From: Deltaproteobacteria bacterium
Lineage (GTDB): Bacteria > Myxococcota > JADLHZ01
DNA: 64,000 nt
Direction of reading: 5' to 3'
Assembly: GCA_020848545.1 (NCBI GenBank)
Contig: JADLHZ010000047.1
Coordinates: 32,420 to 96,419 of the forward strand
Below, in pieces: positions 1-64,000 of the stretch. Below the pieces are notes generated by a model. That model did not search any database. It was given only the letters and a program-made list of their open reading frames with translations, and was not told the origin of the DNA. Within the stretch, counting starts at the first letter, position 1. The number at the start of each line of letters is the position of its first letter. The position numbers and the translations under genes are program-made.

Positions 1-16636: not shown

Positions 16637-18048
16637 AGCACCGCTTCCCGATGCCCACCGGCGCGCGCTGGGGCGACTACACGATCGAGCGCTTCGTCGG
16701 GCGCGGCGTGGAAGGCGCAGTGTACGCCGCGCTCGGTCCCGACGGCGCCCGCGTCGCGCTCAAAGTCCCCTTCGAGAATCCGGCGACGGCGATCCGCTGC
16801 GCGCTCGAGATCGACACGCGCCATCACCTCGCCACGACGCCCGGCACCGAGGCCATCGTCAACCGCTTGATCGCCGGCTCGCCCGAGATCCCGCGCTTCA
16901 TGGCCACGCCGCTTGCGAGCGCAGGCTCGTTGCAGCAGTGGCTCGAGACGCACGGGCCACTCAGCGTCGACGACGCGCTCGCGATCGCACGGACGGTGCA
17001 GGAGCGCGCGATGTGGCTCTTGCAGCACGGCCTTTGGTACTTCGATCTGCGCGCCGACAACATGGTCGTCGAAGACGGGGACGCGCCGCTCGCTTCGCGC
17101 CTGCGCATCGTCGATCTCGGCGCTGCGGTGCCGACCTATCCCTTGTTGCGCTACGAACGCTGGCCCTACTGCCGCGCGCAGACGTTGCCTCCGCGCGGCC
17201 GCGGTTGGTACTACGCGCCCTTCGAAGGCGAGGACTTCTTCCTCCCTTACGCGATGCTGCTTTTTCACCTGCTTACCGGCGCGAGCGCGTTCCCGGTGCG
17301 CCGGCTGCGCAAGGTGATGCTCGGCGTCGAGAAGCTCGTGCTCGACAAGCTCGATCCGCGCTGGCCCACGCCCGTGCGCGACTTTCTCGCCGACATGCTG
17401 ACGCGTGGAACGTGCGCCACGTGGCCTGGCCCGAGCCTCGATCCGGCGACGAACGACTCCGGCGCGCGTGCGTTCCTCGCGTCGGACAGAGCGGTCTGGC
17501 GCGTCGAGGATTCGCCGGCGCTGTTCGTCGATCTCGCCCGCGCCTTCGCGGACACGCAGGCGTTCTCGCGCATCGTGCCGGTGCGGCTGCCGCGCATCCT
17601 CCACGCGCTGCCAGAGCTGCCGCCGACCGCGGTCATCGAGCAGATCCGCGTCCAGTGCCGCTTCTTGAGCGACGGCGCCGTGGCCGAGGAGTTTCGTCCG
17701 GTCCTCGCGAGCATCCAGATGACCTCGGCGCTCGCGCGCTGGACGCCGCTGCTCTTTCACCGCTTGCCCGGCGTTGCGCTCAAGCCGGGTCGTGACGAAT
17801 GGACCGTCGAACGCCAGGTGAGCGAGCTGCGATCGATCCTCTTTGCGTTGGCGAACGGCGCTCCACCGATCCTCGTCATCACGATCTGCGAAGGGCGTTC
17901 GTCACAGCTCGACGCTTTTCTCGATGCTTGGGAGCGCGCCGGTCCGCCCGCCGGCGTGCGCTGGATCGCGGTGCACGGAGCGAACGAAAGTCTGCATACC
18001 CGCACACCTCGCGGCATGCGTTTCACAGTCCCGAATCTGCCACTCTGA
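16624..18048 (+). CDS. Atypical protein-kinase-like protein (paralogue 3 of 3)
   Basis: 474 aa. GRGVEGAVY Gly-loop, VALKVP, FDLRADNMVV, IVDLGAA. The ATG overlaps the GT stop region. Confidence 0.55.
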   Translation: MGRIKHRFPMPTGARWGDYTIERFVGRGVEGAVYAALGPDGARVALKVPFENPATAIRCALEIDTRHHLATTPGTEAIVNRLIAGSPEIPRFMATPLASAGSLQQWLETHGPLSVDDALAIARTVQERAMWLLQHGLWYFDLRADNMVVEDGDAPLASRLRIVDLGAAVPTYPLLRYERWPYCRAQTLPPRGRGWYYAPFEGEDFFLPYAMLLFHLLTGASAFPVRRLRKVMLGVEKLVLDKLDPRWPTPVRDFLADMLTRGTCATWPGPSLDPATNDSGARAFLASDRAVWRVEDSPALFVDLARAFADTQAFSRIVPVRLPRILHALPELPPTAVIEQIRVQCRFLSDGAVAEEFRPVLASIQMTSALARWTPLLFHRLPGVALKPGRDEWTVERQVSELRSILFALANGAPPILVITICEGRSSQLDAFLDAWERAGPPAGVRWIAVHGANESLHTRTPRGMRFTVPNLPL

Positions 18049-18135
18049 CCTACATGTAAGTCCTTGTCGCAAAGCAACAATTCGCTTGCCAGCTCCGATA
18101 CCGAGGCAGAGACTGGCGACCCGGTTGGAGGTTTC

Positions 18136-18960
18136 ATGACAGCGGCAAAAACCTACGCCATCGCACTCACGCTCCTCGCGGCGTGCGCCACCACGAAAGA
18201 AGCCACGCCACCGCAAGCCGCGGTGAGCTCCGACGCGCCGCTTGCCGCGAGCGACGAAGCGAAGTGCCAAGAAGCCGCTGCGCTCCGCGACCAAGGTTAC
18301 AAAGCGCTCTCGGAGCTGCGCCTCGCTGCGGCCAAGCGCGCGTACAACAAGTCGCTCGAGCTCGATCCCGGCAACAAAGGCGCGCTGATGCAGCTCGACG
18401 TCATCGACGCGCTCGCCGAAGATCGCCAGATCGGCACGTCGGCGGCGAACAACAACGTCTACGGCGGCGTCAATCGATCGCCGTGCGAGAAGTACGCGTC
18501 ATCGCAAATGCCGTCGCTGCGCCCGGCCCCCGGCGGGAAGGTGACGAAGCCGACCGTGGCGCTGCAAGGCCAGATCGTCACCTTCGCCAAAGGCACAGTG
18601 AAGCCGGCCGAGCTGCTCACACAAGACGAAGTCGAGAACGGGTTCAAGATCGCGCTCAGGCAGTTTCAAGGCTGTTACGTGCAAGCGGTCGCCAAGAACC
18701 CCACGCTGCGCGGTGATCTCACGTTGCAAATCTCGGTCGATCCTGCGGGCAAAGTGAACGAAGTGAAGTTCAACGGCAACACGCTCTACGAAGACACCGT
18801 CGAGCAGTGTGTCGCGGGCATCGCCGGCAAGATCGCGTTTCCGAAGCGCCGCTCGAAGCACGACATGAACGTGATCTATCCGATGAGCTTCGGCCCCGCC
18901 GACGACGTCGCCCTCGCGCAAGAAGAGCAAGGCCCGGCGAAAACGCGCGCTGGGCGCTGA
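18136..18960 (+). CDS. Lipoprotein with AgmX/PglI-like (TonB-C-like) C-terminal domain
   Basis: Lipobox LAAC after the MTAAKTYAIALTLLAAC signal. GGAG RBS 5 nt upstream. C-terminal domain with two Cys (QGCY...EQCV), typical of myxobacterial AgmX/PglI C-domains. Confidence 0.5.
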   Translation: MTAAKTYAIALTLLAACATTKEATPPQAAVSSDAPLAASDEAKCQEAAALRDQGYKALSELRLAAAKRAYNKSLELDPGNKGALMQLDVIDALAEDRQIGTSAANNNVYGGVNRSPCEKYASSQMPSLRPAPGGKVTKPTVALQGQIVTFAKGTVKPAELLTQDEVENGFKIALRQFQGCYVQAVAKNPTLRGDLTLQISVDPAGKVNEVKFNGNTLYEDTVEQCVAGIAGKIAFPKRRSKHDMNVIYPMSFGPADDVALAQEEQGPAKTRAGR

Positions 18961-18976
18961 TCCGCCGCACCGTGAG

Positions 18977-20020
18977 CTACTTCAAGTATGGAGCGAGGCT
19001 CGGCGCGACGAGCGGCGCGTCGTTGCTCTTGTATTCGGCGATCGCCTGCTCGCTGAGCGGCGCGCCGTGCACCTGCATGAGGCGGCCGGGGATCGCCGAC
19101 GACACCGCGACGCACACCGGCTTGAAGTCGCCGCCGCCTTGGTGCCGGACGTCGTGAAACTCGAAGTGGATGCGCGGGAAGAGCTTGGGCAAGAGCTGCA
19201 TCGCGGCGACCAAGTTCGCGTCGGAGTCGTCGTAGAAGACGACCTTCTCAGGCGGCTTGCCGTTCGTCATGTGCAGCTGGATCAACGCCGCCATGATCAA
19301 CGCCTTGCGCTTCGCCGAGTCCATGCCGGGGCCGTTGAGCCCGAGCGCTTCCATCTTCTTCGGCTCGTTGACCGCAAAGACGCCGGCGATGTCGACGCCG
19401 CGCTTCTTCAGGAACCTATCGAGGCCATGCACGACCGCCTCGCTGCTGCGCGCGGTGATGACGAACGCGCGCGTCAGATCGTCGCGCGTGTATTCACGCA
19501 GCGCGTGCATCGTCGGCGCGATGGGCTTGCTGCGTTGGATCTCGTCGACGCGGCCATACCAATGAAAGTCGAGCGTGTAGTCGTGCCACGCCACGTTCGG
19601 ATGCTCGAGGCGCAGGCGGGCATAGTCGCCCTCGTAGTCGGCGGTCGTCAACGCGACGGCGATCGGCTTCAGCGTCTTCGGATCGAAGAAGTGCTCGCCG
19701 TTGTCTTTGCGACGAACCCACACCGGCGCGTGCGTTTGCAAGAAGGTGTGATCGGCGTCGGTGAAGACGAGTTGGCGCACTTCCTCGGGGCGGTGCAACG
19801 GGTAGCCGAGGCGCGCGAGCTCGCCTTTCGCAGCGCCCGCGAGCGTTTGTAGATCGTAGTCAGCCGGGTACCACCCGGGCGGCGTGAGCCTCGGCGCGCT
19901 GCTCCGGGCGACTGTGCCATAGGCGTCGTTGAGGACGCGTTCGGTGATCGGCTTTTGCGCCGGCGCCGCGGCCCCTGGTTGCTCGACGCGCATCTCGGCC
20001 GCTTGCGGACGTACCTTCAC
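18977..20020 (-). CDS. HAD-superfamily hydrolase-like protein
   Basis: HAD motif I VFTDADHTF (DxDxT), motif II ITARSS, motif IV FYDDSDAN. Start uncertain (M1 or M10). Confidence 0.4.
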   Translation of the reverse strand: MKVRPQAAEMRVEQPGAAAPAQKPITERVLNDAYGTVARSSAPRLTPPGWYPADYDLQTLAGAAKGELARLGYPLHRPEEVRQLVFTDADHTFLQTHAPVWVRRKDNGEHFFDPKTLKPIAVALTTADYEGDYARLRLEHPNVAWHDYTLDFHWYGRVDEIQRSKPIAPTMHALREYTRDDLTRAFVITARSSEAVVHGLDRFLKKRGVDIAGVFAVNEPKKMEALGLNGPGMDSAKRKALIMAALIQLHMTNGKPPEKVVFYDDSDANLVAAMQLLPKLFPRIHFEFHDVRHQGGGDFKPVCVAVSSAIPGRLMQVHGAPLSEQAIAEYKSNDAPLVAPSLAPYLK

Positions 20021-20100
20021 GAAGCCGTTTTCGGCTCCACCCAGTCAAGGGTTGCGCCTGCGCGACAACATACATGGCCGGGCGCGCGATAACCCAAACC

Positions 20101-20697
20101 ATGAAGCATCAAGGTTTGACCCTAGACTACGCTCGCCACGTGGCTCAAACCATCGAACCCGCCGTCGACGCCGACGTCGCGCGCTCGTTCCGCACCGGAG
20201 TCGCCAAGACGCAGGCCTCTCGCGAAAAGGTGAAGGCGCGGCTCGAAGACGTGGTCGCGCGCCTCGAAGAAGTGCGCACTCCGCTCGCGGCGTTCGCGTC
20301 CGGTCCGATCGCGGTGCGAACGGCGCTGCAGCTCGACGGCGGCATGATCCTCGCCGATCTCGAGAACACCCGCGGCTATGTGCTGATGCTGAAGAACGCG
20401 ATCGGCCAGCTGCTCGAGCCCGCGCTGAGCGCCGCGACCGATCCGATCTCCGCGGTGTCCGTGCAAGCGACCTTGCGTGGCTTCGTCGCCGGCCTCGAGC
20501 AGTCGCTCGCGAACACAAAGGAGGTCGCGGCGCAGGCCGTCACCTCAGCAGGCGGCGTCGTCGAAGCCCTGATGCAAGACGACAAGGCGACCGCGGCGAC
20601 GCTGCACGCCGACGCCGCGCGCGCGATCGCCCCGGGCATCGCCGAGATCGACGGCGCGGTCGCGTCGCTCGCGGTGCTCAAAAAATCTCTCTTGTGA
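20101..20697 (+). CDS. Hypothetical Ala-rich helical protein
   Basis: Codon bias is consistent with the window. No family recognised. The ORF track starts at 20074; the ATG at 20101 is preferred. Confidence 0.35.
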   Translation: MKHQGLTLDYARHVAQTIEPAVDADVARSFRTGVAKTQASREKVKARLEDVVARLEEVRTPLAAFASGPIAVRTALQLDGGMILADLENTRGYVLMLKNAIGQLLEPALSAATDPISAVSVQATLRGFVAGLEQSLANTKEVAAQAVTSAGGVVEALMQDDKATAATLHADAARAIAPGIAEIDGAVASLAVLKKSLL

Positions 20698-20790
20698 GAG
20701 CAGCTCGTCACACCCAGCCGCGCGCCCGGACGGTGGCGATCGTTTCGGCGAGCATCGCGTTGCGCGAGCCCGTGGCGCTTACGCGCAAGA

Positions 20791-22854
<2,064 letters not shown>

Positions 22855-22988
22855 GTGTGTTTCCTCTGCTTCGTGACGCTTCTTGGGCCGTGGCAAAGCC
22901 TATTCCTGACGGTACTCGTTTGCACGGGTGTCGCGAGTTTTTCCGTGGTCGCGGCGACGCAGAGGCGACGCGATCGCCGGCCGCGATG

Positions 22989-24038
22989 TTACTTCTTGTT
23001 CCGTCGTTTGTTCCGAAAGTACTCGACCTGCCACTTCTGCACCTGCGCGTTGTGGCACTCGAGCGTCGGACAGAACGCGTGCGTCCCGTCGTTCTTCGAC
23101 ACGAAGAAGATGTCTTCCGAAGCCGTCGGCTTCACCACCGCCTCCAAGGCCTTCAACCCCGGGTTCGCGATCGGCCCCGGCGGCAAGCCCTTGCGCATGT
23201 ACGTGTTGTAGGGATGGTCGAGCGAGAGATCCGACTTGTGGATGTTGCCGTCGAAGCTGCCCTTCGCCAAAGCGACGGCGTAGATCACCGTCGGATCGGT
23301 CTGCAGCATCATCCCCTTCTTCACCCGGTTCAGAAAGAGCCCGGCGATGTGCGGCCGCTCGATTTCGGCGCCGGTCTCCTTCTCGACGATCGACGCGAGC
23401 GTCACGATCTCGGCGCGCTTCAACGGACACGACGCTTCGAACGGCGCCACGTGCTTCTTATACATCTCGTGAAAGTGCGCGATGAACAGCGCCACGATCT
23501 CGCGCGCGGGTCGATTGCGCGCGACGCGATAGGTGTCCGGGAAGAGGTAGCCTTCGCAAGTCTTCCCCGGCACGCCCTGCTGCGCGAGGAACGCTTGGTC
23601 CTCGCAGAGCGCGACGAGCTCACTCGCCTTGATGAGGCCCGTCGTCTCCACGCGCTTGGCGATCTCTTTGTACGTGAGCCCTTCGGGAAAGCCGATCTCG
23701 TAGAGCGCGACGTCGCCCTTGCGCATCTTGTCGAGCACGTCGAGCGCCGACGCCGTCGGCAGAATGCGATACTCGCCGGCCTTCGGCGCGCCCAACTTGC
23801 GCCAGCGCACATAGTAGTACGCGACGCGCGCGTCCTTGACGATGCCGGCCTTCTCCAAGATCGCGAGGACGGCCTTCGTGCTCGCGCCCGGCGGCACCTC
23901 GACGAGCGACTCACCGGTGCGCGCGCCTGGGGCCGAGAGCTCCGCGACTTTCGGCGCGACGTAGAGAAACCAAACGCCGCCGGCGCCAGCGAGAGCGACG
24001 ACGCACAACCCGACGGACAGCTTGAGCAGCGTCTTCAT
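22989..24038 (-). CDS. mltG: Endolytic murein transglycosylase MltG (YceG-like)
   Basis: 349 aa. N-terminal TM, YceG domain blocks (GYLFPDTY, ASIVEKE). Conserved ruvX-mltG adjacency. Confidence 0.85.
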   Translation of the reverse strand: MKTLLKLSVGLCVVALAGAGGVWFLYVAPKVAELSAPGARTGESLVEVPPGASTKAVLAILEKAGIVKDARVAYYYVRWRKLGAPKAGEYRILPTASALDVLDKMRKGDVALYEIGFPEGLTYKEIAKRVETTGLIKASELVALCEDQAFLAQQGVPGKTCEGYLFPDTYRVARNRPAREIVALFIAHFHEMYKKHVAPFEASCPLKRAEIVTLASIVEKETGAEIERPHIAGLFLNRVKKGMMLQTDPTVIYAVALAKGSFDGNIHKSDLSLDHPYNTYMRKGLPPGPIANPGLKALEAVVKPTASEDIFFVSKNDGTHAFCPTLECHNAQVQKWQVEYFRNKRRNKK

Positions 24039-24054
24039 ATCGGCGCGAATCCTA

Positions 24055-24495
24055 TCAGCGCGGCGCTTGCGCGGCGAGGTACGCGCCGAGGATCATCTCC
24101 GCCGCGAGCTGGTCGACCATGCCCTTCTTGTTCTTCGTCTTCACGCCGAGCGCCGTCATGTGCTTGTGCGCCGAGGTCGTCGTCAGGCGCTCGTCCCACA
24201 ACACGACCTTCAGCTGCGTGCGCGCGCTCAACGCCGCCGCGAACTTGCGCGCATCCTCCGCACCTTCTCCTTCGCGCCCGTCCATGTGCAGCGGCAGGCC
24301 GACGACGATCTCACCCACTTCTTCGTCGGTGCAAATCTGCGCCAGCGCTTCGAGCAACGCGGCGTCGTCTTTGCCGCGCGGCAGCGTCGCGTGTGGTTGG
24401 GTGATCATGCGCATCGAATCGCTCTTCGCGACGCCGACGTGACGCTTACCGAGGTCTATCGCGAGCACGCGGCCGATCGGGCTGACGGACGCCAT
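24055..24495 (-). CDS. ruvX: Holliday-junction resolvase-like protein RuvX/YqgF
   Basis: 146 aa. LAIDLGKRHVGVA N-terminus typical of YqgF. Confidence 0.85.
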   Translation of the reverse strand: MASVSPIGRVLAIDLGKRHVGVAKSDSMRMITQPHATLPRGKDDAALLEALAQICTDEEVGEIVVGLPLHMDGREGEGAEDARKFAAALSARTQLKVVLWDERLTTTSAHKHMTALGVKTKNKKGMVDQLAAEMILGAYLAAQAPR

Positions 24496-24498
24496 CCT

Positions 24499-25803
24499 CT
24501 AGGCAACCGCAGAGACCGGAATTTCGATGATCTTCGAGCCCTCTTTCTTGCGGATGCGACCCTTGATCTTGCCGAGCCGTCCGCTCAGGGCCGCGACGGC
24601 CGCGGCGATCGATCCGCCGCCCTGCTGCATCTGCTCGTGCGCTTGATCCAAGAGGTCGCGCGAGAGCGGCATGTCGTAGCGCGCGAAGACATCGACGAGC
24701 TCGGGATAGCTCTTCTCGATGATCTGCCGCGCCGCCTCGTAGCCGTGCTTGGCGATGATGATGCGCGCCGAGTAGCGCAGGATGTTGTAGAAGAACATCT
24801 TGTAGTCCTGCGCGTCGGGCTCGAACATGATGATGTCGACGTGCGGCGCTTTTTCGACGGCGCGCTCGAAGCCCACCTTCATGCGCGAGTGCAGGATCAA
24901 ACGAAACGCTTGATCGATCACCGTCGCCAGGCCCTTGTGCGCCAAGAAGCGCGGCGCACCACGGCCGTGCTTTCCGAAGAGCAGCGGCACCGCCACTTGG
25001 CCCGGATCGTTCATCAGCGGCACCAGCGGGTTCACGCAGACGATGAGCTCGGCGCCGTGCGCGATGGCGACGTCCAGGTGAAAGTTCTTCTCCGTCGCGC
25101 CGTCGATGTAGTCGGCGCCTTCGATGCGCGCCGGGCGAAACGCGATCGGCAGCGCGCTCGACGCCCGCACGGCCTTCGAGATCGGGATATGCCGGTACGG
25201 CGGCTCGCCGAACACGACGCGCGCGCCAGTGTCGAGGTTCACCGCCGGGATGTAGAGCTCGTTGTGCAGCTCGCGAAAATCGTCCGTGCGGCCATGCTTC
25301 TTCAGGTTTCGGTGGACGAAGCCTTCGAGCTTGCTGTTGCAGAGGAACGCGCTCGGCAAGCTCTCGCCGAGCATCATGACGGCGTCGGTGATCGTGATGT
25401 CTTCCGACGCCCGCGCGTAGGTGTACGCCGCCCGCGCTGCGACCAAGGGCGACGCCGCGCCTCGGATGAAGAGCTCGCTCCAATTCAGCTTGAAGATGTC
25501 GCTCCGGCGCACGCTCTCGATCGTCTTCGAACAGCCGGCGAGCGAGCGAAACAGCTCTTCGCTGGAGACGCGGTTGGCGAGGAACGCCGACACGAACGCG
25601 CCGGCCGACACGCCGACGTACATGTCGAACTCGTTGAGCTGCCGCTCCGGCAAGCACGCCGCGAGCGCGCGGATGACGCCGATTTCATAAACGGCGCCGG
25701 TGACGCCGCCGCCGGCGCAGACGAGCGCGGTCTTCTTCTTTCGATGGCGCGAGGCACGTGGTGCAGTCGCGGTCGCGCGCGTGATCGTCGGTAAGAATCC
25801 CAT
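24499..25803 (-). CDS. Patatin-like phospholipase family protein
   Basis: GGGVTGAVYEIG oxyanion motif, GVSAG (GxSxG) nucleophile, DGA catalytic Asp region. A GTG at 25809 is also possible. Confidence 0.75.
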   Translation of the reverse strand: MGFLPTITRATATAPRASRHRKKKTALVCAGGGVTGAVYEIGVIRALAACLPERQLNEFDMYVGVSAGAFVSAFLANRVSSEELFRSLAGCSKTIESVRRSDIFKLNWSELFIRGAASPLVAARAAYTYARASEDITITDAVMMLGESLPSAFLCNSKLEGFVHRNLKKHGRTDDFRELHNELYIPAVNLDTGARVVFGEPPYRHIPISKAVRASSALPIAFRPARIEGADYIDGATEKNFHLDVAIAHGAELIVCVNPLVPLMNDPGQVAVPLLFGKHGRGAPRFLAHKGLATVIDQAFRLILHSRMKVGFERAVEKAPHVDIIMFEPDAQDYKMFFYNILRYSARIIIAKHGYEAARQIIEKSYPELVDVFARYDMPLSRDLLDQAHEQMQQGGGSIAAAVAALSGRLGKIKGRIRKKEGSKIIEIPVSAVA

Positions 25804-25850
25804 CGACACCTCTCCCCCCGGAGCGGAGCGTGACTCTTCTGAATGATCCG

Positions 25851-26450
25851 TTACTTCTGCAGGAGCGTTTGCAGCTTGCGCTCGAGGCCTTCGACCTTGG
25901 TCTTCAGCTGCTCGAACTCTTTTCCCATCGTGGCGTAGTGGCTGGCGGCGCCCACGGTCTCGCGCACGCGCTCATCGACGCGCTTCTGAATGTCGTCGAA
26001 GACGCGCTGCGAGTTCTTCACGAAGCTCTGCAAGATGTGACGCGGCTCGGCCTCGTCTTCGGCCTTGATCTCGCCGTCGCGCGCTTCGCCTTCTCGGTGC
26101 AGCACGCGCCCGACGGTCTTGTCCCACTCGCCCTGCGCTTTTTCGAGCGTCGGCTGCACCTTCTCGTTGATGAAGCCGCTGATGGTCTCGCTCGACGACT
26201 GGATGATGTTGCGCAAGACGCTCAACGGCATCTTCGACTTCTTCTTCTCTTCTTCGAAGATGATCTGCGCGAGCGTGACGGCGCTGAGATCTTCGCCGGA
26301 CTTGTTGTCGACGACTTTGACGTCTTCGCCGCGTTTGATCATGGCGGCGATCTCGTCGAGCGTGACGTAGCAGCTGCGCTCGGTGTCGTAGAGCTTACGG
26401 TTTGCGTACCGCTTGATGACTTTCAAAGATGACGGCGCTGCCGGTTCCAA
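25851..26450 (-). CDS. phaR: Polyhydroxyalkanoate synthesis repressor PhaR
   Basis: The VIKRYANRKLYDTERSCYVTLDEIAAMIKRGEDVKV block is the PhaR N-terminal DNA-binding signature. Start inferred at a TTG (26450) preceded by GGAGGA. The ORF track starts at TTG 26522. Confidence 0.7.
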   Translation of the reverse strand: MEPAAPSSLKVIKRYANRKLYDTERSCYVTLDEIAAMIKRGEDVKVVDNKSGEDLSAVTLAQIIFEEEKKKSKMPLSVLRNIIQSSSETISGFINEKVQPTLEKAQGEWDKTVGRVLHREGEARDGEIKAEDEAEPRHILQSFVKNSQRVFDDIQKRVDERVRETVGAASHYATMGKEFEQLKTKVEGLERKLQTLLQK

Positions 26451-26562
26451 TGCGTCCTCCGACGTCCATGAAAGAGACGATGAGAAAGCGCCATATCGAC
26501 CCGGGTTTGTGCGCTGTGTCAAGACCGTGTGGCGAGGAAACCGGGGCCGCTCAGCAACGCGA

Positions 26563-27069
26563 TCAGTGCGCGTCGGCGCCTTCGGTGACCCCGAGCGAAG
26601 CCGCTGGGGTTTCTTCGCTGGTCTCTTCTTCGTCGTCGCTCAGTTCCTCGCCGCCCTGCAAGCGCGTGAGCTCGCGATCGATGACCGCCAAGATCGCGTC
26701 GATGACGTGCGTCCGGTGCTTGGTCTCTTTGGCGTCCGGGACGACCGCCGAGCGCTCGTCGAGAAGCACGTCGCGGATCGCCAAGAGCGCCCGGCGCTGC
26801 GTCTCTTTCAGGGTCTCCGGGTTCGCCAGCTCGCGCGCGCTCGGCTGCAGCACGATCATCGTCCGCTCGAAGAACTGAAACACCTCGCACAGGAGCGAGG
26901 CCAGCGGATCATCCTTGGCGTAGGGCGCGGCCGCGTCTTTCAGCGAGCGAAACACGACGATCGACGCGCTCAGGATCTCGTGCTCGGCGCGCAGCAAGTG
27001 CTTGGCAACATCGCCCCAGCGGCCGTACTTCTTCAGCGAAAACCACATCTCGATCACTGTCTTGACCAT
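26563..27069 (-). CDS. Hypothetical helical protein (possible PHA granule-associated/phasin-like)
   Basis: ATG with GAGGGGGG RBS. The phasin guess rests only on position next to phaR. Confidence 0.4.
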   Translation of the reverse strand: MVKTVIEMWFSLKKYGRWGDVAKHLLRAEHEILSASIVVFRSLKDAAAPYAKDDPLASLLCEVFQFFERTMIVLQPSARELANPETLKETQRRALLAIRDVLLDERSAVVPDAKETKHRTHVIDAILAVIDRELTRLQGGEELSDDEEETSEETPAASLGVTEGADAH

Positions 27070-27214
27070 GCTCTATCCATCCCCCCTCTTCGGGACCACG
27101 GGCGCTAGCTGTTCATAGAAGAAACAGCAACAAGTAATGTCATGAAAACCACACATCGACGCGGCGCGGCATGAACATTGTCTCAGCACGGGCTTTCGGC
27201 TAGGTCGCGCAGCC

Positions 27215-27946
27215 GTGACGCTCGAACGGTTGAAGGCGCAGCTCGTCGCGTGCTCCCACAAGATCGCGTTTCGCGGCTGGGTGGCGAACCACGACGGCAA
27301 CCTCTCGGCGCGCCTCCCCGATGGCCGCTTCTTGGCGACGCCGACCGCCGTGCACAAAGGCGACGTCGACCACACGATGCTCGTCGTCATCGATGAAAGC
27401 GGCGCCGTCCTCGAAGGCTCCCGCAGGATCTTCTCCGAGTGGGAGCTGCACCGCGCGATCTACCGCGCGCGTCCGGACGTTCAGGCCGTCGTCCACGCGC
27501 ATCCTCCGTACGCGACGGCCTGCGCGGTCGCGGGCTTCTCGCTGGCGGTGCCGGTGATGGTCGAGCCAGTCGTCTCGCTCGGCGTCGGCATCCCGAGCGT
27601 CCCCTTCTTCATGCCGAAGTCGGACCACGGGCTCGCAACGGTGGCCGAAGCGTCGACCCGCGCCGATGCGGTCATCATCGAGGGCCATGGGCCGCTGGCG
27701 TTCGGGCCCTCGCTCGAAACGGCGTATCTGCGGATGGAGCTCGTCGAGCACCAGGCGAAGATCCAAACGATCGCCCGCTCGCTCGGCGGAGCGCGGCCGC
27801 TGCCGGAAGAAGCGCTGCAACCGCTGCTCGATGCGCGGGTGAAGGGCGGACTGGCCGCGCCGCAAGAGGCGAAGGTCGTCTCGAGCGATCCCGCGCTGTC
27901 GACGCTCATCGCGCGCATCGTCGCCGAAGAGATCGCCGGCACATGA
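27215..27946 (+). CDS. Class II aldolase/adducin family protein
   Basis: 243 aa. HAHPPYATA metal-binding region and overall similarity to fuculose-phosphate aldolase/MTRu-1-P dehydratase folds. Confidence 0.75.
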   Translation: MTLERLKAQLVACSHKIAFRGWVANHDGNLSARLPDGRFLATPTAVHKGDVDHTMLVVIDESGAVLEGSRRIFSEWELHRAIYRARPDVQAVVHAHPPYATACAVAGFSLAVPVMVEPVVSLGVGIPSVPFFMPKSDHGLATVAEASTRADAVIIEGHGPLAFGPSLETAYLRMELVEHQAKIQTIARSLGGARPLPEEALQPLLDARVKGGLAAPQEAKVVSSDPALSTLIARIVAEEIAGT

Positions 27947-28533
27947 ACGCTCCAGGCGGCACGTTGCGCGGGCAAAAGGGCGCCAACTGCATCACGACGC
28001 GAGACTTCGTCCGCAAAGACGTCGGCGAGGCGCGCTGGCTCCGCTTCGTCGAGACGCTGCCGCCGGAGCAAGAAACGCTGGCGACGCGCAAGCTCTCCCC
28101 GGTCGAGTGGGTCGACTTCGATCACTGGATGGCGCTCGAGCAGCGCTTCTACGACGAGCTCTTCGGCGGCAGCTACGACGCGTACAAAGAGCTGACGAAC
28201 CGCATCATCAAACACGACTTCAACACGCTCTACCGTGCGCTCATCAAGATCGGCTCGCCGGCGTACCTCATCGAGCGCACCGCGCAGACCTACGGCAAGT
28301 TCTCGACCGTCGGGACGATGAGCTGCGTGAAGCTCGTGAAGGGCCCGAGCGAAGCCGATCCTTCGATCGTGCGCTTGGAAGGCGTGCCGGATCTGCCGGC
28401 GATCATCAGCGGCATTCACGGCGCGATCGAAGGGCTCATGGAGCTCAGCCGCGCCAAGAACCCAAAATGCTGGGTGCTGAAGAAGAGCGGCACGCGCGAA
28501 GCGGTGACCGTCGACTTCGCTGTCGTCTACTGA
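27943..28533 (+). CDS. DUF2378 (TIGR02265, Myxococcales-expanded paralogous family) protein
   Basis: 196 aa. The ATG overlaps the aldolase stop (ATGA). Family-typical length and conserved W/Y pattern. Confidence 0.55.
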   Translation: MNAPGGTLRGQKGANCITTRDFVRKDVGEARWLRFVETLPPEQETLATRKLSPVEWVDFDHWMALEQRFYDELFGGSYDAYKELTNRIIKHDFNTLYRALIKIGSPAYLIERTAQTYGKFSTVGTMSCVKLVKGPSEADPSIVRLEGVPDLPAIISGIHGAIEGLMELSRAKNPKCWVLKKSGTREAVTVDFAVVY

Positions 28534-28555
28534 GCTTCTTCGTACTCGAGAGGTC

Positions 28556-28849
28556 CTAGGCCGCGCGGGTAGAAGCGCCGGCCGCTTCATCGACCATGTC
28601 GACGATGCCGACGATGAGCGCACGACACGGGCTCGCCGGCTCTTCCAAGATCTGCCGAATGCCGCTGCCCTCGTTCATCACGAGGACGACATCGCCAACG
28701 CCCGCTTGCACGTTGTCCATGGCAATGAACGACTCGCCGGCCGCGCGACCTTGGGCGTCGATCGGCTGTACGGTGAGCGTCTTCTTGCCGACGAATGCAG
28801 GATGCTTGGCCGAAGCGACGACTGGCCCGAGAACCTTACATACGCGCAT
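28556..28849 (-). CDS. EutN/CcmL family bacterial microcompartment vertex (BMC-P) protein
   Basis: 97 aa. MRVCKVLGPVVASAKHPAFVGKKTLTVQP matches the EutN_CcmL N-terminal strand. GAAGGAG RBS. Confidence 0.75.
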   Translation of the reverse strand: MRVCKVLGPVVASAKHPAFVGKKTLTVQPIDAQGRAAGESFIAMDNVQAGVGDVVLVMNEGSGIRQILEEPASPCRALIVGIVDMVDEAAGASTRAA

Positions 28850-28866
28850 AGAGGACTCCTTCGACC

Positions 28867-29124
28867 CTACATGTGGTCTATGATTCCCACTACAGCAGCG
28901 TCGACGGGAACGAAAGTTTTCGGCAGCGCCAGCGAAGCCTCGCGGCTGCCGACGAGGTAGACGATGTCGCCTGGCCCGGCCTGCACGGTGTCGCAGGCGA
29001 CCTCGGGATCGCGCGTCGGCTTCAGCTCATGATCGAGCGGCTGCACGAGGAGCAGCTTGATGCCGTCGAGGTCTTTGACCTTCTGCGACGCGACGACGCT
29101 TCCGAGCACTTTGCCGAAGTACAT
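28867..29124 (-). CDS. EutN/CcmL family bacterial microcompartment vertex (BMC-P) protein
   Basis: 85 aa. MYFGKVLGSVVASQKVKDLDGIKLLLVQP...AVVGIIDHM. Tandem with the previous gene. Confidence 0.75.
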   Translation of the reverse strand: MYFGKVLGSVVASQKVKDLDGIKLLLVQPLDHELKPTRDPEVACDTVQAGPGDIVYLVGSREASLALPKTFVPVDAAVVGIIDHM

Positions 29125-29139
29125 GCGGGGCCCGCGCTA

Positions 29140-30612
29140 TCACGGTGCTTCCTTCGGCTGCAACGCCGCCCGCGCCGATTGCACGATGGTCGTCATCTGC
29201 ACTTTCGGGGCGAAGCGCGACTCCATGAGGTGCGCGAAGGTCGCGAGGGCCGACTCGGCCTTGAACGCGATCAGCAGGCGGGACGCGGCCGGCAGGAAGT
29301 CGTCGTCATGGCGCACGTGCAAGTACACGTCGGCCGCGCGCTCGACGATGGCGACGACCTCGTCGACGTGGCGGTAGGAGGCGTCTTTGGCGAGCGGCAG
29401 CATCGCTTTTTCGAAGCGCACGAGCATCACCGGATCGCAGCCGGTCGTGCGCAGCAGGGCCAGGTAGTACTCGAGCTTCTGCGGCGCGTCGGCCAGGTGC
29501 CACGAGATCGTGTGCCAATCCGTCGGGCTCATCTGCACCATCGCTTCATCGAACGCGCGCTCGAGCCGCTTCGTCGGCACTTGCCGATCGTCGAAGCGGA
29601 GCACGCAGTAGGTGAGCGATCCGTCGCGCGGCGGCGGCAAGAGCGCGCGGCCCTTCTGCATCTCGGCGTAGAGCGAGAGCACGTGATAGTTCGCCGTCAC
29701 GCTGAACGAGCCATGGTGCGCGACGAAGGGCTCCTTGTCGCCCATGAGCTCCTCGATGTGCGTCACCGCTTTGTCGCCGGTGAGGAGCAGCATGCGCCCC
29801 TTGCTCATCGCGCGTAAGGAATCGATGCAGCGCAGGCCCATCGCGGGGAACAGGAAGCTCGCGTGGTCGAAGTCGCGGTAGAAGTCGAGCAAGCGATCGA
29901 GCAGCGGCTCGTTGTAGCGCGGGCGATCAGCGCGGGCGTAGGCGAAGTGCAGCTTCACGTCTTCGATCTGCTCGCGGAACTTGTACTCGGGCTCGTGGCC
30001 GTCCTTCGAGCTCAAGCTGACGAGCCCGTCTTGGAGCACCTGTTTGTCCACCTTGAAGAAGTCGTGTGGCAAGGAGTCGAAGAGGTAGTTCGCGACGACG
30101 AGCAGCGCGCTGCGATCGACGAGCTCCATCAGGCCCTTGCGCGCTTCGAGGAGGATCGGCACGCGCGGCTTCGACGCGTCGAACACGCAAAAGTCGACGA
30201 GGCCGTCGGCGGCGAGCTGGCGGAGCGCGGGGTTCTTCCGATGCGCTTCGACGTTCGTCTCGGTGAAGTCGCTGAGCACGTAGCAGATGCGCGGCAGGCC
30301 GAGCGCGCGGCGCGCGTGCTCGTAGTGGCGCAGGAAGCCGTAGCCCAGGCGGCCGGTGCCCGCGCCGAGCTCCAACGCGTAGACGGTTTGGCCCAGGGTC
30401 ACGGCGTCGGCCGTGCGCAGATCATCGAGCCAGGCGGCGGCGAGCTTCGCGTAGGTGAAGGCGAGGCCGGCGTGGTTGCTGATCTGGCTCGGCACGGTGC
30501 TCTCGGTCCACGCCGTCAGGCCGCGGCGATCGTAGAACGCGCGCATGAAGCGCCAGATCGACGAGCGCGACAGCGGCCGCAGCGTCTCGAAGTAACGCGG
30601 CTCCTCCTTCAT
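29140..30612 (-). CDS. MidA/NDUFAF7-like SAM-dependent methyltransferase family protein (PF02636-like)
   Basis: 490 aa from MKEEPRYF. LELGAGTGRL SAM-binding motif and family-typical N-terminal YFETL...W region. The ATG overlaps the upstream stop (ATGA). Confidence 0.55.
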   Translation of the reverse strand: MKEEPRYFETLRPLSRSSIWRFMRAFYDRRGLTAWTESTVPSQISNHAGLAFTYAKLAAAWLDDLRTADAVTLGQTVYALELGAGTGRLGYGFLRHYEHARRALGLPRICYVLSDFTETNVEAHRKNPALRQLAADGLVDFCVFDASKPRVPILLEARKGLMELVDRSALLVVANYLFDSLPHDFFKVDKQVLQDGLVSLSSKDGHEPEYKFREQIEDVKLHFAYARADRPRYNEPLLDRLLDFYRDFDHASFLFPAMGLRCIDSLRAMSKGRMLLLTGDKAVTHIEELMGDKEPFVAHHGSFSVTANYHVLSLYAEMQKGRALLPPPRDGSLTYCVLRFDDRQVPTKRLERAFDEAMVQMSPTDWHTISWHLADAPQKLEYYLALLRTTGCDPVMLVRFEKAMLPLAKDASYRHVDEVVAIVERAADVYLHVRHDDDFLPAASRLLIAFKAESALATFAHLMESRFAPKVQMTTIVQSARAALQPKEAP

Positions 30613-31664
30613 TCGTCTTCTTCCTGCTCGGCCTTCTCCTTGGCGGCGACCGCTTCGCGCGCGCGGCCCAAGATGCCGAGCGAGCGCTGCACGAAGGCGT
30701 CGAGGTAGACGGCGAGAAAGCCGATCCAAGGCTTGAGGTCGCCCGGCAAATCCACGCGCAGCGTGACGTCGATGACGTGCGCGTCCGGTCCGTGCTGGCT
30801 GTCGATGCTTGCGACGATCTTGCCGCTCGCGTCGGTCAAGGTCGCCGCCGGCGTGCGCCCAAACGGCTCCTTCAGGGTCAGCGCGCGGTCTTTTTGCACG
30901 ACGCTCCACTCGAACGGCTTCTCGGGGTCGTGGTGCGGATCGCCGGTGATCGTGAACAGCGGCTCCTTCTTCGGCGATCGAACGACGCTCTCGCCACGGC
31001 CGTCGAGCAAGCGATACGCGTCGGCGAGCAACGCCGGCTCGACGAAGCGCGAGATCTTCGGCAGCGCAAACACCGGATAGAAGACGCGATCCAAGTGCAC
31101 GACGTAGCCGACCTCGTACTTTTCGAGCATCACCACGTTTTGCACGTCGAGCTCCAAAGGAAAGCCGAACGCCGGCGACTTCACGCGCACCGTTTGCATC
31201 AGCGCGAGCTTGTGCGCGAGAAAATGCGTCTGGAAGATGCCGAGCCGGCCGCCGCGCGCTTTCAGACACGCGGTCCGCAACGCCTCGGCGAAGGTCTTGC
31301 GCGGCGAGATCTTCTCGTTGCGAAAGAGCCCCCACGTGATCATCTCGGCGGAGAGGCCGTTGTGCAGGTCGTCCGGGCCGAGCTCGAACTCGCGCGCGAG
31401 CATCAGCAGCACCCGCTCACGTTCGCGATCCTCTGGCGCCCGCTTCATCCGCTCCGAGCTCGCGTCGAGCTTCCAGATCGGCTGCGCGAAGTTGTAGCCC
31501 CAGGCGTCCTTGTCGATGAGCTTCGTCCGGTGCGGATCGCGCGGCGGCCGCGGCGCGCGCACGGGCGGACCACCCTGGCGTTGGCCGGGCCGCTGCGGAC
31601 GTTTGGGGGGTGCCTGGGCCAAGCGCTTGCGTTCTCCGGCGCGGAACGGTTTGTAGAGAAGCAT
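30609..31664 (-). CDS. Hypothetical protein (351 aa), co-transcribed with the MidA-like methyltransferase
   Basis: Start at MLLYKPF (31664). The longer ORF N-extension is antisense to the nucleotidyltransferase gene. Confidence 0.45.
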   Translation of the reverse strand: MLLYKPFRAGERKRLAQAPPKRPQRPGQRQGGPPVRAPRPPRDPHRTKLIDKDAWGYNFAQPIWKLDASSERMKRAPEDRERERVLLMLAREFELGPDDLHNGLSAEMITWGLFRNEKISPRKTFAEALRTACLKARGGRLGIFQTHFLAHKLALMQTVRVKSPAFGFPLELDVQNVVMLEKYEVGYVVHLDRVFYPVFALPKISRFVEPALLADAYRLLDGRGESVVRSPKKEPLFTITGDPHHDPEKPFEWSVVQKDRALTLKEPFGRTPAATLTDASGKIVASIDSQHGPDAHVIDVTLRVDLPGDLKPWIGFLAVYLDAFVQRSLGILGRAREAVAAKEKAEQEEDE

Positions 31665-32613
31665 GTCAGCGCATCGGACGAAAGGATTTCTCCTCGCCGC
31701 CGGCTTCGGCACGCGGCTGTGGCCTCTGTCGGACGTTCGCGCCAAGCCGGCGTTCCCGTTTCGGGGGAAGGCGTTGATCGCGCACGTGGCGGCGCACATG
31801 CACGCCCACGGCATCCGCGACTTCTGGGTCAACACGCACCACTTGCCGACGAGCATCGACGTGGCGTTGCAACCCGCACGCGCGCTGCCGGGGGCGTCGT
31901 TCACGCTCGCGCACGAGCCCGAGATCCTCGGCACCTCGGGCGCCATCGTGAACCTGCGCGACGCCCTCGGCGACGGCGAAGTGTTGATCATGAACGCGAA
32001 GGTCGTGACGCAGATCGATCTCTCGGCGGTGATGGCGGCGCATCGCGCGTCCGAGGCGCCGGTGACGATGGTCTGCGTGCCGAATCCGAAGAAAGAGCGT
32101 TTCACCCACGTGGCCTTTGCGAAGGACGGCACGCTCGAAGGCTTCGTCTCCGGCGACAAGCTCGGCCCCGTCGACAAGCCTTACGTCTTCACCGGCATCC
32201 AAGTGCTCTCGCCGAGCTTCTTCGACTTCCTGCCGCCGCCTGGCTTCTCCGACACGATCAAGGACGTGTACCCGCGCATTCAGAGCGCCGGCCGCCGCAT
32301 CCACGTCTTCGCCGCGAACGAGAGCTGGAACGAGTTCTCGACGCTCGCGCGTTATCGCGACTTGCACGACGGCGGCTTCGTCGACGCGAGCGCAACGATC
32401 GGCAAAGGCGCGCGCACGGACGGCAGCGTCGTGTGGGAGCGCGCGCAGATCGGCGACGGCGCGATGCTCAAAGGATGCATCGTCGCGGACGGCACCGTCG
32501 TTCCACCCCGGACGACGCTCGAAAACGTCGCCATCATCGACGCCGCTCGCGTGAAGAACTTGGAAAAAGCGGCCACGCGCCTCGGCCCGCTCTTGTGCGC
32601 GCCGGTCGCGTGA
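31663..32613 (+). CDS. Sugar-phosphate nucleotidyltransferase with C-terminal left-handed beta-helix (MurU/mannose-1-P guanylyltransferase-like)
   Basis: [16 protein letters not shown] (GxGTRL) signature. Hexapeptide-repeat C-terminus. Confidence 0.75.
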
Positions 32614-32627
32614 GCGAAGCAGGACGC

Positions 32628-33058
32628 ATGACCCATCGAGCCAGCTGGGACGATTACTTCATGAACATCGCCAAGGTCGTGAGCTCGCGCGCCACCTGCC
32701 CGCGCAAGTCCGTCGGCGCGGTGATCGTGCGCGACAAAGTGATCTTATCGACGGGCTACAACGGCAGCCTGCGCGGCATGCCGCACTGCAACGACGTCGG
32801 TTGCATGATCGAGAACGGCCACTGCGTCGCCACGGTGCACGCCGAGCAGAACGCGATCCTCCACGCCGCGCGCCACGGCGTGAACATCGACGGCGCCACT
32901 TGCTACGTCACGGCGAGCCCGTGCTGGAACTGCTTCAAGAGCATCGCCAACAGCGGGCTCGTGCGGGTGGTCTACGGCGAGTTCTACCGCGACGAGCGCA
33001 TCTTCGACGTCTCGAAGAAGATCGGCATCGACCTCTTGCACCTGGGCGCGCCGCCGGC

Positions 33059-33062
<4 letters not shown>
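32628..33062 (+). CDS. dCMP deaminase (ComEB-like cytidine/deoxycytidylate deaminase)
   Basis: HAEQNAI zinc motif and PCWNC motif. AGGACG RBS. Confidence 0.8.
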
Positions 33063-34204
<1,142 letters not shown>

Positions 34205-34207
34205 AAA

Positions 34208-34226
34208 AAAACGGTCGCGTCGTTTT
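34208..34226 (+). terminator. Weak AT-rich hairpin (AAAACG-gtcgcgt-CGTTTT) followed by TTTTCG, immediately after the lysC stop
   Basis: Seen in the sequence. Unusual A/T run in a 70% GC background. The stem is weak. Confidence 0.3.
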
Positions 34227-34261
34227 CGTATGCTACGATCTCTCACTGAGACCGAACTGCG

Positions 34262-34567
34262 ATGAGCGACACGAACGTCATCCCGCTGTTTCTCGTGCCA
34301 AGAGGCGCCCAGCCGCGGCCCCACGTTCGCCTCACGCTCGAAGAGGTCCGCCAGTTTCGCTTCTTGGAGTGCGCTGAGTATTCGGGCTGCCTGAACTTCG
34401 CGGCGCAGCTCAACTGGTCCGGCTTTCACTGCGTGCGCTGCGGCTCGTACCAAAAGCACCATGAGGCGCTCGCCGAGAAGTACGGCCTCTCGCGGCCGGC
34501 GTTCGAAGAGCAGCTCGTCGCGATCGGCGCCGTGCAGCAGCCTTCTGGACCGCGCCGGCTCCCGTGA
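34262..34567 (+). CDS. Small Cys-containing hypothetical protein (101 aa)
   Basis: ATG start. The stop overlaps the folE GTG start (GTGA), suggesting co-translation. Motifs CAEYSGC...HCVRCGSY. Confidence 0.35.
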   Translation: MSDTNVIPLFLVPRGAQPRPHVRLTLEEVRQFRFLECAEYSGCLNFAAQLNWSGFHCVRCGSYQKHHEALAEKYGLSRPAFEEQLVAIGAVQQPSGPRRLP

Positions 34568-35148
34568 ACCGCGACAAGTTCCCCGCCCCGCGCTTGTCCG
34601 ACGTCGCCCGCATGGAGCGCGCCGTCGCCGAGTTCTTGGAGGCGGCGCAGATCCAGAATGAGCGCACGAGCGAGACCCCGCGCCGCGTCGTGAAGATGTG
34701 GCTCGAGCACTTCATCGACGGCTACGGCCGAAAGCCCGAGGACATCATCCCGCGGCTGAGCCCGACGAAGGCCAAGGACCTCATCGTCATGAGCGACATC
34801 GAGGTGCACTCGATCTGCCCGCACCACCTCTTGCCCTACGAGATCAACGCGCACGTGGCGTTCTTGCCGGACGGCCAGACCGCGGGGTTCTCGCGCATCG
34901 CCGAGCTCGTCGAGTCGCGCGCGCATCGGCTGATCTTGCTCGAAGATCTCGTCGCCGACGTGGCCGACGTGCTGCTCGAACGCTTGGGCTGCAAGGGCGT
35001 CGCCGTCCGCTTCGACACGCGCCACGGCTGCATGGTGTTTCAAGGCTCACCGCGCAAGCGCACGCGCGTCGACGCCGTCGCGCTCCGCGGCGTGTTCGCG
35101 CACGACAAGGCGCTCGCGGCTCGCGTGCAAAAGACGCTGTACCGTTGA
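34564..35148 (+). CDS. folE: GTP cyclohydrolase I
   Basis: 194 aa. The HSICPHHLLPY active-site block corresponds to the FolE SMCEHH motif region. Confidence 0.85.
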   Translation: MNRDKFPAPRLSDVARMERAVAEFLEAAQIQNERTSETPRRVVKMWLEHFIDGYGRKPEDIIPRLSPTKAKDLIVMSDIEVHSICPHHLLPYEINAHVAFLPDGQTAGFSRIAELVESRAHRLILLEDLVADVADVLLERLGCKGVAVRFDTRHGCMVFQGSPRKRTRVDAVALRGVFAHDKALAARVQKTLYR

Positions 35149-35187
35149 CTTGACGTCGCGCGGGACGCCGCCGCAGTGTCTGAGAGC

Positions 35188-36369
35188 ATGCTGCCGATCT
35201 ACCTCGATCACCACGCGACGACGCCGCTCGATCCGCGCGTGCTCGCGGCGATGCAGCCGTACTTCACGGTGGACTTCGGCAACGCGTCGTCGCGCCAGCA
35301 CGCCTACGGATGGACCGCGGCGCACGCCGTCGACAGAGCGCGCGAGCATGTGGCGGCGTTGATCGGCGCCGACGATCCGAAGGAGATCATCTTCACGAGC
35401 ACCGCGACCGAGGCGAACAACCTCGTGTTGAAGGGCTTGGCCGCCGCGCTCGACGAAGATCACTTCGTCAGCGTGGTCACCGAGCATGCGAGCGTGCTCG
35501 AACCGCTCGCCGCGCTGAAAGAGCAAGGCAAGCGCGTGACGCTGCTGCCGGTCGACGGCGCGGGCATGGTCTCAGTCGACGCCGTGCGCGGCGCGATTGA
35601 AGATCGCACGATCGCCGTCTGCGTGATGCTCGCGAACAACGAGATCGGCACGCTTCAGCCGCTCGCGGAGATCGCCGCTGTTTGCCGCGAACGCGACGTC
35701 TACTGCGTGAGCGACATCGTCCAAGCGGCGGGCCACATTCCGGTCGACGTCAAGGCGCTCGGGCTCGACGCGGCCACACTCTCTGCCCACAAGCTGCATG
35801 GGCCAAAGGGCGCCGGCGCGCTCTGGCTCCGGCGCAGCAAGCCGCGCGTGCCGATCGCCGCGCAGATCCACGGCGGCGGGCATGAGCGTGAGCTGCGGGC
35901 GGGGACGCTCAACGTGCCGGCGATCGTCGGCTTCGGCGAGGCCGCGCGCATCGCCAGAGCCGAGCTCGACACCGACGCCGCGCGCCAGCGTTCTTTGCGC
36001 GACCGGCTGTTTCAGCGCATCACGGCCGGCGCGCGCGGCATCGTATTGAACGGCCCGAGCCTCGAAGGCGCGCGCCTGCCGCACAACCTGAACATCTCGA
36101 TCGAAGGCGTCGACGGTGAAGCGCTGCTCATGGAGCTGCGAGACCTCGCCGTCAGCAGCGGCTCGGCCTGTGCCTCGTCGACGCTCGAAGCATCGCACGT
36201 GCTTCGCGCCATCGGCCGGAGCGATGAGCTGGCGCACGCGGCGTTGCGCTTTGGGCTCGGTCGATTTACGAGCGAAGCCGAGATCGACGTCGCGGCGGAC
36301 CATGTGGTCGCCGGCGTCGCGCGCCTACGCTCGACTGGAGTGAAACATGTTGACCATCCTGAGCGATGA
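35188..36369 (+). CDS. iscS: Cysteine desulfurase (IscS/NifS family, class V aminotransferase)
   Basis: MLPIYLDHHATTP N-terminus, SAHKLHGPKG PLP-lysine motif, SSGSACAS active Cys loop. The ORF track also offers a GTG at 35176. Confidence 0.85.
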   Translation: MLPIYLDHHATTPLDPRVLAAMQPYFTVDFGNASSRQHAYGWTAAHAVDRAREHVAALIGADDPKEIIFTSTATEANNLVLKGLAAALDEDHFVSVVTEHASVLEPLAALKEQGKRVTLLPVDGAGMVSVDAVRGAIEDRTIAVCVMLANNEIGTLQPLAEIAAVCRERDVYCVSDIVQAAGHIPVDVKALGLDAATLSAHKLHGPKGAGALWLRRSKPRVPIAAQIHGGGHERELRAGTLNVPAIVGFGEAARIARAELDTDAARQRSLRDRLFQRITAGARGIVLNGPSLEGARLPHNLNISIEGVDGEALLMELRDLAVSSGSACASSTLEASHVLRAIGRSDELAHAALRFGLGRFTSEAEIDVAADHVVAGVARLRSTGVKHVDHPER

Positions 36370-36748
36370 CGACGCGGCCCCGAGCGAGGGCGGCGATCTC
36401 GGCGGCGACGACCCGGCCGTCTTCACGCTGACCGAGCGCGCGGCGAAGCAAGTGGCGAAGCTGCTTGCCGAAGAGCAAAAGACGAAGCCCGTGCAAGCGC
36501 TGCGCATCGGCGTGCGCGGCGGCGGCTGCAGCGGCCTGCAGTACTTCATGGAGATGACCGGCGCGCCGGAGCAAAACGACCATGTGCTCGTGCAGCACGG
36601 CGTCACCTTCTACATCGACAAGAAGAGCGCGAAGTACTTGCACGCCTGCGAGCTCGACTTCTCGAGCAGCCTGCAGTCGGCCGGCTTCAAGTGGAAGAAC
36701 CCGAACGAGAAGAAGAGCTGCGGCTGCGGCGAATCGTTCGCGGTGTGA
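36347..36748 (+). CDS. iscA: HesB/IscA/ErpA family Fe-S cluster insertion protein
   Basis: 133 aa ending CGCGESFAV. Overlaps the iscS 3' end. Confidence 0.8.
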   Translation: MLTILSDDDAAPSEGGDLGGDDPAVFTLTERAAKQVAKLLAEEQKTKPVQALRIGVRGGGCSGLQYFMEMTGAPEQNDHVLVQHGVTFYIDKKSAKYLHACELDFSSSLQSAGFKWKNPNEKKSCGCGESFAV

Positions 36749-36767
36749 GTGCAATCTTGAGTGCCAT

Positions 36768-37988
36768 GTGAACGCACCGGGCGACCTCGCCAGCGAACGC
36801 CGCATCGTCTTCGTTCTCGCCGCGGTCCAGTTCGTCAACATCTTGGACTTCATGATCGTGATGCCGCTCGGGCCGGACTTCGCCCGCGCGCTCGCCGTGC
36901 CTGTCGCCAACCTAGGCTACGTGGGCGGTGCTTACACGCTGGCGGCAGCCGTCAGCGGCATCATGGGCTCGTTCTTCCTCGATCGCTTCGATCGCCGTGT
37001 CGCCATGACCGTGAGCATGCTCGGCCTCGGCGCCGGCACTGCGCTCGGCGGCATTGCCTGGGACTTCGAGTCGCTGCTCTACGCGCGCATCATCGCCGGC
37101 GCGTTCGGCGGCCCGGCGACGTCGGTCGCGTTCGCGATCATCGCCGATCGCATTCCGCTCGAGCGCCGCGGCCGCGCGACTGGAGCCGTCATGGGCGCCT
37201 TCGCTGCGGCGAGCGTCCTCGGCGTACCGACCGGGCTCGAGCTCGCGCGCATCGGCGGCTGGAAGCTCCCCTTCTTCGCCATCGCCGGGCTGTGCTTCGC
37301 CATCACCGCTGGCGCGGCGTGGGTGCTCGAGCCGATGCGTGCGCACGTCGCCGCGGCTCGCGCGCCGACATGGCAATCGCTCGGCGCGCTCCTGCGCCCG
37401 CGGATCTTGCGCTCGTACCTGATGACCGCGCTCGCGATGGGCTCGGGCTTCATCCTCATCCCGAACATCTCGGCCTACGTGCAGGGCAATCTTCACTATC
37501 CGCGCGAGCGCCTCGGGATGCTCTACCTCTGCGGCGGCGTCATCAGCTTCGTCACGACCCGATACGCCGGGCGGCTCGTCGACCGCTACGGCTCGACGCT
37601 CGTGACGAACGTGGGCATCGCGCTGCTCTCGCTCACGATCTACGCGGGCTTCGTGGTAGTGCCACCGCAGATCCCAGCGCCGCTGATGTTCATGGCGTTC
37701 ATGCTCGCGATGGGCCTGCGCAACGTGGCGTACAACACACTGACCTCGAAGGTGCCAGCGCCGAACGAGCGGGCGCAGTTCATGTCACTGCAGTCGGCGG
37801 TCCAGCACTTGGCTTCTGCGAGCGGCGCCCTTATGTCGTCACGCATGCTGAGCGAGGGGCCGAATCAAGTGCTGATTGGGATGGATCACGTGGCGTGGGC
37901 GTCGATCGCCTTGGGGTGCGCGCTGCCCTTCGTCGTCTGGCGCGTCGAGACCGAGGTGCGGCGGGGCGTCGCCGAGATGCAGACATGA
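36768..37988 (+). CDS. MFS transporter
   Basis: About 12 hydrophobic segments. MFS-like loop motif. GTG start inferred at 36768. Confidence 0.65.
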   Translation: MNAPGDLASERRIVFVLAAVQFVNILDFMIVMPLGPDFARALAVPVANLGYVGGAYTLAAAVSGIMGSFFLDRFDRRVAMTVSMLGLGAGTALGGIAWDFESLLYARIIAGAFGGPATSVAFAIIADRIPLERRGRATGAVMGAFAAASVLGVPTGLELARIGGWKLPFFAIAGLCFAITAGAAWVLEPMRAHVAAARAPTWQSLGALLRPRILRSYLMTALAMGSGFILIPNISAYVQGNLHYPRERLGMLYLCGGVISFVTTRYAGRLVDRYGSTLVTNVGIALLSLTIYAGFVVVPPQIPAPLMFMAFMLAMGLRNVAYNTLTSKVPAPNERAQFMSLQSAVQHLASASGALMSSRMLSEGPNQVLIGMDHVAWASIALGCALPFVVWRVETEVRRGVAEMQT

Positions 37989-39400
37989 GACGGCTCCTGT
38001 GCGCTGTGCTGCTCTTGCTCGCAGCTTGTGGTCCTCGCGGTCTGCGCGCCACCGGCGCCACGTACTATCCGCTCTCGCCAGGCCCGTTCGCGCCGCTCGC
38101 GACCGACGGCGATCGCATCGTCGACGCGCGCGGCCGCCAGGTGATCCTGCGCGGGCTGCAGCATCACGCGTTGCAGGACGTGGCGTACCAAGGGCGCGAG
38201 GTCTTCGACGAGGACTACGCGCTCATCGCCGGGTGGGGCTTTCGTGTGCTGCGGGTGGCGATCTCGTGGAGCCGTGTCGAACCGCTGCCGGGCATGTATG
38301 CTGATTCTTACGTCGACGAAATCATACATGTGCTCGATCGCGCCGACGCCGCCGGGCTCGTCGTCATCCTCGAGTGGCACCAAGATCTCTGGGGCAAGTG
38401 CGCCGGGCCCACCGACGGCTTCAACAACGCCAACGGCGCGCCGGACTGGGCATGCGACCCGACGCTCTCTGGTCCGTTCGCGTACATCGCGCTCTTCGAT
38501 CGCATGTGGCGAAACGACGCCGGCCTCTTCGACGCGTACATCGCGGCCTTCTCGCACGTGATCGCGGCGGTCGCCGAGCATCCCGCGGTCGTCGGTTACG
38601 ACCTGTTCAACGAACCCTACGGCAGCGGCGACCCGAGCTTCGAGCAGGGCACGCTCTTTCCGAGGTACCGCGAGATGACGGCGCGCCTGCGCGAAGCCGG
38701 CGCCGGCGGCATCCTCTTTCTCGGCGCGCCCGGGTTTCGCAACGAGACGGGGCAGATGGCTGCCGAGCCGTTCACCGACGTCGATCCTGCGCTCGTCTTC
38801 GCGCCGCACCTCTACACGAGCTGGCTCTCGCTCTACATCTTCAACCAGAGCCCGAGCGCCGAGGTGAAGACGCAGGACTTCACGAACGCCGTCGCGCAGG
38901 CCGAGACCTTGGGGCTGCCGCTGTGGAACGGCGAGTGGGGCATCAACTACGGCTTGGCCGATTGGCGCGACTACGCCATTCGCCACGTGCGCCTCGAGGA
39001 CAAACACCGCATCGGCTCGGCGTACTGGGCGTTCAACCAGGCAACGCCGGGCCAAGGCGATCCGTCGGTCTCGGGCGCGACGGCGCTGTTGAACGAAGAT
39101 CGCTCGGTGCGCGAAGACTTGCTCGACGTGCTGTCGCGGCCGTACCCGCGGCAAACACCGGGCGTCCTCACCTCGCTCGAGTACGACTTCAAGACGCACG
39201 CGCTCGACGTCGCGTTCGAGGCGAACGCCACGCTCGACGCACTGATCCTCTACGCGCCGGCGCGGCACCTCACGGACGATCGCTGCCTTGTCGTGAGCGG
39301 GGGCGACGCGCGCTACGACTTCGACGCCGCGAACGAGCTCGTCCTCGTGTCCTTCGATCGTCCGGGGCCGAAGAAGGTCGCGCTGAAGCCGTGCCGCTGA
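37985..39400 (+). CDS. Glycoside hydrolase family 5-like lipoprotein
   Basis: Lipobox LLLAACG. NEP catalytic acid and GEWG nucleophile regions typical of GH5. The ATG overlaps the MFS stop (ATGA). Confidence 0.65.
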   Translation: MRRLLCAVLLLLAACGPRGLRATGATYYPLSPGPFAPLATDGDRIVDARGRQVILRGLQHHALQDVAYQGREVFDEDYALIAGWGFRVLRVAISWSRVEPLPGMYADSYVDEIIHVLDRADAAGLVVILEWHQDLWGKCAGPTDGFNNANGAPDWACDPTLSGPFAYIALFDRMWRNDAGLFDAYIAAFSHVIAAVAEHPAVVGYDLFNEPYGSGDPSFEQGTLFPRYREMTARLREAGAGGILFLGAPGFRNETGQMAAEPFTDVDPALVFAPHLYTSWLSLYIFNQSPSAEVKTQDFTNAVAQAETLGLPLWNGEWGINYGLADWRDYAIRHVRLEDKHRIGSAYWAFNQATPGQGDPSVSGATALLNEDRSVREDLLDVLSRPYPRQTPGVLTSLEYDFKTHALDVAFEANATLDALILYAPARHLTDDRCLVVSGGDARYDFDAANELVLVSFDRPGPKKVALKPCR

Positions 39401-39535
39401 GGGGTCTGCCCCTTGATCGGAGTGGCGAATCACGGCGCGTCGGCGCGGGCCGCGACGTGGGCGTGTACGAGCGCTCGCTCGCAAAGAGCGCGTCGAACGC
39501 GAGCTGCCGACTCGCGCGAGGCCACGCGCAGAGCG

Positions 39536-42526
39536 TCAAGCGAACGCGTCGTACTTCGTTTCCAGGTAGCGCAGAAAGTCCTCGCTGGTCAGCGTCCTGC
39601 CAGTCGCGCGGCGCATGAGCTCGGCAGCCGAATGTCGCAGGCCGTGGACGTGAATCGTGCGCCTCAGCCAGTCGTGCACCGGCGCGAGATCACCGGCCGC
39701 GAGACGGGCGTCGAGGTCCCTCATCTCTTCGCGCATGCGCGTCCAAAGCATCGCCGCATACAGGTTGCCCAAGGTGTAGGTCGGAAAGTAACCGAACGCG
39801 CCAAGCGCCCAATGAACGTCTTGCAGGCAACCATCGACGGGGTTTGTCGGCCGAACCCCGAGCGTGCGATCCATGGCGTCGTCCCACGCGCCTGGCAAGT
39901 CGTCGACGGCGAGGTCCCCCGAGAGCAACGCGATCTCGAGCTCGGTCCGCACCGCGATGTGTAAGTTGTAGCTCATCTCGTCGGCCTCGACGCGGATGAG
40001 GCTCGGCCGAACGACGTTCACCTCACGATAGACCTGCTCGGCGCTGAGCCCGGCGAACCCCTCCGGCAACCGCTCTCGCGCCGCCGGCAGCAGACCGCGC
40101 CAGAAGGCCAACGACCGACCCACTTGGTTCTCCCAAAGGCGCGACTGGGATTCGTGCACTCCCATCGACGGCGCGTCTGCGAGCAGCGTTGTCGCGTCGG
40201 CGGCGGGAAAACCCTGATCGTAGAGCCCATGACCGCCTTCGTGCAGCGCTGCGAAGAACCCGGCACGAAAATCGTTTGCCGCATAGCGCACGGTGAGTCG
40301 AACGTCGTGACTCCCGGCCGCGAGCGTGAACGGGTGCGACGAGACATCGACGCGGCCTCGCGAAAAATCGAAACCCATCTTGCCGAGGACGTGGAGCGCG
40401 AGCGCCTGCTGGCCGGCCTCGGGCCAGGCACGCCCGGCGAAGACCGACGGTCGAGCCTCGCTCAACGCTGCGCTGCGGCGCAACAAGGCCGATAGTCGCG
40501 TGCTCAGCGCCGCGAGCTCGGGCGCGATCGTCAGACGCGTGAGCCCCGGCTCGTGCTCGTCGAGTAGACCGTCGTACACGGCGTCGCCACCAGCGCCCGT
40601 GGGGAGCAGCGAGGACAGCGCGGCGCCGCGTTCGCGACTGAGCGCGACGACGCGAGCCAGGGCGGGCCCGAAGGTCGCGAAGCGACCCTCTGTCCGCGCG
40701 CGCTCCCAAGCGGCCAGCGCGTCCGACTTCGCCGCGGCGAACGCTCTGACCAAGGTATCCGGCAGGGCAAGCGCGAGCCGGCGAAGGCGCCTGAGCTGCG
40801 CCACCTCCGCGAGCAACGCGGTGTCCCCAGCGGCGGTCGCAGCGACGTCTTCGGCCGCGTCAATCAACTCCTCGTCGAGCAGCAGCTTGTGCCGCAGGCT
40901 CTCGAGCGTCGCCACTTGCTCGCCCCGTTGCGGGCGGCCGCCCTCGGGCAAGTACGTCTCTTCGTCCCAGCCAAGCAGGCCGATCGCGGCGTCGAGATCC
41001 CGCAGCACCCGCACCTTCTCACGCAGGGCGTCGCGCGAGCCGCTGGTGCGGACCTGCGATCCGAGCGAGACGTCGTCATGAGCGCGCGCGACGAGCAGCG
41101 CCGCAATGCCCCCGCGTTGCGCCACATTGACGACCTGCTTCTGCGACGCGCGCACGAGCACGCCGAGGCCGTGGGCGGTCGCGGCAAACCCCATGACGGT
41201 GAAGAACGGTTCGACGACGCGCTTGCCGGCAGAATCGAGCGTCGGGAACTCGAAGACCGGAATTGGCGCCGCGCGCTGCACGACCCACTGCTCGTGCGGA
41301 TCGTTCTCGGACGCGAGCGCGCGGTCAACAGCGGCGGTCCACTCTTCGCGGCTCGCCGCTGCCCCGAGCAAGACGCCGCTGCCGCCGTAGCCCCTGTTCG
41401 GCTTCAGCACGAGGTCGCGCTGCTCACTCGAGAGCAACTCCTCGAGCGCCACGTCGCGCCCATCCCAGCGCAGCGTACGTCGTCGCGAAACAGTGCGCGT
41501 CCACAGCACGTGTTTGTCGAAGACTTGGCGCGACTCGGGCGAGAAGTAGCGCTCGGCGAGCAGCGGATCGGTGAGCAACTCCCAGCCGCTCTTGTGATCG
41601 AAGTCGCCGCCGAGCGACGACACCACGCGGTTCTCGCTGAACAGCTGCCACATCGCGTCGAGCCGAACCCCTTGCTCGTCTTCGAGGGCGAGCAAATCAC
41701 GCAGCTCGTAGTCGCGATAGACGAGATCGACCACCGCCTCTCCGTAGCGCACCTCGCCGCCGGCGACGCTGAGCTCCGTCGGATCGGCGTGCACCACCTG
41801 CAGGCCGTGCTTGGCGGCAATGAAGACTGAAAGCGAGCGCTGCTCGTCAGGCCCGCTCTGCTCGTACTTCGGCTCGACAAACGCCAAGGTGCGGAGCGGG
41901 CGACCAATGGCGTCGGCGTGATCGAGCAACGCCTGCACGAAGAGCTCGCGTTGATCGCGCGGCAGCTCGAGGTGCAGTGCCGGATCGTGACGGCGCATCT
42001 CGCCCACCACATCACGCATCACCAGCGTCTCGGCGACTGGGGCGTAGTGAATGCCGCCGATTCCCGAAAGGTTCGGCTCGAGAAACGCGAGCGACTGTTG
42101 CCACGCCGCGCTGGAGAAGTCGCAGACCGCGTCGAGCCGACCATAGATCGGGTTTTGAGCGCCGTGACGGGCGCTCCAAAACGAGCGCAGCCTCTGCTCT
42201 TCACGGGCGTCGAGCGGCAACACGCGCCGTACGTCGGCGTCCTGCAAATAGAGATCAGGCAGGCGACGAAGCGCGTCGTTGATCACTTCGCAGACGTGGT
42301 GCACGTAGCTCAGCTGATCGGCGGTCGCGGCGAGTGGCCGAGCAAGGATGCGCACGGGCTCGGTCTGACCATCGCGATCGTAGACGACGTGATTGGCGAG
42401 CGCGTCGGCACGCAGCCGCGCCTCCATCCGCCGCGCCGCCGAGTTGCTGATGAGCGACGCCGCGCGCCGGAGCTGCGCATCGATCGTCTTGCCGCGTAGA
42501 CCGACGATCTCGGACGGGCTCAACAT
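39536..42526 (-). CDS. Fusion protein (996 aa): N-terminal circularly-permuted ATP-grasp/glutathionylspermidine-synthase-like domain plus C-terminal complete M32 carboxypeptidase Taq-like metallopeptidase
   Basis: C-terminal half carries HEGGHGLY (HExxH), HESQSRLWEN, IRVEADEMSYNLHI and LLGWDEETYLPEGG, all M32 hallmarks. N-terminal half has LVLKPNRGYGGSGVLLG, ATP-grasp-like. ATG with GAAGGAG RBS at 42526. One continuous ORF in the track. Confidence 0.55.
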   Translation of the reverse strand: MLSPSEIVGLRGKTIDAQLRRAASLISNSAARRMEARLRADALANHVVYDRDGQTEPVRILARPLAATADQLSYVHHVCEVINDALRRLPDLYLQDADVRRVLPLDAREEQRLRSFWSARHGAQNPIYGRLDAVCDFSSAAWQQSLAFLEPNLSGIGGIHYAPVAETLVMRDVVGEMRRHDPALHLELPRDQRELFVQALLDHADAIGRPLRTLAFVEPKYEQSGPDEQRSLSVFIAAKHGLQVVHADPTELSVAGGEVRYGEAVVDLVYRDYELRDLLALEDEQGVRLDAMWQLFSENRVVSSLGGDFDHKSGWELLTDPLLAERYFSPESRQVFDKHVLWTRTVSRRRTLRWDGRDVALEELLSSEQRDLVLKPNRGYGGSGVLLGAAASREEWTAAVDRALASENDPHEQWVVQRAAPIPVFEFPTLDSAGKRVVEPFFTVMGFAATAHGLGVLVRASQKQVVNVAQRGGIAALLVARAHDDVSLGSQVRTSGSRDALREKVRVLRDLDAAIGLLGWDEETYLPEGGRPQRGEQVATLESLRHKLLLDEELIDAAEDVAATAAGDTALLAEVAQLRRLRRLALALPDTLVRAFAAAKSDALAAWERARTEGRFATFGPALARVVALSRERGAALSSLLPTGAGGDAVYDGLLDEHEPGLTRLTIAPELAALSTRLSALLRRSAALSEARPSVFAGRAWPEAGQQALALHVLGKMGFDFSRGRVDVSSHPFTLAAGSHDVRLTVRYAANDFRAGFFAALHEGGHGLYDQGFPAADATTLLADAPSMGVHESQSRLWENQVGRSLAFWRGLLPAARERLPEGFAGLSAEQVYREVNVVRPSLIRVEADEMSYNLHIAVRTELEIALLSGDLAVDDLPGAWDDAMDRTLGVRPTNPVDGCLQDVHWALGAFGYFPTYTLGNLYAAMLWTRMREEMRDLDARLAAGDLAPVHDWLRRTIHVHGLRHSAAELMRRATGRTLTSEDFLRYLETKYDAFA

Positions 42527-42555
42527 CTTGTGACGGCTCCTTCGGTGCGCCGCAC

Positions 42556-43050
42556 TCAGCCGCCTTGCCGAGTCGCTCGCGATCGGGCCTCTTCGATGGC
42601 TTCGGTCATCTGCGCACCGTCCATGGGCATCAGCGCCATACCCTGGATCCACTTCACTGCGTCTTGAACGGAGGAGAATGTTCTCGTCTTCTTATCGAAG
42701 ATCAACATACCGGTGAGGATCGCCCGAGCGCCCGCGGCGATGAACCCAGAACCCTCGACGATGTTCGCGCTCGCCCCAACAGAATCCACGTTCTGCTTCG
42801 TCATCTCGTCGACGAGCCGGCGGACCTCGGGGCTGATCTTTGGCAAGCTCTTGGGCCGAATGATCGACACCGTGGCGAGCAGCCCTGCCGACTCTGCACT
42901 CAGCCGGCGAAACAAACCTCCGACCGCGACGATGTCGGATTCCACGACGTTGCTTCCCCAGACTTGGAGGACGAGGCGTCCGGTGTGACCGAGCCACAAG
43001 CCATCAGAGTCGTGCGCCTGATTGAGAACCATGTCGAAGAATCTCAGCAA
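42556..43050 (-). CDS. Hypothetical protein (~160 aa)
   Basis: Start TTG 43050 or ATG 43032. No family recognised. Confidence 0.35.
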   Translation of the reverse strand: MLRFFDMVLNQAHDSDGLWLGHTGRLVLQVWGSNVVESDIVAVGGLFRRLSAESAGLLATVSIIRPKSLPKISPEVRRLVDEMTKQNVDSVGASANIVEGSGFIAAGARAILTGMLIFDKKTRTFSSVQDAVKWIQGMALMPMDGAQMTEAIEEARSRATRQGG

Positions 43051-43097
43051 GAAAGGACTTGCGTCAACGCCGGGTCAAAGAAAGCGCGAGCCGAGCG

Positions 43098-44447
43098 TCA
43101 CCGAAGCGCGGCCCTGGCGATCGCGCGGACGTCGACTCGGGCGCCGTGCGTCTTCTCCACTTGTTGAGCGAGCTCCTCGATCGCATCGGACGCGTCGAAC
43201 GCCTGCAGCACCGTCACCGCCGCCGAAAGGAACGCGTCCTTGTCGCGCACGTGAAGATAGACGCGCGCCGCCTGGGCGATGACGCGCCGGAGCTGCAGCA
43301 CCTGCGACGACCGCGCGTCCTTCTTGTAGCGCATCAGCTCCGGCACCAAGCGCGCGACGAGGCTCGGATCGCAAGCCGCGGCGCGCATCACCGACAAGTA
43401 GTAGTCGAACGATTGTCCCGCGAACGACGGCGGCACGTGCGCCGCGATGCCGTGCAGATCCGACGGGCTCACGCGCGCCACGTGCTCCGCGTAGGCGTCG
43501 GCGAGCCGCGGCGCTGCGCTCAGCCCGTCCGCCGCGAGCGCGCAGATCTCGAACGCGCTCTGGCGCTGCGCCGGCACGTGCGCGCGGCCGCCCTGGTGCT
43601 CCGTCCAGCGTGCGAGGGCCGGGAAGCTCACGTTGAAGCTGAACGCGCCGGCGCCGTGGAGCACCGCGATCGGCGCGCGATCGTGATCGTGATCTTCGAT
43701 GCGCACGTGCGCCTTGTCGCCGACGAGCGCGAGCAGCTCACCGCCGGCCGCGGCCCGCAGCGCTTCCAAGCAGCGCAACGCAACAGTGGGCAAGAGAAAC
43801 GAGCGCGGGCCTTTCGTGGCGCTGAGCTCTTTGAGCACTGCCGCGAGCGCCGGATCCGCGTAGCGCTCACCTGCGACCACGGCGTAGTCGAAGCGCAGCG
43901 TGTCGGCCTGTGAGAGCGCGGGGACGTGGCCTTCGCTGAGCACGCCGTCGGCGACGCGAAAGTAGTCCTGCGGCAGCGAATCGAAGACGTAGTTGGCGAT
44001 GCACACGAGCGGGCCGGTCGCCGCGAGCGCCGGCCGCTCGGCGTCGAAGACCATGAAGTCGGCGAGCCCTTCGGCCGCAAGCGCCTGCCACGCCGGATGC
44101 GCGCGGAAGGCCGCGACGTTGGTCTCGGCGAAGTCCGTGAGCGTGTAGATGATCCGCGGCAGGCGCAAGGTGCGTCGGATCTCTTCATACGCCTGCACGA
44201 ACGCGTAGGCGAAGCGGCCGGCACCACTGCCGAGCTCGATCACGCGCACGGTCTGCGTTCGCTCGACGCGGCTTGCGCCGACGAGGTCGTCAATCCACGC
44301 GGCGGTGAGGCGCGCGTAGCAATGCGCGAGGGCGGCGTGGCTGCTCATGTGCCACGGGATGTCGTCCTCAATCCACGCCGCAGGACCTTTCTGCTCGTAG
44401 AATTCACGTTGCCTGCGCCAGATCGGCGATTCGGAGAGCGGGGTCAT
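43098..44447 (-). CDS. MidA/NDUFAF7-like SAM-dependent methyltransferase family protein, paralogue of 29140..30612
   Basis: 449 aa. IELGSGAGRF motif. Collinear similarity to 29140..30612 (ANYLFDSLP vs ANYVFDSLP, LLLTGDKA vs LALVGDKA). Confidence 0.55.
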   Translation of the reverse strand: MTPLSESPIWRRQREFYEQKGPAAWIEDDIPWHMSSHAALAHCYARLTAAWIDDLVGASRVERTQTVRVIELGSGAGRFAYAFVQAYEEIRRTLRLPRIIYTLTDFAETNVAAFRAHPAWQALAAEGLADFMVFDAERPALAATGPLVCIANYVFDSLPQDYFRVADGVLSEGHVPALSQADTLRFDYAVVAGERYADPALAAVLKELSATKGPRSFLLPTVALRCLEALRAAAGGELLALVGDKAHVRIEDHDHDRAPIAVLHGAGAFSFNVSFPALARWTEHQGGRAHVPAQRQSAFEICALAADGLSAAPRLADAYAEHVARVSPSDLHGIAAHVPPSFAGQSFDYYLSVMRAAACDPSLVARLVPELMRYKKDARSSQVLQLRRVIAQAARVYLHVRDKDAFLSAAVTVLQAFDASDAIEELAQQVEKTHGARVDVRAIARAALR

Positions 44448-44488
44448 GGCGCGGGTGCTCGCACTTTACGCCAGCGTCGCCGCGGACG

Positions 44489-45619
44489 CTAGAGCGTGGT
44501 GCGGATGGGCAGCGACATGCCGGATTCGCTGGCGAGGACGATGCCTTCTGGGCCGAAGAAGGTGACGGTGCGCGACTGGCCGAGCACGGTCTCGAGGGCG
44601 AAGACTTCGTAAGTGTTGTCGTACGCGTCGGTCATCGTCGCGGTGTAGCAGGTCATCGCCCCGTCGCCGTCCGGGTTGGCGGTGAAGTAGGCTTCTTCGG
44701 CTTCCAGGTTGGCTTCGACGATCGGGATGGCGGCTTCCGGTACCGACGTGACTTCCATCGCTCTCCATCCACCGGCGTTGAAGCTCGCGATGGTCGCGCT
44801 GATGTCCAACGCCCCGTTCGGGCTGTCTTCGCCAGGCTCGTTGGCGAGGACCGGCATGTCCGCCAGCGCGTCCCAGCTCAGCGTCTCGCGGGTGATCACG
44901 CCAGCGTCGTCGTACGTGCGGGTGGCGATGCCTGCGGCGACCCGCCTGGCCGAGCCGGCGAACGACGCGACTTCGCCGCGCGCGACGTCGACGATCGCAG
45001 CGCGCTCGCCGAAATCGGATTGGTCAGTCATGCCCATGATGAGGTACGTGCGGCCACCGGGCGCGCGCACGGTCGTCAAGCTGTGGATGGGATAATATTC
45101 TTCGGCGACGATGCGCGTCGTGCGCGTCACGACGTCGAACACCGCGAGCGCCATGCCGTGGTTCTCGTCGCCACCCAAGCGGCCGGCGACCGGGTAACAC
45201 ACGTAGCGGTTGTCGATGATGCGCACATCGGGTCGCTCCGCGGTGGCGGAGATGGCCTCGCCGACGTCCACCTCCTCGCCGTTCACCCGAACGGTCACCG
45301 GCCATTCGTAGTCGCCGCTTTCCCCGATGACTTGCAGGTTCGACGCGCCAGGCGTGTTCACCCAGCGCCCAGCGGTCACCGACGCGGCGAACTGGTCGTA
45401 CACGGCGAGCGACTCGAACGAGCCCGGCGAGGCGAGCAGGTGCGCGATCACAGCGCGACGATTTTCGGTGGTGTCAAACGAGCTGCGCAGTAACGCCCGC
45501 GCGGCGCTGCGGGCTTCGCCGCCAGTGATGGCAACCGTGCCGTCGCTCAGCGGGTTGGTGTCCGCGGTCTCTTGTTGAAAGCGATCGAGTAGGCGTTCAG
45601 AGCGGCAAATGGGGGGCAT
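44489..45619 (-). CDS. Hypothetical protein (376 aa)
   Basis: Long ORF with window-typical codon usage. No recognisable motifs or signal peptide. Confidence 0.45.
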   Translation of the reverse strand: MPPICRSERLLDRFQQETADTNPLSDGTVAITGGEARSAARALLRSSFDTTENRRAVIAHLLASPGSFESLAVYDQFAASVTAGRWVNTPGASNLQVIGESGDYEWPVTVRVNGEEVDVGEAISATAERPDVRIIDNRYVCYPVAGRLGGDENHGMALAVFDVVTRTTRIVAEEYYPIHSLTTVRAPGGRTYLIMGMTDQSDFGERAAIVDVARGEVASFAGSARRVAAGIATRTYDDAGVITRETLSWDALADMPVLANEPGEDSPNGALDISATIASFNAGGWRAMEVTSVPEAAIPIVEANLEAEEAYFTANPDGDGAMTCYTATMTDAYDNTYEVFALETVLGQSRTVTFFGPEGIVLASESGMSLPIRTTL

Positions 45620-45844
45620 ATTGGATCCTCCGCAGATCTTTTCGGAGGCGAACGCAACTCAACGCGTCAAGAACATATGACGGAGACGAACAAGTGTCGC
45701 GTCGAGGGAGCGGGTTCTCACCGTTCGTAGGCGCCCATGCCGCGGTTGGTGCGTAGGCGACGGTCGGCGCCGCTGATGTCGAACGGCAGCGCCTCGTTGA
45801 TGATGCCGTCGAGGTCTGCACCGCGATCTCGCGCGACACCTTGG

Positions 45845-46351
45845 CTACTTGCGCTTCGCTTGATGTGCCGTCTGATGCGCCACCAGGCCGTCCATCGAGA
45901 AGCCGAGCTCGTGGAGGAACGCTTGCATCTTCTTCAGCGTGTACTGGGTCTTTGGCGAAGTGAGGTTCGGATCCACGGCGAGCAGGCTGTCGTAGAAAGC
46001 GGCGAGCGTGGCCGGGATAAGCGCGCGCTCTTCGGCTTCGAGCGCGAGCTTGGCTTGCTGCAGCCGCTTGCGTTCGCCACGGAAGCGTTGCTCGAGCGCT
46101 TGCGTGGCGAGGAAAAAGTCCTGCGCAGGTGGCGCCGCGGCCGCTTTGCTCTCGGTCGCCGACGCCTTTCCTCGCACACGCTGCAGGACGTCTTGCGTCG
46201 AGTCGCCCGCGCCGCGCAAGGCCGGGTTCACCGCGAGCAGCTTGCGCATCGTCTCGAGGTCGACGCCGATCGCGGCGGCGCGGGCTTCGTTCGTCTCATC
46301 GGACTTCGGCTTCGTTCCCACCCGCAGAGTATACGTCAAGTCCGGGCCCAA
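45845..46351 (-). CDS. Hypothetical protein (168 aa), paralogue of 6006..6509
   Basis: The C-terminus VDPNLTSPKTQYTLKKMQAFLHELGFSMDGLVAHQTAHQAKRK aligns with the spoVR-downstream protein. Confidence 0.5.
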   Translation of the reverse strand: MGPDLTYTLRVGTKPKSDETNEARAAAIGVDLETMRKLLAVNPALRGAGDSTQDVLQRVRGKASATESKAAAAPPAQDFFLATQALEQRFRGERKRLQQAKLALEAEERALIPATLAAFYDSLLAVDPNLTSPKTQYTLKKMQAFLHELGFSMDGLVAHQTAHQAKRK

Positions 46352-46367
46352 GTGGTAACATGGAAGC

Positions 46368-47771
46368 GTGAGGACCGAGCCCGATCTGCAGGCCGCATTG
46401 CCCGAGCGCTACGAGCTCGGCAAGAAGCTCGGCGCCGGCGGCTGCGGCTTCGTGCACGCGGCGTTCGATCGGCACATGCAACGCGACGTGGCGATCAAGT
46501 TTCTCGAGCTCGGCACAGAGGACGTCGGCTCCGTGCGCAAACGCTTTCATCGCGAAGCGCGGGCACTGTCGTTGTTGCGGCATCAAAACGTGCTCTGCGT
46601 CTACGACTACTCGGGCATCGACGCGCCACAACCGTTCCTCGTGTGCGAGCTGGTCGACGGCGAGAGCGTCAGCGATCTCGTGCGCCGGGTGGGGCCACTG
46701 CCGGCCGAGAAAGTCGCCGCCATCGGCCACGAAGCCTTGCTCGCGCTCGCCGAAGCACACGCCGCCGGCCTGGTGCACCGCGACGTCGCGCCCGGCAATA
46801 TCATGGTCGAGCGCTCGGGCCGGGTCGTCTTGATGGACTTTGGCGTCGCGCGCGCGGCTGCGGCGTTGCTCGACAAGAGCGGGACCTTCGTCGGCGGCGC
46901 GACGCAGGTCATCGGCACGCCGATGTACATGTCGCCCGAGCACATCAACGACGTGGAGCGGCTGTCGGCGCCGTCGGATCTCTACTCGCTCGGCAGCGTG
47001 CTGGTGTTCGCAGCGACGGGAAGACACTTGTTCGCGGGTGACAACATGCTCGAAGTGCTCGCGAACGTGGTGCGCTGCCGGCATGCACCGCTCGAGGAGC
47101 TGCTGCCGCCCGCGGCGCACGGGCTGATCCCGGTGCTCGCGCAGTGCCTGGTGGCGGAGCTCGGCGCGCGGGCACAGAGCGCGCAACGCCTCGCGGCGGA
47201 GCTCAGCACGCTGCTCGCTGGCAAGGATCCGCGGGCGATCCTCGCCGCGAGCGCGGGCGAAGCGCCGGCGATCGAAGCGCCCGTCTTTCCCGGAACGCAG
47301 ATCGCGACGATCACCACGGCGCCGCCGCCGGCCCGCGTCAGCCCGATCATGTGGACCATCGCGGGCGGTCTGGTCGCGGCGACCTCCGCGATCGCGATCG
47401 TGCTTTTCCTGAAGGTCGCGCCATCTGGACCTGCGCCGGCAACATTGCCACCGAGAACGTTGCCGCCGGCCACGTTGCCACCTCCGGATCCCGCGCCCGA
47501 GGCCCCGCCTGAGATCCCGGACCCGCCGCGCGACGCCGCCAAACCGATCGCGCCGAAGAAGGGCGAGCTGCGCATCCTGGTGCAGCCTTACGGTGTGATC
47601 TATGCAGACGGTGAGCGCCTCGGCATGACCCCGGAGGTGGAGGTCCTCAAGCTGGCGCCGGGGAGGCATCAAGTGCGCATCGAGCATCCGAAGTTCGATC
47701 CCATCTATCGCACAGTTGAGATCGCTGCTGGTCGCCGGCAAACCCTGCGCGTCGAGTTCGCACAAGAATGA
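46368..47771 (+). CDS. Hanks-type Ser/Thr protein kinase with C-terminal Pro-rich region, TM segment and extracytoplasmic domain
   Basis: GAGGCGFV Gly-loop, VAIKFL, HRDVAPGNIM, DFG, GTPMYMSPE. TM at IMWTIAGGLVAATSAIAIVLFL. Confidence 0.85.
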   Translation: MRTEPDLQAALPERYELGKKLGAGGCGFVHAAFDRHMQRDVAIKFLELGTEDVGSVRKRFHREARALSLLRHQNVLCVYDYSGIDAPQPFLVCELVDGESVSDLVRRVGPLPAEKVAAIGHEALLALAEAHAAGLVHRDVAPGNIMVERSGRVVLMDFGVARAAAALLDKSGTFVGGATQVIGTPMYMSPEHINDVERLSAPSDLYSLGSVLVFAATGRHLFAGDNMLEVLANVVRCRHAPLEELLPPAAHGLIPVLAQCLVAELGARAQSAQRLAAELSTLLAGKDPRAILAASAGEAPAIEAPVFPGTQIATITTAPPPARVSPIMWTIAGGLVAATSAIAIVLFLKVAPSGPAPATLPPRTLPPATLPPPDPAPEAPPEIPDPPRDAAKPIAPKKGELRILVQPYGVIYADGERLGMTPEVEVLKLAPGRHQVRIEHPKFDPIYRTVEIAAGRRQTLRVEFAQE

Positions 47772-48502
47772 GCGCTCTCCTTGCCACCGTGTTGGTCCTT
47801 GCCGCGCCGAATCCGGTCGAGCGCGGGATGCGCGCGTATTCAGACAACAAGTTCAACGCGGCGGTGAGCGCATTTTACCAGGCGCTCAGCGGAGGCGTCG
47901 AGCCCGCCGTGGAGCCACGCGCGCGCTTGCACCTGGCGTTCGCGCTTTGGCACCTCGGCCGGCGCTCCGAAGCGGACGCCGAGCTGCGCGTGCTCTTGCG
48001 CAAGTTTCCGCAGCACGACATCGACGACGATTACTTTCATCCGACACTCGTGCAGTTCTATCGCCGCGTGCGCTACGAAGTGATCCCGCCACCAGAGACA
48101 CCACCGCCGATCGTCGTCGCGCCGGCGTCGGTGCCGGTGGCTCCCGCGTCGACGCCGAGCGCGAGCGCGCCGGTGGCGACGCCTATCATCGAGGTTGCCG
48201 CCGTCCACCCCTCGAGCGCGACGCTGTTCTTGCGCACGCTGCCGCTCGGCATCGGCCACTTCGTCAACAAGGACTACGTGGGCGGGGCGCTCTGGCTGGC
48301 GGCGCAAGCGATCTTGATCGGCGGCAACATCGCCGCGGCCGTGCTCCTGGGTCAGAACGGCACCGCTTATGGGTACACGTTGGACTCGCGGCGTGAGGTG
48401 GCGCTCTTCGCGACGCAAAACGCGAGCGCCGGCGCGCTGGCCGCCGTGGCGATCTTTTCGATTTTGGACGCACACCTGTGGTCGCCTGCTCGCGTGCGCT
48501 GA
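47768..48502 (+). CDS. Signal-peptide/TPR-like membrane protein co-translated with the Ser/Thr kinase
   Basis: The ATG overlaps the kinase stop (ATGA). N-terminal signal, Pro-rich linker, C-terminal hydrophobic domain. Confidence 0.5.
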   Translation: MSALLATVLVLAAPNPVERGMRAYSDNKFNAAVSAFYQALSGGVEPAVEPRARLHLAFALWHLGRRSEADAELRVLLRKFPQHDIDDDYFHPTLVQFYRRVRYEVIPPPETPPPIVVAPASVPVAPASTPSASAPVATPIIEVAAVHPSSATLFLRTLPLGIGHFVNKDYVGGALWLAAQAILIGGNIAAAVLLGQNGTAYGYTLDSRREVALFATQNASAGALAAVAIFSILDAHLWSPARVR

Positions 48503-48538
48503 AGGCCTTGGGTTTGCGCTCGTCGTGCCGTTACGACA

Positions 48539-55880: not shown

Positions 55881-58874
55881 TCACGGTCGCCGGGGTCGCG
55901 GTGCCGTTCGCATGAAGGTTCGTCGCGCGCACGAGCAGCGGCGTACAGCGATGAGGCACAGCCCGGCGAGCCAAGCGAAGCTGCTTCCTTCGACCGCGGC
56001 GCACCCGCGCTGCACGGCCGTCACTTTCACGGTGTCTGGAATCACGACCGGCGGCGGCGCCGTGACCTCGAGGCTCGCCGTCGCCACATTGTTCGCGAGG
56101 TTGCCGTCGAATGGCGTCGCTTGCAGCGTGAAGGTGACGTTCTTGGCGCCGACAGCTGTGGCGTCGAGCCGCACGTTGAGGCGCAGCTTGGTGCCGCTCG
56201 GCAGCAGCGGCAGCGTGCACGGAAGCACAGGGCAGCTCGGGTGCGCCGTGCGCGGGTTGATCAGCGATTCATCTGGCGTGATCGAGAGCAGCGCCGCATC
56301 GACAGGCGAGGGTCCGAGGTTCGTGACGTCGACGCCGTAGGTGACGACGTCGCTCGCCACGGCGGTCTGCGGTGGCTGTACGATCGCCAAGCCGAGATCG
56401 GCGGCCGGAGCGATCGCGACTGCGACCGACGCGGTGTCGTTGCTGCTCAGCGTATCGAGGCTCGCGGGGGCGTTGATCGCCGCTTGCGCGGAAAAACTTC
56501 CGGCGGCGGTAGCGCTCACGCTCATCGTCACTGTTGCCTGCGCCGCCGCCGCGAGCGCGCCGAGCGCACACGTCACGACGGGCAACGCCGTCGTGCATGC
56601 GCCTTGGCTGCTCGTCGCCATCGCCAGCGTCGTCCCGGCGGGCAGAGCGAACGACAGCGCGGCCGGGTCGGCGAGCGAAGGGCCGGCGTTCGTGGCCGTC
56701 CAAGTGATCGCGAAGGTCTCGCCCGCGTGCGCTGTCGCCGGCGCCGCGCCGCTCACGGCGAGCTCGGAGGTCGTCGCTTCGATCGCGCCGATGTCGCAGC
56801 CCGCTCCTTGCGGCCGAGCGACCCCGCGTTGATCGATGTCGAGGAAGGTCGTCGGCCCGAGCTGCGTCGTGCACGCGCCGGCGGCGCCGCCGTCGATCGC
56901 CGGGCTGCCCGCGAGCGGCGCATGAAACGGCGGCTCGCCGGCAAGGGGCGCGAGCAGCGGATTGACGTTCAGGAGATCGGTCCCGCTCGGCGTCAACGTG
57001 AAGCCCGCGGTGCTGCCAAAGATGTTGTAGCCCTGTGACTCGAGCGAGCCGGTGACGTCAGGCGTCGTGCCACCGCCGCTGCCGTCCTTGTTGTTCGCGA
57101 TGATCGAGGCGTGGGCGCGAAAGGCGGAGATGACGCTCAAGCCGCCGCCGTCGCCGCTGCCGTCGTCATCGGAGTCGGCGATGTTGTCGACGATGGTGCT
57201 GTTGTAAAGGCTGGTCGTGTAGGCCGCGCCTCCTGCGCGAATGGCGCCGCCCAAACCCCGCGCACGGTTGTTGCTCATCGTCGAGTCGATGAGCGTCACG
57301 CCGCCGGACGCAAAGATAGCACCGCCGCTGTACGCGTTGTTGCCGGTGAAGACGCTGTGGGTAATGTAGACGCTGCCGCCCGCCGACACCGCGCCGCCGC
57401 TGCCGCCGGGCATCGCTTCGTTGTTGCGCATCCAAACCCGCGTCAGCGTCAGAGACGAACCGCCACCGGTTATGATGCCGCCGCCTCCGGCCGGAAAGGA
57501 ACCGTTCTCGATGGTCAAGTCGGCAAAGCCGCAGTAGCTCGAGAAGAGCTCAAAGGCGCGATCGACGTGATCGGCGTCGATGCGCGTGGCGAGCATGCCG
57601 GCCCCGCGGATGAGCATCGGCGTCATGACGTCGATGTCGCCGCCGGTGCTCGTGCTGCCGGTGAGCGAAAGCTTGAACGTGCCCGGCGCGAGCGTGACGA
57701 GGCGCGGGTAGTTCAAGGTCGCGGCTTCCTGCACGGCGGCGCGCAGTGAGCACGTGCCCGCGATGGTGCGGCAGCGGTCGTCGCCGATGACGTCGTCGAC
57801 GAGATCCAAGTGCTCGTCGACGAAGAACTCATCGAGCTCGACGGCGCCGATGTCGCACGCGGCACCCTGCGGGCGCGGCCTCCCCCGCTGATCCTTCAAC
57901 AGCGGAGCGCCGGTCTCGTCCACGCAGCTCGCCGGGCCGCCCTCGACGGCCGGCGTCGTCGGGTAGGGCAGCGGGGCGTAGGTCGGGCTCCGCGTGTCGT
58001 CCTGCCCGAAGCCTTGGTTGAACCCGATGAGATCCGTGCCGGCTTGGCCGGTGAGCACACAGCCGTTCTGCGAGATGACGTTATGGCCCGTCGTCGCGAT
58101 CGTCCCGACGCAGTCCTTGACGCCGCCGGTGCACGCGCTCGTCGTCGTCCCCGTCAGAATCGAGTTGCCGATGCTGACGCTCGCGGGCGCTGCGACGTGA
58201 AGTGCGCCCTTACACGGACCCGTCGTTTGCTCGATGTTGCCGAGGATCGTCACGTGGCTCATGCGCACGGTGCCGCCGGTGACGAGCACCGCCGAGCCCG
58301 ATTGCGACGCCGACGAGAGGTTGCCGACGAACGCCGTGTTCCTGGCATTGAAGGTTCCGCCGGCGACCGTGATGGCGGGGCCGTTGTTGCCACGCAGGGC
58401 GACAGAATCGAGCGTGAGCGTGGTCCCGACCGCGATGATGATGCCGCCGAGCACAGACGCCCCACCGCGCACGTCCAAGTCGACGAGCGTGAGATTCGCG
58501 CCGGCCCGCAGGTCGAAGACGCGATCGAGGCCGTTGGCGTCGATGATCGGATGATCGCCGCGCCCGCGGATGACCATGAAGGACGTGATGTCGAGATCGC
58601 CGGTGAGCGCCGCGTCCTCGGCTTGGCCCGCCACGGACATCTCGCAGATCGCGTCGCCGGGGACGTAGATCGTGTCGATCGCGCCGACGGAGCCCGCCGG
58701 GCATTCATTGACGGCGACGTTCGTGTTCGCGGCGCGAACCGCCTCGCGCAAGCTGCAGGCGCCGTCGACCGCGATGATGTCCGTACACGGGCTCGAGACA
58801 TCGATGGTCGCGGCGCGCGCCCCGAAGCTGACACAGAGTCCGAGCACGAACGTGGCGAACGCGGCTGCCCTCAT
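55881..58874 (-). CDS. Secreted 997-aa surface protein: CSLREA/choice-of-anchor-Q N-domain, right-handed beta-helix repeats, DUF11 repeats, MYXO-CTERM-like sorting tail
   Basis: Signal peptide MRAAAFATFVLGLCVSFGARAA. DGACSLREAV motif. Repeated ...CDIGAVE/CDIGAIE beta-helix caps. DUF11-type TNAGPS repeats. C-terminal Cys...hydrophobic...RR tail (QRGCAAVEGSSFAWLAGLCLIAVRRCSCARR). Confidence 0.75.
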   Translation of the reverse strand: MRAAAFATFVLGLCVSFGARAATIDVSSPCTDIIAVDGACSLREAVRAANTNVAVNECPAGSVGAIDTIYVPGDAICEMSVAGQAEDAALTGDLDITSFMVIRGRGDHPIIDANGLDRVFDLRAGANLTLVDLDVRGGASVLGGIIIAVGTTLTLDSVALRGNNGPAITVAGGTFNARNTAFVGNLSSASQSGSAVLVTGGTVRMSHVTILGNIEQTTGPCKGALHVAAPASVSIGNSILTGTTTSACTGGVKDCVGTIATTGHNVISQNGCVLTGQAGTDLIGFNQGFGQDDTRSPTYAPLPYPTTPAVEGGPASCVDETGAPLLKDQRGRPRPQGAACDIGAVELDEFFVDEHLDLVDDVIGDDRCRTIAGTCSLRAAVQEAATLNYPRLVTLAPGTFKLSLTGSTSTGGDIDVMTPMLIRGAGMLATRIDADHVDRAFELFSSYCGFADLTIENGSFPAGGGGIITGGGSSLTLTRVWMRNNEAMPGGSGGAVSAGGSVYITHSVFTGNNAYSGGAIFASGGVTLIDSTMSNNRARGLGGAIRAGGAAYTTSLYNSTIVDNIADSDDDGSGDGGGLSVISAFRAHASIIANNKDGSGGGTTPDVTGSLESQGYNIFGSTAGFTLTPSGTDLLNVNPLLAPLAGEPPFHAPLAGSPAIDGGAAGACTTQLGPTTFLDIDQRGVARPQGAGCDIGAIEATTSELAVSGAAPATAHAGETFAITWTATNAGPSLADPAALSFALPAGTTLAMATSSQGACTTALPVVTCALGALAAAAQATVTMSVSATAAGSFSAQAAINAPASLDTLSSNDTASVAVAIAPAADLGLAIVQPPQTAVASDVVTYGVDVTNLGPSPVDAALLSITPDESLINPRTAHPSCPVLPCTLPLLPSGTKLRLNVRLDATAVGAKNVTFTLQATPFDGNLANNVATASLEVTAPPPVVIPDTVKVTAVQRGCAAVEGSSFAWLAGLCLIAVRRCSCARRTFMRTAPRPRRP

Positions 58875-60556
58875 GGCGCCGCCACGAGCAAGAGCGCGTT
58901 CTCGACACCGCTCGTCCTGGTCTCGCTGCCGACGACGAGCACACGCCCGAGCGCCGTCACCGCGAGACCGTTGCCAGCGCTGTAGCCCGCACCGTCGCGG
59001 AACAAGGTCCAGCGCAGGGCGCCGTCGGGAGTATAACTGCGCACGAAGAGATCATAGCCGCCGCCGCGCGTCACGGCACCCGTCACGATGACGTTGCCCG
59101 CGGCGTCGAGGGCGATGGCGTTGCCCGCGTCGCTGCCGTGGTCGGGTCCATCGAATCGGCGCGCCCACACCGTGTCGCCGTTCGTGTTGTACTTGCGGAT
59201 GCAAACGTCGCGTCCCCCGTTCGCTGTGCTCTCGAAGCCGACGACGTAGACGTCGCCGCTCGGCGCGCACGCGATAGCCTGCGCGCCGTCGTCGAGGCCG
59301 CCAGCACCCGCGTAGAGCCGATCCCAATACAGGCCGCCGACGTTTGTCAGCTTCCTGACGATGAGATCGGTGCGCGCGCCGATGCGCAAAGCGCCGGCGA
59401 CGAAGATGCTGCCATTAGAGTCGACGCAGGCGTCGTTGGCGCGGCCCGGCCACTGCGAGCCCCAGCTCTTCATGCCGGCGCTGTTGGTGTCGAGCTGTTG
59501 CGTCTCGCAGACGAGCGCGCTCTCTAGCGGCGCGATGACGTGGCCGGCGGCCGTGAGCGCAACGCCGTGGGCGACGAAGTCGGCGTCGGACTTGGTCCAT
59601 TGCACGGCGAGGCTGGGACTGTACTTGCGCACGAACGCGTCGGCGCCCGCGTGGCCCGCGACGACGATGTTTCCGGGCCCGTCGATGGCGACGCCGTAGA
59701 GCTCGTCGATGCTGTTCGCGCCGCTGTTGTACGTCGCGGTCAATCCGGGGTCGAAGATCCAGGTGCTGCCGGCGCTCGTCGCGCGCATGAGCCACGCGTT
59801 GCGCCCCTCGGAGGCGACGGTAACGTAGCCCGTGACGATCGCTGCCTCGGCGCCTGCGCTGGCTGCGACCGCGAACGCTTCGGCGTTGGCGCTGTCGTCG
59901 CCTGGGTAAGCCGTTTCTGCGACGATCTCCGGGTCGCAGCCGCCGTCGGTGCAGCCGTGCGCGCATGGCGTGGTCGTCAGCGACAGGCAACCGTCAGCAT
60001 CGAGCGCGCAGCTCGTGAGCGCGCCGCCAACGCAGGCGATGCCGACCGAAGCGCAGGTGTCGACGCAGGCGGCGCAGTGCGCGGCGTCGATGCAAGCACC
60101 GCTGCCGCACGCGACGGCTGCGCCCAGCGCGAGGCACTCCCCGGCGCCTTGCTCGCAGGTACGGATTTGCCCGCTCTCGCACGTCGTCGCCCCCGCCGCC
60201 GCGCACGGATCCATACACGGCTCCGGCGCCGCCGCCACTTCGAGATCGACGTCGTAGACGCGGCCGACGGCAGCGACGCGCAAGTGCAGCAGGCCCGGGC
60301 GCGCGGGTCGCACGACGCGCCCGTCGATCTCGGCGCCGTCCTCGGGCTGGGCGACGACCGTGGCCTGCTGCGACACATCTTCAACGCGGCTCGCATACTT
60401 GGCAAAGACGTTCAGGAGAAAGCTCTTGCCCTCGGTCGGCGCGTCCGGCACGCCGATGACGACGAGCTCCGGTGGCGCGTCGCGCATCCGCAGCGCAAAG
60501 CAGCCTTGCAACGCCACCAGCGCCAGTGCCCAAGCCGCCTTCGACATGCGGATCAT
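58871..60556 (-). CDS. Lipoprotein with Cys-rich module and SBBP (beta-propeller, PF06739-like) repeats
   Basis: Start at MIRMSKAAWALALVALQGC (lipobox). Repeats of the form DxFVRKY...G...W. The stop overlaps the ATG of the CSLREA gene (ATGA). The ORF-track N-extension is Arg-rich junk. Confidence 0.65.
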   Translation of the reverse strand: MIRMSKAAWALALVALQGCFALRMRDAPPELVVIGVPDAPTEGKSFLLNVFAKYASRVEDVSQQATVVAQPEDGAEIDGRVVRPARPGLLHLRVAAVGRVYDVDLEVAAAPEPCMDPCAAAGATTCESGQIRTCEQGAGECLALGAAVACGSGACIDAAHCAACVDTCASVGIACVGGALTSCALDADGCLSLTTTPCAHGCTDGGCDPEIVAETAYPGDDSANAEAFAVAASAGAEAAIVTGYVTVASEGRNAWLMRATSAGSTWIFDPGLTATYNSGANSIDELYGVAIDGPGNIVVAGHAGADAFVRKYSPSLAVQWTKSDADFVAHGVALTAAGHVIAPLESALVCETQQLDTNSAGMKSWGSQWPGRANDACVDSNGSIFVAGALRIGARTDLIVRKLTNVGGLYWDRLYAGAGGLDDGAQAIACAPSGDVYVVGFESTANGGRDVCIRKYNTNGDTVWARRFDGPDHGSDAGNAIALDAAGNVIVTGAVTRGGGYDLFVRSYTPDGALRWTLFRDGAGYSAGNGLAVTALGRVLVVGSETRTSGVENALLLVAAP

Positions 60557-60887
60557 CTTACGCGCGTGCGCGGCCGTGCGCCCCGTTTTGATGTCGGATG
60601 CCGGGCATGACCTCGCCGCTGGAAAGCCTGACGCCGGCAAACGAGGGCTTCGTCCGCGTCGTGTGCGGAGCGTGCAAGCACGCGCGCGTCGTCGGGTTCT
60701 CCTGTAAAGGTCGCGCCGTCTGCACTCGTGTGTCGGTCGCAAGATGAACGCGCTTTCTTTGCCCCTTTTCGATCATGTCGTGCCCGACGTACCTCTTCGT
60801 CCGTTCGTGCTCACGCTGCCCGTGCCGCTGCGCATCCTCGTCGCGAGGGACAAACGCTTGCCGCTCGGTCGAGGCGTGATGCAACCC

Positions 60888-61490
60888 CTATGGCGTCGGC
60901 CGCGGCGCGGCGACCCACGTGACTTGTAGCACGAGGACGCCCTTCGCCGGCGCCGCCTGCTCCGGCAGGAGCGTCACCCGACCAGAGACGTTCGCGAGGT
61001 CGAGATAGGAGCGGCAAACGCCGATCATGCCCTTGGCAAGTGCCTCCATTGCGCGCGCGTCGACCCGCAAGTTGTGCAACCTCAGCTCCACGTCGTTGGG
61101 ACCCCGTGCCGTCAGGCTGACGTCACAGACCTCGCGAAAGACCAGAGGCCAAGCCCTTGGTACCGCCTTGAGGACGGTCAGCGGGGTCAGACCGAGGACG
61201 GTTCGAATCGACCCGACCATTGGCCGGAGCAAGGCAGAGTCCATCAAGCGCGCGTTCACGCCGCGCCAAAGATCGGCGTAGTGCTCATCACCGAGAGCCG
61301 CTAGCGCCGGGACAGCCAGCGCCGCCAAGTCGGGGAAGGGGAGCCAATTCACCGCGCTAGCGTTCTCGATGTGGTCGAGCCGCACCGGCCCCAGCTCGCG
61401 GCGCAACATCGCCTCGTGGTTGGTGTCGGCCAAGGCGCGTAAAAGCGTTCTCGCGACGATGGCGCGAACAAGTGGCGGCGCTGGCGACAT
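60888..61490 (-). CDS. DUF2378-like (TIGR02265 family) protein
   Basis: About 200 aa from MSPAPPLVRAIVA. Family-like length and conserved W/L spacing compared with 27943..28533. Weaker than the first copy. Confidence 0.4.
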   Translation of the reverse strand: MSPAPPLVRAIVARTLLRALADTNHEAMLRRELGPVRLDHIENASAVNWLPFPDLAALAVPALAALGDEHYADLWRGVNARLMDSALLRPMVGSIRTVLGLTPLTVLKAVPRAWPLVFREVCDVSLTARGPNDVELRLHNLRVDARAMEALAKGMIGVCRSYLDLANVSGRVTLLPEQAAPAKGVLVLQVTWVAAPRPTP

Positions 61491-61551
61491 CAGTTTGCAT
61501 TCTAGCCTAGCCCCGAGCGCGGCGCCGCCGCCAGAGTGGGACTCCAGGCTC

Positions 61552-63216
61552 TCAGCGGTCGACGGCCTGGCGCAAGAGCTCCGCGACGACCCGACGTAGC
61601 TCACTCGGCAACACCGGCTTTTGGAGGAAGTGGAACTGACTCCTCTCGACGCCGTCCACCATCACGTCGTCGAGGAGGTGTCCGGAGCAGACCAGGACCG
61701 GCGTCCGCGGATAGCGCGTCTTGAACGAACGGATGAGGGCGCCCGGGTTGCCATCTGGCAAGACGGCGTCACTGAGGAAGAGATCGAAGGGCGCATGGGC
61801 GGCGACGGCGGCCTCGGCTTCCCGCACGGTCGAAGCGGTCGTGACCGCGTGGCCAGTCGCGCGCAGCACGAGAGCGAACGCGCGCTGCACGGCAGGGTCG
61901 TCTTCCAGCAGCAAGATTTTCGCCCCCCTCGCCGCGGGCTCCGTCGTCACCCTCGCTTCGCTCGCGCTTGCGGCGACGGGAACAAAGAGCGCGGCCGAAG
62001 AGGCCTTGGTGGGGTCGGTCGGCACCTCCAGGCGGCCGCCGCACGATGCCGCGACGTCTCGCACGACGGGCAAGCCGAGCGCGGCGCCGACACCGTGAGG
62101 TTTTGGCGTCGAGGGGTTTGGCGTGCCACACGCGTTCTCTGCCTCGACGTCGATGCGAACGAACGCGCCGTCACGCTCGGCGCGCAGCCGCAACACCCCG
62201 CCGCCGGGCATCGCATCGCGGGCGTCGAGGCACAACGCGAGGAGCGCCTGTTCGAGGGCCCCCGCGCTCAGCGCGACGTGCGGCACGAGAGCGGTCTTGG
62301 CTTCGATGCGGAACGTTTCCGGAAAGACCCGCTGTAACATCTTGGCCAGCAGCGGCAGCGCCGCGGTCGGATCCGTCGTGCCGCCCGGCGCGTGCCCTTG
62401 TCGGGATAACGACAGGAGCTGCCGCGTCGTCGCTCGTGCGGACGCCGCCGCCGCGTCGAGATCGTCGAGCACCTCGGCGCGCTGTGCGTCGTCCGTCAGC
62501 CGGCGCAGCGAATCGAGCCCGGAAACGATGACCGTGAGGATGTTGTTGAAGTCGTGCGCGACGCCGCCCGACAGGCGCCCGAGCATCTCCAACCGCTGCC
62601 GCGCCAGGCGTTCGTTCACCACGCGCTCGTGTGCTGCGCGAGCCTCGGCTGCATCGCGCGAGGCCCGCACCAGGCTTCGCAGGAGGTACTGAAGCGTGGC
62701 GCCAAGCGCGACCGCCGATCCCCAAAGGGATGCGACCATGCGTGACCACCCGGCCAAGCCGTCGTGCATGCGCGGCCATGGCACGGCGAGCTGCCCGCTC
62801 TCGATGAGCCATCCGCAGGCGAGAAGCGCGCTCGGCAGCACCAACGCCGGGACGACGATCGCGTCCAAGAAGAACGCGGCGAAGAGCACCCAGAGCAGGA
62901 ACATCACTCCGGTGCCCATCAGCGGGCCGAACTGAAAGAGCGCGGCGAGCGACACCGGCAGAAACGAGGCGACGAGCACGATCCCGCCCGCGCGGGCGCC
63001 CCGTTTGCGCACGAAGAAGAGCGCGGCCGTGGCTCCGAAGAAGATGGCGAGCTCGATGATCAGAGCGCGAACGTCGTGTCCGCGTGCACGCCCCTGAACG
63101 AGCGCCGCCACGAGCAACAAGTTCCCGAGCACGGCCAGAATTCGACACCCGCGCAGCAAGCTCAGGCGCACCTCTTCTAGCTTTCGATCGATCTCGCTGG
63201 AGGACACGAGCGGCAA
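61552..63216 (-). CDS. Hybrid sensor histidine kinase/response regulator (multi-TM sensor, HisKA, HATPase_c, C-terminal REC)
   Basis: H-box GGVAHDFNNILTVI. ATPase G-boxes. Receiver KILLLEDDPAVQ...DLFLSD with phospho-Asp. Start codon (TTG 63216 or a nearby GTG) is uncertain. Confidence 0.8.
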   Translation of the reverse strand: MPLVSSSEIDRKLEEVRLSLLRGCRILAVLGNLLLVAALVQGRARGHDVRALIIELAIFFGATAALFFVRKRGARAGGIVLVASFLPVSLAALFQFGPLMGTGVMFLLWVLFAAFFLDAIVVPALVLPSALLACGWLIESGQLAVPWPRMHDGLAGWSRMVASLWGSAVALGATLQYLLRSLVRASRDAAEARAAHERVVNERLARQRLEMLGRLSGGVAHDFNNILTVIVSGLDSLRRLTDDAQRAEVLDDLDAAAASARATTRQLLSLSRQGHAPGGTTDPTAALPLLAKMLQRVFPETFRIEAKTALVPHVALSAGALEQALLALCLDARDAMPGGGVLRLRAERDGAFVRIDVEAENACGTPNPSTPKPHGVGAALGLPVVRDVAASCGGRLEVPTDPTKASSAALFVPVAASASEARVTTEPAARGAKILLLEDDPAVQRAFALVLRATGHAVTTASTVREAEAAVAAHAPFDLFLSDAVLPDGNPGALIRSFKTRYPRTPVLVCSGHLLDDVMVDGVERSQFHFLQKPVLPSELRRVVAELLRQAVDR

Positions 63217-63499
63217 GCGCTACGTCACGTCGGCAGCAAAGTCAGCGGTCGAACTCGCTTTCGGCCGCAGATCCCCGCCTCGCGCTGTCCATAGACGCTC
63301 GCCGGAACACCGATCCGCGTTGCCTGCAGCGAGTCCCGCAACCGCATGTAGCCGTTGACGTCGCCGTCGACGAACAAGGCGATGTTCGAGGCGAGACGAA
63401 AGCCGTTTCGAGCTCATTGCTCAAGACGAACTTCAACGCAGCACGCGTATCTACTCGATCGGGGACGATAAACAGGGCGGTTGGGAACGCCTATGCCCT

Positions 63500-64000
63500 T
63501 CAGTCTGCTGGCGGGGTCTGGTCGGCGCCGATGTCCCAAGCCGCCGGCGGCTCGGGGCGCTTTTCGCCTTCCACGTCGCGCGAGAACGAGAACTGCACAG
63601 CGTTCGTGAGGTTGGCGCCGCGGCCGCGAGCCCCAGCATCCGCAGGGCTCAAGCGGTAGTCTGAAACGCCGCGAAAGGTGAACGCTTGCCCCGATCGGTT
63701 GCTCGGATCCCCCGTGAAGCTCAAGCCCGGGGCGTCGTTTGCGGCGCAGTGGTCGATGCCACCGGTGACTTGGAAGGTGTTGCCGCTCGGCGCATATCCG
63801 AGCGCGTTGCGCAGAACACACGTCCAGCTCGGGTGGCCACTCGGACTGCACAAGAAGGCCGAGCCGGGCCCGAGCACAGCGGCGGTGAGTGAGTACATGA
63901 GGTAGGTCGACCAGTCGTCGTTCATGAGAAAGCCGTCCCCAGCTTGGTCGACGACCGCGACGTCATTCCACAGGCGATAGATCGCATTGCCGTTGCTGGT
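63500..64000 (-). CDS. C-terminal part of a second beta-helix/choice-of-anchor-Q-like secreted protein (5' end beyond the window)
   Basis: The frame is open to nt 64000. The ...PAAWDIGADQ terminal cap resembles the CDIGAVE caps of the 997-aa protein. Confidence 0.4.
   Translation of the reverse strand, partial: TSNGNAIYRLWNDVAVVDQAGDGFLMNDDWSTYLMYSLTAAVLGPGSAFLCSPSGHPSWTCVLRNALGYAPSGNTFQVTGGIDHCAANDAPGLSFTGDPSNRSGQAFTFRGVSDYRLSPADAGARGRGANLTNAVQFSFSRDVEGEKRPEPPAAWDIGADQTPPAD

What the first reader, a model, noticed from the sequence alone, without database searches (positions are those of the whole stretch)
28556..31664. Two tandem orphan EutN/CcmL (BMC vertex) genes in an operon with a MidA-like methyltransferase and a hypothetical protein; no BMC-H/BMC-T shell genes or signature enzyme nearby
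Pentamer genes alone cannot build a shell, and satellite BMC-P loci normally accompany a main locus elsewhere. Here the gene order hypothetical (ATGA) methyltransferase, 15-nt gap, EutN, 17-nt gap, EutN indicates co-transcription with a PF02636-like methyltransferase, a combination not known for characterised microcompartments. A second MidA-like paralogue (43098..44447) lies 13 kb away.
Basis: partly seen in the sequence, partly recalled or inferred. Interest (0 to 1): 0.55.

Follow-up and report, generated by a model that had tools for sequence, protein, structure and literature searches.

The report
Satellite vertex-protein locus of a microcompartment
The two small genes are real microcompartment vertex proteins, but they are not orphans: with the aldolase next door, which carries a targeting tail, they form the already described "satellite" locus of the Haliangium-type microcompartment of myxobacteria, and the methyltransferase in front of them looks like a clade-specific neighbour rather than a new component.

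Summary
Four minus-strand genes lie at 28556-31664: a 351-aa hypothetical, an ATGA overlap, a MidA-like methyltransferase, a 15-nt gap, EutN, a 17-nt gap, EutN. Both small proteins match PF03319 strongly.

Its C-terminal tail, LSTLIARIVAEEI, looks like an encapsulation peptide. "Two BMC-P plus an aldolase" is the satellite locus that Sutter et al. 2021 describe for type I HO (Haliangium ochraceum-type) microcompartments. The source is an uncultured Myxococcota.

In 80 metagenome loci, the same EutN pair nearly always follows an aldehyde dehydrogenase inside a full shell locus. None carries the methyltransferase or the hypothetical.

The methyltransferase adjacency is confined to one clade. No terminal targeting peptide specific to the locus was found, and a 40%-identical paralogue lies 13 kb away in a non-BMC context. 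Orthologues of the 351-aa protein keep the same neighbours in genomes without adjacent EutN genes.

Verdict: an ordinary new member of a known satellite locus type with a minor clade-specific twist. Interest is low.

The parts
28867..29124 (-). BMC-P paralogue A (85 aa), a vertex pentamer protein
   Evidence: PF03319 at 94.6 bits over 83/83 profile positions. Homologous to solved BMC-P, CcmL and EutN structures, including the HO shell 5V74. It is 85-87% identical in sister lineages. Its relatives sit in complete BMC loci.
28556..28849 (-). BMC-P paralogue B (97 aa), 39% identical to A, preceded by an AGGAG ribosome-binding site
   Evidence: PF03319 at 90.2 bits. PDB matches. An orthologue lies directly downstream of A in 73 of 74 assessable related loci. 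A and B carry distinct signature motifs.
27215..27946 (+). Class II aldolase (243 aa), the probable encapsulated cargo or signature enzyme of the satellite locus
   Evidence: PF00596 at 150 bits. It aligns to L-fuculose-phosphate aldolases only up to about residue 204. It is 81% identical in L003. In L019-L023 and L026 the aldolase follows the EutN pair on the same strand.
27887..27943 (+). C-terminal encapsulation-peptide-like tail of the aldolase (DPALSTLIARIVAEEIAGT)
   Evidence: The motif is conserved in aldolases 48-81% identical, after a linker of variable length; L021 has about 40 extra residues in the linker. It resembles the PduP targeting peptide LETLIRTILSEQL, whose sequence is in PMC5405515. 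Sutter 2021 notes possible C-terminal encapsulation peptides on about a third of HO aldolases.
29140..30612 (-). MidA-like SAM-dependent methyltransferase (490 aa) with a C-terminal helical-repeat region; probably co-transcribed with the BMC-P pair; a clade-specific neighbour
   Evidence: PF02636 at 24.5 bits. The motif I residues LELGAGTGRL and D115 are invariant. The top PDB matches of the AF2 model are MidA 5zu0/5ztz, 4f3n and 1zkd. Its orthologues precede the EutN pair only in one Myxococcota clade. None occurs in the other EutN loci.
30609..31664 (-). Hypothetical protein (351 aa as listed, probably 317 aa from the GTG at 31562); tubby-like beta-barrel with a central C-terminal helix; a resident neighbour of the divergent NTP-transferase gene
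   Evidence: No Pfam or NCBIfam match. Nine homologues among 5.8 billion proteins and 20 representatives among 1.84 billion. AF2 pLDDT is 80, and the best meaningful PDB match is TULP1 3c5n. The orthologues in L024 and L025 keep the NTP-transferase and dCMP-deaminase neighbours without the methyltransferase or EutN.
27943..28533 (+). Species-specific hypothetical (196 aa) between the aldolase and the EutN pair; its start overlaps the aldolase stop
   Evidence: No family match. Among the loci fetched it is found only in the 99%-identical contig L001.
26563..27069 (-). Hypothetical (168 aa), a conserved neighbour of the aldolase
   Evidence: 76% identical in L003 and 46% in L019, next to the aldolase in both. 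No Pfam match.
43098..44447 (-). Paralogue of the MidA-like methyltransferase (449 aa), with no BMC gene next to it
   Evidence: PF02636 at 27.7 bits. It is 40% identical to the first copy over the full length, including the C-terminal helix.

Best explanation
The locus is the satellite half of an HO-type (Haliangium ochraceum-type) bacterial microcompartment in an uncultured Myxococcota. The two EutN/CcmL genes encode two of the three BMC-P paralogues (the 'BMC-P triplet'). These form pentamers that cap the twelve vertices of the icosahedral shell. The convergent class II aldolase is the satellite's enzyme. Its C-terminal amphipathic tail would dock it inside the shell, where it would release an aldehyde from a sugar or sugar-phosphate-like substrate. 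An encapsulated aldehyde dehydrogenase would then consume that aldehyde. The genes for BMC-H, BMC-T, the third BMC-P and the aldehyde dehydrogenase are expected in a main locus elsewhere in the genome.

In this clade the pair has come to lie directly behind a MidA-like methyltransferase and a resident hypothetical gene, and is probably transcribed with them. The aldolase segment has been inverted. The methyltransferase and the hypothetical are most likely cytosolic neighbours, not compartment parts.

Shown here: the identity of the proteins, the gene order, the conservation, the encapsulation-peptide-like tail, and the context of relatives. Inferred: shell assembly, encapsulation, the substrate chemistry, the existence of a main locus, and co-transcription.
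For: Both proteins match PF03319 strongly and are homologous to solved pentamers. Neither is the orthologue of the HO main-locus BMC-P Hoch_5814: they are 39-42% identical to it, as expected for the two satellite members. The source is Myxococcota / 'Deltaproteobacteria bacterium'.

Sutter et al. 2021 describe a satellite locus with two BMC-P and an aldolase for type I HO. They report a PF00596 aldolase on the satellite in 24 of 30 type I loci, the BMC-P triplet split between main and satellite loci, and possible C-terminal encapsulation peptides on about a third of the aldolases (PMC8217296).

The window has a PF00596 aldolase 0.6 kb from the pair. It carries a tail of about 35 aa beyond the FucA fold. 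The tail ends in a motif conserved across 48-81% identical aldolases after a variable linker, and the motif resembles the PduP signal.

Other Myxococcota contigs have EutN-A, EutN-B and the aldolase on one strand. In 80 more distant loci the A-B pair follows a PduP-like aldehyde dehydrogenase in 70 of 72 cases, and lies with a BMC-H in 23 of 24. The pair is therefore a bona fide shell module that has split off here.

The EutN genes (85-86%) and the aldolase (81%) are conserved as well as the flanking housekeeping genes (72-91%). The methyltransferase (57-67%) and the hypothetical (56-67%) evolve faster.

The methyltransferase's terminal segments are shared with its non-BMC paralogue and with distant relatives. 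The hypothetical's C-terminal helix is shared by all its orthologues, and in the model follows the beta-barrel, the arrangement of the tubby-like fold.
Against: The main locus was not seen. It is absent from the 64-kb window, and the rest of the genome could not be searched.

The aldolase is on the opposite strand, separated from the pair by a 196-aa ORF, so it is not in the same transcript as the BMC-P genes.

Assignment to HO rather than to another triplet-bearing type rests on taxon and gene content. The catalog's own HMMs and trees could not be applied.

The encapsulation-peptide call rests on pattern and conservation; the hydrophobic moment of the tail is only moderate.

The gaps between the methyltransferase, EutN-A and EutN-B stay short (9-17 nt, with one of 55 nt) in all orthologous contigs. 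That is compatible with a real functional coupling of the methyltransferase.
Confidence: 0.75

Rival explanations
1. The MidA-like methyltransferase is a genuine accessory of the microcompartment. It is co-expressed with the vertex proteins and methylates a shell or cargo protein, by analogy with MidA/NDUFAF7, which methylates an arginine of a complex I subunit. This would tune assembly or permeability.
For: The genes share a strand with gaps of 9-17 nt, conserved in every contig that carries a methyltransferase orthologue and extends downstream of it. SAM-binding residues are intact and the fold is MidA-like. A methyltransferase-like protein sits between shell genes in the unrelated BUF2 locus type (Sutter 2021 Supplementary Data 2).
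Against: The adjacency is confined to one clade. None of 80 related EutN loci and none of the other Myxococcota EutN loci has the gene. Distant family members in 13 genomes have no BMC gene within 10 kb. No encapsulation peptide was found: the termini are shared with a paralogue in a non-BMC context. It evolves faster than the shell genes. Flanking housekeeping genes are equally syntenic, so the conserved order may be inertia.
Confidence: 0.12
2. The pair is truly orphan. The lineage has lost the main locus, and the two BMC-P proteins, with or without the aldolase, have a shell-independent role.
For: No other shell gene lies in 64 kb or within the 10 kb shown on either side in the 203-kb contig of a relative. 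The new upstream partners could reflect recruitment into another process.
Against: The sequences are very strongly conserved, as is typical of assembly interfaces. The aldolase retains its encapsulation-peptide-like tail. In type I HO the main locus is distal by definition. No shell-free function of BMC-P is known; this last point rests on general knowledge.
Confidence: 0.07
3. The locus is a satellite of a different triplet-bearing BMC type (SPU-like, FRAG or MIC), not HO.
For: BMC-P triplets occur in several types: ACI, FRAG, SPU and HO. Most of the 51-65% identical pairs lie in aldehyde-dehydrogenase-containing main loci of unclassified type. Some Myxococcota carry SPU-like BMCs with a class II aldolase (PMC12747264).
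Against: The specific combination of two BMC-P plus a PF00596 aldolase as a detached satellite in Deltaproteobacteria/Myxococcota is described only for HO type I in the catalog text read here.
Confidence: 0.12

Closest known systems
Satellite locus of type I HO (Haliangium ochraceum-type) bacterial microcompartments (Sutter et al. 2021, PMC8217296). From memory, the H. ochraceum pair is Hoch_4425/4426.
   Same: Two adjacent, divergent BMC-P genes lie away from any BMC-H or BMC-T. A PF00596 class II aldolase with a possible C-terminal encapsulation peptide sits beside them. The host is Deltaproteobacteria/Myxococcota.
   Different: The aldolase is inverted (convergent) and separated from the pair by a species-specific ORF. 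The pair is fused into a probable operon behind a MidA-like methyltransferase and a tubby-like hypothetical. The main locus was not observed.
AldDh-BMC-P-BMC-P module at the 3' end of complete BMC main loci (HO type II or SPU-like loci in metagenomes)
   Same: Orthologous A then B gene order with short gaps; 51-65% identity.
   Different: In those loci the pair follows an aldehyde dehydrogenase and lies within 6 kb of BMC-H, BMC-T and further BMC-P genes. Here none of these is present.
MidA / NDUFAF7 protein arginine methyltransferases (PF02636; PDB 5zu0, 1zkd, 4f3n)
   Same: Class I SAM-binding motif, a marginal PF02636 match, and the best structural matches.
   Different: Only about 11-15% identity to the solved structures, with low TM scores (0.26-0.45). 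The protein carries an extra C-terminal helical-repeat region and belongs to a separate ~500-aa MidA+TPR family of unknown substrate.
BUF2 microcompartment loci of Micromonosporales (Sutter 2021, Supplementary Data 2)
   Same: A methyltransferase-like gene lies next to shell genes, and no encapsulation peptide is detectable.
   Different: Different phylum. BUF2 is a complete locus with BMC-H, BMC-P and BMC-T. Homology between the two methyltransferases was not tested.

Membership tests
BMC-P (EutN/CcmL, PF03319) vertex proteins | Full-length match to PF03319 above the gathering score | tested here: met
   94.6 and 90.2 bits against a cutoff of 25, covering profile positions 1-83 of 83.
BMC-P (EutN/CcmL, PF03319) vertex proteins | Sequence homology to structurally solved pentamers | tested here: met
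   Matches to 5V74 HO BMC-P, CcmL (2qw7, 4jw0), EutN (2hd3) and 4i7a, with E-values of 1e-10 to 1e-13. NCBIfam equivalog cutoffs for CcmL, EutN and CsoS4 are not reached, so this is a separate subfamily.
BMC-P (EutN/CcmL, PF03319) vertex proteins | Orthologues encoded together with BMC-H/BMC-T shell genes | tested here: met
   23 of 24 related loci with at least 6 kb of upstream sequence carry a BMC-H.
BMC-P (EutN/CcmL, PF03319) vertex proteins | Forms pentamers that occupy shell vertices | not testable with these tools
   Needs expression with HO-type hexamers and trimers, followed by EM or a solved structure.
HO type I BMC satellite locus (Sutter 2021) | Two adjacent BMC-P genes from different BMC-P clades, away from BMC-H | tested here: met
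   A and B are 39% identical and form distinct orthologous groups. No BMC-H lies in the 64 kb.
HO type I BMC satellite locus (Sutter 2021) | PF00596 class II aldolase in the satellite | tested here: met
   Aldolase at 27215-27946, 150 bits, 0.6 kb from the pair. It is on the opposite strand here and on the same strand in L019-L023 and L026.
HO type I BMC satellite locus (Sutter 2021) | Aldolase C-terminal extension that may be an encapsulation peptide (present in about a third of members) | tested here: met
   About 35 aa lie beyond the FucA fold. The terminal motif is conserved after a variable linker and resembles the PduP signal. Function was not tested.
HO type I BMC satellite locus (Sutter 2021) | Host in Deltaproteobacteria/Myxococcota | tested here: met
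   Source labels are 'MAG: Deltaproteobacteria bacterium' and 'Myxococcota bacterium' for the closest genome.
HO type I BMC satellite locus (Sutter 2021) | A main locus elsewhere with one BMC-H, the BMC-T genes, a third BMC-P and an AldDh carrying an N-terminal encapsulation peptide | not testable with these tools
   Only absence from the window is shown.
HO type I BMC satellite locus (Sutter 2021) | Assignment by the catalog's own shell-protein colour clades and HMMaldol_6_ho | not testable with these tools
   The HMMs and the relevant part of the BMC-P tree are not in the stored supplements.
MidA/NDUFAF7-like methyltransferase (PF02636) | Pfam match above the gathering score | tested here: met
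   24.5 bits against 23.3, covering only part of the profile. This is marginal. The paralogue scores 27.7 bits.
MidA/NDUFAF7-like methyltransferase (PF02636) | Class I SAM-binding motif and MidA-like fold | tested here: met
   E81, G83, G85, G87 and D115 are invariant. The top Foldseek PDB hits are 5zu0, 5ztz, 4f3n and 1zkd at probability 1.0, but with TM scores of only 0.26-0.45 and a model pLDDT of 72.
MidA/NDUFAF7-like methyltransferase (PF02636) | Protein arginine methyltransferase activity | not testable with these tools
   Needs a biochemical assay.
Encapsulated BMC cargo (for the methyltransferase and the 351-aa protein) | A terminal amphipathic helix, set off by a linker, that is specific to the BMC-associated copies | tested here: not met
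   The methyltransferase's N- and C-terminal helices are shared with the non-BMC paralogue and with distant relatives. The hypothetical's C-terminal helix is invariant in orthologues that lack EutN neighbours, and in the model it follows the beta-barrel as in the tubby-like fold.

The most novel reading that the evidence does not exclude
In this Myxococcota clade a MidA-like protein methyltransferase has been recruited into the operon of the vertex proteins. It post-translationally methylates a shell or cargo protein. That would be the first dedicated modifying enzyme controlling the assembly or permeability of a bacterial microcompartment.
Probability: 0.07. Interest if true: 0.6.

Novelty: new member of a known kind. 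Interest (0 to 1): 0.2.

Why it matters
The native function of the HO-type compartment, the main structural model for BMC shells, is still described as enigmatic (PMC8217296). Each further satellite locus with a conserved, peptide-tagged aldolase supports the idea that a sugar-derived aldehyde is made inside the shell. It also supplies a natural C-terminal targeting tag for engineering. The methyltransferase adjacency is a cheap hypothesis to test, but on present evidence it is probably an accident of gene order in one lineage.

Tried and rejected
- Exact-sequence look-ups of window proteins, meant to reach the rest of the 101-kb source contig, failed.
It returned only one close genome.
- Hoch_4425 and Hoch_4426 could not be found in the stored supplements or in papers. 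The link to the H. ochraceum genes therefore rests on memory.
- The catalog's HMMs for the HO aldolase and for its encapsulation peptide were not in the stored text.
- Hydrophobic-moment scans did not discriminate terminal helices.
- The promoter and terminator scan gave nothing above the shuffle expectation.
- Rfam found nothing in the window.
- PADLOC gave no hit for the methyltransferases or the hypotheticals, so a defence-system reading was dropped.
- I considered the C-terminal helix of the methyltransferase and that of the 351-aa protein as encapsulation peptides. I rejected both because non-BMC paralogues or orthologues share them.
- I considered hyp196 as a conserved satellite component and rejected it, because among the fetched loci it occurs only in the same species.
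Full report
**Observation.** The ORF list and the sequence show four minus-strand genes.
- A hypothetical at 30609-31664.
- A 490-aa gene at 29140-30612, whose ATG overlaps the preceding stop as ATGA.
- An 85-aa gene at 28867-29124, after 15 nt.
- A 97-aa gene at 28556-28849, after 17 nt, preceded by AGGAG.

Pfam assigns both small proteins to EutN_CcmL (PF03319) at 94.6 and 90.2 bits over the whole profile. The 490-aa protein matches Methyltransf_28 (PF02636) only marginally, at 24.5 bits against a cutoff of 23.3. The hypothetical has no family. Both small proteins match solved BMC-P, CcmL and EutN chains, including the Haliangium shell 5V74. Six-frame tblastn of the window found no BMC-H or BMC-T, no third BMC-P and no PduP-like aldehyde dehydrogenase. 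Pfam scans of most other large ORFs show nothing BMC-related.

A 243-aa class II aldolase lies at 27215-27946 on the + strand, convergent with the EutN pair (PF00596, 150 bits). It is followed by an overlapping 196-aa ORF that ends 22 nt from the EutN-B stop. The aldolase aligns to L-fuculose-phosphate aldolases only up to about residue 204. The extra tail ends in DPALSTLIARIVAEEIAGT. In aldolases 48-81% identical from other contigs, the motif LS.LI.R(I/V)V.EE(I/L) is kept while the preceding linker varies; one contig has about 40 extra residues there. This is the anatomy of an encapsulation peptide. The motif resembles the PduP signal LETLIRTILSEQL, whose sequence is in PMC5405515.

**Source and comparative context.** An identical EutN-A and an identical hypothetical are on a 101-kb NCBI contig labelled 'MAG: Deltaproteobacteria bacterium', locus tag IT381_13690. 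The only close genome in the species collection is a Myxococcota MAG.

The methyltransferase has just four close homologues, at 57-99% identity. On every contig that extends far enough, the order is hypothetical, methyltransferase, EutN, EutN, with 9-17 nt gaps and one gap of 55 nt. The flanking genes are also the same: divergent NTP-transferase and dCMP deaminase on one side, and a class II aldolase on the other in every contig that extends far enough. The flanking housekeeping genes are equally syntenic, so conservation of the block is weak evidence of function.

Between the window and these contigs, identity varies by gene:

| Gene | Identity |
|---|---|
| EutN genes | 85-86% |
| Aldolase | 81% |
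| Housekeeping neighbours | 72-91% |
| Methyltransferase | 57-67% |
| Hypothetical | 56-67% |

**The EutN pair elsewhere.** In other Myxococcota contigs the pair occurs in one of two arrangements.
- It stands alone, as in L018, where EutN-A is 87% identical.
- It is followed on the same strand by the aldolase, as in L019-L023 and L026.

A scan of metagenome contigs returned 80 loci with EutN-A relatives at 51-65% identity. Their contexts:

| Feature in related loci | Count |
|---|---|
| EutN-B orthologue directly downstream | 73 of 74 |
| PduP-like aldehyde dehydrogenase directly upstream | 70 of 72 |
| BMC-H present (loci with at least 6 kb upstream) | 23 of 24 |
| Aldolase adjacent | 1 of 53 |
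| Methyltransferase or hypothetical present | 0 of 80 |

The A-B pair is therefore an old shell module that normally ends a complete locus. In the window's wider lineage it has split off.

**Comparison with what is known.** Sutter et al. [quoted passage not shown] Their Supplementary Data 2 adds the following points.
- HO loci are mostly in Deltaproteobacteria.
- The type I main locus holds only shell genes and an aldehyde dehydrogenase.
- A PF00596 aldolase is on the satellite in 24 of 30 type I loci.
- About a third of these aldolases have a possible C-terminal encapsulation peptide.
- The BMC-P triplet is split between the main and satellite loci.

The window meets every one of these features that could be tested. 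Neither window BMC-P is the orthologue of the main-locus Hoch_5814 (39-42% identity), which fits the two satellite members. The one defining feature that could not be tested is the main locus itself.

**The methyltransferase.** SAM-binding residues are invariant. The AF2 model has a pLDDT of 72. Its best PDB matches are MidA structures, at probability 1.0 but with low TM scores. The wider family is a ~500-aa MidA+TPR group found in many phyla. In 13 such genomes no EutN or BMC-H lies within 10 kb. The paralogue at 43098-44447 is 40% identical end to end, including the C-terminal helix, and has no BMC neighbour. The N-terminal segment is also shared with distant relatives. No locus-specific targeting peptide is therefore evident.

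**The hypothetical.** It belongs to a very small family: 9 hits among 5.8 billion proteins and 20 representatives among 1.84 billion. The AF2 model (pLDDT 80) is a beta-barrel followed by a C-terminal helix, and the only meaningful PDB match is the tubby domain of TULP1. Orthologues at 45-49% identity sit next to the same NTP-transferase and dCMP-deaminase genes without any methyltransferase or EutN. It is a resident gene, and the other genes landed behind it. Its C-terminal helix is common to all orthologues, so it is not an encapsulation peptide.

**Mechanism.**
- Shown: the proteins' families, the gene order, the conservation, the tail motif, and the contexts of relatives.
- Inferred from established BMC biology: the two BMC-P form vertex pentamers of a shell whose facets are encoded elsewhere. 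The aldolase is carried inside by its tail and produces an aldehyde. An encapsulated, CoA-acylating aldehyde dehydrogenase consumes that aldehyde.
- Also inferred: co-transcription of the pair with the methyltransferase. The scans found no convincing terminator or promoter.

**Verdict.** This is a known kind of locus, an HO-type satellite, in a new uncultured lineage. It carries two small rearrangements: an inverted aldolase segment, and a fusion behind a methyltransferase operon. The methyltransferase link is the only unusual element, and it is more likely incidental (about 0.12 that it is functional). Interest is low.

Noticed in passing
window 28867-29124 vs L001 6777-7049: EutN-A is 85 aa here but 90 aa in a 99%-identical strain and in L003. 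The difference is a 5-aa loop insertion (GALNA / AAIQP) after SREASxAL. This is an indel polymorphism in a vertex protein between near-identical genomes.
   Followed up: partly
window 26563-27069 (-): A 168-aa helical protein with an acidic tail and no Pfam match stays next to the satellite aldolase in two Myxococcota clades: L003 at 76% and L019 at 46%. It may be an unrecognised HO-associated gene or a regulator.
   Followed up: partly
L026-L105 (metagenome loci): Most complete loci carry four EutN-like genes: two Hoch_5814-like genes after the BMC-H, and the A-B pair after the aldehyde dehydrogenase. That is more than the 'triplet' described. Their BMC type was not determined.
   Followed up: no
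window 30609-31562 (-): The hypothetical belongs to a very rare family, with 20 representatives among 1.84 billion clusters. Its predicted fold is a tubby-like barrel, and it has a strictly conserved MKRAPEDRERER motif.
   Followed up: partly
window 3351-6006 (+) and 20791-22899 (-): The PrkA / DUF444 (YeaH) / SpoVR stress-module genes are present but split about 15 kb apart. They lie in the lowest-GC stretches of the window (0.60-0.61 against about 0.67).
   Followed up: no
window 39536-42691 (-): An M32 carboxypeptidase domain occupies only residues 556-1047 of a 1051-aa ORF. The 550-aa N-terminal part has no Pfam match, and the ORF start may be overcalled.
   Followed up: no
window 44489-45658 (-) and 43098-44447 (-): The methyltransferase paralogue is also preceded by a family-less ORF (389 aa) on the same strand. 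That ORF is unrelated to the 351-aa protein.
   Followed up: partly
window 31562-31664: If the hypothetical started at the listed ATG (31664), it would abut the divergent NTP-transferase start (31663) with no intergenic space. A 99%-identical contig calls a 317-aa product, which points to the GTG at 31562.
   Followed up: partly

What the first reader, a model, noticed from the sequence alone, without database searches (positions are those of the whole stretch)
39536..42526. Single 996-aa ORF fusing a circularly-permuted ATP-grasp/GspS-like domain to a complete M32 carboxypeptidase
The C-terminal ~500 aa contain all M32 hallmarks (HEGGH, HESQSRLWEN, IRVEADE..YNLHI). The N-terminal ~520 aa look like the ATP-grasp-type peptide ligase/amidase family (LVLKPNRGYGGSGV). 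A ligase-like and carboxypeptidase fusion would couple peptide or amide ligation with C-terminal trimming. I do not recall such a fusion as a described architecture. It could also be a frameshift artefact joining two adjacent genes.
Basis: partly seen in the sequence, partly recalled or inferred. Interest (0 to 1): 0.55.

Follow-up and report, generated by a model that had tools for sequence, protein, structure and literature searches.

The report
Conserved ATP-grasp ligase–M32 carboxypeptidase fusion enzyme
This is a real, widely conserved but unstudied bacterial gene that joins an ATP-using amide-bond-forming enzyme to a complete zinc enzyme that clips residues off peptide ends, so one protein can probably both add to and remove from the end of a small peptide.

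Summary
The 996-aa ORF is real. It lies on the minus strand at 39536-42526. The ATG start is supported by an SD-like GGAG and by the N-termini of homologues.

- **C-terminal half (residues 501-992):** a complete Peptidase_M32 (E 6e-147). HEXXH and the five other family motifs are invariant or nearly so in 117 fused orthologues.
- **N-terminal half (residues 1-484):** no Pfam hit above threshold. Its AlphaFold model (pLDDT 92) matches eukaryotic-type glutathione synthetase, Cp1B ligase, YjfC and GspS/TryS synthetase over its full length. These are the circularly permuted ATP-grasp ligases. In addition, 67 of 91 family members hit Pfam CP_ATPgrasp_2.
- **Not a frameshift artefact:** more than 117 full-length fused orthologues (984-1035 aa, 50-62% identity) occur in Deltaproteobacteria, Polyangiales, Planctomyces, Methyloceanibacter and Gamma-/Alphaproteobacteria. 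Both halves form single clades, which points to one ancient fusion.
- **Organisation:** the two domains are joined by a disordered linker, and no neighbouring gene is conserved.
- **Database and literature status:** public records call it 'carboxypeptidase M32/Taq' or 'hypothetical'. I found no paper describing the architecture.

Most likely it is a bifunctional ligase/carboxypeptidase working on the C-terminus of a small peptide. It would be functionally analogous to trypanothione/glutathionylspermidine synthetase-amidase and to RimB-RimK hybrids. The substrate is unknown. I rate it a new variant of a known kind, of moderate interest.

The parts
39536..42526 (-). Whole gene: 996-aa two-domain protein plus stop codon
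   Evidence: ORF list and translation. 100% identical to NCBI MAG protein IT381_13740, Deltaproteobacteria bacterium (P0270).
42537..42540 (-). Shine-Dalgarno-like GGAG, 10 nt upstream of the ATG at 42526
   Evidence: Read directly from the sequence. Homologues start at the equivalent Met.
41075..42526 (-). N-terminal domain, residues 1-484: circularly permuted (glutathione-synthetase/GspS-type) ATP-grasp ligase fold
   Evidence: AF2 model pLDDT 92, pTM 0.91. Foldseek PDB top hits are 1m0w, 2hgs, 9cjn, 7uk6, 2ioa and 2vpm. 67 of 91 relatives hit PF14403. 63 residues are invariant across 91 relatives.
42071..42079 (-). E150-P-N152, invariant; inferred Mg/ATP-site E-x-N motif of the ATP-grasp core
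   Evidence: E150 and N152 are invariant in 117 of 117 fused orthologues and in the 91 family members of alignment A1. The assignment as metal ligands is an inference by analogy with glutathione synthetase.
41381..41404 (-). K375-P-N-R-G-Y-G381-G382: Lys plus glycine-rich loop, the nucleotide-binding signature
   Evidence: K375, P376, G381 and G382 are invariant in 117 of 117. This stretch aligns to the equivalent loop of 3n6x ('putative glutathionylspermidine synthase') and Cp1B 9cjn. It is also the only part that hits Pfam CP_ATPgrasp_1 and ATPgrasp_ST.
41039..41074 (-). Interdomain linker, residues ~485-496
   Evidence: pLDDT is below 50 at 485-493 in the full-length model and at 489-500 in the N-domain model. 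It is one of the least conserved 20-residue blocks (0.47), yet its length is almost constant across orthologues.
39551..41026 (-). C-terminal domain, residues 501-992: complete Peptidase_M32 (carboxypeptidase Taq family)
   Evidence: PF02074 E 6.1e-147, model positions 2-489 of 489. Best solved relative is the Thermus thermophilus carboxypeptidase 3hoa/5wvu, E 2e-112.
40229..40243 (-). HEGGH (residues 762-766): zinc-binding and catalytic HEXXH motif
   Evidence: H762 in 116 of 117; E763 and H766 in 117 of 117.
40145..40156 (-). HESQ (residues 791-794): M32 motif. By my own recollection, E792 is the third zinc ligand.
   Evidence: E792 is invariant in 117 of 117. The motif list comes from PMC7918520.

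Best explanation
The gene encodes one genuine bifunctional cytoplasmic enzyme.

The N-terminal domain is a glutathione-synthetase/GspS-type, circularly permuted ATP-grasp ligase. It should use ATP to phosphorylate a carboxylate, most plausibly the C-terminal carboxylate of a small peptide. An amine or amino acid then attacks, forming a new amide bond.

The C-terminal domain is a fully equipped M32 zinc carboxypeptidase, which hydrolyses the C-terminal residue off short peptides.

The two chemistries are inverse operations on a peptide C-terminus. They are tethered by a flexible linker of roughly 12-15 residues. I therefore propose that they act on the same small peptide as a make-and-break pair, with the M32 domain removing what the ligase adds, or limiting how much it adds. 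This would set the level or length of the product, as in trypanothione/glutathionylspermidine synthetase-amidase and RimB-RimK.

Shown: the architecture, the folds, conservation of the catalytic motifs in both halves, a single origin of the fusion, and its wide distribution. Inferred: that both domains are active, that they share a substrate, and that their activities are antagonistic. The substrate is unknown.
For: - **Architecture is real and conserved.** There are 452 hits at E<=1e-50, and the 120 listed include 119 non-identical fused homologues (965-1035 aa, 97-100% coverage, 50-62% identity), 116 of which were aligned in A2. An orthologue in an independent genome is 57% identical end to end.
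- **Single origin.** Both halves are monophyletic in NJ trees against stand-alone relatives. The only exceptions look like truncated fusions, though only P0018 and P0125 were checked to run across the junction.
- **M32 half is catalytically complete.** Full-length PF02074 hit. HPF, DxRxT, HExxH, HESQ, IRxxAD and GxxQDxHW are conserved in 117 orthologues (motif list from PMC7918520).
- **N half is a ligase fold.** High-confidence model with full-length Foldseek matches to GS, homoglutathione synthetase, Cp1B, YjfC, GspS and TryS. Non-permuted ATP-grasps match only partially, with TMq about 0.25. The Lys/Gly-rich loop, E-x-N and R-x-D motifs are invariant.
- **Chemistry.** ATP-grasp enzymes phosphorylate the carboxylate partner, then condense it with an amine (PMC12568646).
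- **Precedents for ATP-grasp ligase plus antagonistic peptidase in one protein.** TryS-amidase, described as having 'conflicting synthetic and hydrolytic activities' (PMC2427367), and a RimB-RimK hybrid enzyme (PMC11957791).
- **Self-contained unit.** No conserved neighbouring genes in seven fused loci.
Against: - There is no biochemical evidence and the substrate is unknown.
- The full-length model has pTM 0.59, against 0.91 for the N domain alone. No fixed interdomain interface or channel is predicted.
- Characterised M32 enzymes have broad specificity, so a dedicated reversal of the ligase product is not implied by the family.
- Unregulated antagonistic activities would waste ATP, and no regulatory element was identified.
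- Three stand-alone N-domain homologues examined are not next to M32 genes. Functional coupling outside the fused clade is therefore unsupported.
- Residue-level mapping onto the glutathione synthetase active site could not be done. hhalign against the hGS sequence gave only 9.9% probability.
Confidence: 0.4

Rival explanations
1. Sequential C-terminal remodelling. The M32 domain first trims one or more C-terminal residues from a peptide. This exposes a specific carboxylate, which the ATP-grasp domain then ligates to a different amino acid or amine such as a polyamine. The net effect is C-terminal residue exchange or capping rather than a make-and-break cycle.
For: Most gene fusions join consecutive steps of a pathway. 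The architecture and intact active sites are the same as for the best explanation. The structural relative YjfC belongs to a pair of enzymes reported to have peptide-spermidine ligase activity; I know this only from the reference title cited within PMC12568646. Homoglutathione synthetase is also among the fold matches.
Against: The domain order is ligase first, peptidase second, although order is not decisive. No precursor-peptide gene or transporter is conserved nearby. There is no direct evidence for any substrate.
Confidence: 0.3
2. Loose coupling only. The M32 domain is a general peptide-recycling carboxypeptidase and the ligase makes an unrelated small amide metabolite. The fusion would merely co-express them, or feed released amino acids to the ligase as amine donors.
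For: M32 enzymes are broad-specificity peptidases (PMC7918520). The domains are joined by a disordered linker with no confident interface, pTM 0.59.
Against: The fusion has been kept intact in more than 117 orthologues across several phyla, with near-constant linker length. Both halves form their own clades, distinct from stand-alone relatives, and carry clade-specific invariant residues such as E542, R545, E574, R633 and D770 in the M32 half. This argues for co-adaptation.
Confidence: 0.17
3. One domain is catalytically inactive and serves as a peptide-binding or regulatory module for the other.
For: The query's N domain falls below every Pfam threshold. Pseudo-enzymes are common in fusions.
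Against: All M32 motifs and the ATP-grasp Lys/Gly-loop, E-x-N and R-x-D residues are invariant in 117 orthologues at only 50-62% overall identity. The window protein keeps all 63 residues that are invariant in the wider N-domain family.
Confidence: 0.1
4. Assembly or frameshift artefact joining two adjacent genes.
For: Some fused homologues in public assemblies are split by frameshifts (L005, L006). That is the opposite kind of error.
Against: More than 117 independent full-length fusions. Colinear end-to-end alignment with L001 through the linker. An identical 996-aa protein is in NCBI (P0270).
Confidence: 0.01

Closest known systems
Trypanothione synthetase-amidase and E. coli glutathionylspermidine synthetase/amidase (GspSA)
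   Same: One polypeptide combines a circularly permuted ATP-grasp C:N ligase with a peptidase or amidase that can undo an amide bond (PMC2427367). The synthetase domains are significant fold matches to the N domain: 2ioa E 7e-10, 2vpm E 1e-7.
   Different: In those enzymes the hydrolase is an N-terminal CHAP/papain-like cysteine amidase. Here it is a C-terminal M32 zinc carboxypeptidase, so the domain order is reversed. There is no Pfam GSP_synth hit. No evidence points to glutathione or spermidine as substrates.
RimK / RimB system and the RimB-RimK hybrid enzyme
   Same: An ATP-grasp ligase that extends a C-terminus is paired with, and in some organisms fused to, a protease that removes the added residues (PMC11957791).
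   Different: [quoted passage not shown] The target there is ribosomal protein RpsF. By my own recollection of the M32 literature, M32 enzymes act on short peptides.
Eukaryotic-type glutathione / homoglutathione synthetase (1m0w, 2hgs, 3kal, 5oes)
   Same: Best full-length fold matches: E 4e-16 to 1e-13, TM 0.6-0.7 over about 500 columns. Their chemistry is the addition of an amino acid to the C-terminal carboxylate of a small peptide.
   Different: Only 10-16% identity. There are no Pfam GS hits. Profile-to-sequence alignment fails, with hhalign probability 9.9%. Those enzymes carry no fused peptidase.
Pfam CP_ATPgrasp_2 (PF14403) / CP_ATPgrasp_1 (PF04174), uncharacterised circularly permuted ATP-grasp families
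   Same: 67 of 91 relatives of the N domain hit PF14403 (best E 2.5e-8) and 18 hit PF04174. Some fused orthologues carry precomputed PF14403 plus PF02074 hits.
   Different: The window protein itself is sub-threshold: 11.9 bits against a cut-off of 23.1 for PF04174, and no PF14403 hit at all. The family behaves as a divergent, largely unannotated branch.
Carboxypeptidase Taq / T. thermophilus, B. subtilis and P. furiosus M32 carboxypeptidases
   Same: Full-length homology and all family motifs.
   Different: Characterised M32 enzymes are single-domain proteins of about 500 aa. This clade carries an N-terminal ligase domain of about 485 aa and has clade-specific invariant residues.
Cp1B (E-64 pathway ligase, 9cjn) and E. 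coli YjfC (7uk6)
   Same: Fold matches with E 2e-14 and 2e-11. Cp1B is a biochemically validated amide-forming ATP-grasp with the homoglutathione-synthetase-like three-domain architecture (PMC12568646).
   Different: Both are stand-alone enzymes in other contexts. Sequence similarity to the N domain is marginal: E 0.45, limited to the Gly-rich loop.

Membership tests
Peptidase M32 (Pfam PF02074, carboxypeptidase Taq family) | Profile match above the curated threshold over the whole domain | tested here: met
   490.6 bits against a cut-off of 25.1, E 6.1e-147, model positions 2-489 of 489, residues 501-992.
Peptidase M32 (Pfam PF02074, carboxypeptidase Taq family) | HEXXH zinc/catalytic motif plus the HPF, DXRXT, HESQ, IRXXAD and GXXQDXHW motifs (list from PMC7918520) | tested here: met
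   HPF at 731, DVRLT at 741, HEGGH at 762, HESQ at 791, IRVEAD at 844, GCLQDVHW at 899. The key residues are conserved in 115-117 of 117 fused orthologues.
Peptidase M32 (Pfam PF02074, carboxypeptidase Taq family) | Close sequence relationship to experimentally solved M32 carboxypeptidases | tested here: met
   3hoa/5wvu E 2e-112, 7a03 E 3e-102, 3hq2 E 5e-93, 1k9x E 3e-89.
Peptidase M32 (Pfam PF02074, carboxypeptidase Taq family) | Zn-dependent release of C-terminal residues from peptides | not testable with these tools
   Requires an enzyme assay.
Circularly permuted ATP-grasp (Pfam CP_ATPgrasp_2 PF14403 / CP_ATPgrasp_1 PF04174) | The query itself scores above the curated threshold | tested here: not met
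   No PF14403 hit at E<=1. PF04174 gives 11.9 bits against a cut-off of 23.1, over residues 361-416 only.
Circularly permuted ATP-grasp (Pfam CP_ATPgrasp_2 PF14403 / CP_ATPgrasp_1 PF04174) | Homology through intermediate sequences of the same family | tested here: met
   67 of 91 relatives (47-56% identical to the query) hit PF14403, best E 2.5e-8, and 18 hit PF04174. Fused orthologues P0282, P0292, P0317 and P0369 carry PF14403 plus PF02074.
Circularly permuted ATP-grasp (Pfam CP_ATPgrasp_2 PF14403 / CP_ATPgrasp_1 PF04174) | Permuted ATP-grasp topology, as in eukaryotic GS and GspS, rather than the classical order | tested here: met
   Order-dependent Foldseek alignments of about 500 columns with TM 0.6-0.7 to permuted enzymes (1m0w, 2hgs, 9cjn, 2ioa). 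Classical ATP-grasps (1gsa, synapsin, LysX) give only TMq 0.24-0.28.
Circularly permuted ATP-grasp (Pfam CP_ATPgrasp_2 PF14403 / CP_ATPgrasp_1 PF04174) | ATP-dependent carboxylate-amine ligase activity | not testable with these tools
   Only conservation of K375, the G381/G382 loop, E150/N152 and R130/D132 is shown.
Eukaryotic-type glutathione synthetase | Sequence-level membership, by Pfam GS domains or profile alignment to human GS | tested here: not met
   No GS Pfam hit. hhalign of the family profile against the 2hgs sequence gives probability 9.9%, and the alignment is spurious.
Eukaryotic-type glutathione synthetase | Residues that bind gamma-Glu-Cys and Gly | not testable with these tools
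   No structural superposition or coordinates were available. By-eye motif correspondences (E-x-N, R-x-D, K-P-x-R...GG, GG[VI]AA) are leads only.
Glutathionylspermidine/trypanothione synthetase-amidase | GSP_synth-type synthetase domain together with a CHAP cysteine amidase domain | tested here: not met
   No GSP_synth or CHAP Pfam hit. The hydrolase here is M32. Only fold-level similarity of the synthetase domain is seen (2ioa, 2vpm).

The most novel reading that the evidence does not exclude
The fusion defines a previously unrecognised bacterial C-terminal editing enzyme. It would be a ribosome-independent machine that removes the C-terminal residue of a specific small peptide and, at the cost of ATP, re-ligates a different residue or amine, or cycles a C-terminal tag on and off. 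That would resemble tubulin tyrosination/detyrosination or RimK/RimB. By the Rosetta-stone argument, it would also assign peptide-C-terminus ligation as the function of the large, unannotated stand-alone family of about 490 aa (1105 hits at E<=0.001).
Probability: 0.2. Interest if true: 0.7.

Novelty: new variant of a known kind. Interest (0 to 1): 0.45.

Why it matters
Annotation pipelines label these roughly 1000-aa proteins 'carboxypeptidase M32/Taq' or 'hypothetical' and ignore half of the protein.

Recognising the N-terminal half as a GS/GspS-type ATP-grasp ligase gives a testable functional hypothesis for two groups. One is the fusion clade, with hundreds of sequences in soil and aquatic Proteobacteria, Myxococcota-like lineages and Planctomycetes. 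The other is the much larger stand-alone family of 'hypothetical' proteins of about 490 aa.

It would also add a third, independently evolved example of an ATP-grasp ligase tethered to a peptidase, after GspSA/TryS-amidase and RimB-RimK. That would strengthen the idea that pairing synthesis and hydrolysis in one protein is a general way to control small peptide conjugates or C-terminal modifications.

Tried and rejected
- **Direct sequence searches of the N domain against the PDB.** The single sequence gave only noise. The family profile gave marginal hits restricted to the Gly-rich loop: 3n6x E 0.22 and 9cjn E 0.45.
- **hhalign of the family profile against human glutathione synthetase.** The comparison gave 9.9% probability and a spurious alignment. 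Residue-by-residue mapping of the GS active site was therefore abandoned, and motif correspondences are reported only as inference.
- **Unavailable paper.** Iyer et al. 2009 (PMC3268129), the paper I recall as defining the circularly permuted ATP-grasp families, is not held.
- **Search for conserved operon partners.** Seven fused loci (window, L001, L005-L009) and three stand-alone loci (L002-L004) share no neighbour. The 164-aa ORF just upstream in the window has no Pfam hit. It also has no similarity to the ORFs upstream of the fusion gene in L005 and L006.
- **Regulatory elements.** There are no Rfam families at gathering score in 39000-46000. No promoter-like site and no minus-strand terminator-like site was found around the gene. 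The single terminator-like match, on the + strand at 45550-45565, is fewer than the shuffled expectation.
- **Exact-sequence contig look-up of the window protein.** It found nothing, although an identical NCBI protein exists (P0270).
- **Genome-contig scan with a single protein.** It returned only one locus.
- **Truncated fused hits.** The hits of 592-828 aa were first suspected to be a shorter architecture. They are contig ends or frameshifted genes.
Full report
**1. Observation**

The window carries an uninterrupted ORF on the minus strand. It ends at 39536 and can start at GTG 42652 (1038 aa) or ATG 42526 (996 aa). The ATG is the credible start for two reasons. Fused and stand-alone homologues begin MLTPAE/MLSPAE at exactly that position. 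A GGAG lies 10 nt upstream, 29 nt after the stop of the preceding ORF. The region has about 65-72% G+C, like its surroundings. An identical 996-aa protein is on record at NCBI as 'MAG: hypothetical protein IT381_13740 [Deltaproteobacteria bacterium]' (P0270).

**2. The C-terminal half**

- Pfam Peptidase_M32 matches residues 501-992 over model positions 2-489 of 489, with E 6.1e-147.
- The closest solved proteins are bona fide M32 carboxypeptidases: Thermus thermophilus 3hoa/5wvu at E 2e-112, then 7a03, 5giv, B. subtilis 3hq2, P. furiosus 1k9x and T. cruzi 3dwc.
[quoted passage not shown] All are present here: HPF at 731, DVRLT at 741, HEGGH at 762, HESQ at 791, IRVEAD at 844 and GCLQDVHW at 899.
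- The key residues of these motifs are conserved in 115-117 of 117 fused orthologues.

The peptidase half therefore looks catalytically complete and is under purifying selection.

**3. The N-terminal half**

The query itself has no significant Pfam or NCBIfam hit. The only matches are sub-threshold hits of the LVLKPNRGYGGSG stretch to CP_ATPgrasp_1, ATPgrasp_ST and a glutathione synthetase model.

It does belong to a large family. There are 1105 hits at E<=0.001 among the candidates scored, mostly stand-alone 'hypothetical' proteins of about 490 aa. Scanned individually, 67 of 91 family members hit Pfam CP_ATPgrasp_2 (best E 2.5e-8) and 18 hit CP_ATPgrasp_1.

An AlphaFold model built on that alignment is confident, with mean pLDDT 92 and pTM 0.91. 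Foldseek against the PDB gives full-length matches of about 500 columns to these enzymes:

| Match | PDB entry | E-value | TM |
|---|---|---|---|
| Yeast glutathione synthetase | 1m0w | 4e-16 | 0.67-0.70 |
| Human, plant and trypanosome GS; homoglutathione synthetase | 2hgs, 5oes, 2wyo, 3kal and others | 2e-15 to 7e-11 | 0.47-0.74 |
| Fungal E-64 pathway ligase Cp1B | 9cjn | 2e-14 | 0.61-0.63 |
| E. coli YjfC | 7uk6 | 2e-11 | 0.51-0.63 |
| E. coli GspS synthetase domain | 2ioa | 7e-10 | 0.46-0.53 |
| Leishmania trypanothione synthetase | 2vpm | 1e-7 | 0.43-0.51 |

Classical, non-permuted ATP-grasp enzymes (E. coli GshB, synapsin, LysX) match only partially, with TMq 0.24-0.28.

Several positions are invariant both in 91 family members and in 117 fused orthologues: R130, E150, N152, Y270-R271-D272, K312, K375-P376, G381-G382, R459 and Q462. 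D132, K463 and N467 are invariant in the 91 and at least 90% conserved in the 117.

By eye, these line up with the R-x-D, E-x-N, K-P-x-R-x-GG and GG[VI]AA elements of human glutathione synthetase. I could not confirm that mapping, because hhalign against the verified 2hgs sequence failed. I treat it as inference only.

**4. Is the fusion real?**

Yes.

- A GTDB genome (Deltaproteobacteria bacterium PRO2, L001) has a 1001-aa ORF. It aligns colinearly with the window protein from residue 1 to 994 at 57% identity, straight through the linker.
- A search with the whole protein returned 452 hits at E<=1e-50. Besides the identical P0270, the 120 listed are fused homologues of 965-1035 aa with 97-100% coverage and 50-62% identity.
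- The sources name them 'carboxypeptidase Taq', 'carboxypeptidase M32' or 'hypothetical protein'. Named source organisms include Polyangiales, Planctomyces, Methyloceanibacter, Gammaproteobacteria and Alphaproteobacteria.
- In the library clustered at 50% identity, the fusion collapses to a handful of clusters (P0121, P0122, P0123 and others). Stand-alone M32 clusters are far more numerous.
- The shorter 'fused' hits seen first (592-828 aa) are contig ends or frameshift-split genes. In L005 and L006 the remaining M32 fragments follow immediately.
- In neighbour-joining trees, the N domains of fused proteins form one clade. It is interrupted only by three short, probably truncated proteins.
- The fused M32 domains likewise form one clade, with one 5'-truncated exception.

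The simplest reading is a single ancient fusion that has since been maintained.

**5. Organisation**

In the full-length AlphaFold model both domains are confident (mean pLDDT 91.4). The linker is disordered, with pLDDT below 50 at residues 485-493. The pTM is only 0.59, so no fixed mutual orientation is predicted. The linker block is among the least conserved, at 0.47 mean column identity. Its length is almost constant, however: 27 residues in 112 of 117 orthologues and 25 in this protein.

A few residues are invariant in the fused clade but rare in stand-alone relatives. In the M32 half these are E542, R545, E574, R633 and D770. In the ligase half they include C79, C135, R190, Q192 and R334. 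They are candidates for an interface or for altered specificity.

No gene neighbour is conserved among seven fused loci. The three stand-alone N-domain loci sampled do not sit next to M32 genes. There is no Rfam family, no promoter-like site and no minus-strand terminator-like site around the gene. By eye, the N-terminus shows no signal peptide (not tested with a predictor), so the protein is probably cytoplasmic. The enzyme appears to be a self-contained unit.

**6. Mechanism**

Established chemistry:
- ATP-grasp enzymes phosphorylate the carboxylate partner and then condense it with an amine (PMC12568646).
- The closest fold relatives add an amino acid or polyamine to the carboxylate of a small peptide or acid. 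Examples are GS, homoglutathione synthetase, GspS/TryS and Cp1B. For YjfC/YgiC, the reference title cited reports peptide-spermidine ligase activity.
- M32 enzymes remove C-terminal residues from peptides.

The two halves therefore perform inverse operations at a carboxy terminus.

Two precedents exist for an ATP-grasp ligase tethered to a peptidase that undoes its product. One is trypanothione synthetase-amidase, described as having 'conflicting synthetic and hydrolytic activities' (PMC2427367), along with the related GspSA. The other is the RimB-RimK hybrid (PMC11957791).

My best model, at confidence 0.4, is a make-and-break pair acting on the C-terminal amide of one small peptide. The main rival, at 0.3, is sequential trimming followed by ligation, that is, C-terminal exchange or capping. 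Lesser rivals are loose coupling (0.17) and one dead domain (0.10). An artefact is excluded (0.01).

What is shown: the architecture, the folds, motif conservation, a single origin and wide distribution. What is inferred: that both domains are active, that they share a substrate, and the direction of coupling. The substrate is unknown.

**7. Comparison with the known, and novelty**

The C-terminal domain is a member of family M32, with all tested criteria met.

The N-terminal domain works like a GS/GspS-type ligase and belongs to the circularly permuted ATP-grasp assemblage by fold and by transitive profile hits. It fails direct Pfam membership. It cannot be filed as a glutathione synthetase or a GspS, because those sequence criteria were tested and not met.

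No paper in the searchable library mentions M32 together with 'circularly permuted ATP-grasp' or with 'carboxypeptidase' and 'ATP-grasp'. The library is incomplete, though, and the key 2009 survey by Iyer et al. could not be read.

The sequences themselves are already public, under names that ignore the ligase half. I therefore rate this a new variant of a known kind: a third type of ATP-grasp-ligase/peptidase bifunctional enzyme. It is moderately interesting (0.45). It is a clean Rosetta-stone clue for a large unannotated family and is directly testable. It is not conceptually unprecedented.

Noticed in passing
window 42556-43050 (-): A 164-aa ORF ends 29 nt upstream of the fusion gene on the same strand, so it may be co-transcribed. 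It has no Pfam hit. Local G+C is about 0.62-0.63 against about 0.68 around it. It is not similar to the ORFs upstream of the fusion gene in L005 and L006.
   Followed up: partly
window 43098-44447 (-) and 44489-45619 (-): A 449-aa ORF has a weak Methyltransf_28 hit (E 2.4e-6). A 376-aa ORF has no Pfam hit. Both lie upstream on the same strand as the fusion gene.
   Followed up: no
L006 3598-4161 and L007 843-1640: Glutathione S-transferase genes lie a few genes (two in L007, four in L006) from the fusion gene in two unrelated loci. This could be chance. It is worth a statistical check, given the glutathione-synthetase-like fold of the ligase domain.
   Followed up: no
L003 8001-11254: A stand-alone N-domain homologue (P0090) is followed after 24 nt by a 591-aa Amidohydro_3 metal hydrolase. 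This is another possible ligase/hydrolase pairing.
   Followed up: no
proteins P0138 and P0185: Other M32 proteins carry different N-terminal extensions. P0138 is 933 aa with M32 at 292-786, so it is extended at both ends. P0185 is 628 aa with M32 at 122-619. M32 may be fused to further partners.
   Followed up: no
L005 7001-9971 and L006 7001-9970: The fusion gene is split by frameshifts into an N-terminal piece plus M32 fragments in a Planctomycetaceae MAG and in an ENA assembly. In the ENA assembly, neighbouring genes (FGGY_N/FGGY_C) are also split, so assembly errors are likelier than pseudogenes.
   Followed up: partly
window 7896-7963 and 53548-53655: There is a perfect 15-bp tandem repeat of 4.5 copies. 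There is also an 18-bp repeat of 6 copies (90% matches) inside the 835-aa ORF at 53306-55813, which has no Pfam hit.
   Followed up: no
window 30777-33062 (+): A 761-aa ORF has a C-terminal cytidine/deoxycytidylate deaminase domain, also matched by MafB19-like deaminase, at residues 623-737. Its long N-terminal part is unannotated.
   Followed up: no
window 35176-39400 (+): Downstream and convergent to the fusion gene lie a class-V aminotransferase, an Fe-S cluster biosynthesis (Fe-S_biosyn) protein, an MFS transporter and a GH5 cellulase. By eye, the cellulase has a lipoprotein-like signal sequence, and the first two look like a NifS/IscS-type cysteine desulfurase and an IscA/HesB protein. 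None of this is conserved at other fused loci.
   Followed up: partly
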